Below are positions 1-64,000 of a stretch of 64,000 nt of DNA, piece after piece. The position numbers were made by a program, and so were the translations under genes. Numbering within the stretch: position 1 is the stretch's first letter; the number at the start of each line of letters is the position of its first letter. The notes beneath the pieces are model-generated. The model had not been told where the DNA came from, made no database searches, and saw nothing but the letters and a program-made list of their open reading frames with translations. The stretch lies in the NCBI GenBank assembly GCA_947084935.1, contig CAMTUH010000010.1:4538-68537 (forward strand), read 5' to 3'. The stretch is from an uncultured Coxiellaceae bacterium. GTDB lineage: Bacteria; Pseudomonadota; Gammaproteobacteria; Coxiellales; Coxiellaceae.

Positions 1-939
1 CACAGCCTTATCTTTGCAAAGAGTAAAAAACAAAAATCGGCGGCTAAAGACGATAAGGCGCTGGCGCTCGCTAAAGCCAACACACGCAAATCCGTACGCG
101 AACACCGCAGCACCGATCCCACGCAAATTTATTTGCGGGAATTGGGCTATCAAGCGCTGCTGACGGCGAAGGAGGAAGTGCAGTTGGCGCGACGATTGCA
201 CAAAGGTGACAAAGAAGCGCGGAGACGAATGATTGAATGCAATTTGCGATTAGTCGTTAAAATTGCGCGGCATTACGTCAATCGGGGTTTGGCTTTTTTG
301 GATTTGATTGAGGAAGGCAATTTAGGTTTGATGACGGCGGTTGAAAAATTTGATCCGGAGCGGGGTTTTCGCTTTTCCACGTACGCGACGTGGTGGATAC
401 GTCAAACCATCGAGCGCGCGATCATGAATCAAAGCCGAACCGTGCGTTTGCCGATTCACGTGATTAAAGAACTCAATATTTATTTGCGTGCAGCAAAAAA
501 ACTCACGCAACAGTTGGATCATGAGGCGACGCCTGAGGAAGTCGCAAATCTGGTTGATAAGCCCGTTGAGGACATTCGTCGAATCATGAATCTTGCGCCC
601 GATACAACGTCCATCGATACACCAGTTTCCGACGATGGGCAAAAGACGTTAATCGATACCTTGGCTGATGATAATAATATTGATCCAGCACGCTTAATCC
701 AGAATGTGGATCTGCACGGCCATATTGAGCGGTGGCTCAATCAATTGGATGGGCGTTATCGTGAGGTAGTCATCCGTCGGTTCGGCTTACACGATCATGA
801 AAAAGGAACGTTGGAATCCGTCGGAAAGGCCGTAGGTTTGACGCGTGAACGCGTGCGACAAATTCAACTGGATGCGTTGACTCAATTGAAGGATATTCTT
901 TCCACGGAAGGGGTGACCGGGGAAGAAGTTAAGGATTAA
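1..939 (+). CDS. rpoS: RNA polymerase sigma factor RpoS (sigma-38); 5' end may lie outside the window
   Basis: The frame is open from base 1, so the TTG at 133 is only the ORF-track start. Sigma-70 family regions 2-4 are present: [73 protein letters not shown]-terminal [14 protein letters not shown]. Size and motifs fit RpoS rather than RpoD. Confidence 0.9.
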
Positions 940-1021
940 AATTTTTTACGGATTGACATCCTTGCCACAATAAGAAACACTCTACGGTTTTGGTGCTACA
1001 ACCGTCGATACTTAGGGCAGA

Positions 1022-1519
1022 ATGATGCACGGAAAGGCATCCCTGAAATACTCTATCCACTGGCTGTTCGAGCAATATAAAAATATTGTTCGACTTTATG
1101 CCCGGAAATACCCCTTTAAAATAATTGATATCGAGCAACACGATGGTGGAGGTGAAACTCAATTTGTCATTAAAATTGAGTATCGAATTTCAACCATAAA
1201 AAAAACTGCCCATGAGTTGGTCGCACACCCGGATTTTTTAGAAGGATTTTCAAGGAGCGATGTCCAAATCATTACTTATCACTTTTTCATCAATAATCAA
1301 AAACCTCAATATGAGTTAATCGGAGAAAAGCGAGCGGTAAACGGCACAGCCCTATTGCTTAAGGATAATAAGTGTTCCGTGACGCACGTCAAAAATGTCT
1401 CTGATTTTAGAGGCATCAAAAAATATATTTCAAAACTGAACCCAAAATCTGCATTTAGAATTGGTTTTTTAATGGGGACAAATTCAAAACGAAAATATCA
1501 TGCTAAAACCTCGCGCTGA
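1022..1519 (+). CDS. hypothetical protein, 165 aa, no recognised domain
   Basis: Only long ORF between rpoS and the next gene. Weak SD. 3' end overlaps the next ORF by 20 nt. No motif recognised. Confidence 0.4.
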   Translation: MMHGKASLKYSIHWLFEQYKNIVRLYARKYPFKIIDIEQHDGGGETQFVIKIEYRISTIKKTAHELVAHPDFLEGFSRSDVQIITYHFFINNQKPQYELIGEKRAVNGTALLLKDNKCSVTHVKNVSDFRGIKKYISKLNPKSAFRIGFLMGTNSKRKYHAKTSR

Positions 1520-2234
1520 ATATATACAATCCAATTATGTGATAGTTTTCGCAATGCTGTATTGTATGGCGCTTGTCATTCCGGTAGTGCTCGCATACCG
1601 ACCAGTGGCATTCGGCTTTTTTTCTGCAATACCTGGCGGCGCTCTTATTTTTCCTTCAACCTATTTATTCGGTGATATTATTAGCGAGGTATACGGCTAT
1701 AAGATAGCGAGGCAAATACTGTGGTGTTCCATTGGCGCGGAAATTTTATTTGCGCTTGGGATAACAGCAGTAATATATTCTCCATTTCCCAAAGGATGGC
1801 AGCAATATCACGAATACGTTGATGTTCTTGGGCATTCTTTACGGTTTGTAATGGCCAGCATCTTAGGGACAACCATAAGCGAATTCGTAAATATCTATAT
1901 TATTAGTAAGTCTAAAATTTATTATAAAGGTAGGCATTTTTGGCTAAGAAGCCTATTTTCAAGTGCGACGGGAGAAATAATTTTAACGATTATCGTTTAC
2001 TCAATCACATTTATGGGTATTTTTTCATTTATGGAAGTTATAAGGCTGATGATAAACGGGTATCTGTACAAGGTTGCTTTTTCAACGATAGGTGTCATTC
2101 CGGTAGTATTAATCACCACTTATCTTAAGAAAAAAGAAAATATAGATGTTTACGATCACAGTACCAATTTTAATCCTTTTATATTCGCATTGGAAAATTC
2201 TCACTTAAAGTCTGCTCCTAAATCGCCTATTTGA
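1500..2234 (+). CDS. yhhQ: queuosine-precursor transporter family membrane protein (YhhQ/COG1738-like)
   Basis: Polytopic membrane protein with the family-typical segment FPSTYLFGDIISEVYGYKIARQILW. About 6 predicted TM helices. Size (244 aa) fits. Confidence 0.65.
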   Translation: MLKPRAEYIQSNYVIVFAMLYCMALVIPVVLAYRPVAFGFFSAIPGGALIFPSTYLFGDIISEVYGYKIARQILWCSIGAEILFALGITAVIYSPFPKGWQQYHEYVDVLGHSLRFVMASILGTTISEFVNIYIISKSKIYYKGRHFWLRSLFSSATGEIILTIIVYSITFMGIFSFMEVIRLMINGYLYKVAFSTIGVIPVVLITTYLKKKENIDVYDHSTNFNPFIFALENSHLKSAPKSPI

Positions 2235-3065
2235 GGAGTCAAGGTTACTTTGATTTGTTGGAAAAAATTTCTGGGCATATATTTCTAATATATTAAACGT
2301 CATAAATACACTACCGTCCTCACCAGCAGGGCTTCGTCTTAAATAGGCCTCGCCAATCGACTCCATATACTCGTCTCTTTTATCTTTTGGCACGCAATTA
2401 ACGTGCGGCAACCAGGATTTTACAAAATTTAGTAAGGTAGCAATGTCGCGAAATTTATATGTAATTGGCTTTGATTGGATGCTGAGTACTTCAAAGCCCG
2501 CTTTAACGAGCAGTTTCTTGTATTGAGTTGGGGTGTAGAAAGTACGGGGATTCACAAAGTCGTTAAAGTACTCAGACCACTGATCGGATGAAACGGACTC
2601 ATCAACGATAGACCACAACGGTTCATGACGCATTCCAAAAGTTAAGATTAATTTTCCAGTGTCTTTAAGAATCGACTGTATTCTCGACAGAGCAAGCAGT
2701 TGCTCTTGTGGACTTAACCAATGTAGCGCATTGGCGGAAAAGACCCAATCCACTCTTTTAGGAAGGGTAAGGTTCTTTGCATCTGCAGTAAAAAACGTAA
2801 TATTTGGATATTGTGCAGCAGGATAGGCTTTTTTCGCAAACTCGATTGCTTTTACAGAAATGTCAAACGCATAAACTTTCCCTACGTATTTGGAAAGATA
2901 AACAGAAATAGCTCCAGTGCCACAACCCATATCAACAAGGATATCATCGGTTTTGAATTGCGCTTGAAATTGATCAATAAGCTCTTGAGCAGTGGCTATT
3001 TGTGGCTGGGAGTGTTCACTATATTCATGTGGGTTATTGCTGCCTCGTTCGGTTCTCATAGTCAC
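2205..3065 (-). CDS. class I SAM-dependent methyltransferase
   Basis: SAM-binding motif I LVDMGCGTGAISVYL followed by the acidic loop VYAFDIS. 286 aa. Start is 4 nt downstream of the stop of the repressor gene, so the two are probably co-transcribed. Confidence 0.75.
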   Translation of the reverse strand: MTMRTERGSNNPHEYSEHSQPQIATAQELIDQFQAQFKTDDILVDMGCGTGAISVYLSKYVGKVYAFDISVKAIEFAKKAYPAAQYPNITFFTADAKNLTLPKRVDWVFSANALHWLSPQEQLLALSRIQSILKDTGKLILTFGMRHEPLWSIVDESVSSDQWSEYFNDFVNPRTFYTPTQYKKLLVKAGFEVLSIQSKPITYKFRDIATLLNFVKSWLPHVNCVPKDKRDEYMESIGEAYLRRSPAGEDGSVFMTFNILEIYAQKFFPTNQSNLDSSNRRFRSRL

Positions 3066-3068
3066 ACC

Positions 3069-3716
3069 TCAGTCGACAAGATTAACAATGGTTTGAACGA
3101 CAACACCAATGATTCTGTCTTTTTCTCCCAGTTGTTGAGATATTTCAGCTTGACCTGGGGTGACAAAAAACCGAATATCATCATCGAAAACAATTTCTTT
3201 TAAATTAACAAATTTTTGACCCTTTAGTGCAACGATAACAAAGTCTCCATTTCCGGGTTCTACTTCGGGATCAACAATAATAATTGATCCCTTTTGAAAT
3301 TGGGGCTCCATGCTGGCTGTATTTATATTTAATGCAAAAGCATGTTTACTTGTAACGTGCTCGGTGAGCACCCGCTTAGCTTCTCTTTTTTTGCTAAAAA
3401 ATTCTTCTGGGTTATAAGCTTCATGCCAATTCAGTGCTGGAACAGAGTTGTCGGTTGCGGTAGCACGGTATTTTCCCAGGTCATCTTCTCTGAGCGGTAT
3501 CTCACCAATTAACTGCCCTACGGGGATAGAAAAAAAATTTGCAATAATACTTAAAGAATCAAGAGTTGGGTTGGGATTCTTTTCTTTTATTAATCTGTTG
3601 ATGACCGATTTGGAAATACCCGTCTTGCGAGAAAGCTCGCGCTCGCTTAATGCCGCTTTGCGCATCAGTAAAGAAAGTATGTTGCCAATTTTGTTTCCCA
3701 ATCCAGTGCCCCCCAA
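3069..3716 (-). CDS. LexA/CI-like repressor (XRE-type HTH plus S24 peptidase domain)
   Basis: N-terminal HTH LSERELSRKTGISKSVINRLIKE. C-terminal S24 signature with the catalytic-Ser context TASMEPQF and a downstream GDFVIVALKGQK segment. Start codon uncertain (TTG at 3716 or 3701). Confidence 0.75.
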   Translation of the reverse strand: MGGTGLGNKIGNILSLLMRKAALSERELSRKTGISKSVINRLIKEKNPNPTLDSLSIIANFFSIPVGQLIGEIPLREDDLGKYRATATDNSVPALNWHEAYNPEEFFSKKREAKRVLTEHVTSKHAFALNINTASMEPQFQKGSIIIVDPEVEPGNGDFVIVALKGQKFVNLKEIVFDDDIRFFVTPGQAEISQQLGEKDRIIGVVVQTIVNLVD

Positions 3717-3723
3717 CGCTGTC

Positions 3724-3779
3724 GGACTTTAAAAAAACCAATTATAGGTATTGACTCTTTTAAAGTCCATCGGTACCAT
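3724..3779 (+). promoter_or_regulatory. sigma-70-like promoter (TTGACT-17-TACCAT) overlapped by an 11-bp perfect inverted repeat; candidate operator
   Basis: GGACTTTAAAA at 3724..3734 and TTTTAAAGTCC at 3758..3768. -35 TTGACT at 3751..3756 and -10 TACCAT at 3774..3779. Lies in the divergent region between the repressor gene and the 110-aa ORF. Confidence 0.4.
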
Positions 3780-3826
3780 TGTTTACAGCCTCTTAGCTTA
3801 TTGGATTTTATTAAGGAGTAACACAA

Positions 3827-4159
3827 ATGTCTCTATCGATTGGAAATACTGTTTCCCCACCCCCCTTTCTGAATAGTGAAGCACTGCAAACTTCCTTGGA
3901 GCCTGATCCCGTCGAGCCAGATTACTACATTCGCAGTCTCGAGCGGTATGGGATTATCTGCTATAAGCAACTTACTGATCCAGCCCAGTGTTTTGTCTTT
4001 GCTTGGCAAATTGCAGAAAATCCTCGGTTATTGGCTCGATTTGACGAGCGCGATCGGCACTTTATTGAGTCTTCGGCAGCGTATGAGCGAAAGGACTCCT
4101 GGTACCGGAAGGCAGGGCTGCAATTACGGCAGCGGGGTTTTGAAGCATTCACGGAATGA
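3827..4159 (+). CDS. conserved hypothetical protein, 110 aa; paralog A of the ORF at 20997..21326
   Basis: Good SD (AAGGAG). Roughly two-thirds amino-acid identity by eye to the second copy (PVEPDYY, GIICYKQ, FAWQI, RFDERDRHFI, ERKDSWY, QLRQ.GFE.FTE). Many differences between the copies are synonymous third-position changes, which indicates real coding sequence. Confidence 0.65.
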   Translation: MSLSIGNTVSPPPFLNSEALQTSLEPDPVEPDYYIRSLERYGIICYKQLTDPAQCFVFAWQIAENPRLLARFDERDRHFIESSAAYERKDSWYRKAGLQLRQRGFEAFTE

Positions 4160-4223
4160 AAGTGTATTTACATTTTATGAATAGAATACTATTATTTGTA
4201 TATACGTCTTTTGGGGGTGTACG

Positions 4224-4472
4224 GTGAAACAAGCAATGAATTTTAGACTCAACAGCCGGACGGTTGCGCGTTTGTCGACGCTCTCTAAAGAGCTGCATTT
4301 GTCGAAGACAGACGTTTTGGAAAAAGCCATTGATTTTTATGCCAAAAAGCAAATGCGTTCACAATCGGATTTAATGAAATTCGCCGGAATTCTCAGCGAA
4401 GAAGACGCGAATAAGATGCAAAGTGCAATCCGAGAATCCAGGCATAATAAAGATGAGGACGTGGAATTGTGA
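4224..4472 (+). CDS. ribbon-helix-helix (CopG/VapB-like) antitoxin
   Basis: N-terminal MNFRLNSRTVARLSTLSKELHLSKTDVLEKAIDFY fits an RHH fold. Overlaps the downstream PIN toxin gene by 4 nt. Start may instead be the ATG at 4236. Confidence 0.7.
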   Translation: MKQAMNFRLNSRTVARLSTLSKELHLSKTDVLEKAIDFYAKKQMRSQSDLMKFAGILSEEDANKMQSAIRESRHNKDEDVEL

Positions 4473-4873
4473 AATACGTCTTGGATACGGATATTTTAAT
4501 TTATTTTTTGAAAGGCAAGGAAAGCGTCGTCACTAAAATAACAGAAATTCCTGTGGAGGATTTAAGCACGACGATCGTTAATCACACCGAATTACTGTTT
4601 GGTGCGCTAAACTCCACGCATAAAAAAGAAAACTTGATTAAGGTTACGGGATTATTGGGTAAATTAGAAATTTTACCCTTTTGTGAAAAGTCTTCTTACC
4701 GATTTGCAGAGAAAAAAGCCGAATTAAAGAAATCGGGAAGAATGCTTGCGGATCTTGATCTCATGATCGCAAGCATTTGTCTCCAAACCAATGCACTGTT
4801 GGTTACCAACAACACAAGGCATTTTGACCGAATTGCGGGCTTAACAGTAGAGAATTGGGCGCATGATGAATAA
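4469..4873 (+). CDS. vapC: PIN-domain toxin VapC
   Basis: PIN acidic residues in YVLDTDILIYFL, ..HTELLFG.., DLDLMIASICL and LLVTNNTRHFDRI. 134 aa. GTG start overlaps the antitoxin stop. Confidence 0.85.
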   Translation: MKYVLDTDILIYFLKGKESVVTKITEIPVEDLSTTIVNHTELLFGALNSTHKKENLIKVTGLLGKLEILPFCEKSSYRFAEKKAELKKSGRMLADLDLMIASICLQTNALLVTNNTRHFDRIAGLTVENWAHDE

Positions 4874-4971
4874 ACTAAATGGACGCTTTTAGGACCAGTC
4901 AGGGTCGCCACGATATAATCATTCGCAAAAATGGCCGGAGTGAGGCTAAGGCCAAGAAGACAAGTGATTAA

Positions 4972-5380
4972 GCAACCATTCTTCTGTAAATTAGCTAGAC
5001 GCTGTTTCAGGAGAGAGTCCCGTGAGTGCTCCCGGCACTCCTCAGCTTGCGCCGCTTCGGCATAACGGGGCCGCGAAATTCGACTTCCTGGTCTCAGATT
5101 CGCTCTCTGGGACATCCCTGTCCCAGAGACCCCGTTATGCCCGCGCGGCTCAGCTTGCGGGTGCTGGAGGAGCCCCCACGGGACTCTCTCCTGAAACAGC
5201 ATCAGCGGGATTTGCTGAATGGGCTGGAGGGGAGGTGTTATGAAACGCAAATAAAGCGCAGTCGGGCGGAGCCCGACGAGCCATTGCGTTTCATAACACC
5301 TCCCCTCCAAGCCCCTTGATGTCTGCTCGCGAAAAATACCTCACCAACAGCTTCAGCGGAATTTACAGAAGAATGGTTGC
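4972..5380. mobile_element. MITE-like nested palindromic element, about 409 bp, GC-rich
   Basis: Perfect 21-bp terminal inverted repeat GCAACCATTCTTCTGTAAATT (4972..4992 / 5360..5380). Internal perfect 24-bp IR (5001..5024 / 5177..5200) and 26-bp IR (5225..5250 / 5284..5309), plus smaller hairpins (5104..5127, 5261..5277). No coding capacity that I trust. Confidence 0.55.
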
Positions 5381-5457
5381 GTAATCATGTAAAACACATT
5401 GTGACGCACGCTGAATACAATAAGCTTTGTAAAAAGTATATGAGAGAAGGAGAGTAG
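5362..5457 (+). pseudogene. higB: 3' relic of a HigB-family toxin gene
   Basis: Translates to ..WLRNHVKHIVTHAEYNKLCKKYMREGE*. This resembles the HigB C-terminus (V.I..I.THAEYD). Its stop is 1 nt before the higA ATG. The frame hits a stop upstream at 5317 and there is no room for the N-terminal half. Confidence 0.45.
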
Positions 5458-5458
5458 T

Positions 5459-5872
5459 ATGGGTTTTGCATTGATAAAAAGAAAAGCGCATTCTTTATTT
5501 GAAGAAGCTCGTTTCATTGGTCATATCAATAATAACGAAGAGTACGAAAAAGCACTTACTTTAATGGATGAGCTCATCGAAGACTATGACTATAATCGCG
5601 TGTTAATTGAGATTCTTTCTGCCAGTATCGAGCGTTGGGAAAATGAGTCTAAAGAATTTAAAGACTTTAATGCGCGCATCGAATCGGTAGATTCAGGACG
5701 AGCCCTGTTAGAAATAATCATGGAGCAATATGAATTGGGCGTGGCTGACTTTCCTGAAGTGGGTTCTAAATCGTTGGTTTCAAAAATTTTAAATAATAAA
5801 CGTCGATTGACCTTAGGTCATATCCAAGCCCTGAGTAAACGATTTGGGATCGACCCCGGATTGTTTCTTTGA
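5459..5872 (+). CDS. higA: HigA-family HTH antitoxin / transcriptional regulator
   Basis: Collinear by eye with E. coli HigA: NEEYEKALTLMDELI, IERWE..SKEFKDFNA, IMEQYELGVADFPEVGSKSLVSKILNNKRRLTLGHIQALSKRFGIDPGLF. Good SD (GGAG). Confidence 0.8.
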   Translation: MGFALIKRKAHSLFEEARFIGHINNNEEYEKALTLMDELIEDYDYNRVLIEILSASIERWENESKEFKDFNARIESVDSGRALLEIIMEQYELGVADFPEVGSKSLVSKILNNKRRLTLGHIQALSKRFGIDPGLFL

Positions 5873-8293
5873 TTTTTCTGGAAGGTGGCCGTTGATGAGG
5901 TTTTTATTATTTGAGGTATCGGTCTTCGACAAGGTTAACCACGTTTTTAGAATAGAATCGGGGCTCAGAGACATGCTGTTGATGCCTTGTTCCAGGAGCC
6001 ATTGAGCAAAATCGATGTGATCCGATGGCCCCTGTCCGCAAATACCCACGTATTTATTCAGTCGCTTGCATGTTTGAATGGTTTGACTCAACAATGCTTT
6101 AACGGCGCTGTTCCGCTCATCGAATAAATGTGCAATTAATTCGGAATCGCGGTCGAGGCCCAGCGCTAATTGAGTCAGATCATTTGAACCAATGGAGAAC
6201 CCATCAAAATATTCCAGAAATTCTTCCGCTAAAATAACGTTGGAAGGGATTTCGCACATCATATAGAATTTCAGGCCATTTCCGCGCTTGAGCCCATGTT
6301 TTTCAGTCAGGGTGAGCAATTGCGTTGCCTCATTGACGGTACGAACAAACGGAAACATAATGTGTGTATTAATCAGTCCTTTTTCTTCACGAACGCGTCT
6401 CACCGCTTCACACTCGAGCGTGAAGCAGTCCCGAAAATTTCCCGAAGTATAACGCGAAGCTCCGCGATAACCGAGCATGGGATTTTCTTCGTGTGCTTCG
6501 TAAATAGCGCCGCCAATTAAATTCGCGTACTCATTCGATTTAAAATCGGAAAATCGTACAATGATGGGCTTGGGATAAAATGCAGCGGCAATGGTCGCAA
6601 TGCCTTCGGCCAGTTTTTCAATGTAAAATTCAATCGGATTTTTGTAGGCCGAAATTATTTTAGCGATTTTATTTTTTAGCGGCGGGGGCAATTTTTTATA
6701 ATCCAAAAGTGCGCGGGGGTGTATGCCGATCATGTTGTTAATAATAAATTCCAATCGCGCGAGTCCAACACCACCGTTGGGAATAAATTGGTAGACAAAT
6801 GCTTGTTCGGGGTTGGCGAGATTCATGCACAATTCGACGGGTAACGCGGGCAGTTGATCAATGGATGTTTTATCGATGCGGTATTTGGCATTACCTTTAT
6901 AAACGTAACCGGTTTCGCCTTCCGCACAGGAAACCGTAATTTTTTGGCCGTCTTTAATTACTCGGGTTGCATTACTGCAACCTACGACCGCAGGAATTCC
7001 CATTTCGCGCGCAATAATTGCCGCATGGCACGTGCGTCCACCCCGATTGGTGATGATGGCTGCGGCGCGTTTCATGATCGGCTCCCAATCGGGGTCCGTC
7101 ATGTCGGTTACTAAAATTTCGCCGGGCTTCAGTCGATCTTTTTGTTTCGGACTTTTAATTAAACGAGCAACGCCGTGCGTGATTTTTTGTCCGATGCTGC
7201 GTCCTTGGGTGAGGATGTGCCCTTTTTCTTCTAAACAATAGTGTTCGAGAACACGATGAGTTTCATTCGATTGTACGGTTTCCGGTCGTGCTTGCAGAAT
7301 ATAAATTTCATTGTCAATGCCGTCTTTCGCCCACTCGATATCCATCGGCTTTCCATAATGGGATTCGATTAACAGCGCTTGATTCGCCAGGACTAAAATG
7401 TCGTCGTCGCTGATACAAAAGCGTTGTTGATCCGCGATGGGAACGGATTGATTGACGGTAGCAGTTTTGTTTTTTTTCGATTTTTTTGCGTAGACAGTTT
7501 TTATCGATTTCGATCCCAGCTTTCGGCTGATGATGGATTTTTTTTCTTCGCGCAACGTGGGTTTGTGAACATAAAATTCATCGGGATTATTCAGACCCTG
7601 AACAATAGTTTCGCCAAGACCGTATGCGGCAGTAATAAAAATCACTTGATCAAATCCCGATTCCGTGTCGAGGGTAAACATCACGCCACTGGCGGCTAAA
7701 TCACTGCGCACCATTTTTTGTATGCCAGCGGAAATAGCCACTTGTGTGTGGTCGAATCCGTTGTGAATGCGGTATGAAATGGCACGTTCGGTAAACAGCG
7801 AAGAGAAAACTTTTTTGATTGCGGTGAGAAGGTCTTTTTCACCGCGGATATTTAAATACGTTTCTTGTTGTCCGGCGAATGAGGCCTGCGGCAAATCTTC
7901 CGCCGTGGCCGATGAGCGAACGGCAACCGACTGGGACGGTTTTAACTGAAGTTGCCGATATGCTCTTTTGATTTCTGAAACGAGTTCGTCTGGCAGCTCG
8001 GCGTTATCAATCCAGCGACGAATGTCCACGCTGGCTTTTTTCAGCTGGGTCATATTATTGATGTCTAACTGGAATAATGCTTTAGAGATTTTTTTATCTA
8101 GGTTATTTTTTTCTAGGAAGTCATAATAAGCGAAGGCGGTGGTAGCGAATCCCCCGGGAACCTTGATCCCCAGAGGGGAGAGCCTGTTGATCATCTCTCC
8201 GAGGGAGGCGTTTTTACCGCCGACGTCGGGGAGGTGCTCTAGGGTAACCTCGCGAAGGTCCAGTATATAAGTCATGTTTTGATCCATTTTCAT
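5813..8293 (-). CDS. ppsA: phosphoenolpyruvate synthase
   Basis: 826 aa. N-terminal GGKNASLGEM, the phosphohistidine swivel segment TNRGGRTCHAAIIAREMGIPAVVG, and the C-terminal PEP-utilising domain GFSIGSNDLTQL. C-terminus is about 35 aa longer than the usual end after ..TWL.L.. Confidence 0.95.
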   Translation of the reverse strand: MKMDQNMTYILDLREVTLEHLPDVGGKNASLGEMINRLSPLGIKVPGGFATTAFAYYDFLEKNNLDKKISKALFQLDINNMTQLKKASVDIRRWIDNAELPDELVSEIKRAYRQLQLKPSQSVAVRSSATAEDLPQASFAGQQETYLNIRGEKDLLTAIKKVFSSLFTERAISYRIHNGFDHTQVAISAGIQKMVRSDLAASGVMFTLDTESGFDQVIFITAAYGLGETIVQGLNNPDEFYVHKPTLREEKKSIISRKLGSKSIKTVYAKKSKKNKTATVNQSVPIADQQRFCISDDDILVLANQALLIESHYGKPMDIEWAKDGIDNEIYILQARPETVQSNETHRVLEHYCLEEKGHILTQGRSIGQKITHGVARLIKSPKQKDRLKPGEILVTDMTDPDWEPIMKRAAAIITNRGGRTCHAAIIAREMGIPAVVGCSNATRVIKDGQKITVSCAEGETGYVYKGNAKYRIDKTSIDQLPALPVELCMNLANPEQAFVYQFIPNGGVGLARLEFIINNMIGIHPRALLDYKKLPPPLKNKIAKIISAYKNPIEFYIEKLAEGIATIAAAFYPKPIIVRFSDFKSNEYANLIGGAIYEAHEENPMLGYRGASRYTSGNFRDCFTLECEAVRRVREEKGLINTHIMFPFVRTVNEATQLLTLTEKHGLKRGNGLKFYMMCEIPSNVILAEEFLEYFDGFSIGSNDLTQLALGLDRDSELIAHLFDERNSAVKALLSQTIQTCKRLNKYVGICGQGPSDHIDFAQWLLEQGINSMSLSPDSILKTWLTLSKTDTSNNKNLINGHLPEKSKKQSGVDPKSFTQGLDMT

Positions 8294-8365
8294 TGAACAA
8301 TAAAACTATAGCAGAGGATTGTTCAAAGATTGATATGATACTTTGGGGTGTTATGACTCAGGCAC

Positions 8366-8399
8366 GTAGCCTTGATGGAGCGCTAGCGAAATCAAGGAA
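8366..8399 (+). repeat. REP-like palindromic unit, copy A (GTAGCCTTGATGGAGC..GCGAAATCAAGGAA)
   Basis: Same termini as the inverted copy at 21362..21416. Forms a CCTTGAT/ATCAAGG hairpin. Embedded in a GC-rich structured intergenic segment (about 8355..8470) upstream of ppsA. Confidence 0.6.
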
Positions 8400-8469
8400 C
8401 TTAATTCCCGGGTTACGCTCCCCGCAAGGCGAGGACAGGCCACGAAGCGTGGCTCCACCCAGGCTACGG

Positions 8470-9063
8470 TTACTTTTTCCGCTTCTGCAGCTCCGACAGG
8501 CTTTGCGCCTTGGCAATGGCGTCTGAGATATCCATGTGCAATTGGCGACTGATCTGAGAGGTCGTGAAAATACCACGCAACATTTGCTTATCGTCGCCGT
8601 TGTCGTCATTGACCACCAAGGCGTAGTGGGTGCGCAAATTTTTCAACGTAACAACAATGTTGCCAACTTTAGCGTGTTCCAAGGTTTTCATATCAAAGGC
8701 GACGATTTTATTCAGGGGCGTCATTAACATTTTTACGAGAATTTGCGAGCGTTCAACGCGTCGTTCTTGAATAATTTTTATGGGCAACTCTCCCAAAATA
8801 TCTTCCGATCCAATAACACCGACCACGTTTCCCGCTTTTTCTTGGACCAACAACAAATGAACGCCGTGTACTTTCATTTCATCGAGGGCGTTATCCATGG
8901 GTTCATTGGGGCCGATGGTGCGCGGGCGTACGTGCGCAAAATCGGACATCACGGCAAACGCCGGATCATCGAGGTGGACGATTTCGAGCAACTTTCGCGA
9001 GCGCAAAAACGCGTTTTCGGGGGATAATTGTACGGTGCGCAGAGATTCGTAACGTGCCATGGC
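8470..9063 (-). CDS. CBS-domain protein
   Basis: Tandem CBS-like segments (MSDFAHVRPRTIGPNEPMDNALDEMKVHGVHLLLV..; LMTPLNKIVAFDMKTLEHAKVGNIVVTLKNLRTHYALVV). The ATG at 9063 (MARYESL..) is preferred over the longer ORF-track start at 9135. Confidence 0.65.
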   Translation of the reverse strand, partial: AMARYESLRTVQLSPENAFLRSRKLLEIVHLDDPAFAVMSDFAHVRPRTIGPNEPMDNALDEMKVHGVHLLLVQEKAGNVVGVIGSEDILGELPIKIIQERRVERSQILVKMLMTPLNKIVAFDMKTLEHAKVGNIVVTLKNLRTHYALVVNDDNGDDKQMLRGIFTTSQISRQLHMDISDAIAKAQSLSELQKRKK

Positions 9064-9172
9064 ACACATTGTCGAATATCTGTGGGTGGAGTGCAAGACG
9101 TAAGTTGTGCTAATATTTAAAAGAGTTTCGCACAAAGTGCGAAACTCCTGGAGATTTTAACGAGGATCCCAC

Positions 9173-9358
9173 ATGACTCAAACCGAAGGGTGTACGAAGC
9201 GACGTTACGTCGTCAGTCAAGAAGACTTGCCCCTGTGTTGCCCCATGCCAAAGTACCGATTGTGGGACGCACATCCGCGCGTGTATTTGCCGATTGAGCA
9301 AGAGGGGCACGTCGTATGCCCTTATTGTGACGCAGAATATGTATTGGAAGAGCGCTAA
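9173..9358 (+). CDS. small zinc-finger protein (zf-CHCC-like)
   Basis: 61 aa with the pattern LCCP....HPRVYL......VVCPYCDAEY, typical of the NDUFS6-like zinc-finger family. Lies 3 nt upstream of waaF. Confidence 0.55.
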   Translation: MTQTEGCTKRRYVVSQEDLPLCCPMPKYRLWDAHPRVYLPIEQEGHVVCPYCDAEYVLEER

Positions 9359-9361
9359 TCG

Positions 9362-10390
9362 ATGGAACGGATATTAATTGTGGGTCCCGCGTGGGTGGGG
9401 GACATGATGATGGCGCAAACGCTGTTTAAACTGATAAAACAGCGTAATCCCAACTCTGTGTTGGACGTGCTCGCTCCTTCCTGGACGAAACCTCTGTTGG
9501 ATCGCATGCCCGAGGTGAATGAATCCCTCGATTTACCGTTTGCACACGGGGAATTGCGCGTGCGTGATCGATATCGATTGGGCCGATTGTTGCGTTCGCG
9601 AGGTTACGATCAAGCTTTTGTGTTGCCGAACTCTTATAAATCCGCGCTTATTCCCTTTTGGGCGAATATTCCTCGGCGAACGGGCTGGGTGGGTGAATTG
9701 CGTTACGGATTACTCAACGATATCCGACATTTAGATGAAGCACGGTTTCCATTAATGATTCAGCGCTTTATGGCATTGGCGCTATTACCGAATGAAAATT
9801 TGCCGGAAGTTTATCCGCGTCCTGAATTAACGCTTTCTGCGGAAAGTGTTGCCAGCACGTTGCAACGATTTCGTTTAATGACATCTGATGAACCGATATT
9901 GGCGCTGTGTCCCGGTGCTGAGTTTGGTTCTTCGAAACGATGGCCCCCAGAATATTTTGCGGAAATTGCTAAAACGAAACTGTCGGAAGGCTGGCGCGTT
10001 TGGTTGCTGGGATCAGCGAAAGATAAAGTGATTACCGATCAAATCGATGCATTGACCGATCACCGTACGCTTAATTTAGCGGGCAACACGTCGCTGACGG
10101 AAGTCATCGATTTATTATCGTTAGCGAATTTCGTCGTGACCAATGATTCGGGATTGATGCACGTTGCTGCGGCGTTAAATCGTCCGACGGTGGTGATGTA
10201 TGGATCGACTTCACCGAAATTTACACCGCCTTTATCAGAACGCGTGCAAATCCTGCGGTTGGATTTGCCGTGCAGCCCTTGTTTTCAGCGTGAATGCCCG
10301 CTCCGACATTTTAATTGTATGATCGAGTTAAAACCGGATTTGGTTTTATCGGCGATGGATGCGATTATTGCTGAACCTATTGTTGCGTAA
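9362..10390 (+). CDS. waaF: ADP-heptose:LPS heptosyltransferase II
   Basis: Near-collinear by eye with E. coli RfaF: ILIVGPAWVGDMMMAQ, RMPEVNE, VLPNSYKSALIPFWANIPRRTGWVGELRYGLLND, NDSGLMHVAAAL. Confidence 0.88.
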   Translation: MERILIVGPAWVGDMMMAQTLFKLIKQRNPNSVLDVLAPSWTKPLLDRMPEVNESLDLPFAHGELRVRDRYRLGRLLRSRGYDQAFVLPNSYKSALIPFWANIPRRTGWVGELRYGLLNDIRHLDEARFPLMIQRFMALALLPNENLPEVYPRPELTLSAESVASTLQRFRLMTSDEPILALCPGAEFGSSKRWPPEYFAEIAKTKLSEGWRVWLLGSAKDKVITDQIDALTDHRTLNLAGNTSLTEVIDLLSLANFVVTNDSGLMHVAAALNRPTVVMYGSTSPKFTPPLSERVQILRLDLPCSPCFQRECPLRHFNCMIELKPDLVLSAMDAIIAEPIVA

Positions 10391-10402
10391 TACATCCATG
10401 TA

Positions 10403-10435
10403 AGGTTGGGCTTCATTTCATTTAGCCCAACCTTG
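10403..10435. repeat. hairpin AAGGTTGGGCT-N11-AGCCCAACCTT (REP-like; possible waaF terminator)
   Basis: 11-bp perfect stem directly after the waaF stop. No T-run follows. The AGGTTGGGC core recurs at 19984 and in the palindrome at 60599..60665. Confidence 0.5.
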
Positions 10436-10504
10436 CTCAGTTACGCACACGGGTACACTACTGAGAAAAAAAGAGTTAGCATCTCGTTAAACTAAAGGAG
10501 ATGC

Positions 10505-11344
10505 ATGATGAGTCAAAATTTAACACCCAAAAACCATATTGTTGTATTCAACAGCAACAAAATTAGGCGTGTATTTCATGGGAACATGTGGTGGTTTGTT
10601 ATTACCGATGTCATTGCAGCATTAACCGATTCTACTCAACCCACCGGATATCTTAAGGATATGCGCCGCCGAGACCCAGAGCTAAACAAAGGATGGGGGC
10701 AAATTGCCACCCCCCTTTTGGTAGAAACTGCTGGTGGCCCTCAGAAGCTTAATTGCGCAAATACAGAAGGGATTTTTCGCATTATTCAATCTATTCCGTC
10801 TCCAAAGGCAGAGCCTTTTAAGCGCTGGTTAGCCAAAATTGGTTACGAACGAGTGCAAGAAATAGAGGACCCAGAGTTGGCTTCCCAGCGTGCTCGCGAT
10901 CTTTATAAAGCTAAAGGTTACACCAAGAGTTGGATTGAAAAGAGAATGCGCGGAATTCAGATTCGCGAAGAATTAACAAATGAATGGAAACACCGTGCTG
11001 TCGGTGGTGAGAATGAATACGCCATTTTAACCGCAGAAATCTCTAAAGCTACCTTTGGTCTCACTCCTGCCGAGTATAAAAAACATAAGGGACTCAAGCG
11101 TGAAAATTTACGAGATCATATGACGGATTTAGAGTTGATTTTTTCTATGTTGGGGGAGGCTTCTACGACCGAAATTACTCGTGAAAACGAAGCCATAGGA
11201 TTCAAAGAAAATCGTACAGCCGCTCGTGCAGGCGGTGAGGTAGCCGGTAACGCTCGCAAAGATTTAGAATCCAAAACCCGTAAAAAAGTGGTGGGCAAGA
11301 AAAATTATTTGGCGAAGAAAAATAAATTAATTTCGAGAAATTAA
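10505..11344 (+). CDS. Bro-N domain protein (DinD / phage antirepressor-like)
   Basis: N-terminal Bro-N pattern (VVFNSNKIRRVFHGNMWWFVITDVIAALT..). KAEPFKRWLAKIGYERVQEIEDPE resembles DinD-type proteins. Strong SD (AAGGAG). Confidence 0.65.
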   Translation: MMSQNLTPKNHIVVFNSNKIRRVFHGNMWWFVITDVIAALTDSTQPTGYLKDMRRRDPELNKGWGQIATPLLVETAGGPQKLNCANTEGIFRIIQSIPSPKAEPFKRWLAKIGYERVQEIEDPELASQRARDLYKAKGYTKSWIEKRMRGIQIREELTNEWKHRAVGGENEYAILTAEISKATFGLTPAEYKKHKGLKRENLRDHMTDLELIFSMLGEASTTEITRENEAIGFKENRTAARAGGEVAGNARKDLESKTRKKVVGKKNYLAKKNKLISRN

Positions 11345-11465
11345 AACAGAATAATTCTTAACCGCTTGATTTTTGTGCTCGTTGGTGCTACAAAAGAAGC
11401 GTGACGGAGGAGTGCACTAACACCCCTCCGCCACTAACCACAATTAACTGACATAGGAGTTAATC

Positions 11466-11720
11466 ATGGCTGACGATAGTCTAAATGATGATGCTGGCGA
11501 TCGCCAGCACGACAAAAAAGTTACGTATTCCCTCACTTTTAAACGCGACCAGTGGTTTGCCTTTTGGCAATTGCTGACCGTGGGCTGCATGATGTCGGAT
11601 TATTTACTGGAAAACCCCGTTTTTGCAGCAATTGCAAGGCGGTGGAACCGGTTATCCGATCAATTGGCGCACGCCCTCGACAGCGGGGAAGTGAGCTACG
11701 AAAAAGTAACGACTTCTTAG
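11466..11720 (+). CDS. hypothetical protein, 84 aa
   Basis: ATG preceded by AGGAG. No recognised domain. An imperfect hairpin follows the stop. Confidence 0.45.
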   Translation: MADDSLNDDAGDRQHDKKVTYSLTFKRDQWFAFWQLLTVGCMMSDYLLENPVFAAIARRWNRLSDQLAHALDSGEVSYEKVTTS

Positions 11721-11796
11721 CCCGTGGTGGACCACTCGCGGATTGAGTGCCACCACACGGTTGTGCGCGCATTCGGTTCGCGAGGGTTTTGAATTG

Positions 11797-12258
11797 TTAC
11801 CAACGATGGTAAGCCGGATGTCCCGATGGCACAGCAACAAATTTACCTAAGCAGGTATCACAGAGTTTTTCATCGGCAAACAGTTTTCCCGAAATGATCG
11901 CTGCATTGCCGTTAATTTCTTCACACACCGCTTCTAAAGTCAGTGGCGTGTTCATGGGCGTTGGTCGTAATAATTTAATGGTGTATTCTGCCGTGACGGT
12001 GCACGGTGGGTGATCCAATTTTTGGTCTTGCATCAAATACCAGCAAGCCGCCCAATTGCAGTGGCAATCCAATAAGGTGCCGATGATTCCTCCATTTAAC
12101 ACGTTGGGAAATGCGTGGTGGTGGGGTTTTGGCCGATAGTGAGCGATCACGCGGTCGCCTTCTGCGTAACTTTCTAATTGCAGACCCTGTGCGTTTGCTG
12201 GGCCACACCCATAACAAATGCTTTGTTTAGCGTATTTGTGCTGTAAAGATTTTTTCAT
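11797..12258 (-). CDS. hotdog-fold (PaaI-type) thioesterase
   Basis: N-terminal CYGCGPANAQGLQL motif and the central NGGIIGTLLD segment typical of 4HBT/PaaI thioesterases. The ATG at 12258 (MKKSLQ..) is preferred over the ORF-track start at 12312. Confidence 0.55.
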   Translation of the reverse strand: MKKSLQHKYAKQSICYGCGPANAQGLQLESYAEGDRVIAHYRPKPHHHAFPNVLNGGIIGTLLDCHCNWAACWYLMQDQKLDHPPCTVTAEYTIKLLRPTPMNTPLTLEAVCEEINGNAAIISGKLFADEKLCDTCLGKFVAVPSGHPAYHRW

Positions 12259-13480
12259 ATTTAGGAAGTCGCAGAGGCAAGGTTGAAAATCCGAGTCCGG
12301 AAAATAAGGCAAACAGATGTAATTCGGTTGTGTCGCTCAGCCACGCATTGGCCAGGCATCCTAATACCATCCCAATGAGTAAAATTCGTGTGAGATAACG
12401 CCACTCGTCGTCTAAGTAAAGGCTGTTTTTCCACTGAAAAAGAAGCAATAAAATAATATACGCGATTCCGACGAGCCCTAATTCGACACCCACGTTAATA
12501 AAGCTGTTGTACGCGGTTCTTAAGATGTCGGTCGGTTGTGTTATTTCTCGTGGGAGGTTGGCATAAGCGGCAGAGAAACTTCCCGTACCATGACCCAAAA
12601 TGGGTTTTTGCTTAATCAGCTGAAATGCGTTTTTAATGGATTGAATGCGAATACCCATGGAAGTGAGTGCGTGGCTTTGTTGGTATTTTTGGGTTTCATT
12701 GATCGTGCTGATCATACGGTGCTTAAATTCGGTCGAGAAAGAAAAAGCCAACGTGCTGAGAGCCACCAGCGCAATGAATGCACCGAGAATGCCCCGCCAT
12801 CCGAAGTAAAGGCCCGAGGTATACAGAAGCAAAGCGGCGAAGATAACGTAACCGGATCGGCCATCACTAACGAACAATACGTTGTACACCATCAATAAAA
12901 TGAGTATGCCGTAAAACCAACGAAGTCGACGGGCATTCAGCCATCGATACATCAGAATAAAGGAAGCATAAGCCATGAGAAAATTTTGAATGATGTGGTC
13001 TTTAAACACGCTTCCCTGATCAAAACGCGTGTGGAATAAATCGTGTTTGAAATAATATTTCACGTAGGACAGGACGAGAGTAATCATCATCGCCAACAAA
13101 AATGCATCAATGGCATAACGCCGCCATCTTTGCCAGTGTTCACCGTGCAAAGAGATCATCAAGAAAGCTGCCGCTAGAAAGCAGCTCGTCCTGAAGAGGC
13201 CGCGCCACAGCTCGTGAGCGGGGGCAATTGAATAAGTCACCCCGATGAGGGACAACACAAAGAAGCCGATAAAAAGGAGCGCCACGGGATGCGCAATGAG
13301 GCGTCGCCACAGGGGCGCTTCTTTCACAGGGACAAAAAGGCTAAGCAGGGCGACCACGGGAAAAAGGGTGTCTGTCGCGCTAGTTGAGAGGGGTAGGGCA
13401 AAAGCGCAGACGACGAGCAGGCTCCCTACAACCCATTGAAAAATTCTCGGCAGCCACCAAGGATTTAGCGCATCGTGCAT
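12227..13480 (-). CDS. O-antigen ligase family membrane protein (WaaL-like)
   Basis: 417 aa with about 10-12 TM helices and a periplasmic loop (..HGTGSFSAAY..) in the Wzy_C position. Lies within the LPS core cluster. Confidence 0.6.
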   Translation of the reverse strand: MHDALNPWWLPRIFQWVVGSLLVVCAFALPLSTSATDTLFPVVALLSLFVPVKEAPLWRRLIAHPVALLFIGFFVLSLIGVTYSIAPAHELWRGLFRTSCFLAAAFLMISLHGEHWQRWRRYAIDAFLLAMMITLVLSYVKYYFKHDLFHTRFDQGSVFKDHIIQNFLMAYASFILMYRWLNARRLRWFYGILILLMVYNVLFVSDGRSGYVIFAALLLYTSGLYFGWRGILGAFIALVALSTLAFSFSTEFKHRMISTINETQKYQQSHALTSMGIRIQSIKNAFQLIKQKPILGHGTGSFSAAYANLPREITQPTDILRTAYNSFINVGVELGLVGIAYIILLLLFQWKNSLYLDDEWRYLTRILLIGMVLGCLANAWLSDTTELHLFALFSGLGFSTLPLRLPKYEKIFTAQIR

Positions 13481-13516
13481 GATTTTCTGTCTGAATCACA
13501 TTAGAATAAGCGACCA

Positions 13517-14644
13517 GTGTATCATGATGAATTTGAGATTTACACGATGGAATTACACCTTCTCGAGCCCACGTTAGCGGATCAAACGGGTCACTGCCAT
13601 GGTTACGTTCAGAGCCTGATTGAAGCCAATCGAGCCCAAGACCTCGCACTGCACGTGTGGTTGGATCGGCGCGGACGTCATTTGTATTCGGGATTGCCTA
13701 TACACAGCCACGGGTATTTTTCTCGGCGTTTGCGGCAGTGGCAAAAATTATGGTGCCTGCGATCGCTGATCAAATCACAACAGAATATTTTTATCCCGAC
13801 GGCGGGCCGAACGGATTTAGTTTATTTAAATTGGCTGCTTAAAGGAAAAAAATATTCAGGAAAAATATTTTTGCATTTTCATCAATTTAAAGCGACGTCA
13901 AAAAAAATGGCGCTATTAAAACGAATAGCCGCTGCTCATCCTCAATTCATTATTATGACGCCTACCGAAGGGTTGTCGGTAATTTTTAAAGAGAGTGGAT
14001 TCCTAAATTGTGAATGGGTGCCGTGCCCGGGTTACGCCCCGCGCTCTCATCCCGACAATAAAAATCCTCAATTTGGAAAAATTATTTTCGCGGGAGCCGC
14101 GCGTTCCGATAAAGGATTTCCCGAAGTAGTGCGTTTTGTGGAATACATGACGCAACGCTTGCCATCAGTTCGTTTTGAAATACAAATATCGCCGCCGCAT
14201 TCAGGACGATACGACAAAGCCAGTGAAAGCGCTTTGTCGCGATTAAAAAACGTAACTCACCCCAACTTAGTTTTGCACGAGAGAACTCTGGGCCGGGGTG
14301 CTTATCAGGCCTTGTTTACTAACGCTATTTGCTTATTGACCTACGATCCCGACAGCTATCGGCACAAGTTCAGCGGAGTTGCACTCGATGCTTTTTATGC
14401 AGGGTGTCCGGTTATTTCCGTGGTGAACACCTGGACCGGAGAGACGACGAAGCGTTTCGAGGCAGGAATTGCCCTCACCCATCGATCTCCAGAAAATATG
14501 TTCATCGCCCTGCAAACCATTCGTAAAAATTACGCCCACTATCAAAAAAATGCAAAACACGCCAGTACGATTTTGCAACAAGAACACAGTCCGCAGAATA
14601 CCCTGCGCACGATAAAAAAATATCTGGATCAGACGAATGAGTAA
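13517..14644 (+). CDS. putative glycosyltransferase (GT-B fold)
   Basis: Location in the LPS cluster and a C-terminal GT1-like region (FAGAARSDKGFPEVV...YDPDSYRHKFSGVALDAFYAGCPVI). Start uncertain (GTG at 13517 or ATG at 13547). Overlaps the next gene by 8 nt. Confidence 0.5.
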   Translation: MYHDEFEIYTMELHLLEPTLADQTGHCHGYVQSLIEANRAQDLALHVWLDRRGRHLYSGLPIHSHGYFSRRLRQWQKLWCLRSLIKSQQNIFIPTAGRTDLVYLNWLLKGKKYSGKIFLHFHQFKATSKKMALLKRIAAAHPQFIIMTPTEGLSVIFKESGFLNCEWVPCPGYAPRSHPDNKNPQFGKIIFAGAARSDKGFPEVVRFVEYMTQRLPSVRFEIQISPPHSGRYDKASESALSRLKNVTHPNLVLHERTLGRGAYQALFTNAICLLTYDPDSYRHKFSGVALDAFYAGCPVISVVNTWTGETTKRFEAGIALTHRSPENMFIALQTIRKNYAHYQKNAKHASTILQQEHSPQNTLRTIKKYLDQTNE

Positions 14645-15452
14645 AATATCGGTTTACATTATCGCCTTTAATCAAGCCGATAAAATAGAGTCGGCGATTA
14701 ATAGCGTGTTGTGGGCAGACGAAGTGGTGGTGGTGGATTCGCGCAGTACCGATGGCACATCGGAGTTGGCTGAAAAATTAGGTGCGCGTGTAGTGCACGT
14801 TCCTTTTTGCGGGTTTGGTGAGTTGCGAAATCGGGCGATTGAAGTGTGTCGGTACGAGTGGATTTTCAGTTTGGATTCGGACGAGCGCTGCACACCCGAA
14901 GTACGGGATGAAATTTTATCGATCGTTCATTCGAAAGATGCGCTCGACGTTTATTTAATTCCGCGGAAAAATTATTTTATGGGCCGTTGGATCAAACATT
15001 CAGGTTGGTTTCCTGATTATCGGCAACCTCAGTTATTTCGAAAAGGTTGCTTGTCTTACGCGCCCGACATTGTTCACGAAAATTATAATTGTCACAGCAA
15101 CAAGCCAACGGGTTACTTAATTAATATGATTTGGCAGGTTCCCTTTCAGAATTTATCGGAAATGATGGGTAAAGCGAATCGGTATTCCAGCTTGGGTGTG
15201 GGGCGACTGGAAAAAAAATACAAAACGGCTTCCATGGGAAGGGCGGTGATACACACGCTGTGGACGTTTTTTAAAGTGTACGTATTAAGACGAGGTTTTT
15301 TGGATGGATGGCCGGGATTCGTGATTGCCGTGGGACACAGTTACGGTGCTTTTTACCGATACGCTAAATTTTACGAGAAAGAAAAACAATGGCCGAATCT
15401 ACCGGCGTTTACTATTTATAAAGACCGTGTGGAAGAAAAGGAAATTCGATGA
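14637..15452 (+). CDS. family 2 glycosyltransferase
   Basis: ISVYIIAFNQADKIESAINSV..ADEVVVVDSRSTDGT...FSLDSDE (DxD) is a typical GT2 LPS core transferase pattern. Confidence 0.8.
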   Translation: MSKISVYIIAFNQADKIESAINSVLWADEVVVVDSRSTDGTSELAEKLGARVVHVPFCGFGELRNRAIEVCRYEWIFSLDSDERCTPEVRDEILSIVHSKDALDVYLIPRKNYFMGRWIKHSGWFPDYRQPQLFRKGCLSYAPDIVHENYNCHSNKPTGYLINMIWQVPFQNLSEMMGKANRYSSLGVGRLEKKYKTASMGRAVIHTLWTFFKVYVLRRGFLDGWPGFVIAVGHSYGAFYRYAKFYEKEKQWPNLPAFTIYKDRVEEKEIR

Positions 15453-16909
15453 ATAAACTTATTATTCCCGTTATTTTGGCCGGTGGAAGCGGAAGCCGGT
15501 TGTGGCCGCTCTCGCGCTCGGCTTATCCGAAACAGTTTTTATCGTTGATTCATGATCACGAAACGTTACTGCAATCCACATTATTGAGACTGTCGAAAAT
15601 GTCGGACGTTCAATCGCCCGTGGTTGTTTGCCATGAAGATCATCGTTTTATTGTGGCGGAACAGATGCGTGAACTGGGGATCAACGCGCGTGCGATTATT
15701 TTGGAACCGGCTGCAAAAAATACGGCACCCGCGATTGCGCTGGCTGCGAATTTTATTCACGCAGAAACTCCCGATGCGATTCTGTGGGTGATGCCGGCGG
15801 ATCACGTGATTCACGATCCTCAAGCACTGTTCGACGCATTGAAAGCTGCTGAAAGCGCGATCGAAGAAGAGAAATTAATTGCGTTTGGAATTCACGCGCA
15901 GTATCCGGAAACCGCATACGGTTATATCAAAGTGAAGGAACGAACACGAGACGGTGTTTATCCTATTGATCGATTCGTTGAAAAACCCGATTTTTCTACG
16001 GCAGAATCGTATGTCCGCACGGGACAATATTACTGGAATTGTGGTATTTTTGCATTTCGTGCTGAAACGTATTTACGCGAACTTGATCGTTTCTCTCCTG
16101 AGATGGCGAGCGCGTGTGAAAAAGCTGTAAAAACCGCGCAAAACGACGGAGATTTTGTTCGTCCTTCGAGGCCGTTGTTGGCGGCATGTCCCAGCAATTC
16201 GATTGATTACGCGGTGATGGAAAAAACGGATCGCAGTATCATGACGCTCTTGCAGTCTTCGTGGAACGACGTCGGTTCTTGGGATGCGCTCATGCGTGAA
16301 CACCAACGAGATGAATGGGGAAATGTAAAATTGGGCGACGTCATTACTCAAGGGGTGAATAATTCTTATCTCCGTTCCGATCATAAAATGTTAGCCGTTT
16401 CTGGCGTGAGTGATCACGTTGTCGTCGTCACCGACGATGCCGTATTGGTGGCGCACAAAGATCATTGTCAAAATATTAAGAATTTGGTCAATGTGTTAAA
16501 AACCGATAATCGTGAAGAAGCAGAATTACATTTAACCGTGCATCGTCCGTGGGGTTCTTACCACACTATTTCCGACGGGCCACATTTTAAAGTGAAAAAA
16601 ATTGTCGTCAAGCCGAAGCATCGCTTGTCGTTGCAGCGCCACCAACAACGCTCGGAACATTGGGTGATTATTTCGGGTGAGGCTAATATCATTAATGGAG
16701 AGCGATCGGTGACGCTTCGTGCGAATGAATCCGCGTTTATTCCGGCGAATACTCTGCATCGGTTATCGAATGAGACGGATGAGCCGCTGGAGTTGATAGA
16801 AGTTCAGGTGGGAACGTATTTGGGTGAGGATGATATTGAGCGCTTTGAGGACGTGTATGGGCGAGCTGGAAATTTCGCGCCCGACATGGTTACTGCTGAT
16901 GAAGTATAA
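15449..16909 (+). CDS. manC: mannose-1-phosphate guanylyltransferase / mannose-6-phosphate isomerase
   Basis: N-terminal PVILAGGSGSRLWPLSR. C-terminal cupin RPWGSY......KVKKIVVKPKHRLSLQRHQQRSEHWVIISG. 486 aa. Confidence 0.9.
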   Translation: MNKLIIPVILAGGSGSRLWPLSRSAYPKQFLSLIHDHETLLQSTLLRLSKMSDVQSPVVVCHEDHRFIVAEQMRELGINARAIILEPAAKNTAPAIALAANFIHAETPDAILWVMPADHVIHDPQALFDALKAAESAIEEEKLIAFGIHAQYPETAYGYIKVKERTRDGVYPIDRFVEKPDFSTAESYVRTGQYYWNCGIFAFRAETYLRELDRFSPEMASACEKAVKTAQNDGDFVRPSRPLLAACPSNSIDYAVMEKTDRSIMTLLQSSWNDVGSWDALMREHQRDEWGNVKLGDVITQGVNNSYLRSDHKMLAVSGVSDHVVVVTDDAVLVAHKDHCQNIKNLVNVLKTDNREEAELHLTVHRPWGSYHTISDGPHFKVKKIVVKPKHRLSLQRHQQRSEHWVIISGEANIINGERSVTLRANESAFIPANTLHRLSNETDEPLELIEVQVGTYLGEDDIERFEDVYGRAGNFAPDMVTADEV

Positions 16910-16930
16910 TGTCGACGACAAAGGTGAAAA

Positions 16931-18367
16931 ATGTTAAAACCCATTGATATTCCCTCTTATGAAAACGTGCGTGTGATCGTGTACGGCGATCTGATGTTGG
17001 ATCGATATTGGCATGGAGAAGCGTCGCGTATTTCTCCCGAGGCTCCCGTTCCGGTCGTGCGTGTCAATGAGGCACAAGCTAGGCCCGGCGGTGCAGCGAA
17101 CGTGGCGCTGAACATGGCGTCTCTGGGCGGTTGCGTCACGTTGATGGGGCTGGTGGGAGCGGATAAAGAAGCTGATGAATTGCGTACGGCACTGACGTCG
17201 CAGAACATCGTTTGCCGCTTTCAGTCGGTTCCTGAATATTCAACGGTGACGAAGCTGCGCGTGCTCGGACAAAACCAGCAATTATTGCGGTTGGATTTTG
17301 AGAACCCTCTGGACCACTATGACGATCGCGATCTCCTTAAAAAGTACGAGCAGGAATTAACTCAAAATCACGTGGTGGTACTTTCCGATTATTCAAAAGG
17401 CGCTTTATTTAATTCTCTCGTTCTCATTCAAAAAGCAAAAGAGCGCGGCATTCCGGTTTTCGTAGATCCCAAGTCCAGTGATTTTAATCGCTATCGCGGC
17501 GCTACGGTGGTGACGCCTAATTTAAAAGAATTTGAAGCCGTTGTCGGTGAATGTGAAAACGATGACGTGTTGATTCAACGCGCACGTCGGTTGATTGATG
17601 AGTTTGATTTTGGCGGCCTCCTCATCACGCGCGGTAAACAGGGAATGATGTTAATTCAGAAAAATTGTGAAGCAATTCATTTGCCCGCGCTCGCGCGGGA
17701 AGTGTATGACGTTACCGGTGCGGGCGACACGGTGATTGCCGTGTTGGTGGCGTCTGTTGCAGCGGGAAGTTCTTTAGCAGATGCAGCTGAATTATCCAAT
17801 CTCGCAGCCGGCATTGTCGTGCGAAAATTAGGGGCAGCTACCGTGACGCCACCGGAATTACGGCGTGAATTACAGACGGCTACGGGCTCACACGTGGGTG
17901 CACTCACGGAAAAAGAATTATTGTTGACGGTGGCTGATGCACGCGCGCAAGGTGAGCGAATCGTCATGACGAACGGGTGTTTCGATGTGTTGCACGCCGG
18001 CCATGTCGATTATTTAGAAAAAGCCAAAGCGTTAGGGGATCGGCTCATCGTTGCTGTGAATGATGATGCATCGGTATCCCGTTTAAAAGGCGCGGAGCGC
18101 CCGCTCAATCCGCTCGCCGCGCGGATGTCGGTGTTGGCGGCTTTACGCTTCGTCGATTGGGTAGTGCCCTTTTCGGAAGAGTCACCGGCTCGTTTGATTG
18201 GTGCGGTGCGTCCTGATGTGCTCGTGAAGGGGGATGATTATCAAATTGAAGAAATCGCGGGAAGCGATGCAGTGATTAAAAACGGCGGAACAGTACTGAC
18301 TATTCCTTTGCGCACGGGGTTTTCAACGACTGGCCTCATCGAGAAAATCAGAGGGATAAAAGTATGA
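16931..18367 (+). CDS. hldE: bifunctional D-beta-D-heptose 7-phosphate kinase / heptose 1-phosphate adenylyltransferase
   Basis: N-terminal PfkB kinase domain (VYGDLMLDRYWHG, DVTGAGDTV) fused to the cytidylyltransferase domain (TNGCFDVLHAGHVDYL). 478 aa. Confidence 0.92.
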   Translation: MLKPIDIPSYENVRVIVYGDLMLDRYWHGEASRISPEAPVPVVRVNEAQARPGGAANVALNMASLGGCVTLMGLVGADKEADELRTALTSQNIVCRFQSVPEYSTVTKLRVLGQNQQLLRLDFENPLDHYDDRDLLKKYEQELTQNHVVVLSDYSKGALFNSLVLIQKAKERGIPVFVDPKSSDFNRYRGATVVTPNLKEFEAVVGECENDDVLIQRARRLIDEFDFGGLLITRGKQGMMLIQKNCEAIHLPALAREVYDVTGAGDTVIAVLVASVAAGSSLADAAELSNLAAGIVVRKLGAATVTPPELRRELQTATGSHVGALTEKELLLTVADARAQGERIVMTNGCFDVLHAGHVDYLEKAKALGDRLIVAVNDDASVSRLKGAERPLNPLAARMSVLAALRFVDWVVPFSEESPARLIGAVRPDVLVKGDDYQIEEIAGSDAVIKNGGTVLTIPLRTGFSTTGLIEKIRGIKV

Positions 18368-19323
18368 TTATCGTTACCGGCGGCGCGGGATTTATTGGCA
18401 GCAATATCGTTCACGCATTAAATGCGCGTGGGCGGACGGATATTTTAGTCGTCGATGATTTAACCAACGGAAAGAAATACCGTAATCTCATCGGCGCACA
18501 ACTTTTTGATTATCAGGATTACGAAGATTTTTTAGCGGACGTTATTGCCGATAAAATTTTTGCTAAGAAAGTTGATGCAATTTTTCACGAAGGAGCGTGT
18601 TCCGCAACGACCGAGTGGGATGGTCGGCATATGATGCGCGCTAATTATGATTACTCGAAACATCTGTTTCACTACAGTGTGCAGCATTGCATTCCGTTCG
18701 TTTACGCGTCCAGCGCTGCCGTTTATGGGATGAATAGTCAATTTGAAGAATCGTCTGTTTTGGAAGCGCCGCTGAATGTGTATGGTTATTCAAAATGGAT
18801 TTTCGATCAGTACGTTTTGCGGCATTTGCCCGAGCTGCGTTCGCCGGTAGTTGGGTTGCGTTATTTTAATGTGTACGGACCGCGCGAGCAGCACAAAGGA
18901 TCGATGGCCAGTGTGGCCCTGCATGCCATGAGTCAATTGCGGGAGTCTGGTGTTGTGCGCTTGTTTGAGGGATGCGATGGCTATGCTCATGGAGAACAGG
19001 TACGCGATTTTATTTCGGTGGAAGACGTCGTAAAAGTAAATCTGTGGTTCATGGAAAATCCCGGTAAAACGGGGGTATTTAACGTAGGAACGGGTAAAGC
19101 CCGTCCTTTTAATGACGTCGCCAGAAATTTAATTTCGTTACACGGATCCGGAAAAATCGAATATATTCCCTTTCCCGAAAAATTACGCGGTGCCTATCAA
19201 AGCTTCACACAAGCAAACGTCACGCGATTACGTGACGCCGGTTACCACACATCTTTTCTCACGCTCGAAGAAGGATTGGAGCGATATTGGCAGTGGGTTA
19301 ATGCCACACCCATCAAGGTTTAA
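18364..19323 (+). CDS. hldD: ADP-L-glycero-D-manno-heptose 6-epimerase
   Basis: MIIVTGGAGFIGSNIV Rossmann motif, YGYSK catalytic motif, 319 aa. 4-nt overlap with hldE. Confidence 0.92.
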   Translation: MIIVTGGAGFIGSNIVHALNARGRTDILVVDDLTNGKKYRNLIGAQLFDYQDYEDFLADVIADKIFAKKVDAIFHEGACSATTEWDGRHMMRANYDYSKHLFHYSVQHCIPFVYASSAAVYGMNSQFEESSVLEAPLNVYGYSKWIFDQYVLRHLPELRSPVVGLRYFNVYGPREQHKGSMASVALHAMSQLRESGVVRLFEGCDGYAHGEQVRDFISVEDVVKVNLWFMENPGKTGVFNVGTGKARPFNDVARNLISLHGSGKIEYIPFPEKLRGAYQSFTQANVTRLRDAGYHTSFLTLEEGLERYWQWVNATPIKV

Positions 19324-19413
19324 TTCGCACAAACCCATTTATGGAAAAGGTTACTGTATTGAATACGGGATGAAAATTGGAGCAAACTGAGTATAATCCA
19401 AACAGGACAGATA

Positions 19414-19986
19414 ATGCGTACAACTAAAATGAACAATATTTGCGTATTTGCCGGTGCTGCTCAAAGCGGCAATTCAGCTTATACACAAGCAGCGTGCCAA
19501 CTGGGAGGCGCCCTGGTTTCAAAAAACTTAGGGCTTGTTTATGGTGGTGCTAATATTGGATTAATGGCTGAGCTGGCAAATTCCGTTCTCAGCCTAAATG
19601 GTACTGCAGTTGGCGTTATCCCAAAAGCACTCCTGCATCACGAAATTGCACATCAGCATTTGACCCATCTGCACATCGTTGATTCAATGCACGACAGAAA
19701 ACGGTTAATGGATGAATTGGCTGACGGCTTTATCGCATTCCCCGGGGGATTGGGAACATTGGAAGAAACTTTTGAGATATGGAATGCTATCAAAATGGGT
19801 TTGTGTAAAAAACCACTGGGTTTACTCAATATTAACGGTTATTTTAATGAATTACTTAATTTCTTAAATCACGCTATCAGAGAAGAATTTATAAAAAAGG
19901 ATCATCTCAAGATGATCATTATCGGTGATAATCCGTTGACGCTCGTCGAACAAGTGTCTGAGCTGATGTTGCATGAAATTTCTTAG
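19414..19986 (+). CDS. LOG-family (TIGR00730) nucleotide phosphoribohydrolase
   Basis: LVYGGANIGLM and FPGGLGTLEE signature motifs. 190 aa. Confidence 0.8.
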   Translation: MRTTKMNNICVFAGAAQSGNSAYTQAACQLGGALVSKNLGLVYGGANIGLMAELANSVLSLNGTAVGVIPKALLHHEIAHQHLTHLHIVDSMHDRKRLMDELADGFIAFPGGLGTLEETFEIWNAIKMGLCKKPLGLLNINGYFNELLNFLNHAIREEFIKKDHLKMIIIGDNPLTLVEQVSELMLHEIS

Positions 19987-20029
19987 GTTGGGCTATATGG
20001 TGCAATAAGTTAAGACTATAAAATGTGGT

Positions 20030-20893
20030 ATGGACGGCTTAATACTTAAAAATCATTTTTCATTAAATGCCAGCAGTGAAGTTGGAGAAATCTGCAATTC
20101 ACCCTTGCAGAGTATAGGAATAACCTATTTCAACTACATCAAGATTTATCAAGACGGATCTCGAGATCTCTTAACTAATAATGCTCCTTGGATAGATCAT
20201 TTTTATAGAAATGCACTCTATCAGTCGGCTGCCACAGTAGATATCGAGCATTTATTGCCAAAGGGGTATTTTCTCTGGTCCGAGTTGGAGAGAAGTGACC
20301 CTATCTATAGCCAAGGAAGGGAATCTTTTAACATCGACAACGGAGTGAGCTTTGTAATTAAGCGCAAAGATGCCACACTTTTATATATTTTTGCTTCGAC
20401 TCGTGAAAACTATACAATAAATAATTATTATTTGCGAAATATTGATTTATTTAAACGATTCATCTTGTTTTTTAACGATAAAGGCTCGGATTTAATAAAA
20501 AAATCTTCTAAAAACCGTATTTACCTTCCAGAAAAACAAATTATTACTCCCAATCGTTTACGAGAAATAAAGATCAGCATTTCTAAGAGAGAAGAGTTTT
20601 ATCGTGAGACGCCAATAGAAAGATTTTATCTGATAAACCAGTCAGATAAATGCTATTTGACTCAAAAACAGGCAGAATGCGCTGCCTATCTGGTAGCTGG
20701 GGCTACAGCAAAACAATCCGCCAAAGCGATCGGTATATCCTATCGCACAGTAGAGGGGTATATCGATAATATAAAAGAAAAGATTTTTCTTTTAACGGGT
20801 ATAAAACCAAGCAAGAATGAATTGATTAAGATATTGCGAGATTCAGGAGTCCACGATGTCGTTTATCCGAATAAAATCGAAATTTGTAAGTAA
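20030..20893 (+). CDS. LuxR-family transcriptional regulator
   Basis: C-terminal LuxR/GerE HTH: LTQKQAECAAYLVAGATAKQSAKAIGISYRTVEGYIDNIKEKI. About 200-aa N-terminal sensor-like domain of unclear type. Confidence 0.7.
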   Translation: MDGLILKNHFSLNASSEVGEICNSPLQSIGITYFNYIKIYQDGSRDLLTNNAPWIDHFYRNALYQSAATVDIEHLLPKGYFLWSELERSDPIYSQGRESFNIDNGVSFVIKRKDATLLYIFASTRENYTINNYYLRNIDLFKRFILFFNDKGSDLIKKSSKNRIYLPEKQIITPNRLREIKISISKREEFYRETPIERFYLINQSDKCYLTQKQAECAAYLVAGATAKQSAKAIGISYRTVEGYIDNIKEKIFLLTGIKPSKNELIKILRDSGVHDVVYPNKIEICK

Positions 20894-20920
20894 CCGAAGT
20901 ACACACGGTCTTTACAAGCA

Positions 20921-20935
20921 CCGTATTTAATACGG
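20921..20935. promoter_or_regulatory. 15-bp palindrome CCGTATTTAATACGG; candidate LuxR-type operator
   Basis: 7-bp arms. Centred about 44 nt upstream of the start site predicted from a TACTAT -10 at 20960..20965. Lies between the LuxR-family gene and paralog B. Confidence 0.3.
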
Positions 20936-20996
20936 ATATTTTACCCGTTATTAACGCCTTACTATCAATGCTGACTAAATTAAAAGGAAAACGCAT

Positions 20997-21326
20997 ATGG
21001 AAAATATTATTCCCATAGAATCAACAACCTCTTTTATGAACCTCGAGGCGCTACAAGCTTCCTTCGACCCCGAGCCCGTCGAGCCGGATTATTACGTCCG
21101 TAATCTCGAGCGTTTTGGGATTATTTGCTATAAGCAGATGGGAGATCTGACCCGGTGTTTTGCTTTTGCGTGGCAAATCACTGCAGACACTCGATTGTTT
21201 ATCCGATTTGATGAGCGTGATCGCCACTTCATTCAGTCGCTGGCGCGCAGAGAACGCAAAGACAGTTGGTATCAAGAAGCGGGCAAACAACTGCGGCAGC
21301 TCGGATTCGAAAAGTTTACGGAATAA
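20997..21326 (+). CDS. conserved hypothetical protein, 109 aa; paralog B of the ORF at 3827..4159
   Basis: See paralog A. SD AAGGAA. Same conserved blocks. Confidence 0.65.
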   Translation: MENIIPIESTTSFMNLEALQASFDPEPVEPDYYVRNLERFGIICYKQMGDLTRCFAFAWQITADTRLFIRFDERDRHFIQSLARRERKDSWYQEAGKQLRQLGFEKFTE

Positions 21327-21361
21327 TGTTGCTTTGTACGTATTACAATAGATAGCAGAAA

Positions 21362-21416
21362 TTCCTTGATTTCGCGAAGTTTACCCCTGCGAAAGCAGGG
21401 GCTCCATCAAGGCTAC
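21362..21416 (-). repeat. REP-like palindromic unit, copy B (inverted relative to 8366..8399, with an extra internal hairpin)
   Basis: TTCCTTGATTTCGC ... GCTCCATCAAGGCTAC is the reverse complement of the termini of copy A. An additional CCCCTGC-GAAA-GCAGGGG hairpin lies inside. Confidence 0.6.
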
Positions 21417-21514
21417 AATCTGCGGGCTCCGCCGCCCGGGTCACAGTTTAATTGTACAAGGGTACCCTGCCTTGAATGAGCGGCGATATCAGGCTTGCGA
21501 GGCGCTCATTCATG

Positions 21515-21535
21515 GTATATACTTTAAGTATATAC
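21515..21535. promoter_or_regulatory. two GTATATAC palindromes separated by 5 nt; candidate VapB operator / promoter
   Basis: GTATATAC at 21515..21522 and 21528..21535, directly upstream of the SD (GGAG) and ATG of the AbrB-type antitoxin. Confidence 0.4.
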
Positions 21536-21554
21536 ATTGTCGCGGAGTAGTACC

Positions 21555-21782
21555 ATGCGTAAAACTAAGGTATTCCGATCCGGAAATTCTCAGGCCGTCC
21601 GGCTCCCCAAAGACCTTCAATTGGATGTAGATGAGGTGGAGATTTTTAAACGCAATGATGAACTGGTGATTCGTAAAATCCCGGTGAATCTAGCGCAGGC
21701 CTTTACCTTGTTGGTCAAAATGCCTGAAGATTTTATGTCAGAAGGCCGAGAAGATGAGCCGCCTCAAGAGAGGGATTTTTAG
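21555..21782 (+). CDS. vapB: AbrB/SpoVT-type antitoxin VapB
   Basis: MRKTKVFRSGNSQAVRLPKDL is the canonical swapped-hairpin motif. The ATG at 21555 has an SD, so the ORF-track TTG at 21537 is probably not used. Confidence 0.85.
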   Translation: MRKTKVFRSGNSQAVRLPKDLQLDVDEVEIFKRNDELVIRKIPVNLAQAFTLLVKMPEDFMSEGREDEPPQERDF

Positions 21783-22186
21783 TGAAATTAACGTATATGC
21801 TGGATACCAATATATGTGTTTACATCGCAAAAGAAAAGCCAACGAGTGTCCTCCATCGTTTTGAGCGCCTGAGGGTTGGAGAGGTAGCCATGTCCACCAT
21901 TACCTATGGTGAATTACTCTACGGCGCCCATAAAAGTCAATACCGAGAAAAAGCCACTAAACAACTGGAAGCATTAACGCATTTTATTCCCCCGTTGCCA
22001 TTGCCCACGGATGTTGCTGATTATTACGGAAAGATAAGAAATACCCTGGCAAGGAAAGGAACGCCCATTGGAAATAATGACCTGTGGATTGCTGCACATG
22101 CATTATCGTTGGATATTATATTGGTCACAAATAATGAGAAAGAATTTCAACGGATTGCAGAGTTAAAAATTGAAAATTGGGTTTGA
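21782..22186 (+). CDS. vapC: PIN-domain toxin VapC
   Basis: MLDTNICVY, TYGELLYG, NDLWIAAHALS and LVTNNEKEFQRI are PIN catalytic blocks. Start overlaps the vapB stop. Confidence 0.85.
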   Translation: MKLTYMLDTNICVYIAKEKPTSVLHRFERLRVGEVAMSTITYGELLYGAHKSQYREKATKQLEALTHFIPPLPLPTDVADYYGKIRNTLARKGTPIGNNDLWIAAHALSLDIILVTNNEKEFQRIAELKIENWV

Positions 22187-22200
22187 ATAAGACGCGTGCT

Positions 22201-22219
22201 CGCCCCGTGAAACGGGGCG
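22201..22219. terminator. GC-rich hairpin between convergent vapC and icmX
   Basis: CGCCCCG-TGAAA-CGGGGCG. No clear U-tract on either strand. Confidence 0.35.
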
Positions 22220-22239
22220 CCCCATCAGTGCCATGGTTA

Positions 22240-23382
22240 TTATTTTGATTGATTCGCCTTCGGATCAATAATCGCATTCACGTCTTGCGCCTTCGTTTGC
22301 AACAGCAGTTGGTTAGATTGACTGGATTGCAACAGCATGGCCGACAAAGTCGCTAATATTCTTTCGTTATCTAAATGGCTGCGTTGCAGTTGACTTTCAA
22401 TCTCAGCCAAAATGAGCACTTGTTCGCGTTGCACGGCGGTGGGTGAAGCCGTTTTAATCTCCTTATACCAGTCCGGGCTGTTGACGCGTTGGTTGGCGAT
22501 GTAATTTTCCACTTCGAGAGGGCTCGCGTATCCGGCTGGTAAATTTGGATTATTTGGCATGCCCGTTTGCGTGGCGAGATCTTTTACGGGAGTACGTTCG
22601 GCATGCAATAAATTTAAATTGCTGAGTGCCACGGATTTTGATGCCAACAAAGAACGCACCGCCAACTGGTATTGTTGATACACCGGGTTTGTAACGAAAT
22701 TATATAATGCCTGCGCGCGCTTATCTGGACTCATATCATTAATTTTTGATTTTAATTTCGCGAAGTCAATGCCACCCAGCAATGATTGGTATTGTTGGGT
22801 AACGTATTCAATGTAAGATTGTGACGCTTGTTGCTGATCGGTGCTGTAGGCTGAGGGGGTGATCAGAGAGTCGAAATTAAAATAATTGTCGTACGTCGTT
22901 GACGGTTTGCTGATGTTATCGAGCGAAGCCAAGGGATCCGTCATACTGTTTAAATAGAGCGTGTCATTTCCCGGCGTATTCGTAGTTAAATTTGCTAATA
23001 ATTGCTGACGATTATTAATATCGGCCGCTGTTTGCGGATCCGTTAATTGGCTTGCATTGATGACTTGTTCGGGAAATTCCATCAGGCTGGTGTCGAGTTG
23101 ATTTTGGGTATTGGCTGCTGCAGTGTTCCCCGCGTTCGCCAGCGCACCGCTTTTTTGAGAATTGGCTTGCATCGCCGTCGCCAGGTTTTGATCGAGTTGA
23201 TACAGCATCTCGTTGTACCCTTTCGATGCTGCTAGTGAAATCGCTTGAACTTCAACACCCAATTGTTTGATGGCGGCGATCACCCCGGCCAGTGGATCGT
23301 CAGCGGCAAACGTGGCACTTGAAATCGATAAAAGTCCAGCAATGGTGAGTAAGCAAAATAAACGTCTTTTTTTCATCTTCAA
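22240..23382 (-). CDS. icmX: Dot/Icm T4BSS periplasmic protein IcmX
   Basis: Sec signal peptide (MKMKKRRLFCLLTIAGLLSISSATFA). Sits downstream of icmW in the same operon, as in Legionella and Coxiella. Q/N-rich secreted protein. The call rests mainly on synteny. Confidence 0.7.
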   Translation of the reverse strand: MKMKKRRLFCLLTIAGLLSISSATFAADDPLAGVIAAIKQLGVEVQAISLAASKGYNEMLYQLDQNLATAMQANSQKSGALANAGNTAAANTQNQLDTSLMEFPEQVINASQLTDPQTAADINNRQQLLANLTTNTPGNDTLYLNSMTDPLASLDNISKPSTTYDNYFNFDSLITPSAYSTDQQQASQSYIEYVTQQYQSLLGGIDFAKLKSKINDMSPDKRAQALYNFVTNPVYQQYQLAVRSLLASKSVALSNLNLLHAERTPVKDLATQTGMPNNPNLPAGYASPLEVENYIANQRVNSPDWYKEIKTASPTAVQREQVLILAEIESQLQRSHLDNERILATLSAMLLQSSQSNQLLLQTKAQDVNAIIDPKANQSK

Positions 23383-23392
23383 ACCCTTCTTT

Positions 23393-23842
23393 TTAGAACC
23401 AGTGTATGGATGAACCGGTGGTGTTGTTGGTTTTTGTTTGATTATCCGTTTCGCTAACTGTGTTTTGCGTGGCGGTGGATTTTATATTTGTATCCGATTT
23501 TGGGAGGCTGACAATGGGAGCGGGTACATTGCCCGGCGTTGGATTTTCGCTGAAATTGGCGTAGTAATTGCTTTCAAAGGCGCGTGTGGCTAATAGCGAG
23601 GCGCAATTATCCGCACTGCTGAGTACGGAGCACGAGTTTGCAATTTGGCATGCGCTGAGGGCCTGTGCGATAGTGTTTGCAGTCGAACGGTTTGAAGCAA
23701 CCAACGCCAGAAATGCGGAATCAGAATAATTATTTAAATACGCGTTGCAGGCAGCAGAAGGATCATCGGCAAAGCTGCTCGTTGAAGCGATCAGTAGTGC
23801 AAGCGCGCTCGTCGTCAGTAAACGGTGATGATTTCGTTTCAT
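23393..23842 (-). CDS. secreted Cys-rich hypothetical protein, 149 aa, between icmW and icmX
   Basis: Signal peptide ..LLIASTSSFA/DD and six Cys in the mature part. Start overlaps the icmW stop by 4 nt, and its stop is 10 nt from the icmX start. SD GAGGA lies inside the icmW 3' end. Confidence 0.55.
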   Translation of the reverse strand: MKRNHHRLLTTSALALLIASTSSFADDPSAACNAYLNNYSDSAFLALVASNRSTANTIAQALSACQIANSCSVLSSADNCASLLATRAFESNYYANFSENPTPGNVPAPIVSLPKSDTNIKSTATQNTVSETDNQTKTNNTTGSSIHWF

Positions 23843-24288
23843 ATTCCGCCATCCTCAAGAGTTTTTAATACCAGTTTGAATCGATCGGGAGCAAAGACGC
23901 GGCTCAATAATCTCAGCCGTTCAAAAACGATATTACGCCGCAAAAAAATTCCTGCGGTATCCGTGTCGGATTTTGTGATTTCTTCGGCGTGCATCAGTGT
24001 TTTCGCTGCGGCGCCGGGATACGCGGTATCCAAACACATTAAAAGACGTAGTCCACGTCCGGTTTTAAGGCTGGAGACGAGTTTGATCATGGCGTCTTGT
24101 TGTTGCAAATCGATGTTGCCGATGTCGTCGAGGGTTTCACCGAGTTTTTTTAATGCGGCTTCCAGTTCGGAGTTGTTGTCGGCAGTCCAATCTTCGACGC
24201 CTTCCATAAAGGAAATAACGCGATAGATGACGGGATCTTTGTAGTCACGCCAAAATTGATGGACGGCTTTGTGGCTGAGATCTGGCAT
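23839..24288 (-). CDS. icmW: Dot/Icm chaperone/adaptor IcmW
   Basis: Collinear by eye with L. pneumophila IcmW: MPDLSH, DP.IYRVI.FME.VE.WT, KTGRGLRLL, IHAEE, FL.RNIVFERLRLLSRVF. Confidence 0.88.
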   Translation of the reverse strand: MPDLSHKAVHQFWRDYKDPVIYRVISFMEGVEDWTADNNSELEAALKKLGETLDDIGNIDLQQQDAMIKLVSSLKTGRGLRLLMCLDTAYPGAAAKTLMHAEEITKSDTDTAGIFLRRNIVFERLRLLSRVFAPDRFKLVLKTLEDGGI

Positions 24289-24314
24289 TTCTGACCTTTT
24301 TAAATGGTTAGATC

Positions 24315-24347
24315 AGGATACACCCAGAACCTTAAGAAAATATTAAG
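24315..24347 (-). promoter_or_regulatory. PmrA-box promoter of icmW
   Basis: Minus strand reads CTTAATATT-TT-CTTAAGG-N9-TATCCT. The -10 ends 26 nt before the icmW ATG. Confidence 0.65.
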
Positions 24348-24431
24348 TAAATGTTAAAATTTCACGAATTCGTGCGGCTTTTAATTTCAAATTAATTTTA
24401 CTCACAAAAAAATCCTTTCTTTTAATTGATC

Positions 24432-24464
24432 CTTAATAATACCTTAAGGAGTGGGTGCTAGCAT
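24432..24464 (+). promoter_or_regulatory. PmrA-box promoter of icmV-dotA
   Basis: CTTAATAAT-AC-CTTAAGG-N9-TAGCAT. The -10 ends 21 nt before the icmV ATG, which has the SD GAGAGGAG. Confidence 0.65.
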
Positions 24465-24485
24465 GATCAAACGAGAGGAGACCCC

Positions 24486-24950
24486 ATGGGCTTTAAAAAT
24501 GTCATGAAGAAGGGCTTGTTTTCGGGGCTGAATCCCATGCGGTGGATCGGTTTCGAGCAAATCGCCGGCAATGCCAAAACGATTAAAAATCTCGCCGACG
24601 GCATTGTCAAAGCTTCCGGTAAAGAAGAATCCCCCACGCATCCCCATTCGTTTGAAGAAGCCATGCAACGTTATGGGTTAAGCGAAGACGATATCAAACA
24701 GCGTATGCGCACGGCCGTGCAAATCAGCGTCATCTGCCTGCTGCTCAGCATTCCAATGATGGGTTACGCGATTTATCTCTTTGTGAAAAACTTTCCCTTG
24801 TCCGCGTTTGTTTGCATTATGTTGACGCTGTTGTTGTGGGCCTACGCGTTTCGCGAACATTTTAATTATTTCCAAATGAAGCAGCGCCGTTTGGGGTGCA
24901 CGTTTAAAGAATGGTTTGTTTACACCGTTAAGGGTAAGGGGTCACGATGA
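24486..24950 (+). CDS. icmV: Dot/Icm inner-membrane protein IcmV
   Basis: 154 aa with two TM helices. Divergent from icmW and 4-nt overlap with dotA, as in known loci. Confidence 0.78.
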   Translation: MGFKNVMKKGLFSGLNPMRWIGFEQIAGNAKTIKNLADGIVKASGKEESPTHPHSFEEAMQRYGLSEDDIKQRMRTAVQISVICLLLSIPMMGYAIYLFVKNFPLSAFVCIMLTLLLWAYAFREHFNYFQMKQRRLGCTFKEWFVYTVKGKGSR

Positions 24951-27331
24951 AAAAAATAGCCGCGGCATTTTCGACACTGTTTTTATGGATTATTTCAAAC
25001 GCAGCCTGGGCGACGGATTTCACCGATAACACCGCGATGAATAATCATCACGATTTATCGATGGCTTATCTCGGTCAGGTGTTTGGTAGCGTCGGCAATG
25101 TGTTGCAGGGCACCAGCGGCCAGATGCTCGGGCATATATTTTATAAATTTAATGAAGGCATCATCATCGTTGCGGGTTTGTGGTTGGCCTACACCGTTTT
25201 CACGATTGTTTTGCGTGCGGCGCAAGAAGGCTCGTTTATGGGAGCCAATAAAAGTGTGGCCTTGACGTTTTTAAGAATTGCTCTGGGTTTTAGTTTATTA
25301 ATTCCCAGTGCATCGACCGGTTATTCGCTGTTGCAAGATATTGTGATGAAAGTCGTGGTGCAAGGTGTTGGGCTTGCGGATCAAACGTGGGAATACGGTT
25401 TAAAATACCTCGATAATGGTGGCAGCGTGTGGCGTCGTCCCGAAGAACAAGGCGGCGGTAGCGATATTATCAATCAAACAACGGCGCAGAATATTTTGGG
25501 GGAAAGCAATAAGGTGGGTCCCGGTCAGCAAATTTTTGCTGATGAAGTGTGCATGTATTCCAGCAACGATAATCAACCTTCGGCGCGTACTTCCGGTGGT
25601 AATATCGGACCTGCCGTGCAAGGAACTCCAGGAGTTCAATACGATATCGTGACGAACGATGCCAATCATTTATTTCAATTTCCGGGCGTGGGTAATGTCG
25701 AACCGTTGGGGCCCGGTGCGAATAATTGCGGACAAGTCTCCTGGGACATTCAGAATGCGTGTACGGGGAGTGGTTCCAATGATACGAAATGTGCGATGGC
25801 CAAACAAGCGTTGAGTGAATTAGTGACGAGTTTACAGCCTGCTGCGAAAAAATATTACTGTTCACAGCACGCCAATGCCGCTTCGTGTACGGGCACGGGT
25901 ACGGAAAATACAGCGAGCGATAACGAAGAAACATTTTTTAATGGGCTAGTTAATTACGTGAATTTGATCGTGCCGTTGGTACAAAGCAACGTGGGTGGTG
26001 CCGAATCCACAAAACAATTTATCAACGAGGCAGAAAACGAAGGCTGGTTGAGCGCGGGTCGCTATTACTGGGATATGGCGCAAATTCAATCGCAATACGA
26101 TTCGATTTCAGACATCACCAATTATTCGCCGGCCAATGCAGTAGCGCCCACTTTGTCGGGTCAACCGTTGTCGGATGCCAATAGTGCGCTTTCAGAAGCA
26201 CAAAGGTACATGCCAACGGTGTTCAGTACCATTCAAAAGTGGAGTCAATCGGAAAACGCCGGTGATACCGGAGGCGGATTTCAACCACAAGGGGGTGGAG
26301 CTGGCTTTGGATTCATGAGCAGCATTTTAGGTGTTGTGGTGGGCGATATTACTGCCCTCATCATAACATTCACTACGGGAAATGGGGGATTGATGGGCCC
26401 GGACCCGATCATGTTCTTACACCACGTAGGAATGGCGTGCATTGGCTTGGCTGGGGATATTTGGCTTGGGTCATTAGGGTTGCTTGCGGGTGTTTTTTTG
26501 GCGGCGGGTATTTGTAATGCGGAATATAATGCGGGGCCGGCTATGCAATCCGTGGTAGAGTGGGTCAAGCCGTTATTAATGGTACTCGCGACGGCATTCT
26601 GGGGCGTGGGATTTGTGTTGGGTTTCTACGTGCCGATGTATCCTTATATTATTTACACGTTTGGTATTATTGGTTGGATTATCGCAGTGATTGAAGCGAT
26701 GGTTGCGGCGCCGTTGGTGTGTTTCGGACTCACCCATCCCGAAGGACACGATTTTCTTGGTGAGGCTAAGCAAGCATTGATGTTATTGCTGGGTGTGTTT
26801 TTACGTCCGGTGCTAATGGTCATCGGGTTGATTGCAGCGATGATTCTGTCTTACGTTTCATTACGGATTGTCGTGTATACGTTTTCGGGGTTCGCGAGTG
26901 ATCTGTTTTATCAAGCATCATTGGGGATGGCGCCTGCTTCCGGTCCAGCGGATGGAAGTATTTTAGGAGCCGCTGGTACGTTGATGGGGCATTCCATGGT
27001 GGGTTCCGGAAGTATCACTGGATTTGTTCTTTGCATTTTCGTTTTTCCATTGACGTTAATTGTTTTTACCGCGCTGGTTTATACGGTGACGACGCAGTGT
27101 TTCAGCCTGATTTTTGCGTTACCCGATAATATCCTTCGTTGGATCGGTGGGCCGATGCATCAAAGCTCGGCTGCACAAATGGCGCAACAAATTCAAGGTA
27201 CTTTGGGCGGCGCAACCAGCAGCGTGGGCAAAGGTATTCAAGAAAGCAGCGCGGCTCAGGACAAACGCGACGAACTCGCCAAGCAATCTCAACTGGTGCG
27301 GAGTCGTGGAGGCCGTGGGCGCACAAATTAA
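24947..27331 (+). CDS. dotA: Dot/Icm polytopic membrane protein DotA
   Basis: 794 aa. Signal/TM at the N-terminus, a large periplasmic domain, then a cluster of C-terminal TM helices. Position after icmV. Confidence 0.82.
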   Translation: MKKIAAAFSTLFLWIISNAAWATDFTDNTAMNNHHDLSMAYLGQVFGSVGNVLQGTSGQMLGHIFYKFNEGIIIVAGLWLAYTVFTIVLRAAQEGSFMGANKSVALTFLRIALGFSLLIPSASTGYSLLQDIVMKVVVQGVGLADQTWEYGLKYLDNGGSVWRRPEEQGGGSDIINQTTAQNILGESNKVGPGQQIFADEVCMYSSNDNQPSARTSGGNIGPAVQGTPGVQYDIVTNDANHLFQFPGVGNVEPLGPGANNCGQVSWDIQNACTGSGSNDTKCAMAKQALSELVTSLQPAAKKYYCSQHANAASCTGTGTENTASDNEETFFNGLVNYVNLIVPLVQSNVGGAESTKQFINEAENEGWLSAGRYYWDMAQIQSQYDSISDITNYSPANAVAPTLSGQPLSDANSALSEAQRYMPTVFSTIQKWSQSENAGDTGGGFQPQGGGAGFGFMSSILGVVVGDITALIITFTTGNGGLMGPDPIMFLHHVGMACIGLAGDIWLGSLGLLAGVFLAAGICNAEYNAGPAMQSVVEWVKPLLMVLATAFWGVGFVLGFYVPMYPYIIYTFGIIGWIIAVIEAMVAAPLVCFGLTHPEGHDFLGEAKQALMLLLGVFLRPVLMVIGLIAAMILSYVSLRIVVYTFSGFASDLFYQASLGMAPASGPADGSILGAAGTLMGHSMVGSGSITGFVLCIFVFPLTLIVFTALVYTVTTQCFSLIFALPDNILRWIGGPMHQSSAAQMAQQIQGTLGGATSSVGKGIQESSAAQDKRDELAKQSQLVRSRGGRGRTN

Positions 27332-28659
27332 TTCGTAACCAACAACGCCAACGGCAAGGCAAGGAATAGGATACTTAAAAATATCAAGGCGGGGAAAAAG
27401 AAAACGTTGAGCAACGCCACGCCACCGACCAAATAGATCACCAACATCAACGCGGAAAATTGGCTGATTTTAACGATAAATCGATCGAAAGGACGATATT
27501 TAAGGGCACCCCCTTTCGGAATCATCATTTGCGTCAACCACGCGAATGTGTGTCGAGGAGCGATAATCGTTAATAAGCCGAACAATCCTAACACGGAAAC
27601 GATCATCGCGATCCAATGCGGTATTTCGTGGATTGTGTGCGACGACACCCAGAAACACAATAAATAAAAAACCAAGGGCAGTGCACAGGTAGCCAGAATA
27701 ATGGCGCGTAGGGAGTAACCTCGCGATAAACGCGCAATGAATAGACCCGCTACCGGCATCCAACTCAGCCACCACAAAATAGCAAATAATTGCCAATTCA
27801 ACAGCGCTCCCGGTTTCAACAGCGCGAAAAGAAAATGGGGCGTGTTAAACTTCATAGAAAAACCGGTCCCAAAAAACAGCGCCAAAACAATCACGATAAA
27901 TGCTAAAAACACGAACAATCCAAACAGAGCGGTAATCGGTGACAAATCGTATCGGGTTATTAAGTGGTGACTTTGCCGTTTTATGAATTTAGAACTCATG
28001 AAAAAAAGCACCAAGCATGAGAAAATCAAACCAGCAAAATGGGTTTCTTTTAGCGCATTCATATTCGTCGGCGCCAGCGTGGATGCAATCAACAGCGTGA
28101 TCAGAGCAATCGTCGAGCTCAGCGCAAACATCATGGCGGCGCGCGTCGTCGTGTTCACGATTAACGAAAACGGTTTATCCGGTACGGCATTCGGAAAAAA
28201 AGTATTCGCCATCAACGTATTGTGGTCGCGACGAAACCCCAAATACCCGAGGGCACTGGCAATCAGCGCCACTCCAACCCACGGAAAAAGCCCCCTCGTT
28301 AATAAAGTATGTGCGATCGTGTTGCTGAATAAAGGCGGTTTTACGTCAGTAAAAACAGGGAGCGTGTTCCCCGAAAGCACGCAAATTCCCCAGAAAACCG
28401 CGAATAAACTGAGTTCTAGAATAAAAATTTGTGACAGCCATTGTACGGGATTTAGAACCGTCATTCCGTCAGGGATCTTCAATTTTTTATTACCCAATGG
28501 TGAGAAAATCACAACGGCTGCTCCGATGACCCACAGCCAATACCCGTGATAGCTCCAAACGACTTGTGTCATGAAATTTAAAAGCAGAACCAGGCTGATG
28601 ATTATCGAAACGATAACCATAAAAAATAATAATCTAAGTTGTGGCTTTAATAATTTCAT
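27328..28659 (-). CDS. polytopic inner-membrane protein, 443 aa, unknown function
   Basis: About 12 hydrophobic helices. Convergent 4-nt overlap with the dotA stop. Weak BCCT-like flavour (GLFPWVGVALIASALGYLGFRR), not secure. Confidence 0.55.
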   Translation of the reverse strand: MKLLKPQLRLLFFMVIVSIIISLVLLLNFMTQVVWSYHGYWLWVIGAAVVIFSPLGNKKLKIPDGMTVLNPVQWLSQIFILELSLFAVFWGICVLSGNTLPVFTDVKPPLFSNTIAHTLLTRGLFPWVGVALIASALGYLGFRRDHNTLMANTFFPNAVPDKPFSLIVNTTTRAAMMFALSSTIALITLLIASTLAPTNMNALKETHFAGLIFSCLVLFFMSSKFIKRQSHHLITRYDLSPITALFGLFVFLAFIVIVLALFFGTGFSMKFNTPHFLFALLKPGALLNWQLFAILWWLSWMPVAGLFIARLSRGYSLRAIILATCALPLVFYLLCFWVSSHTIHEIPHWIAMIVSVLGLFGLLTIIAPRHTFAWLTQMMIPKGGALKYRPFDRFIVKISQFSALMLVIYLVGGVALLNVFFFPALIFLSILFLALPLALLVTN

Positions 28660-28691
28660 ATTTTACCCATGACAATTGCACTCAAGTGTAG

Positions 28692-28787
28692 CGACGTCCC
28701 GCGGCCCCGGATCGAGTCCGGGGCAAGCTTTTTTGTCCGCGGGATCCAGCGAGTTTCTGGATGCCGCGAACAAGTCGCGGCACGTCG
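28692..28787. repeat. GC-rich REP-like element with an outer stem and two internal hairpins
   Basis: Outer IR CGACGTCCCGCG / CGCGGCACGTCG (11/12). Hairpins CCCCGGA-TCGAG-TCCGGGG (28705..28723) and CGCGGGATCCAG..CTGGATGCCGCG (28738..28768). Lies between the dotB stop and the start of the 443-aa gene. Confidence 0.6.
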
Positions 28788-28821
28788 AAAAGATATAGTT
28801 AAGTGCGATTGCCATGGTATT

Positions 28822-29991
28822 TTACCGAGCATTCATCGATTGATATTTCGCCTGTGCGGATAAAATTTTATACGTGCGTTCTGAAATCAACCCGGCTTGG
28901 TATTTGTGTTCAACATCAACGTGCATGAGTTGCCCGTGTTCCTCGACGAGGCGACGCGTGACGGCCGTGACTTTGTCGGGGTCGGCTTCGAGCAACTGAT
29001 CGCGGATTTTTTCGTTGAACACCAAAAATTCTCTTAATGCCACGCGTCTGCCGTCGACCGATGGAACCAAACGCTGCCAGATCACCAAGCGCATCGTTTC
29101 AATAATGTCGATGGTGCGGCCGATGCGTTCTTCTTTCGGAAAACTGCCAACCAGTCGTCGAATCGTTTCTGCAACGCCGTTGCTGTGTAACGTAGTATAA
29201 ACCGGATGGCCGGTTAATGCAGCTTCTAACACGGCAGAAATAGTCTCGTTGTCGCGCGCTTCACCGACTAAAATTAAATGCGGTTTGCGGCGAAGCGCGT
29301 TTCGAACGCCTGCAGCAAACGAGGGTAAATGCCGCGGAATTTCCGATTGAGAAATCGTGGCGGTCGGTGTTTCGAGCGAATCGTACACGTATTCGATGGG
29401 CGCTTCGTAAGTGAGTATTTTGCGGTTGCTGTTCGGATCTTCTGCAAGCTCTTTTACCATCGCCGCGAGTAAAGTGCTTTTCCCTGAACCCGTGGCGCCC
29501 GTGACGTAAATCACGCCTTCTTGCGGTGCAATTGCATCGACAATCGCTTTTGGCAATTCTAATTTTGATAAAGAAGGCGGTTCTGCGGGAATGGTTCGAA
29601 TGGTAATTTGAATACCTTCCTGACCGTCCACGTGACAGCCGGTACCATTTACCCGGTGTCGAAACCGTTCATTGCGATTGGGGCGTACTTCGTAGTGCGT
29701 GTCTAAATCTACGCCGCGCATAATTTGCGTGGTGCCATTCGGTCCGTAAATCGCGTTGAGTAAGTCGCCGACTTCGGCATTAGATAATTCGCGTCGCGTG
29801 ATTTTTTGAATGCGCCCGTACACTTCGGCGATAATGGGCGATCCCGTTTGAATCGTGATATCCGATGCCCCTAATTGGTGGCAATACACGAGCAAATGAT
29901 CGATGTGCTTCGCTTCAAAGCGCGCAGGTTCCTTCGGATAAAAATCGTCGCTCAATGACTCAACGCTCCATTCGTCAGCACCGGCTTCCAT
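28822..29991 (-). CDS. dotB: Dot/Icm ATPase DotB (PilT/VirB11 family)
   Basis: Walker A GATGSGKST, Walker B-like LILVGEARD, His box TGHPVYTTLH. 389 aa. Confidence 0.9.
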   Translation of the reverse strand: MEAGADEWSVESLSDDFYPKEPARFEAKHIDHLLVYCHQLGASDITIQTGSPIIAEVYGRIQKITRRELSNAEVGDLLNAIYGPNGTTQIMRGVDLDTHYEVRPNRNERFRHRVNGTGCHVDGQEGIQITIRTIPAEPPSLSKLELPKAIVDAIAPQEGVIYVTGATGSGKSTLLAAMVKELAEDPNSNRKILTYEAPIEYVYDSLETPTATISQSEIPRHLPSFAAGVRNALRRKPHLILVGEARDNETISAVLEAALTGHPVYTTLHSNGVAETIRRLVGSFPKEERIGRTIDIIETMRLVIWQRLVPSVDGRRVALREFLVFNEKIRDQLLEADPDKVTAVTRRLVEEHGQLMHVDVEHKYQAGLISERTYKILSAQAKYQSMNAR

Positions 29992-30761
29992 TGATTACTG
30001 TTGGGTTGCAGAGCCGAAGCTGCGGTAATACGCATGATTTCATCGTTAATGCGAATTTGATCCGCATTTCCGGTAACGCCGAGATCGGCCTTCGAAACGA
30101 TCGGCGAAGTAATAATGCCTTCTGACAGTAATTTGCGGTATAAAATCATACCCAAATAATCGCGTTTTAATCGATTTAAATCCGCCTCAAAGATGTCGTT
30201 GGCTTGTTGAAGGCCGTCTTTCCAGCCACTTTGCAAATAGAAATTCCAGACTTGCGCTTCATCTTGATTTACTGGAAGCAGCGTATTATCGGGAACGTCG
30301 GGTTTTTTGAAATTCAGCCACAAATAATTACGCCACGTGGGAGGCGCGGTGACAAAACGAGCCGGGGCAACGATTTTGTAAGTTTTATCCGCCATGCGAA
30401 TGGTGTTACCGTCGTCTAAATTCAAATTACCGTTGGACTCAACGATGACGGGTGGCACGACATTGTGTTTTAACAATAATTGATTGAAATCGAAAACTTG
30501 ATCCATATACGTGGCTTGTTGTTTCAGGGCGCTGTTGATGTGTTCGGCGCGCCACGCTAAAGCGCCGCGAGCGCCGAGTGTGGTTGCCGTTTCACGCAGT
30601 GCTTGCATGCGAATGGGATTAATTAGACCGTTTCCCGTGGGCAATTGATTGATGTTGACGTAACCCAGTTCGGCCATTGGCGCCGATCCCGCGGAAGAAT
30701 TCGCGGCGCAACCCGTTGCTAAGCAAGCCGCGATCAGAATAATGCAAATGGTTTTTCCCAC
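29952..30761 (-). CDS. dotC: Dot/Icm outer-membrane lipoprotein DotC
   Basis: Lipobox LATGC. Collinear blocks with Legionella DotC (LGARGALAWRAEHIN, FNQLLLKHNVVPPV). Confidence 0.85.
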   Translation of the reverse strand: MGKTICIILIAACLATGCAANSSAGSAPMAELGYVNINQLPTGNGLINPIRMQALRETATTLGARGALAWRAEHINSALKQQATYMDQVFDFNQLLLKHNVVPPVIVESNGNLNLDDGNTIRMADKTYKIVAPARFVTAPPTWRNYLWLNFKKPDVPDNTLLPVNQDEAQVWNFYLQSGWKDGLQQANDIFEADLNRLKRDYLGMILYRKLLSEGIITSPIVSKADLGVTGNADQIRINDEIMRITAASALQPNSNQWKPVLTNGALSH

Positions 30762-30770
30762 GCTGACCTC

Positions 30771-31274
30771 TTAACTCGAGTAATAACGCAACTCAATCGT
30801 TCGAGTGGCCGGATAAAGCGTGATATTCGCTTTATTTTCCACTTGGAACGTAGCGTTACGCAAAATATCCGCAAGCGGAACATTGTTCGCATTAATGGCC
30901 ACGATTACCGGAATGGGCGGTTTGTCGCCCAGCACGCGTAAACGGTAATGGCTGGCTTGCGCGATTTTTTTTAGTAACGGCTCAATGGGTCCCGTCCAAT
31001 CCAGTGAAGTTTGTTGCGCCATGCCGATGAGATCGGGATTCAACGGCTCGGCTAATTTCGCTTTCGGATGAGTCGCCAATTGGATGGCGGCGATTTGTTG
31101 TAACGAATGGCCGACGTCCACGGAAGCTTCGGACAGCTGGGCCTGAGCGTTAACGTCGGTTGCTTGGACCGGAGCGCTGTCGGTGGTGATGTACGAATAG
31201 GTTAACTTTTTATGGACGGTACAGCCGGCGAGGATACAGAACAGGGGTATAAGCCACAAGTGTTTTATTTTCAT
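30771..31274 (-). CDS. dotD: Dot/Icm outer-membrane lipoprotein DotD
   Basis: Lipobox ILAGC, 167 aa, first gene of the dotD-dotC-dotB operon. Confidence 0.85.
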   Translation of the reverse strand: MKIKHLWLIPLFCILAGCTVHKKLTYSYITTDSAPVQATDVNAQAQLSEASVDVGHSLQQIAAIQLATHPKAKLAEPLNPDLIGMAQQTSLDWTGPIEPLLKKIAQASHYRLRVLGDKPPIPVIVAINANNVPLADILRNATFQVENKANITLYPATRTIELRYYSS

Positions 31275-31355
31275 AGTCTTGCGATCGCTTGGTATGATAA
31301 CGGTGTTGCAACAAGGTCCTACCCTTTAGTGACCGATCCGTGGCTTATGCGGATC

Positions 31356-31388
31356 ATTCTACGACAGTAACCTTAAGAGAATATTAAG
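31356..31388 (-). promoter_or_regulatory. PmrA-box promoter of dotD-dotC-dotB
   Basis: Minus strand reads CTTAATATT-CT-CTTAAGG-N9-TAGAAT. The -10 ends 81 nt upstream of the dotD ATG. Confidence 0.65.
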
Positions 31389-31436
31389 AAATATCCGTTT
31401 GCTTACCGCGGCACATTTACTTACACTTGCCTCTTT

Positions 31437-32438
31437 TTGATACAAACCGAAGTGAGAAGGCCTGTGGATGAGAAAGAAGTGGGTAATTATCTGCACGGAG
31501 TCGCTAGAGAAATCGCCAGGGAGAGGTCTTCATGGAATGGTCCGAAAGAACTAGGGTTAAAAAATAGAATAAGACAGGAGTTGCTTAATAAAGGGATTAC
31601 ATACCCGGATTTTAAGCGCATTAGTGAAATTCTGGGCGAGCGCTGCGGTAAAGTGGCGGCAAAAGCCGTGAAACGCCTGCGTAGTATATTGAGTTCTTTA
31701 GCCGAGGAGTTGAAGGCAAAAACTCAGAAACGGCCATTTGGCGACGAGGTATGGGAACCTGCTGAAGGTGGACCACCAGCAAAAAGACGAGCGTATGGTC
31801 CGCTGGCCATTACCACAGAGCTGTCAAACACCTTTTCGGAACATTCAGAGCATCTTAACGAGAAAGATGCTCAATTGGTGGATCAACTTTTGGGTGCGAT
31901 GGAGGAACTCAAAGATGGCACAAAGGTAATGGAGCTTCTTCCCTTCTTGGGTTCAGAAAATTCAGAAATAGGCTTGACCCCTGAGCAAGCCGGTACTTTA
32001 TTACAGAATTTAGATGATATGGGAAAAGACTTCGCGGATCCTGATAATATATTTCGCAATTGGCTCAGGACTTTTCTTCCGAAAGAAAACCCTATCTCTT
32101 CTCACACGGATTTACCACAACCTACTTTTGATATGCAGGGGGAGGTATTACCAACATTTGAATTTGCTTCGATGGAAGAGGTCGTCGCTTTTGCAAATGC
32201 ACTCTCAACTCCCGATAAAATAATCACTCGGGTGGACGAAAAACCCACCCGTGCTGCAACCACAGCTGCCACAACTACAGTTAACGTTGAAGTCAGAGCC
32301 CCGTCACCGGCGGGTTCGCTTTATGTTGGGGCCGGCAGCGTTTTTTCGTCTGGAAGTCGTTCTACTGTCAGTATTAGTTCGTGCGAAGAAAAAGGCCCAG
32401 AAACTCAAAAAGAAGGGTCTCGTAGTCCAAAACGTTAG
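31437..32438 (+). CDS. hypothetical protein, about 333 aa; candidate Dot/Icm substrate
   Basis: Long ORF with no TM segment or signal peptide. Acidic, low-complexity C-terminal third ending in a Ser/Glu-rich tail (..SSGSRSTVSISSCEEKGPETQKEGSRSPKR). Start codon uncertain (TTG at 31437 or internal GTGs). Confidence 0.5.
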   Translation: MIQTEVRRPVDEKEVGNYLHGVAREIARERSSWNGPKELGLKNRIRQELLNKGITYPDFKRISEILGERCGKVAAKAVKRLRSILSSLAEELKAKTQKRPFGDEVWEPAEGGPPAKRRAYGPLAITTELSNTFSEHSEHLNEKDAQLVDQLLGAMEELKDGTKVMELLPFLGSENSEIGLTPEQAGTLLQNLDDMGKDFADPDNIFRNWLRTFLPKENPISSHTDLPQPTFDMQGEVLPTFEFASMEEVVAFANALSTPDKIITRVDEKPTRAATTAATTTVNVEVRAPSPAGSLYVGAGSVFSSGSRSTVSISSCEEKGPETQKEGSRSPKR

Positions 32439-32472
32439 TCATACATCAACTCATCCAAAGATACCGTGTCTG
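32436..32472. repeat. 37-bp duplicate of the icmS 3' end (direct repeat of 33868..33904)
   Basis: TAGTCATACATCAACTCATCCAAAGA[T/C]ACCG[T/C]GTCT. The minus strand of this copy would encode ..TVSLDELMYD* versus the genuine icmS ..DAVSLDELMYD*. Confidence 0.8.
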
Positions 32473-32535
32473 GGCTATAGGCGGTTCAGCATTCCCGGCG
32501 AACCGCCCCCAGAGCCTATCTGGGTCAGCATTTAT

Positions 32536-32616
32536 AATAACGATTGGACGCACTTGCAATAACGATTGGACGCTACTAGAATAACGATTAGACGAGAACC
32601 TAATCACGATTGGACG
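32536..32616 (+). repeat. four direct repeats with an exact 22-bp period (AATAACGATTGGACG core)
   Basis: Cores start at 32536, 32558, 32580 and 32602 (variants AATAACGATTAGACG and AATCACGATTGGACG). The last ends 1 nt before the ATG at 32617. Confidence 0.8.
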
Positions 32617-33858
32617 ATGATGGCTGACACCCATTTTAAGCGCTATTCTGCTCGCAAGGTGCAAGAAGCCTTACAGGATACCCCGGTCGTATTCATTATG
32701 GGCCCTAGGCAAAGTGGCAAAACCACCTTAGTAAAGTCATTAATCACGAATCGCTGGGAATACATAACCTTGGATGATCAGGCTCAGTTGGCTATTGCGG
32801 CTGCTGATCCGGTGGGTTTTATAAAAAACTTGCCCGAAAAACCCATAGCCATTGATGAAATCCAGCGGTTGCCCCAAATGCTGCTGAGCATTAAACAAGT
32901 GGTTGATGAAAATCGCATGCCCGGACGATTTTTATTAACGGGATCTGCCAATGCGCTTGTGTTTCCCCAAGTAGCTGACTCCTTAGCGGGTAGGGTAGAG
33001 GCAATACATTTGAATACGCTTTCTGAATGTGAAATTCGAGGTGTGTCGCCCTCTTTTCTATCCATGCTACTGGCTTGCAAGACCCCTTCAGCAAGTGAAA
33101 TTAGGATTAGAGATTATTTGATTAAACGTCTCGTGACAGGCTGTTTCCCCGAGCCCTTACAAAGGAAAACCGAGCGCCGAATTAAAGCGTGGTACAGACA
33201 ATATATCAATTCTTTAATCCAAAAAGACATTAAAGAAATTGAGCAAATTGATCACCCTGAAAAGATGTTAAAATTACTTAAACTCACTGCCTTTTATTCA
33301 AGTAAGCTGGTTAATTTTTCAGAATTAGGAGATAAAGTAGGTTTAGATCGATTAACCACGAAAAAATACATTAATCTTCTTGAACAACTATTTTTATTGA
33401 AACAATTGCCGGCTTGGCATACCAATGAATATAAAAGATTAGTAAAAACGCCTAAATTACATTTAGTGGATACCGGTTTGATTTGTGCGGCCCGAGATAT
33501 CAACAGTGAGTTTCTGTTGCGCCATCCAAAAGAATTGGGCTTTTTATTGGAATCTTTCGTTTATAACGAATTGCAAAAACAAGCGGATTGGTTGGAAGAA
33601 GATATCTTTTTTTACCATTATCGCGATAAGGACAAAAAAGAGGTTGATATCATCATAGAGAATGCACGCGGAGATTGTTTTGCCATTGAGATAAAAGCAG
33701 CGGCTACGTTAAGTTCGAGTGATTTTTCGGGTCTTACACGTTTTCGAGAGATCGCTGGGAAGCGATTTAAGTTTGGTATACTGCTGTATGATGGAGATCA
33801 GACTACCGCGTTTAGTGACGACGTGTTTGCCGTACCTTTTGGTGCGCTGTGGTCGTAA
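32617..33858 (+). CDS. AAA+ ATPase of the AAA_14/DUF4143 family
   Basis: Walker A GPRQSGKTTL, Walker B PIAIDEIQ, sensor LLTGSA. The C-terminal half fits DUF4143 (KLHLVDTGL.., restriction-endonuclease-like tail EVDIIIE). ATG at 32617 preferred over the ORF-track TTG at 32566. Confidence 0.78.
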   Translation: MMADTHFKRYSARKVQEALQDTPVVFIMGPRQSGKTTLVKSLITNRWEYITLDDQAQLAIAAADPVGFIKNLPEKPIAIDEIQRLPQMLLSIKQVVDENRMPGRFLLTGSANALVFPQVADSLAGRVEAIHLNTLSECEIRGVSPSFLSMLLACKTPSASEIRIRDYLIKRLVTGCFPEPLQRKTERRIKAWYRQYINSLIQKDIKEIEQIDHPEKMLKLLKLTAFYSSKLVNFSELGDKVGLDRLTTKKYINLLEQLFLLKQLPAWHTNEYKRLVKTPKLHLVDTGLICAARDINSEFLLRHPKELGFLLESFVYNELQKQADWLEEDIFFYHYRDKDKKEVDIIIENARGDCFAIEIKAAATLSSSDFSGLTRFREIAGKRFKFGILLYDGDQTTAFSDDVFAVPFGALWS

Positions 33859-33866
33859 ATATCGGA

Positions 33867-34205
33867 CTAGTCATACATCAACTCATCCAAAGACACCGCG
33901 TCTTTGGATGAGCTGTTTTTGACGAGTTCATTGACGACGTCGAGAATACAAAATAACCGCAAAATATCCGGCGTGAATTGATCGAATTTCACTTTCACAC
34001 CAAGCAGAGATTTTTCAACGTCTTCGTAGGTGGCGCCTAATCCGTATCCTAAACACAGTGAAGCCAATTGATCCGCCCGCTTGGTAAGGCCAGGCAATAA
34101 TCCGGTTTCAGAAAACATTTCCGTGTGCGTGATGGGGCGGCCTTTTAAGGTAAAGGTAGCGCCGAGTTCTTTGGCCATGGCCGCGAGTTTTGTCCCGATA
34201 TCCAT
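33867..34205 (-). CDS. icmS: Dot/Icm chaperone/adaptor IcmS
   Basis: FSETGLLPGLTKRADQLASLCLGYGLGATYED ... LDELMYD* is near-collinear with Legionella IcmS. Confidence 0.92.
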   Translation of the reverse strand: MDIGTKLAAMAKELGATFTLKGRPITHTEMFSETGLLPGLTKRADQLASLCLGYGLGATYEDVEKSLLGVKVKFDQFTPDILRLFCILDVVNELVKNSSSKDAVSLDELMYD

Positions 34206-34463
34206 TTAGGTATCCCACCACGGGACGGCGATTTTACGCCGTCCCGCAATTAAGTTGCGAAACCACCGAAAAAAAACTTCAATGCTAAAACCATAGCGGT
34301 TAAGAATGGTGAAAAACAGCATGGCAACGACCGCCACGATGAGTGTCCACCAACGAATATGCAGTAAAAACAATAACATTGGGAATGCCGTTTTACCGTC
34401 CCAAATGAAAAATTTGACCGGCCGTGCCGAATCGCGCCAGTGTGCTTCGTTGAGTGGTTTCAT
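34206..34463 (-). CDS. icmT: Dot/Icm inner-membrane protein IcmT
   Basis: AHWRDSARP..F..D...AFP.LLFLLHI.WWT.IVAV..MLFFT.LNRYGF.....FRW.RN..AG.RK.A.PWW matches IcmT. Confidence 0.92.
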   Translation of the reverse strand: MKPLNEAHWRDSARPVKFFIWDGKTAFPMLLFLLHIRWWTLIVAVVAMLFFTILNRYGFSIEVFFRWFRNLIAGRRKIAVPWWDT

Positions 34464-34472
34464 AGAGGTTTA

Positions 34473-34505
34473 ATTCTATGGGCAAAACCTTAAGAAAGTA
34501 TTAAA
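34473..34505 (-). promoter_or_regulatory. PmrA-box promoter of icmT-icmS
   Basis: Minus strand reads TTTAATACT-TT-CTTAAGG-N9-TAGAAT. Only 9 nt separate the -10 from the icmT ATG. Confidence 0.6.
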
Positions 34506-34520
34506 TAATGCAATATTTAT

Positions 34521-34553
34521 GTTAATGTTTCCTTAAGCTTCGTATCGTAGAAT
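34521..34553 (+). promoter_or_regulatory. PmrA-box promoter of the icmQ operon
   Basis: GTTAATGTT-TC-CTTAAGC-N9-TAGAAT. The -10 ends 30 nt before the ATG at 34584. Confidence 0.6.
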
Positions 34554-34558
34554 GGGTT

Positions 34559-34576
34559 CTTAATCAATATTTAAGG
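34559..34576 (+). promoter_or_regulatory. third PmrA-like box without a -10, overlapping the RBS of the small ORF
   Basis: CTTAATCAA-TA-TTTAAGG starts 6 nt after the icmQ-side -10. No TAnnnT follows at +9. Confidence 0.3.
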
Positions 34577-34583
34577 ACCTATT

Positions 34584-34730
34584 ATGCGCACAGAACCCGA
34601 TACAATTAAACAAGCGTGTAACGATTTTTCGCAGCTGTTATCCTCCGTTTTAGAGGACGTTACGAATCATTGCGATCAGAACAACAATTCGATCAAAATG
34701 ATCAAATCTCTCGGAGGCGGGCACCCGTGA
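34584..34730 (+). CDS. small ORF (48 aa) immediately upstream of icmQ; candidate IcmR-type (FIR) partner
   Basis: ATG with SD AAGGA at 6-nt spacing. MRTEPDTIKQACNDFSQLLSSVLEDVTNHCDQNNNSIKMIKSLGGGHP. Its TGA overlaps a GTG (GTGA) that has its own GGAGG SD 9 nt upstream. Confidence 0.3.
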   Translation: MRTEPDTIKQACNDFSQLLSSVLEDVTNHCDQNNNSIKMIKSLGGGHP

Positions 34731-35440
34731 CCTTCCCATTATCCACTGCACACGTTGATTTAAAAAACGAAGAATTAAAGCGTCGTTTGATGGAATGCGT
34801 CAATGAGGAAAAGAATAGTTTCTTGCCTCTGGCTGAAAAATTTTATCAAACCCGAAAACGCAGCGATACTGATTATCATCAATTGTGCACCGCGATTATT
34901 GCCGCGGTCGATCACGTGTTAAATGCGGGCGAGTGGGATTCGTCTTTATTTCTACGCAGCACGCTAAAACCGCTCAAAGAAATCCGCGAGCACGCGTTGA
35001 AATTGCTGGAAAATTTAAGCGGCGCACAAACACCTGCCAAATACACATCGCCAACGCTGTCTGAGAATTTTGTTAAATTATATATTTCCTTGTATCAAGC
35101 CGCCGGGCACGATCTTAATTTGTGGGCGGCGCAACTGGCATCGATTTCCAGCTACACGATTGGCCGTCCGGTTTATGAATCGGAAGAAAATGTCGTTCAG
35201 TCCATTCGTCGAAAGTTGTCTCAAGTATCTGAGGCCTACATCGTGGTTTCCGTGGATAAATCGAAAATTTTAGGCGTCGATAATTTTCGTCCGCGCAAAG
35301 ATCGATTCGGGAACACCTTAGTCAGCTTGTTGCCGAATGCGGTTTGCAGCGAAGACATTCTTGAATTTGTTCATCTGGAAAAGCGTTATTATTTTTCCCA
35401 CGGGAATTTATTACCAATAAATAACGAGGTCGCCGCGTAA
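34727..35440 (+). CDS. icmQ: Dot/Icm protein IcmQ
   Basis: AGEWDSSLFLRSTLKPLKEIREHALKLL parallels Legionella IcmQ GPWDKSNFLRVIGKKLIAIRDRF. GTG at 34727 (SD GGAGG) preferred over the ORF-track TTG at 34670. Confidence 0.75.
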   Translation: MTFPLSTAHVDLKNEELKRRLMECVNEEKNSFLPLAEKFYQTRKRSDTDYHQLCTAIIAAVDHVLNAGEWDSSLFLRSTLKPLKEIREHALKLLENLSGAQTPAKYTSPTLSENFVKLYISLYQAAGHDLNLWAAQLASISSYTIGRPVYESEENVVQSIRRKLSQVSEAYIVVSVDKSKILGVDNFRPRKDRFGNTLVSLLPNAVCSEDILEFVHLEKRYYFSHGNLLPINNEVAA

Positions 35441-36604
35441 ATGAATCCCTCGCAGCAAAATGCCACGGATCAAACCGCCAATTTCTTTTGGCTATTGGCG
35501 TTGCTCACCATGGGCGCTATTGTGCTCTGGTGGCTCGAAGAGCGGTGGATTGTCGCTGGGATTTTTTTCATCCGCCACTATGAAATCGATCTGATTCAAT
35601 GGATCGTGAGCGGAATTAACAAGCTAATAGCATGGATAAATTTTCCATCTATTGATTTGCATAAATTGAATTATTGGCAACATTTTATGGCAGTTGCGGA
35701 TAAAGAAAAAGTTACTTTTCCGCAGGTGGGCTCGCTCAGTCATGCGGTGGGCCTTTGGATGCGTTATCCCGTGATGGTTATTTTGCTGGGTCTTGCGGCG
35801 TGGATGTTGTATCGAAATAAAAACTCACGATTTCATCACACGTATACCATGGACAGCTTAAAGAAATACGAAGTGGAGAACTGGCCGCAAATTACGCCCG
35901 TATTGTCGTTAAATTTATTACAAGAAGACTTGGATAAAGGCCGATGGGCGATGGCTAAATTGCCAATGGATTTTTGCAAAGAGAATGATTTACTGGAGCT
36001 GGGTGAAAGCCCCGATAAAAAAAAGACGTGGTCGATCAAAGAAGGTCCGGCAGAACGGTGTTTGGTGCTGCAACTGGGCCCGTTGTGGCAAGGGCCGTTG
36101 GCGTTGCCCATTCACGTCAAAGCGCTGTTGGTTATTTTTATCGCGCGCGCGAAACGCGAACATAAAATTGCAGAAAACTTTATTGATCAAATCAGTCATT
36201 CCGCAATTCATGGGAAGTTAGATTTTACTGGCGTTGAAGAGCAATTGGAGAAATACAAAGACTCGAAAGTGCTTAAATGGATCGAGAGACGACATGCGTA
36301 CGTCGGTACATTGATGGCTTCGTTATTAGAAATTGCGCGGTTGGAAGGCGTGTTGGCGTCGGCTGAATTTTTATGGCTAAAGCCCGTCGATCGACGCTTG
36401 TGGTACATACTCAATAGCGTGGGGCGACAAACGGCGGTGGTTGAAGTGGCGGGGTTGTTCGCACATTGGTTGGCGGAAAAACGTTTGAAGCAGTCGCTTC
36501 GTACACCCATGGTTGTTGAAGCCGTCAAAGCTTTGCAAGAGGACGTGAAAAACATACTCTACATTGGAGAAGAAGAACGATGGCATACCAGCCGCGCGGC
36601 CTAG
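35441..36604 (+). CDS. icmP: Dot/Icm coupling-complex protein IcmP/DotM
   Basis: 387 aa with N-terminal TM helices and a cytoplasmic domain. Start abuts the icmQ stop. Position upstream of icmO. Confidence 0.8.
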   Translation: MNPSQQNATDQTANFFWLLALLTMGAIVLWWLEERWIVAGIFFIRHYEIDLIQWIVSGINKLIAWINFPSIDLHKLNYWQHFMAVADKEKVTFPQVGSLSHAVGLWMRYPVMVILLGLAAWMLYRNKNSRFHHTYTMDSLKKYEVENWPQITPVLSLNLLQEDLDKGRWAMAKLPMDFCKENDLLELGESPDKKKTWSIKEGPAERCLVLQLGPLWQGPLALPIHVKALLVIFIARAKREHKIAENFIDQISHSAIHGKLDFTGVEEQLEKYKDSKVLKWIERRHAYVGTLMASLLEIARLEGVLASAEFLWLKPVDRRLWYILNSVGRQTAVVEVAGLFAHWLAEKRLKQSLRTPMVVEAVKALQEDVKNILYIGEEERWHTSRAA

Positions 36605-38946
36605 AAGAAAAACACGAGCGCTTTCACTCGCACGTGCTGCGCGATACGCGCACGCTCAGTGTTCGCATTGCCGATTTCCTCAAGAATCCGCGGCAGATGG
36701 CGCTGTTTTTATGCGTCTGTACCGCGTTTGCATTTGTCATTCCTTATTTCAGCGATTTAATCTTGCTGATTGGTGTGGGTGCTTTTTTTTATTGCTACAC
36801 GAGAAAGCAAGTACTTCCGTTTCGCATGCCCATGCGTTCACGTCTAAAAGATCACAACGATCCCCTGCCGGGTGGCCGCAATAAACCTCGAGCGGCGCGA
36901 GGAATTTATTATTTTGGCAACGCGAATAAAACAAAAGAAGAGCTTTGGTTCAGCAACGAAGACATGCGAACGCACGTCTTGATTTTCGGATCGACCGGTA
37001 GCGGTAAAACGGAAGCAATGATTTCGCTTGCGTACAACGCGCTGTTGCAATCCAGCGGCTTTATTTACGTCGACGGTAAGGGCGACAATTCGCTATACGC
37101 CAAACTGTTTTCTATGGCGCGAAGCATGGGGCGCGAAGACGATTTACTGCTGATTAATTTTATGACGGGTGCACGCGATATTATCGGGCCACAAGAAAAA
37201 CGGTTGTCCAACACACTGAATCCATTTGCGCGCGGTTCGTCCAGCATGTTGGCTCAATTGGTTGTGAGCATGATGGACAAAGCGGCCGGCACTCCCGATG
37301 GCGATATGTGGAAAGGCCGTGCGATTGCGTTTACTGAGGCGCTGATGAAAGTTTTGGTGGCCATGCGTGATGCCGGACACATTTTGCTTGATGCCAACTC
37401 GATTCGAAATTATTTTCACTTGCCAAAACTGGAGGCCATCGTTTGCGATAAATTATTCTTGCGCGACGGTGAAGAGCCTATTAATTTAGAAAACGTACCG
37501 CCCTCGGTCATCGAGCCGATCGTTAATTACGTACTGACCTTACCCGGTTACAACAAAGAGAAAAAGGGAAAACAAGTCTCGCAAGTGTTGGAGCAACACG
37601 GATTCATTACGATGCAATTGGTGCGGGTGTTTACCTCGTTGGCCGACACCTACGGTCACATTATGCGAACCAAGCTTGCTGAAGTGGATTTGCACGACGT
37701 TGTGCTCAATCGACGAATTTTATGCGTGCTGTTGCCCGCATTGGAAAAATCGCCTGATGAATTATCGAACTTGGGTAAAATCATCGTATCCACGTTGCGG
37801 GCCATGATGGCTTCGGGTTTGGGCGAACACGTGGAGGGGGAATATTCCGATTTAATCGATGCAAAACCCACTAATGCGCGAACGCCTTATTTGTGTATTC
37901 TTGATGAATACGGTTACTACGCCGTCGAAGGTTTTGCCGTTGTGCCGGCACAAGCTCGATCGTTGGGATTTTCGGTGGTATTTGCCGGACAAGATTTACC
38001 GGCGTTTCAAAAGGCTTCTAAAGAAGAAGCGGCGTCGATTGGTGCCAACACCAACATTAAAATTTGTATGAAGCTCGAAGATCCGACGGAAACCTGGGAT
38101 TTCTTCATGAAGTCCGCCGGGGAATCGTACGTGACGCACGTGGAAAGTTTTCAAGTCGATCAAGGCAGCGTTTTGGGGACGTATCAGGATGCACGCGGTG
38201 CCCGCGTAGAAAAACGCGCGCGAATTGATTTGTTGGATTTGAAAGAGCAGCGTGAAGGAGAGGCGCATTTCTTTTTTAAATCGAAAGTCGTTCGGGGTAA
38301 ATTTTTCTACGCCAATCCAAAAGCCGTTAAACGAATGCGATTGAATCACTTACTTAAAGTAGACGATCCCGAAGACGCGGAAGTTGAAAAATTGATAAAA
38401 TCTTTTGATCAATTCGAAAAATTATCGAGCGCGGGTGTCGTATTCTCCGATATGGAGGCCAGCAATGAGGAGGTGGATCGAATAGCGCAAGTATTTCATG
38501 AGAACGAAACGATGCAACCAATCGATTGTTCCGTAGCGGCCTTGAGCAAATTCTTCACGAAAACCGATATCCCTGTTTCTTTTTTAAGTGAGGCACCAGA
38601 AACGATCGACGTCGATAACCTCAATGTATTTGCGCCGCTGCGTATTTCCAATCACTTAAAAGGTTTGATTATCACAAAAGATTTGGATCAGTTTCGGAAA
38701 CCTTTGCTCACTCGTTCCGATACGCGCGATCAAGTTGAATACATACAGCGATTGTGTGGAAAATCGAGTCAGCAAGCGATGAACATTGCTATTGAATTGG
38801 TGGGGGATATGGAAAAGGGGACTCAATATCCACCGGAAGTTAAATCGAAGGCGACGGGGCCTGAGTTGGCGCAAGGTGTTGAAGCAATGATACAAGCGAT
38901 TACGCTGAAGAAGAAAGAGGCGCAAGACAAGAATAAGTCGAAGTAA
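36580..38946 (+). CDS. icmO: Dot/Icm type IV coupling protein IcmO/DotL
   Basis: 788 aa with two N-terminal TM helices, Walker A GSTGSGKTE and Walker B CILDEYG. VirD4/TraG-like ATPase. Confidence 0.92.
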   Translation: MAYQPRGLEEKHERFHSHVLRDTRTLSVRIADFLKNPRQMALFLCVCTAFAFVIPYFSDLILLIGVGAFFYCYTRKQVLPFRMPMRSRLKDHNDPLPGGRNKPRAARGIYYFGNANKTKEELWFSNEDMRTHVLIFGSTGSGKTEAMISLAYNALLQSSGFIYVDGKGDNSLYAKLFSMARSMGREDDLLLINFMTGARDIIGPQEKRLSNTLNPFARGSSSMLAQLVVSMMDKAAGTPDGDMWKGRAIAFTEALMKVLVAMRDAGHILLDANSIRNYFHLPKLEAIVCDKLFLRDGEEPINLENVPPSVIEPIVNYVLTLPGYNKEKKGKQVSQVLEQHGFITMQLVRVFTSLADTYGHIMRTKLAEVDLHDVVLNRRILCVLLPALEKSPDELSNLGKIIVSTLRAMMASGLGEHVEGEYSDLIDAKPTNARTPYLCILDEYGYYAVEGFAVVPAQARSLGFSVVFAGQDLPAFQKASKEEAASIGANTNIKICMKLEDPTETWDFFMKSAGESYVTHVESFQVDQGSVLGTYQDARGARVEKRARIDLLDLKEQREGEAHFFFKSKVVRGKFFYANPKAVKRMRLNHLLKVDDPEDAEVEKLIKSFDQFEKLSSAGVVFSDMEASNEEVDRIAQVFHENETMQPIDCSVAALSKFFTKTDIPVSFLSEAPETIDVDNLNVFAPLRISNHLKGLIITKDLDQFRKPLLTRSDTRDQVEYIQRLCGKSSQQAMNIAIELVGDMEKGTQYPPEVKSKATGPELAQGVEAMIQAITLKKKEAQDKNKSK

Positions 38947-39030
38947 AAAATTTTGGGTATTAGCCTTAAGAGGTCGTTAAATTAAAGCAAGGAGAAATTA
39001 TCAATGGATTGATAAACATGATGAGTAAAA

Positions 39031-39576
39031 ATGTTTATGAATCGTTATATAAAAACTCTGATTTTACTAAGCGCTGTATTGGCGTTGAGCGCGTGTGCGC
39101 CGAAAGTCCACTATAAGCCAGCACCGAATCCAACCTTAGCTGAAATTCGCGACACGTATATTCAAGAATTGCGTGACAGCGGGGTTCAAGTCATTCAGCT
39201 GGGCGAAACCCTGCGTTTTGTGGTGCCGAGTGATGGCGTGTTTAATCCGGGCTCGGCGAACCTCATCGATAATTTCCGGCCTACGCTGAAAATGCTGGCG
39301 CACTTGATGCGAACCTACGATAAAGTCAACGTGAAAGTGGCGGCGTATACCGATAATTCTGAAACCATTAATCACCAACAGGCATTAACGACGCGACAGG
39401 CACAAGTCATTGCAAGTTACTTGTGGGCGCATGGCGTTGACGCCCGATTGGAATACGCCGTTGGCTACAACCGAAAAAATCCGGTGGATTCGAACGGGAG
39501 TGATGGTGGGCGTCATAACAATCGACGTGTTGAAATCAGTTTTCGATTTTATCCGAAACAACTGGGTTATGTGTGA
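39031..39576 (+). CDS. icmN: Dot/Icm OmpA-like lipoprotein IcmN/DotK
   Basis: Lipobox LALSAC. C-terminal OmpA/peptidoglycan-binding motif (TDN....NHQQALTTRQAQVIASYL...NRRVEISF). Confidence 0.85.
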   Translation: MFMNRYIKTLILLSAVLALSACAPKVHYKPAPNPTLAEIRDTYIQELRDSGVQVIQLGETLRFVVPSDGVFNPGSANLIDNFRPTLKMLAHLMRTYDKVNVKVAAYTDNSETINHQQALTTRQAQVIASYLWAHGVDARLEYAVGYNRKNPVDSNGSDGGRHNNRRVEISFRFYPKQLGYV

Positions 39577-40205
39577 CAGTGATGAACGTTGATATTGAAC
39601 AAGGTGCAATGCAAAAAAACAATTACTACCGCGATAATTATCGTCGCGTGATGTTCTTTTTGCTAATCTTAATCGCGATTGCGTTGGGATTGTCGGGTGT
39701 ACTGGCTTATCAGATTCTGACAACCTCGCAACCCAAATATTTCGCCAGCACCACTACGGGTCGCGTTATTCCGTTGCAGTCGTTGAGCATGCCGGTCGTA
39801 ACGAATTCGTATTTGTTGCAATGGGCCGAGTTGGCCGCTCGATCGTGCTACAACTTGGATTTTCTTAATTATCCGAAGCAGCTCGATCAAGCGGTTTCAT
39901 ATTTTACGCCCGACGGTTGGCAGTCGTTTACGAGCGCCATGAAGTCAGCCGGGGTCATTGATTCGTTGAAAGAGAATAAGCTGTTTATGGCGGCCGTCGT
40001 CGATGGCCCGCCGGTTATTTTAGGGCAAGAAGTGATTCGTGGACGATACGCGTGGCGTGTGCAGTTGCCGCTGTTGGTGACGTACACCAGTGCCAATGAA
40101 CAACGCAAATCGCATTTTATTATCACGATGGATATCGTGCGCGTGCCCGTCATCGATGCAGTTAAAAGCATACAAATTAATAATTTTAGCGCGGCTAGAG
40201 AGTGA
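39573..40205 (+). CDS. icmL.1: IcmL/DotI paralog 1 (in the icmM/dotJ position)
   Basis: Full-length paralog of the next gene. Shared blocks: YRDNYRR, TM helix, YFA(S/T)T..GR.I.L, LQWA, F.PDGW, G.(Y/F)AW.(V/I), (L/I)LV.YTS, I.INNF. Confidence 0.75.
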   Translation: MTVMNVDIEQGAMQKNNYYRDNYRRVMFFLLILIAIALGLSGVLAYQILTTSQPKYFASTTTGRVIPLQSLSMPVVTNSYLLQWAELAARSCYNLDFLNYPKQLDQAVSYFTPDGWQSFTSAMKSAGVIDSLKENKLFMAAVVDGPPVILGQEVIRGRYAWRVQLPLLVTYTSANEQRKSHFIITMDIVRVPVIDAVKSIQINNFSAARE

Positions 40206-40206
40206 T

Positions 40207-40881
40207 ATGGCAAAACCCAATGAAGGACTAAAATTAATTATCCTACGAAACGCGTTTTATCGTGATAATTACCGGCGCGCACTCATTGCTGCGCTGTTGG
40301 TTTTTGTATTTAATTGCGTTTTGGTGGGCTTGATTTTTTATCAGTGGGAAAATCCCCCGCCGCCGGAATATTTTGCGACAACGGCGGACGGAAGAATTAT
40401 TATGCTGCATCCGTTAAGCGATCCGGTGTTGCCCGATGACTTCGTTTTGCAGTGGGCCACGAATTCCGTTCATAAAGCTTTTAGCTTGGACTACGTGCAT
40501 TGGCGTGAACAGTTGCAAGACGCTTCTAATAATTTTACACCGGATGGTTGGAAGTGGTTTTTAAACAGTTTAAAGAGCACGAATAATTTAAAAACTTTAA
40601 CCGATTTAAAAATGGTTTCGGATGCAACCGTAACCGGATCTCCTCAGGTTCAGGAAAAAGCGGTTATTGACGGCCATTTTGCCTGGAAGATAACGATGCC
40701 AATTTTAGTCGCGTACACGAGTGAAGGGCACAACATCAACATGCCCATGAACGTGACGTTGATTGTTATTCGTATGCCGGTGCAAGATTATCCGCAACGA
40801 ATTGCCATCAATAATTTTTTGGCGCAAACGATTAGTACGAATGCGTTGGGTGATCAATTGTCGGGTAATCCGAATGAGTAG
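40207..40881 (+). CDS. icmL.2: Dot/Icm inner-membrane protein IcmL/DotI (paralog 2)
   Basis: ATG at 40207 (MAKPNEGLK..) lies 1 nt after the previous stop, so the ORF-track start at 40090 is an upstream read-through. Same family blocks as above. Confidence 0.85.
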   Translation: MAKPNEGLKLIILRNAFYRDNYRRALIAALLVFVFNCVLVGLIFYQWENPPPPEYFATTADGRIIMLHPLSDPVLPDDFVLQWATNSVHKAFSLDYVHWREQLQDASNNFTPDGWKWFLNSLKSTNNLKTLTDLKMVSDATVTGSPQVQEKAVIDGHFAWKITMPILVAYTSEGHNINMPMNVTLIVIRMPVQDYPQRIAINNFLAQTISTNALGDQLSGNPNE

Positions 40882-40897
40882 GGTAGGGTTGAATAAT

Positions 40898-41887
40898 ATG
40901 AAAATACGAAAAATAGTCATGTGCATCGTTTTTATTAGTTTGAGCGCGAGCGGTGCGTCGATATTTGCCGATACTGGCTATGGCATTCAAACCAACAATC
41001 AACAAACCTCGATCAATGCATTACTGCAAAAAGCGCAAACGAATGTTGCGCAAAATACGAGTCAAACTAATAATTCTAATTCAGCAAATTCGCAAAGTGC
41101 ATCGAATTCAAACCCGAGCACCGGGCTTGGTGATGATGCTTTTGCAAACACGGTACGCAACATGATGCCGTTGTCGCCCGACCAAATTCGCACCTTGCGT
41201 TATTTATTCGATCAAAGTCAACGAGCGGCTTCAACGGATCCGGGAGTGCCGCCGAAACCGACGTCGACGTCGGTGATCGTTAATTTATCGCCAGGAGCAA
41301 CGCCGCCCGTCATTCGTTTGTCGGCGGGATTTGTGACTTCCTTGGTTTTTGTGGATTCCACGGGAGCGCCATGGCCGATTCAAGCGTACGATTTGGGTGA
41401 TCCGCAAACGTTTAACGTCGAATGGGATAAAGTTGGCAACACGTTATTGGTGCAGGCGCTTCGACGGTACACGTCCGGTAATTTGGCGGTGATCTTAAAA
41501 GGATTGGATACGCCTGTCATGGTGACGTTATTGCCCGGACAAGATGCCGTGGATTACCGCGTGGATTTACGTGTTCCCGGTGTTGGGCCTAACGCGAATC
41601 CCGTTTTGGATGGGCTTCCCAATACCGAAAGCCCGGAATTACTCAATGTGTTAAATGGGATACCGCCGCAAGGCAGTCAACAAGTCACCGTGACCGGTGG
41701 AGATTGCGATGCGTGGGTATTAAACGGAAATCTCTTTTTGCGAACGCGTCTTACGGTTTTATCGCCGGCCTGGATTTCGACGATGAGCAGCGCGGACGGC
41801 ACCAACGCATACGAATTGCAAACGACGCCGGTTATACTCGCGTCGCAACGCGGCAAATTAGTTAAATTGACGATTGAAGGGTTGTAA
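40898..41887 (+). CDS. icmK: Dot/Icm outer-membrane core protein IcmK/DotH
   Basis: ATG at 40898 yields a signal peptide (MKIRKIVMCIVFISLSASGASIFA). About 329 aa. Position between icmL and icmE. Confidence 0.85.
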   Translation: MKIRKIVMCIVFISLSASGASIFADTGYGIQTNNQQTSINALLQKAQTNVAQNTSQTNNSNSANSQSASNSNPSTGLGDDAFANTVRNMMPLSPDQIRTLRYLFDQSQRAASTDPGVPPKPTSTSVIVNLSPGATPPVIRLSAGFVTSLVFVDSTGAPWPIQAYDLGDPQTFNVEWDKVGNTLLVQALRRYTSGNLAVILKGLDTPVMVTLLPGQDAVDYRVDLRVPGVGPNANPVLDGLPNTESPELLNVLNGIPPQGSQQVTVTGGDCDAWVLNGNLFLRTRLTVLSPAWISTMSSADGTNAYELQTTPVILASQRGKLVKLTIEGL

Positions 41888-41889
41888 TT

Positions 41890-44538
41890 ATGATAGAGCA
41901 TCCGAAAAATTTTTTACAGAACGCTAAATTTCGTGTCATAGCCGCCATTGTTGCGTTAGTGGTAGTAGTCGTTGTTGTGATCGCGGTGTGGCATCGCCAC
42001 GAAGTGAACAGCGCGTTTAAGAGTTCGTCTTCCGTCGCCGCGAGTCCGGCTATTCAATCGCTGCCGGGTGCGGGAAATCCGACGAACGCCTACGTGCAAA
42101 CACAAAATATTCAAAATGCAGAACAAGCACAACAAGCGCGAAAAGACGCGACGAGTTTCGTTCCAACGATGACGCGCCAAGGTTTTGTGGGGTCACCTGA
42201 GTCGTTTGAACAAGATAATTCAATACCCGATGCGGTGCAGAAAAAATTGCAGTGCCCGATTAAGAAAGTAGTTTATATGTATAAACCCAATCCCGCGAGT
42301 TGCACGGTGGACAACTTAAGATTGGCGAGAAGTGCGGGTGTTACGGCCGAAGAATTGCTGTGCCAATCGTGTTCGTGTCCGGCTTTGCGCGTAGCGGGAT
42401 ATACGGTGGGTGAACTCAAAGACGTCGGTTATTCCGCGACGGATTTACGCCAATGCGGTTATTCTTTGTCGGAATTAAAAGCATCTGGGTTTTCCGCAGC
42501 CGATTTAAAGGCAGCAGGATTCACCGCGCAACAGTTACACGACGCGGGATTTTCTGCAGGAGAACTAGCGGCCGCTGGATTTACTCCCGATCAAATTCGA
42601 GCGGGGGGATATTCACAAGCCGAGTTGCAAGCCGCCGGTGTTCGATCCGTCAGTACCGATTGCAGCGTGGATGCGCTTAAGAAAGCGCGCGCCAACGGCG
42701 TGACAGCTGCGGAGTTGAAACAGGAAGGTTGTGGCTTAGCGGCGTTAAAAACTGCGGGTTACAGCGCAGCCGAGTTGAAATCGGCGGGCTTTACGGCAGC
42801 GGAATTAAAATCCGCTGGATTCAGTGCAAAAGATTTGAAAGCCGCGGGTTTCAGCGCGAGCGATCTTGCCAATGCAGGATTCAGCATAGCGGATTTGAAA
42901 GCAGCCGGATATTCACCGGAAGAAATCAGAGCCGCTCAGTTAGCTTCAAAAGTGTGTAACGTGGGGGGGCTTAAAAAGGCCCGCGCGGCGGGCGTTTCCG
43001 CAACCGAATTAAAAGAAAAAGGTTGTGGTTTGGCAGCGTTAAAAGCAGCGGGTTATACCGCGGCTGAGTTAAAGAACGCGGGTTTTTCCGCAGCGGATTT
43101 AAAGGCGGCAGGATTCACTGCGCAGGATTTGAAAGACGCGGGATTTTCAGCATCGCAATTAAAAGCGGCTGGATTCAGTGCGCAAGATCTGAAAAATGCG
43201 GGCTACAGTGCAAGCGATCTTGCGAATGCAGGATTCAGTGCGGCGGATTTGAAAAACGCGGGGTTCAGTGCGAAAGACCTCAAGGAGGCCGGATTCAGTG
43301 CGGACGCATTGAAAGACGCTGGATTTAGCGCTAAAGACTTAAAAGACGCGGGCTTTTCTGCATCGCAATTAAAGGCAGCTGGATTCAGTGCCGGCGATTT
43401 AAAATCTGCAGGATTTTCGGCGGCGCAATTGAAGTCCGCGGGATATTCGGCGCAGCAATTACACGACGCAGGGTTCAGTGCCGCGGATTTAAAAACAGCA
43501 GGATTCACGGCGGATCAATTGCGAAACGCCGGTTACACCAAGGGTGATTTGCTGCGGGCGGGATATACGCCGAAAGAAGCGGGTTACAATCCTGCGCCGC
43601 CGGCGCAAGCAGCACAAACCGTGCAACCGACGTTGTCTGTCAATAATTTGGAAAATACGCAGCCTAATAACGCGAACTCGGATGCAAGCGCCGCTATGCC
43701 ATCGATCAACAGTAATTCGGCGGCACAACGGTTGCAGGAAATTCAGCGGCTGCAACAGGAGCAACTCAACGCGCAACAACGTCGAGACATGATGCAACAA
43801 ATGCAAGGACAAATGAGCATGCAGGCGCAAAAACTCATGGCGGAATGGAGTAACAACAACGCGCAAGCGTATGAGGTTGCCGTGCAGCAACCCGAACAAA
43901 ATACACTGGGAGGTAGTACGACCAATGCGGCTCAATCGGCGGCTGTTGCAAAAGCCACCGGACCGACGATTAAAGCGGGAACCGTTTTATTTGCGGTGCT
44001 GGATACCTCGGTAAACAGCGATGAGAAAAGTCCGATTCTCGCTACGATCGTGACGGGAAACCTCAAGGGGGCGAAACTCATTGGAAATTTCGATCGGGTC
44101 GATAAAAAAGTATTGATGCGATTTAACTTGATGAACGTACCGGATTTCGATCATTCGTTGGGCGTCAATGCGGTCGCGATCGATCCTAATACGGCACGAA
44201 CGGCAATCTCCGGCTACGTGAATAATCATTATTTATTGCGTTATGGAACTTTGTTTGCCTCGGCATTTTTGTCGGGACTTTCGCAAGGGATTATTCAATC
44301 GGGCGCCACGCAGGATTGCTTTTTAGGTTTCTGTCACACCACGTATCAGAAACTCTCGCCAGGACAATACGTAGCGATTGGTATGGGCAACGTCGGTCAG
44401 CAGTATGCCACTACCATGGGACAAAATTTCAATGTTCCACCGACGATTAAAGTTTCCGGCGGAACGGGCATCGGCTTGTTATTCATGACCGATGTCACTT
44501 TACCGGAACCCATACCAACGAAAAATTTAAATTCATAA
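41890..44538 (+). CDS. icmE: Dot/Icm core protein IcmE/DotG
   Basis: 882 aa. N-terminal TM helix, a long array of 10-residue AGFSAxDLKx repeats, and a C-terminal VirB10-like domain. Confidence 0.92.
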   Translation: MIEHPKNFLQNAKFRVIAAIVALVVVVVVVIAVWHRHEVNSAFKSSSSVAASPAIQSLPGAGNPTNAYVQTQNIQNAEQAQQARKDATSFVPTMTRQGFVGSPESFEQDNSIPDAVQKKLQCPIKKVVYMYKPNPASCTVDNLRLARSAGVTAEELLCQSCSCPALRVAGYTVGELKDVGYSATDLRQCGYSLSELKASGFSAADLKAAGFTAQQLHDAGFSAGELAAAGFTPDQIRAGGYSQAELQAAGVRSVSTDCSVDALKKARANGVTAAELKQEGCGLAALKTAGYSAAELKSAGFTAAELKSAGFSAKDLKAAGFSASDLANAGFSIADLKAAGYSPEEIRAAQLASKVCNVGGLKKARAAGVSATELKEKGCGLAALKAAGYTAAELKNAGFSAADLKAAGFTAQDLKDAGFSASQLKAAGFSAQDLKNAGYSASDLANAGFSAADLKNAGFSAKDLKEAGFSADALKDAGFSAKDLKDAGFSASQLKAAGFSAGDLKSAGFSAAQLKSAGYSAQQLHDAGFSAADLKTAGFTADQLRNAGYTKGDLLRAGYTPKEAGYNPAPPAQAAQTVQPTLSVNNLENTQPNNANSDASAAMPSINSNSAAQRLQEIQRLQQEQLNAQQRRDMMQQMQGQMSMQAQKLMAEWSNNNAQAYEVAVQQPEQNTLGGSTTNAAQSAAVAKATGPTIKAGTVLFAVLDTSVNSDEKSPILATIVTGNLKGAKLIGNFDRVDKKVLMRFNLMNVPDFDHSLGVNAVAIDPNTARTAISGYVNNHYLLRYGTLFASAFLSGLSQGIIQSGATQDCFLGFCHTTYQKLSPGQYVAIGMGNVGQQYATTMGQNFNVPPTIKVSGGTGIGLLFMTDVTLPEPIPTKNLNS
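42331..43590 (+). repeat. coding tandem repeat inside icmE: about 38 units of 30 nt (AGF/YSAxxLKx)
   Basis: Visible 30-nt periodicity. Explains the many spurious ORFs on both strands here. Confidence 0.9.
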
Positions 44539-44556
44539 TTAAAGGGGCAGTTATCC

Positions 44557-45276
44557 ATGAATACGAAAGATAAAAAAATATCGGGTGATGAAGAATATCA
44601 GTACCCAAACGAAGAATACGTGACTGAAACCACACCGCCGGAGGAGCAGCCAGTGCACGACAAGCAGCCGAACTTTTTTATTCGGTTGATGCAAAACAAT
44701 AAACGCGTGACCGTTGTGATTGTGCTTATTTTTGTTGCGCTGATCGGGTTTAAATTATTCGGTTCGCGTAAACCGACGATGTCGATCAAACCGGCTGCTC
44801 AACCCCTTGTTCCTCAACCCACGATGGTTCAGCCGAGCCCTGAATTCGTGAATCAATTGAGTAGCTTGAAACAAGACGAGCAAAGCAACCAGTCGAGTCT
44901 TGGTCAATTGCAGGGTCAAATTCAAGATCTGCGTAATCAACTGGGTCAGACAACCACGCAGCAGGCGCAAGTCAGTCAAGCCATGATGGCCATGGTGCAA
45001 CAAATAAAACAATTGGAGCAAGACGTGCAAGCGGTGACGGCTAAACACGGCGCGGCGCCAAAGAAAGTGAGACCAACTCCGCCGCCGATGGTGTTTCATC
45101 TGCGCGCCATCGTACCGGGGCGGGCGTGGATTATCAGTAACGACGGTTTGTCGGAATCGGTTTCCGAAGGTGATACCGTTCCACAATACGGTACGGTGCA
45201 GGTGGTGGATGCCAATCGCGGTATGGTGTTGACGAGTTCAGGCAAGGTGATTGGCTACGGGCCGAACGATCGATAA
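44557..45276 (+). CDS. icmG: Dot/Icm protein IcmG/DotF
   Basis: 239 aa with a single TM helix (VTVVIVLIFVALIGF) and a Q-rich coiled-coil periplasmic region. Synteny. Confidence 0.8.
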   Translation: MNTKDKKISGDEEYQYPNEEYVTETTPPEEQPVHDKQPNFFIRLMQNNKRVTVVIVLIFVALIGFKLFGSRKPTMSIKPAAQPLVPQPTMVQPSPEFVNQLSSLKQDEQSNQSSLGQLQGQIQDLRNQLGQTTTQQAQVSQAMMAMVQQIKQLEQDVQAVTAKHGAAPKKVRPTPPPMVFHLRAIVPGRAWIISNDGLSESVSEGDTVPQYGTVQVVDANRGMVLTSSGKVIGYGPNDR

Positions 45277-45281
45277 GGTGA

Positions 45282-45797
45282 GTGATGAGTTTTGGAGTTG
45301 ATCCTAATCTCTTAATGCAAAACTTAGGAACGATTGCGAATATCGTTCAGTCGGTCACCGTTTTGATGGGGGTAGGGCTCTTCATGATGGGTATTTTCCG
45401 CTTGAAACGGTACGGGGAAATGCGAACCTTTATGTCCCATCAAATGACCATCGCCTCACCGTTATTGATGATGTTTGGCGGGATTGCATTGCTCTGCCTC
45501 CCACTCGTTTTACGTACGGCTTTATTGAATTTTTGGTCGACGAGCAACCCCCTTCATTACGAAGGACCTTTGTCTTCGTGGGAGCTTTTAATCCCCCCTA
45601 TTATCGTCTTCGTTCGTTTGATTGGAGTGGGTGCCTTCATTAGGGGTGTCCTTTTGTTTTCCCGATGTGGGAGCGAGCAGGGGCATCAGGGCATGATGGG
45701 CCGAGCCCTACTGCATATTTTGGGGGGTATGTTGTGCGTCCATATTTTGGGAACCGTGCGATTGTTAAAGGAAATCCTGGGGTTCACTGTTTCTTAA
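45282..45797 (+). CDS. icmC: Dot/Icm inner-membrane protein IcmC/DotE
   Basis: 171 aa with four hydrophobic helices. Synteny between icmG and icmD. Confidence 0.78.
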   Translation: MMSFGVDPNLLMQNLGTIANIVQSVTVLMGVGLFMMGIFRLKRYGEMRTFMSHQMTIASPLLMMFGGIALLCLPLVLRTALLNFWSTSNPLHYEGPLSSWELLIPPIIVFVRLIGVGAFIRGVLLFSRCGSEQGHQGMMGRALLHILGGMLCVHILGTVRLLKEILGFTVS

Positions 45798-45810
45798 GAT
45801 TTTTTTGGAC

Positions 45811-45843
45811 TTTAATATTTCCTTAAGGTTTAAACGTTATATT
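45811..45843 (+). promoter_or_regulatory. PmrA-box promoter of icmD-icmJ-icmB
   Basis: TTTAATATT-TC-CTTAAGG-N9-TATATT. Confidence 0.65.
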
Positions 45844-45910
45844 ATGAGAATATTAAACTGATAACAATGACAGGGATCGTCAGTCAACTTAACCGTGGAG
45901 ATTGACGACT

Positions 45911-46303
45911 ATGCGAAAGCTGATTAAACCGTTATTAATCTTAGGCTCTATTTTTGGAGTACTTTTTGCAGGTGCTGCCCTGGCAAGCGTAACATCGGGA
46001 ATTCCCTTAACCAGTATTGCCAACAACGTGGATACCTCCGTAAAAGAGCTTTCCACGGTGTTAACCGACGTTTCGCTGATTGCGGGGGTTGGTTTTGTGA
46101 TGGCGTCCTTTTTCAAGTTCCATCAACATAAATTGAATCCCACGCAAGTACCGATCAGCCAAGGGGTTACCTTGTTATTGATTGGTGCCGGCTTAGTGCT
46201 GTTCCCCACGATGATACCGACCGCTAAACGCGCGGTATTCGGTTCCAGCGCGACGATTGCAAAAGTGGGCGGTGGCCAGATTCACAGTATTATCGGATCT
46301 TAA
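45911..46303 (+). CDS. icmD: Dot/Icm inner-membrane protein IcmD/DotP
   Basis: About 130 aa with 3-4 TM helices, paralogous in style to IcmC. ATG at 45911 (SD GGAG) preferred over the TTG at 45902. Confidence 0.8.
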   Translation: MRKLIKPLLILGSIFGVLFAGAALASVTSGIPLTSIANNVDTSVKELSTVLTDVSLIAGVGFVMASFFKFHQHKLNPTQVPISQGVTLLLIGAGLVLFPTMIPTAKRAVFGSSATIAKVGGGQIHSIIGS

Positions 46304-46324
46304 CGATCCGATTCGATTGCACCG

Positions 46325-46951
46325 ATGGCACTGCACGATCTTACTTTGTCGGCCACGGAGAGCAATTGGCGATTGTTTATGGTGAGGAAAGCGGATCCCA
46401 CTTTCCTCACCTTCCAAGAAAAAATACATGCTCGTGATAATTACGTTTGCCAATATTGTGGCTTTCATGCCAAGAAACACCTTGAGGTCGTCAATCTCAA
46501 TGGTAATTATCGCGATAATCGTGCGGACAATTTGCGGACGGCCTGCAGCTTTTGCGCGCAGTGCTTTTTTTTAGAGGCCATTGGGAAAGGTGAATTTGGG
46601 AGTGGCACGTTAATCTATCTTCCCGAAATGACACAAGGAAAACTCAACGCGCTGTGCCACGTGCTGTTTGCAACGATGTTGGGAGGAAGTTCGAACGCCA
46701 CGCAAGCGCGCACGATTTATCGAAGCTTTAAATTACGCGGACAAGTGATCGAAAAAAAATTGGGGGAAGGGTTCAGCAATCCGGCTTTACTGGGACGACT
46801 GTTGGTGGATTCGCGGGCGGTAAACGTCGAGAAATTAAACGCCGAGTTGGAATCCAAAGTGCGTTTATTGCCGGACATGACCAGCTTTGCCGTGAATATC
46901 GTTGAGTGGATAAAAGATGGGCTTAATGAGCTAACGTTGGATGCTGCATGA
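46325..46951 (+). CDS. icmJ: Dot/Icm protein IcmJ/DotN
   Basis: 208 aa with zinc-binding Cys pairs (CQYCGF ... CSFCAQC) as in DotN. Confidence 0.85.
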   Translation: MALHDLTLSATESNWRLFMVRKADPTFLTFQEKIHARDNYVCQYCGFHAKKHLEVVNLNGNYRDNRADNLRTACSFCAQCFFLEAIGKGEFGSGTLIYLPEMTQGKLNALCHVLFATMLGGSSNATQARTIYRSFKLRGQVIEKKLGEGFSNPALLGRLLVDSRAVNVEKLNAELESKVRLLPDMTSFAVNIVEWIKDGLNELTLDAA

Positions 46952-49900
46952 TTAAATCCATTAAATCTTTTCTTGAGATTTTTGAGAGCTTGTTTTCTTG
47001 GCTCAGTCATTCCTTGAAACAAAACACCAGCTCTTATTGTGAATTACAAACCGCCGACAGTGAGACGGTTCTCGTTGCGCACGACGGATCGTTGGTGTCC
47101 GTTCTGCGTTTGCGCGGAGTGACCTCTCTGATTGGAAAAGAGGAATTCAATCACGTGCAAAACGGTTTGCAGCAGTCGCTACAAACTGTCATGTCGCAGC
47201 CCGGTCATGTGATTCAAGTCTATTTCAGTTACAACAAAGACGAAGCGCACGGAGAGATCAGTGAAATTCTCACGCCAGCCACTGAAACGGCAAAACGATT
47301 GGGATTGAATTTAGACGATTTGTTTAAAGAACGCATTAATTATTTAACCGGCTATTGTGCGCACGAAGAAGTCTACGTGGTTTTGTGGACGCGGTTAAAA
47401 TCATTGACGAGTGAACAGACCAAGCGTGCGCAAAAAGACAAGCGTAAAACTATTAAGAAGCAAAACATACCGCCGTTTAAATCCACGCAAAATTTAATTG
47501 CTGCGATTCCTGATCTGCGTGAAAATCACGACTCTTTTGTTCGCTCCGTGATGAGCGATTTTAATAACTATGGCCTGGTGACTGAATTGCTTAAAGTGCA
47601 CGAGGCGGTTTACGTGATGCGAAAAAGCGCCGATCCCGAATTCACCGCCCGCGAGTGGCGGCCGTCCTTGCCCGGCGATAAAATTACGATTAAAACAACG
47701 AAAGAATTTACGGGGGAGATTTCCGATATTTTATGGCCGTCGTTAGCCAGGCAAATTTTACCGCGCGACGCGGAAAATCTTAATTTGCGAACGGCGCGCG
47801 TGGGCGATCGTATTTTTGCAACGGTTTTTATTAATTTATTTCCAAAAGACATTCAAACTTTTGTGCGTTTGTTTTCACGCACTTTGCAGACCCAAATTCC
47901 GTGGCGAATTTCATTTTTATTTGAAAGCGATGGTCTTGCGGGAACGGCAATTCGTAAGGCGCTTTCGTCCGTGCTGAGCGTCACGTCTGCACAGAATCGA
48001 TTGATCCACGATTCGCTCAATTTATTAAATTATATCAAATTAAATACCGACGACGCCGTAGTGAAATTACGCGTTTCAGCAGCCACGTGGGCCCCAGAGG
48101 GAGATGTTCGTCTGCTGCGTGCGCGTGCATCGATGTTGGCGAAAGCGATTGAAGGTTGGGGTTCCTGCGACGTATCTGAAATTTCAGGAGATGCGTATGA
48201 AGGCGTGGTGTCTACCATGGTTGGCGTGTCGGGTACCAGTGTAGCGTCTTCGTCCATTGCTCCGCTGTCGAGTGTGTTGCACATGTTACCGTTATTTCGT
48301 CCGGCTTCACCGTGGCAGCACGGCGCCATTTTGTTCCGTTCGCCCGATGGGAAACCGTGGCCGTATCACCCAGGTTCGCACCATCAAACGACATGGATTG
48401 ATTTATTTTACGCGCGTCCGGGTTCGGGTAAGTCCGTATTGTCCAACGCGATTAATTTAGCAGTATGCCTGTCGTCTGGAATTCAGCGATTGCCGCGTAT
48501 TTCCATCATCGACATCGGCCCTTCAAGCAGCGGGCTTATTTTATTATTGAAAGACGCATTGCCTGCCGATAAAAAACATTTGGTGGCTTATCATCGTCTG
48601 CGCATGCGTTCCGATTACGCAATTAATCCGTTTGACACTCAATTAGGTTGTCGGTATCCAACCCCGCAAGAGCGCGCTTTTTTAGTGAATTTCTTAAGTT
48701 TGTTGGCGACGCCCATTGGTTCGGATAAAGCGTACGATGGCGTTGCCGATATGTCCGGTTTGATCGTCGATGAGCTTTATAAAAGTAAGGCAGACGACGG
48801 AAATCCTAATATTTATGCGCCGGGCCTCGAAGAAGGCATCGACGGAATTTTAGAAGAAGTGGGTTTTGTTCGAGACGCACAAACCACGTGGTGGGAAATC
48901 ACCGATGCTTTATTTATGGCGGGATTTGTGCACGAAGCCCTATTGGCACAACGGTATGCAGCGCCGGTGTTGGCGGACGTAGCGGCCATTTGTCGATTGC
49001 CCGCGATTCAGGATTTATACGGAAAAATTACCGCGCCGACGGGTGAATCGTTAATGAATGCTTTTGCGCGTATGATTTCGAGCGCCGTGCGAGAATATCC
49101 GATTATTTCGCAAGTCACGCGTTTTGATTTGGGCGATGCGCGCGTGGTGGCACTGGATTTAGATGAAGTCGCTCGAAGTGGTGGAGATGCGGCCAATCGT
49201 CAAACGGCCGTCATGTACATGCTCGCGCGTTACGTTTTGGCGCGCCATTATTTTCTGACGGAAGATAACGTGTCGGATATGCCCGAGGCGTATCGTCGCT
49301 ATCATCAAGGTCGAATCGCTGAAATCCGCGAAGATCCCAAGCGCATTGTCTGCGATGAATTCCACCGCACCGCAAAAGCACAAGCCGTTCGTGATCAAGT
49401 CATTCAAGACATGCGAGAAGGAAGAAAGTGGAAAGTGCAAATAGCTTTGTTGTCGCAATCGCTGGATGATTTTGATGACATCATGGTGGAGTTCGCAACG
49501 TCGGTATTTATTATGGATGCCGGTCCCGAACAAGCGATTCGCAAAACCGCTGAGATTTTTGGGTTATCGAGCACGGCTGAAAGCGCACTGAAAACGCGCG
49601 TGCACGGTCCTCGTGAGGGAGGTGCGACGTTCTTAGCGCAATTTGCGACGAAACACGGATTGAATACACAATTATTGACAGCTACTTTAGGACCTGTTGA
49701 ATTGTGGGCTCTGAGTACGACGGCCGAAGACGTCAATATTCGCAATCACCTGTATAAAAAAATTGGGCCTGCCGAAGCACGCCGCGTTTTATCGGCTCGC
49801 TTCCCTTCTGGTACTGCTGCGAAAATGCTGGAAGACCGCTACGCGGAATACAAAGAAGAAGGCCGCGTGGTGGATGAAGAAGCAAAGAATGGCGTGCTGC

Positions 49901-49962
49901 AAGGGCTGGTTGACGAGATCTTAACCGAATATTATTCAGAAAATGCCGAAGCCGTTGCGTAG
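46948..49962 (+). CDS. icmB: Dot/Icm ATPase IcmB/DotO (VirB4-like)
   Basis: 1004 aa. Walker A ARPGSGKS, Walker B-like region IVCDEFH. 4-nt overlap with icmJ. Confidence 0.92.
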   Translation: MIKSIKSFLEIFESLFSWLSHSLKQNTSSYCELQTADSETVLVAHDGSLVSVLRLRGVTSLIGKEEFNHVQNGLQQSLQTVMSQPGHVIQVYFSYNKDEAHGEISEILTPATETAKRLGLNLDDLFKERINYLTGYCAHEEVYVVLWTRLKSLTSEQTKRAQKDKRKTIKKQNIPPFKSTQNLIAAIPDLRENHDSFVRSVMSDFNNYGLVTELLKVHEAVYVMRKSADPEFTAREWRPSLPGDKITIKTTKEFTGEISDILWPSLARQILPRDAENLNLRTARVGDRIFATVFINLFPKDIQTFVRLFSRTLQTQIPWRISFLFESDGLAGTAIRKALSSVLSVTSAQNRLIHDSLNLLNYIKLNTDDAVVKLRVSAATWAPEGDVRLLRARASMLAKAIEGWGSCDVSEISGDAYEGVVSTMVGVSGTSVASSSIAPLSSVLHMLPLFRPASPWQHGAILFRSPDGKPWPYHPGSHHQTTWIDLFYARPGSGKSVLSNAINLAVCLSSGIQRLPRISIIDIGPSSSGLILLLKDALPADKKHLVAYHRLRMRSDYAINPFDTQLGCRYPTPQERAFLVNFLSLLATPIGSDKAYDGVADMSGLIVDELYKSKADDGNPNIYAPGLEEGIDGILEEVGFVRDAQTTWWEITDALFMAGFVHEALLAQRYAAPVLADVAAICRLPAIQDLYGKITAPTGESLMNAFARMISSAVREYPIISQVTRFDLGDARVVALDLDEVARSGGDAANRQTAVMYMLARYVLARHYFLTEDNVSDMPEAYRRYHQGRIAEIREDPKRIVCDEFHRTAKAQAVRDQVIQDMREGRKWKVQIALLSQSLDDFDDIMVEFATSVFIMDAGPEQAIRKTAEIFGLSSTAESALKTRVHGPREGGATFLAQFATKHGLNTQLLTATLGPVELWALSTTAEDVNIRNHLYKKIGPAEARRVLSARFPSGTAAKMLEDRYAEYKEEGRVVDEEAKNGVLQGLVDEILTEYYSENAEAVA

Positions 49963-49985
49963 AAATTTAAACTGGGAGAAATATC

Positions 49986-50108
49986 ATGTCAAGAGCAAGT
50001 AATGAGTATCAAGAATTATTAACGGAAAGAACTTCGTCTCAAACTCAAGATAGAAAAAGAACTGTCAGTGATCAGCTTAAGTCAATGTTGAACTACTTCA
50101 AAAAATAG
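49986..50108 (+). CDS. small ORF (40 aa) directly after icmB
   Basis: ATG preceded by GGGAGA. MSRASNEYQELLTERTSSQTQDRKRTVSDQLKSMLNYFKK. Hydrophilic, no domain recognised. Confidence 0.3.
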   Translation: MSRASNEYQELLTERTSSQTQDRKRTVSDQLKSMLNYFKK

Positions 50109-50166
50109 CGAGGGTGTCGTATAGTAAACAGACCCCTCTTATGGATATTAAAAAACAGGAGTTGGG

Positions 50167-51879
50167 ATGTCGTACAAAATTATTCGCGATCGTGCAGGAC
50201 GCATTGAGCACATTGAAACCTCATTCACGGGTCGGGATTTATTGAGTACACCCTTATTAAATAAGGGAACCGCGTTTACTGAAGAAGAACGTAAGACGTT
50301 TAAATTATTGGGGTGGTTACCCGAACGCATTGAAACATTGGAGCATCAGGCTTCCCGCGCGTATGCTCAATTCTCCGAAAAAAAGACTAATCTTGGAAAA
50401 AGCGTTTATCTGAACAGTTTGTTTGATACCAACGGAACCGTGTTTTATCGCTTAGTGAGCGATCACATCATCGAGATGCTTCCCATTATTTATACGCCCA
50501 CCGTGGGCGAAGCCGTCGAAAAATACAGCTTGGAATTGCGCCGTTCTCGGGGATTATTCGTCAGTTACCCAAACCAAGACCACATGGATGTTCTTTTAGA
50601 AAATCGGGCCCTCAAAGAGGTGGATATTATTTTAGTAACGGACGGGGAAGGTGTTTTGGGCATTGGTGATCAAGGCGTTGGGGGCATGGACATTGCGATC
50701 GCGAAGCTCATGGTGTACACCTTGTGCGCGGGCATTAATCCGGGGCGTGTTTTACCGATTCAACTCGACGTGGGGACTAATAATGAAGCACTCTTAAAAG
50801 ATCCGATGTATTTGGGTTGGCGCCACGAACGAATTTCGGGCCAAGCGTACGACGATTTTATCGACAAATTTGTCACGACCGTTCAGAAAAAATTTCCGAA
50901 CGCTTATTTGCACTGGGAAGATTTTGGGCGTGAAAACGCACGCAAAAATCTCAATCGATACCGCGATAAAATGGCGACTTTTAACGATGACATGCAAGGC
51001 ACGGGAGCAACGGCGCTGGCTTGCATTTTGGCGGGGGTGAAGGCTACTAACACGCACTTGAGCGATCATCGTATCGCGATTTTGGGTGCGGGAACCGCGG
51101 GCGCTGGGATTGCCGATCAAATACACGACGCGATGGTGCTGCAGGGTTTGTCAGAAGAAGAAGCGCGGAAACGCTTTTGGTTGGTGGATCGTCAGGGATT
51201 GTTGACGACAGCCACGCCGGATTTAGCTTCTTTTCAGAAGCCGTACGTACGTGATTTATCGGAAATTCAATCGTGGTCGCTGGACGACAAAAATAAAATC
51301 TCTTTTTATGAAGTCGTAAAAAATGCAAGGCCCACCATTATTATTGGGTGTTCGACCGTTCACGGCGCATTCGATGAACGCATTGTGAAAATAATGACAC
51401 GAAATACTCCTCAGCCGTTGATATTTCCTTTATCTAATCCGACCTCAAAATCGGAAGCGCAACCTGACGACGTTTATCGTTGGTCGGACGGAAAAGCCCT
51501 GGTGGCCACTGGAAGTCCGTTTGCGCCTGTTCAGTGGAAGGGAAAAAGTATTGCCATTACGCAAGCCAATAATGCCTATGTGTTTCCTGGTTTAGGATTG
51601 GGCGTGGTCGCCGGGAAAGTTAAACGAGTGACCGACGCCATGTTGCAGGTGGTGGCTGATACGTTAAGTGATTACGCCCCCGCGATGCACGATAAATCGG
51701 CCCCCTTGCTGCCGAGTCTGAATGGCATTCGTGAGATCAGCAAACAACTCGCTTTATCGGTGATGCAACAAGCGCGAAAAGAAGGATTGCTTGGAATTGC
51801 AGACGATGCGGATTTTACGCAAGAGATTAATCGAGTATTTTGGGAGCCCAACTACTATCCCTATAAAAAATTATCTTAA
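50167..51879 (+). CDS. maeA: NAD-dependent malic enzyme
   Basis: 570 aa. YTPTVGEA, FNDDMQGTGA, GAGTAGAGIA dinucleotide-binding motif, LSNPTSKSE. Confidence 0.92.
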   Translation: MSYKIIRDRAGRIEHIETSFTGRDLLSTPLLNKGTAFTEEERKTFKLLGWLPERIETLEHQASRAYAQFSEKKTNLGKSVYLNSLFDTNGTVFYRLVSDHIIEMLPIIYTPTVGEAVEKYSLELRRSRGLFVSYPNQDHMDVLLENRALKEVDIILVTDGEGVLGIGDQGVGGMDIAIAKLMVYTLCAGINPGRVLPIQLDVGTNNEALLKDPMYLGWRHERISGQAYDDFIDKFVTTVQKKFPNAYLHWEDFGRENARKNLNRYRDKMATFNDDMQGTGATALACILAGVKATNTHLSDHRIAILGAGTAGAGIADQIHDAMVLQGLSEEEARKRFWLVDRQGLLTTATPDLASFQKPYVRDLSEIQSWSLDDKNKISFYEVVKNARPTIIIGCSTVHGAFDERIVKIMTRNTPQPLIFPLSNPTSKSEAQPDDVYRWSDGKALVATGSPFAPVQWKGKSIAITQANNAYVFPGLGLGVVAGKVKRVTDAMLQVVADTLSDYAPAMHDKSAPLLPSLNGIREISKQLALSVMQQARKEGLLGIADDADFTQEINRVFWEPNYYPYKKLS

Positions 51880-52025
51880 CGCGCGTCTTGTTGTGAGCAC
51901 GGATTCCACTCGACGTGTTGCTCGGCAAGCCAGGCGTCGTAGATTGCTTTGGCGGCTGGAAAGTCATCGGCCCTTAAGTAACCCAGTACCCGTTGTTTGA
52001 TTGGGTCCGGCAATTCATTGTACAT
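51876..52025 (-). CDS. small ORF (49 aa), convergent with maeA and overlapping its stop
   Basis: ATG at 52025 preceded by GAGGAAAACC. MYNELPDPIKQRVLGYLRADDFPAAKAIYDAWLAEQHVEWNPCSQQDAR. Below the ORF-track cutoff. Confidence 0.4.
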   Translation of the reverse strand: MYNELPDPIKQRVLGYLRADDFPAAKAIYDAWLAEQHVEWNPCSQQDAR

Positions 52026-52163
52026 GGTTTTCCTCGGTCTTTGCGCATTTTTCGAACTAACGCAAATATACTCAGCCTGATGGTCGGGAGGGAATGGCGA
52101 ATTTCTTACAATAGTGCGAGCTATTTCTGATTTTGGGAAAAATCAGGGTTTCTTAATTTATTT

Positions 52164-54455
52164 TTAAGTTTTCCCAGAAGGTTTTTCCGGCCAACTTTTG
52201 ATGTAAATATCCTGTTGTGGAAAGGCAATGGTGATGTGGTTTTGGCGGAATTCGCGGTCAATCGCAAAGTTGAGGTCGCTGTGCACTTGAAACTTTAAAT
52301 TCACGTCACGGATGATGCACCACAGCTCAAAGTTAAGGCTGCTTTCTCCAAACCCACGAAATAATACGGCGGGCCCCGGATGTTCTTTGTCAACCTCGGG
52401 ATGCGCGTGCGCTACTTCCAGTAAGATTTTCCTTACGGTATCTACATCACTTCCATAAGCTACGCCAACGGCTACTTCAATCCGCCAAAAGGTGTCACGG
52501 AACATAAAATTAGTTACTTGTTTTGAAATTAATTCATAGTTAGGAATAATGACATCGGAATGTTTCAAAGTAGAAATTTGTGTGGAACGAATACGAATTT
52601 TTTTAACAAATCCCTCAGTGTCACCGACGGTAATGCGATCGCCGGGTTTAATCGGGCGTTCCGTTAATAAAATAATTCCGGAAATAAAGTTAGCGACGAT
52701 ATCGCGTAATCCAAATCCAATACCGACGGATAACGCGCCGGCGATGACGGCTAATCCGGTAAAACTAACGCCCGCGATCAACAGCGCAAATAACAGAGAG
52801 GCAGCGAATCCAATATAACCGACGATTGAACCAAAGGCCAGTGTGGCTCCTTCATCCATTTTCATACTGGGATGCCGGAAAATAAAAGCGCGGAGCCACC
52901 GGGTAAATAAGACAAATACGGTGAAAATGGTGAGAGCAATCATAATTTTTGAAGGGACAACGATGCTTTTACCGATGGTAAAACCTTCCGTGAGGTATCG
53001 AATTAATCCGTGCAGTTCGTGTCTGGGTAAACCCCAGGTGTCGAGCAGCAGCAAAATCAAAATGCTTAACGCAAGAACAAAGATTACCCACCGAATACAC
53101 AACAGTTCGGGTAATGATCTCCGTCGTGATAGGCCGAGATAATTGCGAAAACTCTTTTGCCATTCGTATTCATTGTCAGCGAGAAGATCGATGAAATAAG
53201 TAAGCAATTTGTAGGCAAACCAGGTGGCGGTGAGATAAATAAAAGAGAGTGCAATGCCAATTAATAAAAATACCGACAATCCTTGATAGCCAATCCAATC
53301 TGCAACGACGATAGCAATAAATGCAGCGCTGAGCACGATGCTGAATAGAATTCGCCACGGTCGGTAGAATTTAAATCGCGGGATGTCGTTGAGTAACCAG
53401 ATAATCGCAATCAAGTTGAATGTCAGCACGGTGATGTAAATGGTGCGCAGCGCGCGATAGAGATCTTCGGGAATAATTTTATAGTGAAACAAAACGGTGA
53501 AGAGATATCCAATGAATAACAATACGCCGAACGTTATTATTCGTCGTTTGAACGACAGGGATATTTCTTTGGGAAGCGATAGGAGCCCTGGAGTTGGTTT
53601 GGGCGGAGAAAATAGTATCCGTGTCAGCATGACAAATAGAAGGAGAGCAGTTATTCCATAAATCAGTAGCCCGATAAGCGGAACGGTTGTCGCGTCTCGA
53701 TAAAGAATGGCGACGTAAATCGACAAGAATGCGAACAGTAAAAATGGAATGCTGTATTTGACGAACACGCCGATTAGCGCTTGCACGAGTCGATCGCCAA
53801 AGGAAGGCTCTTTTTTCGATTTAAGCAGAGGTTTTATGGTTCTTGAAATCCACAGGCCGCCCAGAATTGCAATAGTCGCGAAAATAAACAGAAAAATCAC
53901 AGCAAGTGTGCTAAAAAACGAGAGACCGCTCTGCGCAAAAAATTGAGTGGTATCAAAAGTCTGATAAAACGATGGCAGGTTTTTAAATCCGGTAATCAGA
54001 TTCGCGAAAAAATGCGGTTCTTTTTTGATGAGTTTTGTTGTGGTGAGTTTTTGCGTGGCAGTTTTGAATGCGAGAATAGCCTCGTCGGCGCGGTGTACGA
54101 ATAGCTGGCAACGGGATCTCTGCTGAGTCAAGGTAGATTTTTTCTTAATTAAATACCGTTGGGTTTCGGTGGACGTTGCGGTTCTTGCATTGGCTTCTTG
54201 TGGAGCCAGTTCTTCATTAATCGTATTGATTTCGGAGGTAGTTTGTGCGACGCAAACCTTCGCTTTGTTGAGCAGTGCGGTTAACGTGTCAATCGACTTT
54301 TCTAAATTATTAACATTTACATTCTGCACTGAGAGTTCAATGCTGATTTTATCCAGAGTTTTATGCGCGGCGTTTGCGTCGAAGGGTTCTTGAGCTACGG
54401 TGCAGGTTAAAACCGTGAACAGAAATCCAATAATAAATATCCCTATTTTTTTCAT
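52164..54455 (-). CDS. mechanosensitive channel, MscK/KefA-like
   Basis: Signal peptide plus periplasmic coiled-coil domain, about 10 TM helices, and a C-terminal MscS core (FISGIILLTERPIKPGDRITVGDTEGFVKKIRIRST). ATG at 54455 (MKKIGIF..) preferred because it avoids overlap with rimK. Confidence 0.8.
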   Translation of the reverse strand: MKKIGIFIIGFLFTVLTCTVAQEPFDANAAHKTLDKISIELSVQNVNVNNLEKSIDTLTALLNKAKVCVAQTTSEINTINEELAPQEANARTATSTETQRYLIKKKSTLTQQRSRCQLFVHRADEAILAFKTATQKLTTTKLIKKEPHFFANLITGFKNLPSFYQTFDTTQFFAQSGLSFFSTLAVIFLFIFATIAILGGLWISRTIKPLLKSKKEPSFGDRLVQALIGVFVKYSIPFLLFAFLSIYVAILYRDATTVPLIGLLIYGITALLLFVMLTRILFSPPKPTPGLLSLPKEISLSFKRRIITFGVLLFIGYLFTVLFHYKIIPEDLYRALRTIYITVLTFNLIAIIWLLNDIPRFKFYRPWRILFSIVLSAAFIAIVVADWIGYQGLSVFLLIGIALSFIYLTATWFAYKLLTYFIDLLADNEYEWQKSFRNYLGLSRRRSLPELLCIRWVIFVLALSILILLLLDTWGLPRHELHGLIRYLTEGFTIGKSIVVPSKIMIALTIFTVFVLFTRWLRAFIFRHPSMKMDEGATLAFGSIVGYIGFAASLLFALLIAGVSFTGLAVIAGALSVGIGFGLRDIVANFISGIILLTERPIKPGDRITVGDTEGFVKKIRIRSTQISTLKHSDVIIPNYELISKQVTNFMFRDTFWRIEVAVGVAYGSDVDTVRKILLEVAHAHPEVDKEHPGPAVLFRGFGESSLNFELWCIIRDVNLKFQVHSDLNFAIDREFRQNHITIAFPQQDIYIKSWPEKPSGKT

Positions 54456-54459
54456 GAAT

Positions 54460-55359
54460 TTATCCTTGGTAACGGTTTGAAACCGGTTTTGCGTGTTTCT
54501 CAATAAATTCAATCACCAAATCGGCGATGTCTTTGTTGGTGTTTTTTTCGATGCCTTCCAAACCCGGTGACGAGTTAACTTCAATGACTAACGCGCCGCG
54601 TTTTGAGCGTAACAAATCAACTCCCGCGACATTGAGCCCCATCACTTTAACGGCACGAATGGCAATCTCACGTTCTTCTTTCGTTATTTTAATTACTTTT
54701 GCCGATCCACCGCGATGCACGTTAGATCGAAAATCTCCAGGGCGTGCTTCACGCTGCATGGCTGCTACGACTTTATTACCAATGACGAAGCAGCGAATGT
54801 CTCGTCCTTTACTTTCTTCTATAAATTCTTGCACCACGATATTCGCTTTTAAACCGAGAAATGCCTGGATAACACTTTCCGCAGCTTTTTTTGTCTCTGC
54901 TAGTACAACACCGATTCCTTGAGTGCCTTCGATCAGTTTAATAATAACCGGTGCGCCACCTACCATTGTGGTGAGATCATCGATATCATCGGGTGAGTGC
55001 GCAAATCCCGTAGTGGGCAGATTAAAGCCCTTTCGAGCGAGTAATTGCATCGCGCGAAATTTATCGCGCGAGCGGGTGATGGCTATCGATGAATTCAAGG
55101 AAAAAACGCCCATCATTTCGAATTGCCGAACAACGGCTGCTCCGTAAAAAGTAATGGATGAACCAATTCGAGGGATAACGGCATCGTATTTTGTTAATTC
55201 CTTTCCCATATAGTGAACGGAAGGTTTTTCAGAGCTCACGTTCATGTAGCAGCGCAAGGTATTGATGATTTTCACTTCGTGCCCACGATGTAAAGCCGCT
55301 TCTTTCAAGCGCTGCGTGGAATACAATTCTGGTTTCCGTGATAAAATGGCAATCTTCAC
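54460..55359 (-). CDS. rimK: ribosomal protein S6 glutamate ligase RimK (ATP-grasp)
   Basis: [47 protein letters not shown]. 299 aa. Confidence 0.92.
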
Positions 55360-55364
55360 AACTG

Positions 55365-55823
55365 TTACCTTTTATTATTTGTTGTCAAAAATGATTGATA
55401 AGGATTAACGAGAAAACGTCCTTTAATGGCGGAACGCCCCAACAACATTCGAAATCCCATTGTGTCGCGCTTAGTTAACGTTACTTCGATGGGCCACGCG
55501 GTGTTATTCATCATGAGCGCCGTTCGTATCACGTATCGTAACTCTTTGTGACCGCCCGAGTCCATCACCCAGCGTTCGTCAATGACATCCGCTTCGCACT
55601 GCACGACAGTTTTTTCGTCTTTTTGAATGGGGTGTAACAGGAAGCGCGCACGTTGTTGTTTATCTTGAGTGTATACTTCCAGAGAGAAAGCGTGCAGTGC
55701 CGACGTTCGAGCACCGCTGTCAATTTTTGCTTTAATACAAGTGATGCCGAGATCGGGAAGCGCGACCCATTCTCGCCACCCGATGATTTGTTTAGTGTAT
55801 GTTCTAGATGGATTACGTTTCAT
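55365..55823 (-). CDS. retropepsin-like aspartic protease partner of RimK (annotated in databases as ATP-dependent zinc protease)
   Basis: [30 protein letters not shown] is the family signature. Lies immediately upstream of rimK. Confidence 0.8.
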
Positions 55824-56001
55824 TCCCGATTCCTTATCATCAATAATACAAGACCTTACGGAATCCTGCCAATTAAGTGGAAGCGATAGTGCCCAGCACG
55901 GTATTTACAATTGAGTGTAATGTGTATTAAATAGCTGAGACTTAGGGAATGCGGTTCGAGGAAAGGAGAACAATTATTGTGATTAATAAACGGAGAAACT
56001 C

Positions 56002-56553
56002 ATGATTAAGCGATTAATTACAGCCAGTCTTGTTAGCCTTGCGACTTTGGGTACCGCTTTTGCGGATGAGCCTGCTAATTCGCAAACACCACTTAATGTT
56101 GGACCTTATGTGGGTGTCCACGGTGGTATAGCCATCCTGAGTAGCGATGGTTGGAACGTCGGTCCCGATGTAGGGGGTCAGGTCGGTTATAAAATAGGCA
56201 ACGTTCGTGTAGAAGGAGCCTTCAGTTACTACAGCAACAGTACAGATTTTCTGGGGGACAACATTGTTCTGCACATGACGACCTTGATGGCAAATGGTTA
56301 TTACGATTTTAATTTTGGTTCCCGGGTTATCCCATTTGTGGGTGCGGGTATCGGTTGGCTCCACGCCTGGTTGAGCGACTCAGTTGGTCTTGTTGTTCCA
56401 GATGATAATGAGTTCGCTTATCAAGGTATTGCGGGTTTGAATTTTCAGATTAATGACCGCCTGACGTTCGGATTGAGTTACCACTATTTGGGTTGGTCCG
56501 ATGGTGGTGGGCATCAGAATTTAGTCGAAGCCAGTTTAAATTACGCATTTTAG
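56002..56553 (+). CDS. small outer-membrane beta-barrel protein (OMP_b-brl-like)
   Basis: Signal peptide ..LGTAFA/DE, alternating hydrophobic beta-strand pattern, and a C-terminal aromatic residue (..SLNYAF*). Confidence 0.7.
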   Translation: MIKRLITASLVSLATLGTAFADEPANSQTPLNVGPYVGVHGGIAILSSDGWNVGPDVGGQVGYKIGNVRVEGAFSYYSNSTDFLGDNIVLHMTTLMANGYYDFNFGSRVIPFVGAGIGWLHAWLSDSVGLVVPDDNEFAYQGIAGLNFQINDRLTFGLSYHYLGWSDGGGHQNLVEASLNYAF

Positions 56554-56682
56554 TGTTAGGGCGATTTCCGCAGGGATGCGGATCTCTCCTCGATATCTTT
56601 AGTAAAATCAATCAATTGCTAATATTTTTCTGGGCCCCTGATGGTCTATAGTTATGGGAGTTTATAAATTCAGGTAGGCTTC

Positions 56683-57126
56683 ATGCGTAAAATTAGCACC
56701 ATGAGCGCATTAGGGTTGATTTTGGGAATATTAGCGAGTCCTGTCATGGGGCAGCAGGACAGCTATCATATCTCGGGCGGAGAATTATTAGACTACTGCA
56801 AAGATACGGCCGCGATGATGGAAAAGAAAGCATATAACGTGTCTAAATCCAGTTGGTGCATTGGGTTCGTTCAAGGAGCCGTAACGTCGCACCGATTTTA
56901 CAGTGCGTTTTATGCCGTGCAAAATCCGCAGAATAAAAATTTATCGAATGAAGCATTAGGGAAAAAAGTCGAAGAAAATCAAGTATTCTGCGTGCCGACC
57001 TCGGTAACGTTAGGGCAGGTCGTGAAAGACGTGGTATCCTTTTTAGAAGCGAATCCCTCTTATCAGAAAGAACAAGCCAGTATGGCTGTTGCGCGAGCGT
57101 TATATAAGACTTATCCCTGCAAATGA
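56683..57126 (+). CDS. secreted Rap1a/Tai4-like protein (putative orphan amidase-immunity protein)
   Basis: Signal peptide, then GGELLDYC ... WCIGFVQG ... FCVPTSVTLGQVVKDVVSFLEANP .... AVARALYKTYPC. This Cys spacing and ending, from memory, characterise the Rap1a/Tai4 family. Confidence 0.5.
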   Translation: MRKISTMSALGLILGILASPVMGQQDSYHISGGELLDYCKDTAAMMEKKAYNVSKSSWCIGFVQGAVTSHRFYSAFYAVQNPQNKNLSNEALGKKVEENQVFCVPTSVTLGQVVKDVVSFLEANPSYQKEQASMAVARALYKTYPCK

Positions 57127-57181
57127 GTAACCCTCTTCTTGACTGACCTTCGGTGTGAAGTTATCGTTAGCTTCCGCGTGC

Positions 57182-57255
<74 letters not shown>

Positions 57256-57351
57256 TACTCATTGACTTTGATATCCCGGCGTGCCGGGCAGCCGTCCATA
57301 GTGATAAGTCCGGCCCGCACTTTAAATCAAATTTTTTATAGGACTTGATCC

Positions 57352-58077
57352 ATGCGACAGGTACCTCGTTATTTAATCATCGGCTCAGGCCGAATGGCGC
57401 GGCATTTTCAGCATTACCTGAACTTGCTTAATATTCCCTTCGTTACGTGGGCACGTCGATATAATACTTCTGAAGAGCTTCTTCTTTCGTGCCGCGCGTG
57501 TTCCAACATTTTATTACTGATCAACGATACTGAAATTGAAAATTTCACTAATAAACATCCTTTTTTAAAAGAAAAAGTGCTTGTCCATTTTTCGGGACAA
57601 TTATCTTTAGAAGATGTTTATAGCGCTCATCCACTGATGACTTTTGGGAATGCTCTTTATGACTTAAAAACCTATCAGGACGTTGCTTTTATTTTAGAAG
57701 AAAACGGGCTGGAAATGAGAGAAATTTTGCCCGGATTGGCTAATCAAAATTTTAAGATATCCAGACAACTAAAAGCATATTACCACGCACTGTGTGTCAT
57801 GAGTGGAAATTTTACCTGTATTCTATGGGAAAAGTTTTTTAACGAGATTGAAAATAGGTTCTCGATACCCAAATCAGCGGTTTTCCCTTATCTAGAACGA
57901 ATTACCAAAAATCTTATAGAAAATCCGGGAAGTGCGTTAACGGGCCCTTTGATTAGAAAAGACGTCAGCACCATCCAGGCCAATCTCGCAGCTTTACAGA
58001 CGGATGAATTCGAAGCAGTTTACCGAGCGTTTGTCACCGTCTTTCACAAAAGGAGTGCGGAACATGAAAGTGCATGA
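57352..58077 (+). CDS. panG: Rossmann + DUF2520 protein; putative PanG-type ketopantoate reductase
   Basis: N-terminal IIGSGRMARHF dinucleotide fold. C-terminal ALTGPLIRKDVSTIQANLAAL resembles the DUF2520 signature. Overlaps panB by 14 nt. Confidence 0.5.
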   Translation: MRQVPRYLIIGSGRMARHFQHYLNLLNIPFVTWARRYNTSEELLLSCRACSNILLLINDTEIENFTNKHPFLKEKVLVHFSGQLSLEDVYSAHPLMTFGNALYDLKTYQDVAFILEENGLEMREILPGLANQNFKISRQLKAYYHALCVMSGNFTCILWEKFFNEIENRFSIPKSAVFPYLERITKNLIENPGSALTGPLIRKDVSTIQANLAALQTDEFEAVYRAFVTVFHKRSAEHESA

Positions 58078-58849
58078 TTTTCAAAAAATGAAAGAAAGCG
58101 GAAAGAAAATCAGCGTGGTTACGTGTTATGATTATTGGTCCGCGCATATTATTTCCTACAGCAATATCGATTGCGTATTGGTCGGCGATAGTTTGGCGAT
58201 GGTCATGTACGGTTACCCAACCACCTTGTCGGCTACCGTAGATATGATTGCACGGCACGTTGAAGCCGTGTCGAAAGGCTGCCCCGGTAAGTTTATCATT
58301 GCGGATATGCCATTTCTTTCTTATCGAAAAGATTTAGCCGCCAATATGAGTGCGATTGAAGCAATGATGCGCTCAGGAGCGCATGCGATTAAATTAGAAA
58401 GGGCGGACGGTAACTTAGCGCTCATTGAACACGTTGTGCAATCGGGTATACCGGTAATGGGGCATGTGGGATTAACCCCACAATCGTTTTATACGATTGG
58501 TGGGTTTGTCATTCAAGGGAAAGAGCAGAAAGGGGCTGAAAAATTAAAAGAGGATGCTCGACAATTAACGAGAGCCGGCTGTTTTTCCCTTGTGTTAGAG
58601 TGCATACCCAGTGTGCTTGCGCAGCAGATTACCGATGAGATTCCTATTCCAACAATAGGCATCGGTGCGGGCCCTGATACTTCGGGACAAGTGCTGGTCT
58701 TGCATGATCTCCTGGGCCTAACTCCATTCACCCCTAAGTATTTGAAAAAGTTTTTAGACGGCTTTACTCTTATCAAAGACGCTTTAAATTCCTTTGATCG
58801 GGAAGTAAAAACGTCTGCTTATCCGCAGGTTTATGAACACACTTATTGA
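58064..58849 (+). CDS. panB: 3-methyl-2-oxobutanoate hydroxymethyltransferase
   Basis: ATG at 58064 (SD AGGAG). KISVVTCYDYWSA, LVGDSLAMVMYGY, MPFLSY, KLE, GHVGLTPQS. Confidence 0.92.
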   Translation: MKVHDFQKMKESGKKISVVTCYDYWSAHIISYSNIDCVLVGDSLAMVMYGYPTTLSATVDMIARHVEAVSKGCPGKFIIADMPFLSYRKDLAANMSAIEAMMRSGAHAIKLERADGNLALIEHVVQSGIPVMGHVGLTPQSFYTIGGFVIQGKEQKGAEKLKEDARQLTRAGCFSLVLECIPSVLAQQITDEIPIPTIGIGAGPDTSGQVLVLHDLLGLTPFTPKYLKKFLDGFTLIKDALNSFDREVKTSAYPQVYEHTY

Positions 58850-58858
58850 AGAATAAAA

Positions 58859-59626
58859 ATGACCAAAATAATTGAATCACTAAAAGAGTGGCAGTTAATA
58901 AGGAAAAAGTTATCCCACGATACTGTTGATCTGGGTTTTGTACCCACCCTGGGTAATTTACATGCGGGCCACGAAAGCTTATTGCAGCGCTCTCAGCGGG
59001 AGAATTCAATAACGGTTTTAAGTGTGTTTGTTAATCCAACGCAGTTTGATAATAAAAATGATTTTAAAAATTATCCGCGCACTTTAGATCAAGACGTATT
59101 AACAGCGGAAAAAAATGGCATTGATTATGTTTTAGCGCCTGACTTTACTGCACTTTATCCCGATAATTACGCGTATAAAATAGTTAATGCTGACATGAGT
59201 TCTCCACTAGAAGGAGCTTTTCGTCCTGGCCATTTTGATGGAGTATTAACCATTGTGTTGAAATTATTGCTCCTCGTAAAACCCACGCACACCTACTTTG
59301 GTGAAAAAGATTATCAACAATTGACATTGATAAAAGGTTTAGCGAAAGCATTTTTTTTAGAAACTGAAATAGTAGAATGTGCGACGGTTCGCAATGAATT
59401 TGGGCTGCCACTAAGTTCGCGTAATAGTCGTCTGACTGAAGAGCAGTACCGTTTGGCACAGTGGTTCCCCAAGATTTTTCATTCTGGAGAATCGTGCGAA
59501 AACATCAAAAAACAACTGATCCAGAAGGGGTTCACCGTCGATTATGTTGAAGACTATGAAAGAAGACGATTTGCAGCGGTTAGGCTGGCTGATATTCGAT
59601 TGATCGATAATATTGTTTTAGAATAG
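58859..59626 (+). CDS. panC: pantoate--beta-alanine ligase
   Basis: GFVPTLGNLHAGHESL, SVFVNPTQF, GHFDGVLTIV, YFGEKDYQQ. Confidence 0.92.
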   Translation: MTKIIESLKEWQLIRKKLSHDTVDLGFVPTLGNLHAGHESLLQRSQRENSITVLSVFVNPTQFDNKNDFKNYPRTLDQDVLTAEKNGIDYVLAPDFTALYPDNYAYKIVNADMSSPLEGAFRPGHFDGVLTIVLKLLLLVKPTHTYFGEKDYQQLTLIKGLAKAFFLETEIVECATVRNEFGLPLSSRNSRLTEEQYRLAQWFPKIFHSGESCENIKKQLIQKGFTVDYVEDYERRRFAAVRLADIRLIDNIVLE

Positions 59627-59644
59627 GAGCAGGAAGATGATTTT

Positions 59645-60394
59645 ATGAGCATACTCAACGAAAAACAAAAGGCGTTATGCAACAAAGCGCCCGCTGATTA
59701 TTCCGATTTGAAGGCATTATTTTTAAATTGTACGCTGAAACGGTCGCCCGAGCTTTCGCATACGGAAGGCTTGATACGCATTTCAAAAGCGATTATGGAA
59801 AAAAATCACGTTGCAGTAGAAGTGATTCGCCCGGTGGATTACGCTATTGCTTATGGTGTTTATGGGGATATGCGCGAGCACGGTTGGGACCATGACGACT
59901 GGCCTTCGATTTACGAAAAGGTACAAAAAGCGGATATTTTGGTCATCACGACACCCATTTGGCTCGGTGATAAATCATCCGTTTGTACCAAGACGATCGA
60001 GCGTTTATACGGAAATTCGGGTGATCTTAATGAGCATGGTCAGTATGCTTATTATGGAAAAGTGGGTGGCTGTTTAATTACCGGCAATGAAGACGGCGCC
60101 AAGCATTGCGCCATGAATATCCTCTATTCTTTGCAGCACCTTGGTTACGTGATCCCTCCACAAGCCGATGCGGCTTGGCTGGGTGGAGTAGGGCCCGGGC
60201 CTTCTTATCTGGATCCTGATTCGGGTGGTCCCGAAAATGATTTCACCAATCGCAATACGACGTTCATGACGTGGAACCTCTTACATCTGGCCAGAATACT
60301 GAAGGACGTCGGTGGAATCCCGGCGCACGGTAATCAGCGTTCGGAGTGGGACGCCGGTTGCCGATTTGATTACCCGAATCCCGATTACCGTTAA
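59645..60394 (+). CDS. flavodoxin-like NAD(P)H-dependent FMN reductase family protein
   Basis: Flavodoxin-like fold pattern (LFLNCTLKRSPELSHT ... ADILVITTPIWLGDKSS ... GNEDGAKH). 249 aa. Confidence 0.7.
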   Translation: MSILNEKQKALCNKAPADYSDLKALFLNCTLKRSPELSHTEGLIRISKAIMEKNHVAVEVIRPVDYAIAYGVYGDMREHGWDHDDWPSIYEKVQKADILVITTPIWLGDKSSVCTKTIERLYGNSGDLNEHGQYAYYGKVGGCLITGNEDGAKHCAMNILYSLQHLGYVIPPQADAAWLGGVGPGPSYLDPDSGGPENDFTNRNTTFMTWNLLHLARILKDVGGIPAHGNQRSEWDAGCRFDYPNPDYR

Positions 60395-60598
60395 TAAAAT
60401 TTACAGAAGAATTGTTGCTTAATCCACAATGAAGCAACCTGATTTTTCGGGAAAATATTTTGTGTATTCTATTGCAGCCAATGAGCAAGTAGAAATCAAT
60501 AATAAGAATAGGGCAGATGATATTTTTTTCATTTTTTTTTGCGCACGGTTTTTATAGCATCCTTAACATCTTGTTTTGTAAGACCAGTTCGCCTGGAT

Positions 60599-64000: not shown

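Follow-up and report, generated by a model that had tools for sequence, protein, structure and literature searches.

The four direct repeats that abut the start of an ATPase-nuclease gene in an uncultured Coxiellaceae bacterium form, by comparison of orthologous loci, a real and conserved predicted promoter-operator of this uncharacterised gene, locked in phase with its promoter. The array is a conserved putative control region carried by one lineage of the PDC-S01 family, and as a predicted promoter-operator travelling with the gene it is distinct from an origin, a partition site or coding sequence. We think it probable that the ATPase-nuclease binds the array with its own winged helix and so represses its own gene, for which the array would be a private operator. 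Coordinates are those of the window, the whole 64,000-nucleotide stretch of DNA that was analysed.

The repeat array

The array comprises four 15-nt cores:

32536 to 32550, plus strand: repeat 1 core, AATAACGATTGGACG, just 5′ of the predicted −35 hexamer
32558 to 32572, plus strand: repeat 2 core, identical to repeat 1, filling the interval between the predicted −35 and −10 hexamers
32580 to 32594, plus strand: repeat 3 core, G to A at 32590, reaching from the predicted −10 hexamer across the predicted transcription start at about 32589-32590
32602 to 32616, plus strand: repeat 4 core, A to C at 32605, in the predicted leader of about 30 nt and abutting the start codons

The period is exactly 22 bp and the total length 81 nt, with three 7-nt spacers that all differ (CACTTGC, CTACTAG and AGAACCT). 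The first-pass annotation had placed the four cores at 32536, 32558, 32580 and 32602 with this exact period, and had described two of them as identical, one as changed from G to A, one from A to C, and the spacers as variable; all of this held on direct re-reading, and Tandem Repeats Finder returned the same period (22, score 88). A repeat search likewise gave four copies spaced 22/22/22. The motif had been reported as absent elsewhere in the window, and the one further core match at up to 3 mismatches, at 29156 and with 3 mismatches, is at chance level. A genome search for the 15-mer had also been proposed there; a degenerate pattern covering all four core variants occurs only at the four array places in the whole 1.74-Mb genome, and no inverted or further copy of the motif was found on either strand of the window or genome. 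The array is far beyond chance. Its G+C content is 42%, against 45.6% for the window.

A structured RNA at the array was rejected, with no Rfam match at E ≤ 1 in 32200-32800. A REP-like or dispersed repeat was also rejected: apart from the copy of the icmS 3′ end described below, the genome has no second instance of the 100 nt left of the array.

Recurrence across orthologous loci

Metagenome contigs, relatives and 400 genomes of the class yielded 107 usable orthologous loci at 40-79% identity; a scan of the genome collection with the single protein gave only two loci. The first-pass annotation had suggested looking for similar arrays before DUF4143 ATPase genes, and phased arrays proved to be present in 99 of the 107. 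In the 130 nt upstream of the start codon, 74 loci had their best autocorrelation lag at 22 bp and 25 at 23 bp, while either lag was best in only 4/106 coding controls and 4/106 shuffled controls. At least two phased AWYNGNCD sites were found in 64/107 loci, with two to fourteen sites per locus. Cores ended in GACG (38), GCCG (13) or GTCG (6), and ATTGGACG, or something close to it, is the recurrent core ending among the orthologous loci. Cores are kept across the 40-79% orthologues and spacers are not. The last site lies 0-84 nt from the start codon, with clusters at 0-3 nt and about 15 nt. Individual loci illustrate the range:

L026, 79% identity: four sites at 22 bp, the last of them 3 nt from the ATG
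L013, 67% identity: five sites at 22 bp
Marinobacter plasmid and Ketobacter-type copies, 67-68% identity: three sites
L014, 43% identity: three ATCCATATTGGACG sites

The 15-mer of the Marinobacter plasmid copy is identical to that of the window. Hosts of the orthologues span many gammaproteobacterial families and metagenomes. Two upstream regions have unusual forms: at L066 a run of a 7-bp GGCAATC unit is fused to three normal sites, and at L059 the 200 nt that were inspected are taken up entirely by alternating sites at 23 bp, of which there are at least nine.

Promoter and start codon

A consensus scan predicted a sigma-70-type promoter, TTGCAA-17-TAGAAT, with 9/12 consensus matches:

32554 to 32559, plus strand: predicted −35 hexamer TTGCAA, shared between spacer 1 and the start of repeat 2
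32577 to 32582, plus strand: predicted −10 hexamer TAGAAT, shared between spacer 2 and the start of repeat 3

Such consensus promoters occur twice in 1.7 kb, against 3.6 expected from shuffles, and because matches of this kind are common, the match at a single locus is weak when taken alone. The predicted promoter is phase-locked to the repeats in most of the 64 orthologous loci, and the hexamer sequences recur in orthologues. Of the promoters scoring at least 8.5, 27 have a −35 hexamer that starts 2-3 nt ahead of a 16-nt site, and 27 have a −10 hexamer that starts 2 nt ahead of the next one. It is therefore the variable spacers that hold the RNA polymerase signals; the conserved cores lack any promoter-like sequence. 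A second group of loci has a 23-bp period, GCCG-type cores and TTGCAA-18-TACAAT, with the −10 hexamer only 13-14 nt before the ATG, a distance from which leaderless mRNAs are predicted.

The final base of the array, 32616, is directly followed by the ATG at 32617. Another ATG in the same frame comes at 32620, and this second codon lines up both with the start of the closest orthologue (MAGTHFK against MADTHFK) and with that of the 412-aa database product. The first-pass annotation had the array running up to the ATG at 32617 with no Shine-Dalgarno sequence. No Shine-Dalgarno sequence lies between array and start, and the abutment itself stands, with the gap amended to 0 or 3 nt depending on which ATG is used. 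Initiation at the TTG at 32566, which it had raised as a way of turning the repeats into coding sequence, is ruled out by the orthologues, whose start codons fall where the ATG at 32620 lies and whose upstream frames are closed or unrelated. The repeats are also not coding because the 22-bp period shifts the reading frame in each copy, and the 0-84 nt that separate orthologous arrays from their starts argue against a coding role as well.

The ATPase-nuclease

The gene downstream of the array and its predicted DNA-reading part are as follows:

32620 to 33858, plus strand: ATPase-nuclease gene, 412 aa from the second ATG, with AAA_14, lid, winged-helix and PD-(D/E)XK parts
33244 to 33471, plus strand: predicted winged-helix codons, residues 209-284, from model secondary structure and covariation

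The protein matches the PADLOC model PDLC04790 (candidate PDC-S01) at 5.9e-157 over residues 2-413 of 413, and the Pfam families AAA_14 (5.1e-25) and DUF4143 (2.9e-45), both above their cut-offs. By these matches the gene is a clear PDC-S01 member. Walker A (GPRQSGKTT), Walker B (DE), D343 and E357-x-K359 are all present and are invariant or nearly so in 58 orthologues, so that the ATPase and PD-(D/E)XK catalytic motifs are, as read from sequence, intact. DUF4143 has been classed as a PD-(D/E)XK nuclease fold (PMC3424549). In a 2026 survey PDC-S01 was the fourth most common defence-type system in prokaryotes; there it is an ATPase fused to a PD-(D/E)XK domain, treated as a one-gene system that was recognised from its location within defence islands and is still unvalidated in defence (PMC12988326).

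An AlphaFold model built on the 58 orthologues was confident (pLDDT 89.9, pTM 0.90). Its domains are an AAA+ core (about 1-160), a helical lid (164-204), a winged helix and a nuclease (296-412). The modelled winged helix (213-282), lying between the AAA+ module and the nuclease, has helices at 213-225, 233-239 and 244-256 and wing strands at 260-263 and 279-282; residues 244-256 are the predicted recognition helix. Foldseek neighbours of the model were STAND ATPases (Apaf-1, CED-4, plant NLRs and Avs4), ORC/Cdc6, clamp loaders and RuvB, with low TM-scores that are expected because the query is multi-domain. Cdn1 and Card1 were the top and 29th matches, probably through the nuclease domain. A search by sequence found no solved structure that is significantly related (best E 0.4). 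The corresponding winged helix of STAND ATPases is usually not a DNA binder, which counts against binding of the array by the protein itself.

The same 1.74-Mb genome has about 10 paralogues at 25-32% identity, each with its own different palindrome or repeat on promoter-like sequence just before the start; examples are those at C5:1593, C3:153584 (minus strand) and C3:131370. In three paralogues the upstream region ends with a −10-like hexamer and AGTC, followed 3-4 nt on by the ATG, an arrangement that suggests leaderless mRNAs. In place of a 22-bp array, these carry either long palindromes or words of the AATAGTC type at intervals of about 32 bp.

Linkage and covariation

We examined the genes flanking the array at 104 loci; the largest flanking family, a divergent Tn3-family transposase, is found in only 7. 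DNA similarity to the 79% orthologue L026 is limited to the array and gene (32564-33845). Since there is no widely shared flanking gene, similarity is confined to the cassette and the L026 cassette lies at a different site, the ATPase is the only gene co-inherited with the array.

The residues with the highest corrected mutual information with site bases are L245, R244, D243, Q262, P264, L282 and H212. D243, R244 and L245 are the start of the predicted recognition helix; Q262, P264 and L282 are in the wing. All seven pair with site bases 5-7, and 7 of the 10 top residues fall in the winged helix, which has 76 of the 412 residues (hypergeometric P ~4e-4). In the 60-79% clade, six triplets at residues 243-245 go with six kinds of 5′ half-site: DRL with TAACG, TATCG or TAGCA, DPG with TCTTG, DKD with TCTCT, NKD with TAGAA, SGK with TGCCG, and SHV with TTTCA. 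The T-x-K-K motif and the 3′ half (ATTGGACG, ATCAGACG, ATTAGACG or AATAGACG) vary little in the same clade. In a cruder test with relatedness controlled, covariation of site distance with divergence of the reading region was not significant (partial r 0.16); other 34-residue regions gave 0.03 ± 0.12, with a maximum of 0.28. The mutual-information signal could thus partly reflect shared ancestry, and the match of the winged helix to the repeat sites as their reader is suggestive.

The cassette and its Dot/Icm context

Pfam scans identify the surroundings as a Dot/Icm type IVB secretion locus. The features around the array and gene are:

28822 to 29991, minus strand: dotB (Pfam)
29952 to 30761, minus strand: dotC (Pfam)
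30771 to 31274, minus strand: dotD (Pfam)
31437 to 32438, plus strand: 333-aa open reading frame with no family match
32436 to 32471, plus strand: partial copy of the icmS 3′ end, 36 nt, 94% identical, the left cassette boundary
32472 to 33866, plus strand: minimal cassette, with a 64-nt leader region, the array, the gene and 8 nt (33859-33866) after the stop
32480 to 32507, within the cassette: leader-region hairpin
33867 to 34205, minus strand: icmS (Pfam)
33868 to 33903, plus-strand coordinates, icmS itself being on the minus strand: original icmS 3′ end, the right copy of the 36-nt repeat
34206 to 34463, minus strand: icmT-like open reading frame
34670 onward, plus strand: icmQ, dotM and dotL

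The two copies of the 36-nt repeat bracket the array and gene. In a genome of the same genus (G001) icmT, icmS and dotD are contiguous, an empty site: the icmS-dotD gap is 118 bp (L035, 1383-1500) and has a box matching 31354-31391 of the window. The empty site and matching box together mark the roughly 2.5 kb that separate the dotD promoter box from the icmS stop (31392-33866) as inserted DNA. This insert is made up of the 333-aa reading frame and then the ATPase cassette, with the 36-nt icmS copy between them, an order that suggests two successive insertions at one spot. The gene here is a selfish or defence-type cassette that the Dot/Icm locus acquired recently; the ATPase does not belong to the secretion machinery, and the repeats are no signal for it.

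At L026 (3549-5353) the cassette is in a syntenic Dot/Icm locus at another intergenic site, between a PP-binding gene, downstream of a dotA-like gene, and a BCCT-type transporter gene. DNA similarity between L026 and the window stops at the cassette edges. Flanking direct repeats were considered as a sign of a common insertion mechanism and dropped, as none were found around the L026 cassette. The 67-68% orthologues at L027-L033 and L044, from Marinobacter nauticus VT8 plasmid pMAQU02 and metagenome contigs, are divergent from an adjacent Tn3-family transposase and ahead of cargo (a mer operon or cation ATPase), so that transposons carry array and gene as their first passenger. Further along the Marinobacter element are a tyrosine recombinase and its divergent coiled-coil partner, a pair that we take to resemble the TnpS/TnpT module of Tn4651-type transposons.

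Two further kinds of element were noted in the window. A hairpin at 33882-33912, with a 13-bp stem and then a T-run, is terminator-like on the plus strand and lies inside the icmS 3′ coding end, and the right copy of the 36-nt repeat takes part in it. Its first arm is what is duplicated at 32447-32471, and the ATPase transcript would end at this hairpin. Direct repeats of the TTAAG type, with a period of 11 bp, occur at 31354-31394 (upstream of dotD), 34473-34554 (between icmT and icmQ) and 24332-24357. The dotD box is conserved in the same-genus relative, and we presume these repeats to be akin to the PmrA-type boxes of Dot/Icm promoters.

Proposed mechanism and alternatives

In the operator reading, repeat 1 would flank the promoter, repeat 2 fill the promoter spacer, repeat 3 cover the transcription start, and repeat 4 cover the short leader, free of a Shine-Dalgarno sequence, up to the start codon. 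The ATPase would bind these head-to-tail sites through its winged helix, with adjacent protomers aligned along one DNA face at intervals of two helical turns and presumably cooperative. Filled sites would exclude RNA polymerase, and a potentially dangerous nuclease would be kept at a low, self-limited level. The positions of the sites are our sole reason for preferring repression to activation. The first-pass annotation had proposed both a regulator-bound array and an iteron or partition site: the former is supported by the phased arrays at 99/107 loci, the promoter phase-lock and the predicted winged helix, and the latter fails, as set out below.

The ATPase might instead bind the array mainly as a docking or assembly platform that controls the nuclease, gene regulation being a by-product; AAA+ protomers would load head-to-tail, much as DnaA or Orc1/Cdc6 assemble along their arrayed boxes, for example storing the nuclease inactive on self DNA or licensing it. 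The modelled architecture, resembling ORC/Cdc6 and STAND ATPases, is in keeping with this, as are the intact catalytic motifs (Walker A, D343, E357-x-K359), the 5 to 14 sites of some orthologues, which are more than a simple operator needs, and a spacing that is strict even where sequence has diverged. We nevertheless judge it unlikely, since the promoter phase-lock and the fixed place at the gene's own start are most simply regulation and no second array is present elsewhere in the genome. Control of the gene by some other DNA-binding protein, encoded by the host or the element, draws on the weakness of the relatedness-controlled covariation and on the fact that self-binding by the ATPase is deduced. 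It is very unlikely: no neighbour gene is common to more than 7/104 loci, hosts are spread over many gammaproteobacterial families and metagenomes, and unlinked regulators would need to be a matching set because the core differs between lineages and between paralogues of the same genome. A broader reading makes the whole family readers of phased head-to-tail repeats that polymerise like an initiator and so switch their nuclease; the self array at the own promoter would restrain the protein, foreign 22-bp-phased arrays (e.g., plasmid iterons or phage origins) would be its targets, and array plus gene would be the minimal mobile unit. The last element is suggested by the two insertion sites in one type of Dot/Icm locus and by Tn3-family carriage; the reading as a whole we hold to be quite unlikely.

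That the array is a cis site of a mobile or replicating element (iterons, a centromere, a Tn3-family res site or transposase-binding end repeats) is highly improbable. The 22-bp period and 3-5 copies do recall the iterons of R6K, pPS10 and RK2 and the end sites of Tn7, the cassette here is an insertion, and at 7/104 loci the unit is divergent from a Tn3-family transposase, where a resolvase gene and res normally sit. Pfam, however, finds no Rep, ParA/ParB, transposase or recombinase gene in or beside the cassette, no inverted motif copy lies at its other end, 97/104 loci are without a transposase, and the orientation and phase of the array relative to the gene's promoter are kept across loci. 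The iteron-origin and partition-centromere readings of the first-pass annotation fall with these results: 32200-32800 has no match to the DnaA box TTWTNCACA, the highest AT content of any 40 nt near the array is 65%, so that there is no AT-rich unwinding region, and the site is chromosomal. The annotation had advised looking for replication or partition genes that could read the array; the ten genes around it include none, with no Rep family among their Pfam matches, and a ParA-type partner is lacking, as the ATPase is AAA_14 and not ParA/MinD and the cassette has no second small gene. Nor are array and gene an origin or partition unit of the inserted element, because the unit is found also in transposons and unrelated contexts. 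A res site was rejected on the 7/104 count and because the Marinobacter transposon has its own tyrosine recombinase and coiled-coil partner elsewhere; a transposon end was rejected for want of inverted repeats at the other end and of a nearby transposase. Finally, there might be no dedicated binder at all, the array being a tandemly duplicated promoter segment or coding sequence from the TTG at 32566. The −35 and −10 hexamers begin 23 bp apart, close to the period of the array, and the open frame does run upstream to 32566. We give this hardly any credence, given that the hexamers sit in non-conserved spacers and not in the conserved cores, that it is the cores and not the spacers that are kept among orthologues, and that orthologues start at the ATG 32620 position with each 22-bp copy out of frame.

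Significance

A conserved, promoter-phase-locked and lineage-specific array implies that the protein would be a sequence-specific DNA binder, and it supplies the likely binding sequence for each family member. EMSA, footprinting, reporter assays and specificity swaps can thus be designed directly. The regulatory design itself is unsurprising; the value is a first experimental handle on a very abundant family. Established here for the subfamily, at the level of sequence comparison, are the predicted promoter phase-lock, the core ending in ATTGGACG or a near variant, the predicted leaderless subgroup, the empty site and the boundaries of the putative minimal cassette.

Comparison with known systems

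The gene shares with the PDC-S01 family the full-length PDLC04790 match and the combination of ATPase and PD-(D/E)XK domain (PMC12988326; PMC3424549). The literature that we found on the family describes no repeat array, DNA-binding specificity or autoregulation.

DnaA boxes are found at the dnaA promoter, and archaeal Orc1/Cdc6 proteins have origin recognition boxes beside their own gene. As there, an AAA+ ATPase with a helix-turn-helix or winged helix is encoded beside arrayed candidate sites of its own; for DnaA and Orc1/Cdc6, binding at these sites also regulates the gene. The present case differs in having no unwinding element, about 10 paralogues per genome each with its own site, a winged helix between ATPase and nuclease instead of at the C-terminus, and sites that are strictly head-to-tail at 22-23 bp.

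R6K pi, pPS10 RepA and RK2 TrfA are winged-helix Rep initiators that read iterons and repress their own promoter. Three to seven direct repeats of about 22-bp period with a reader encoded next door, here a predicted one, are common to both. The protein here is not Rep_3 or RepA, however, the locus is chromosomal or transposon-borne, and there are no DnaA boxes or AT-rich region; iteron systems typically self-repress through an inverted repeat, whereas the predicted promoter here is overlaid by the direct repeats.

Autoregulatory operators of the Lrp family, such as the Ss-LrpB type, are phased arrays bound by cooperative repressors, and they too have several sites on one helix face overlapping the regulator's own promoter. 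Those regulators are small dedicated transcription factors, mostly dimers on palindromic sites, whereas the presumed regulator here is a 412-aa ATPase-nuclease on asymmetric head-to-tail sites.
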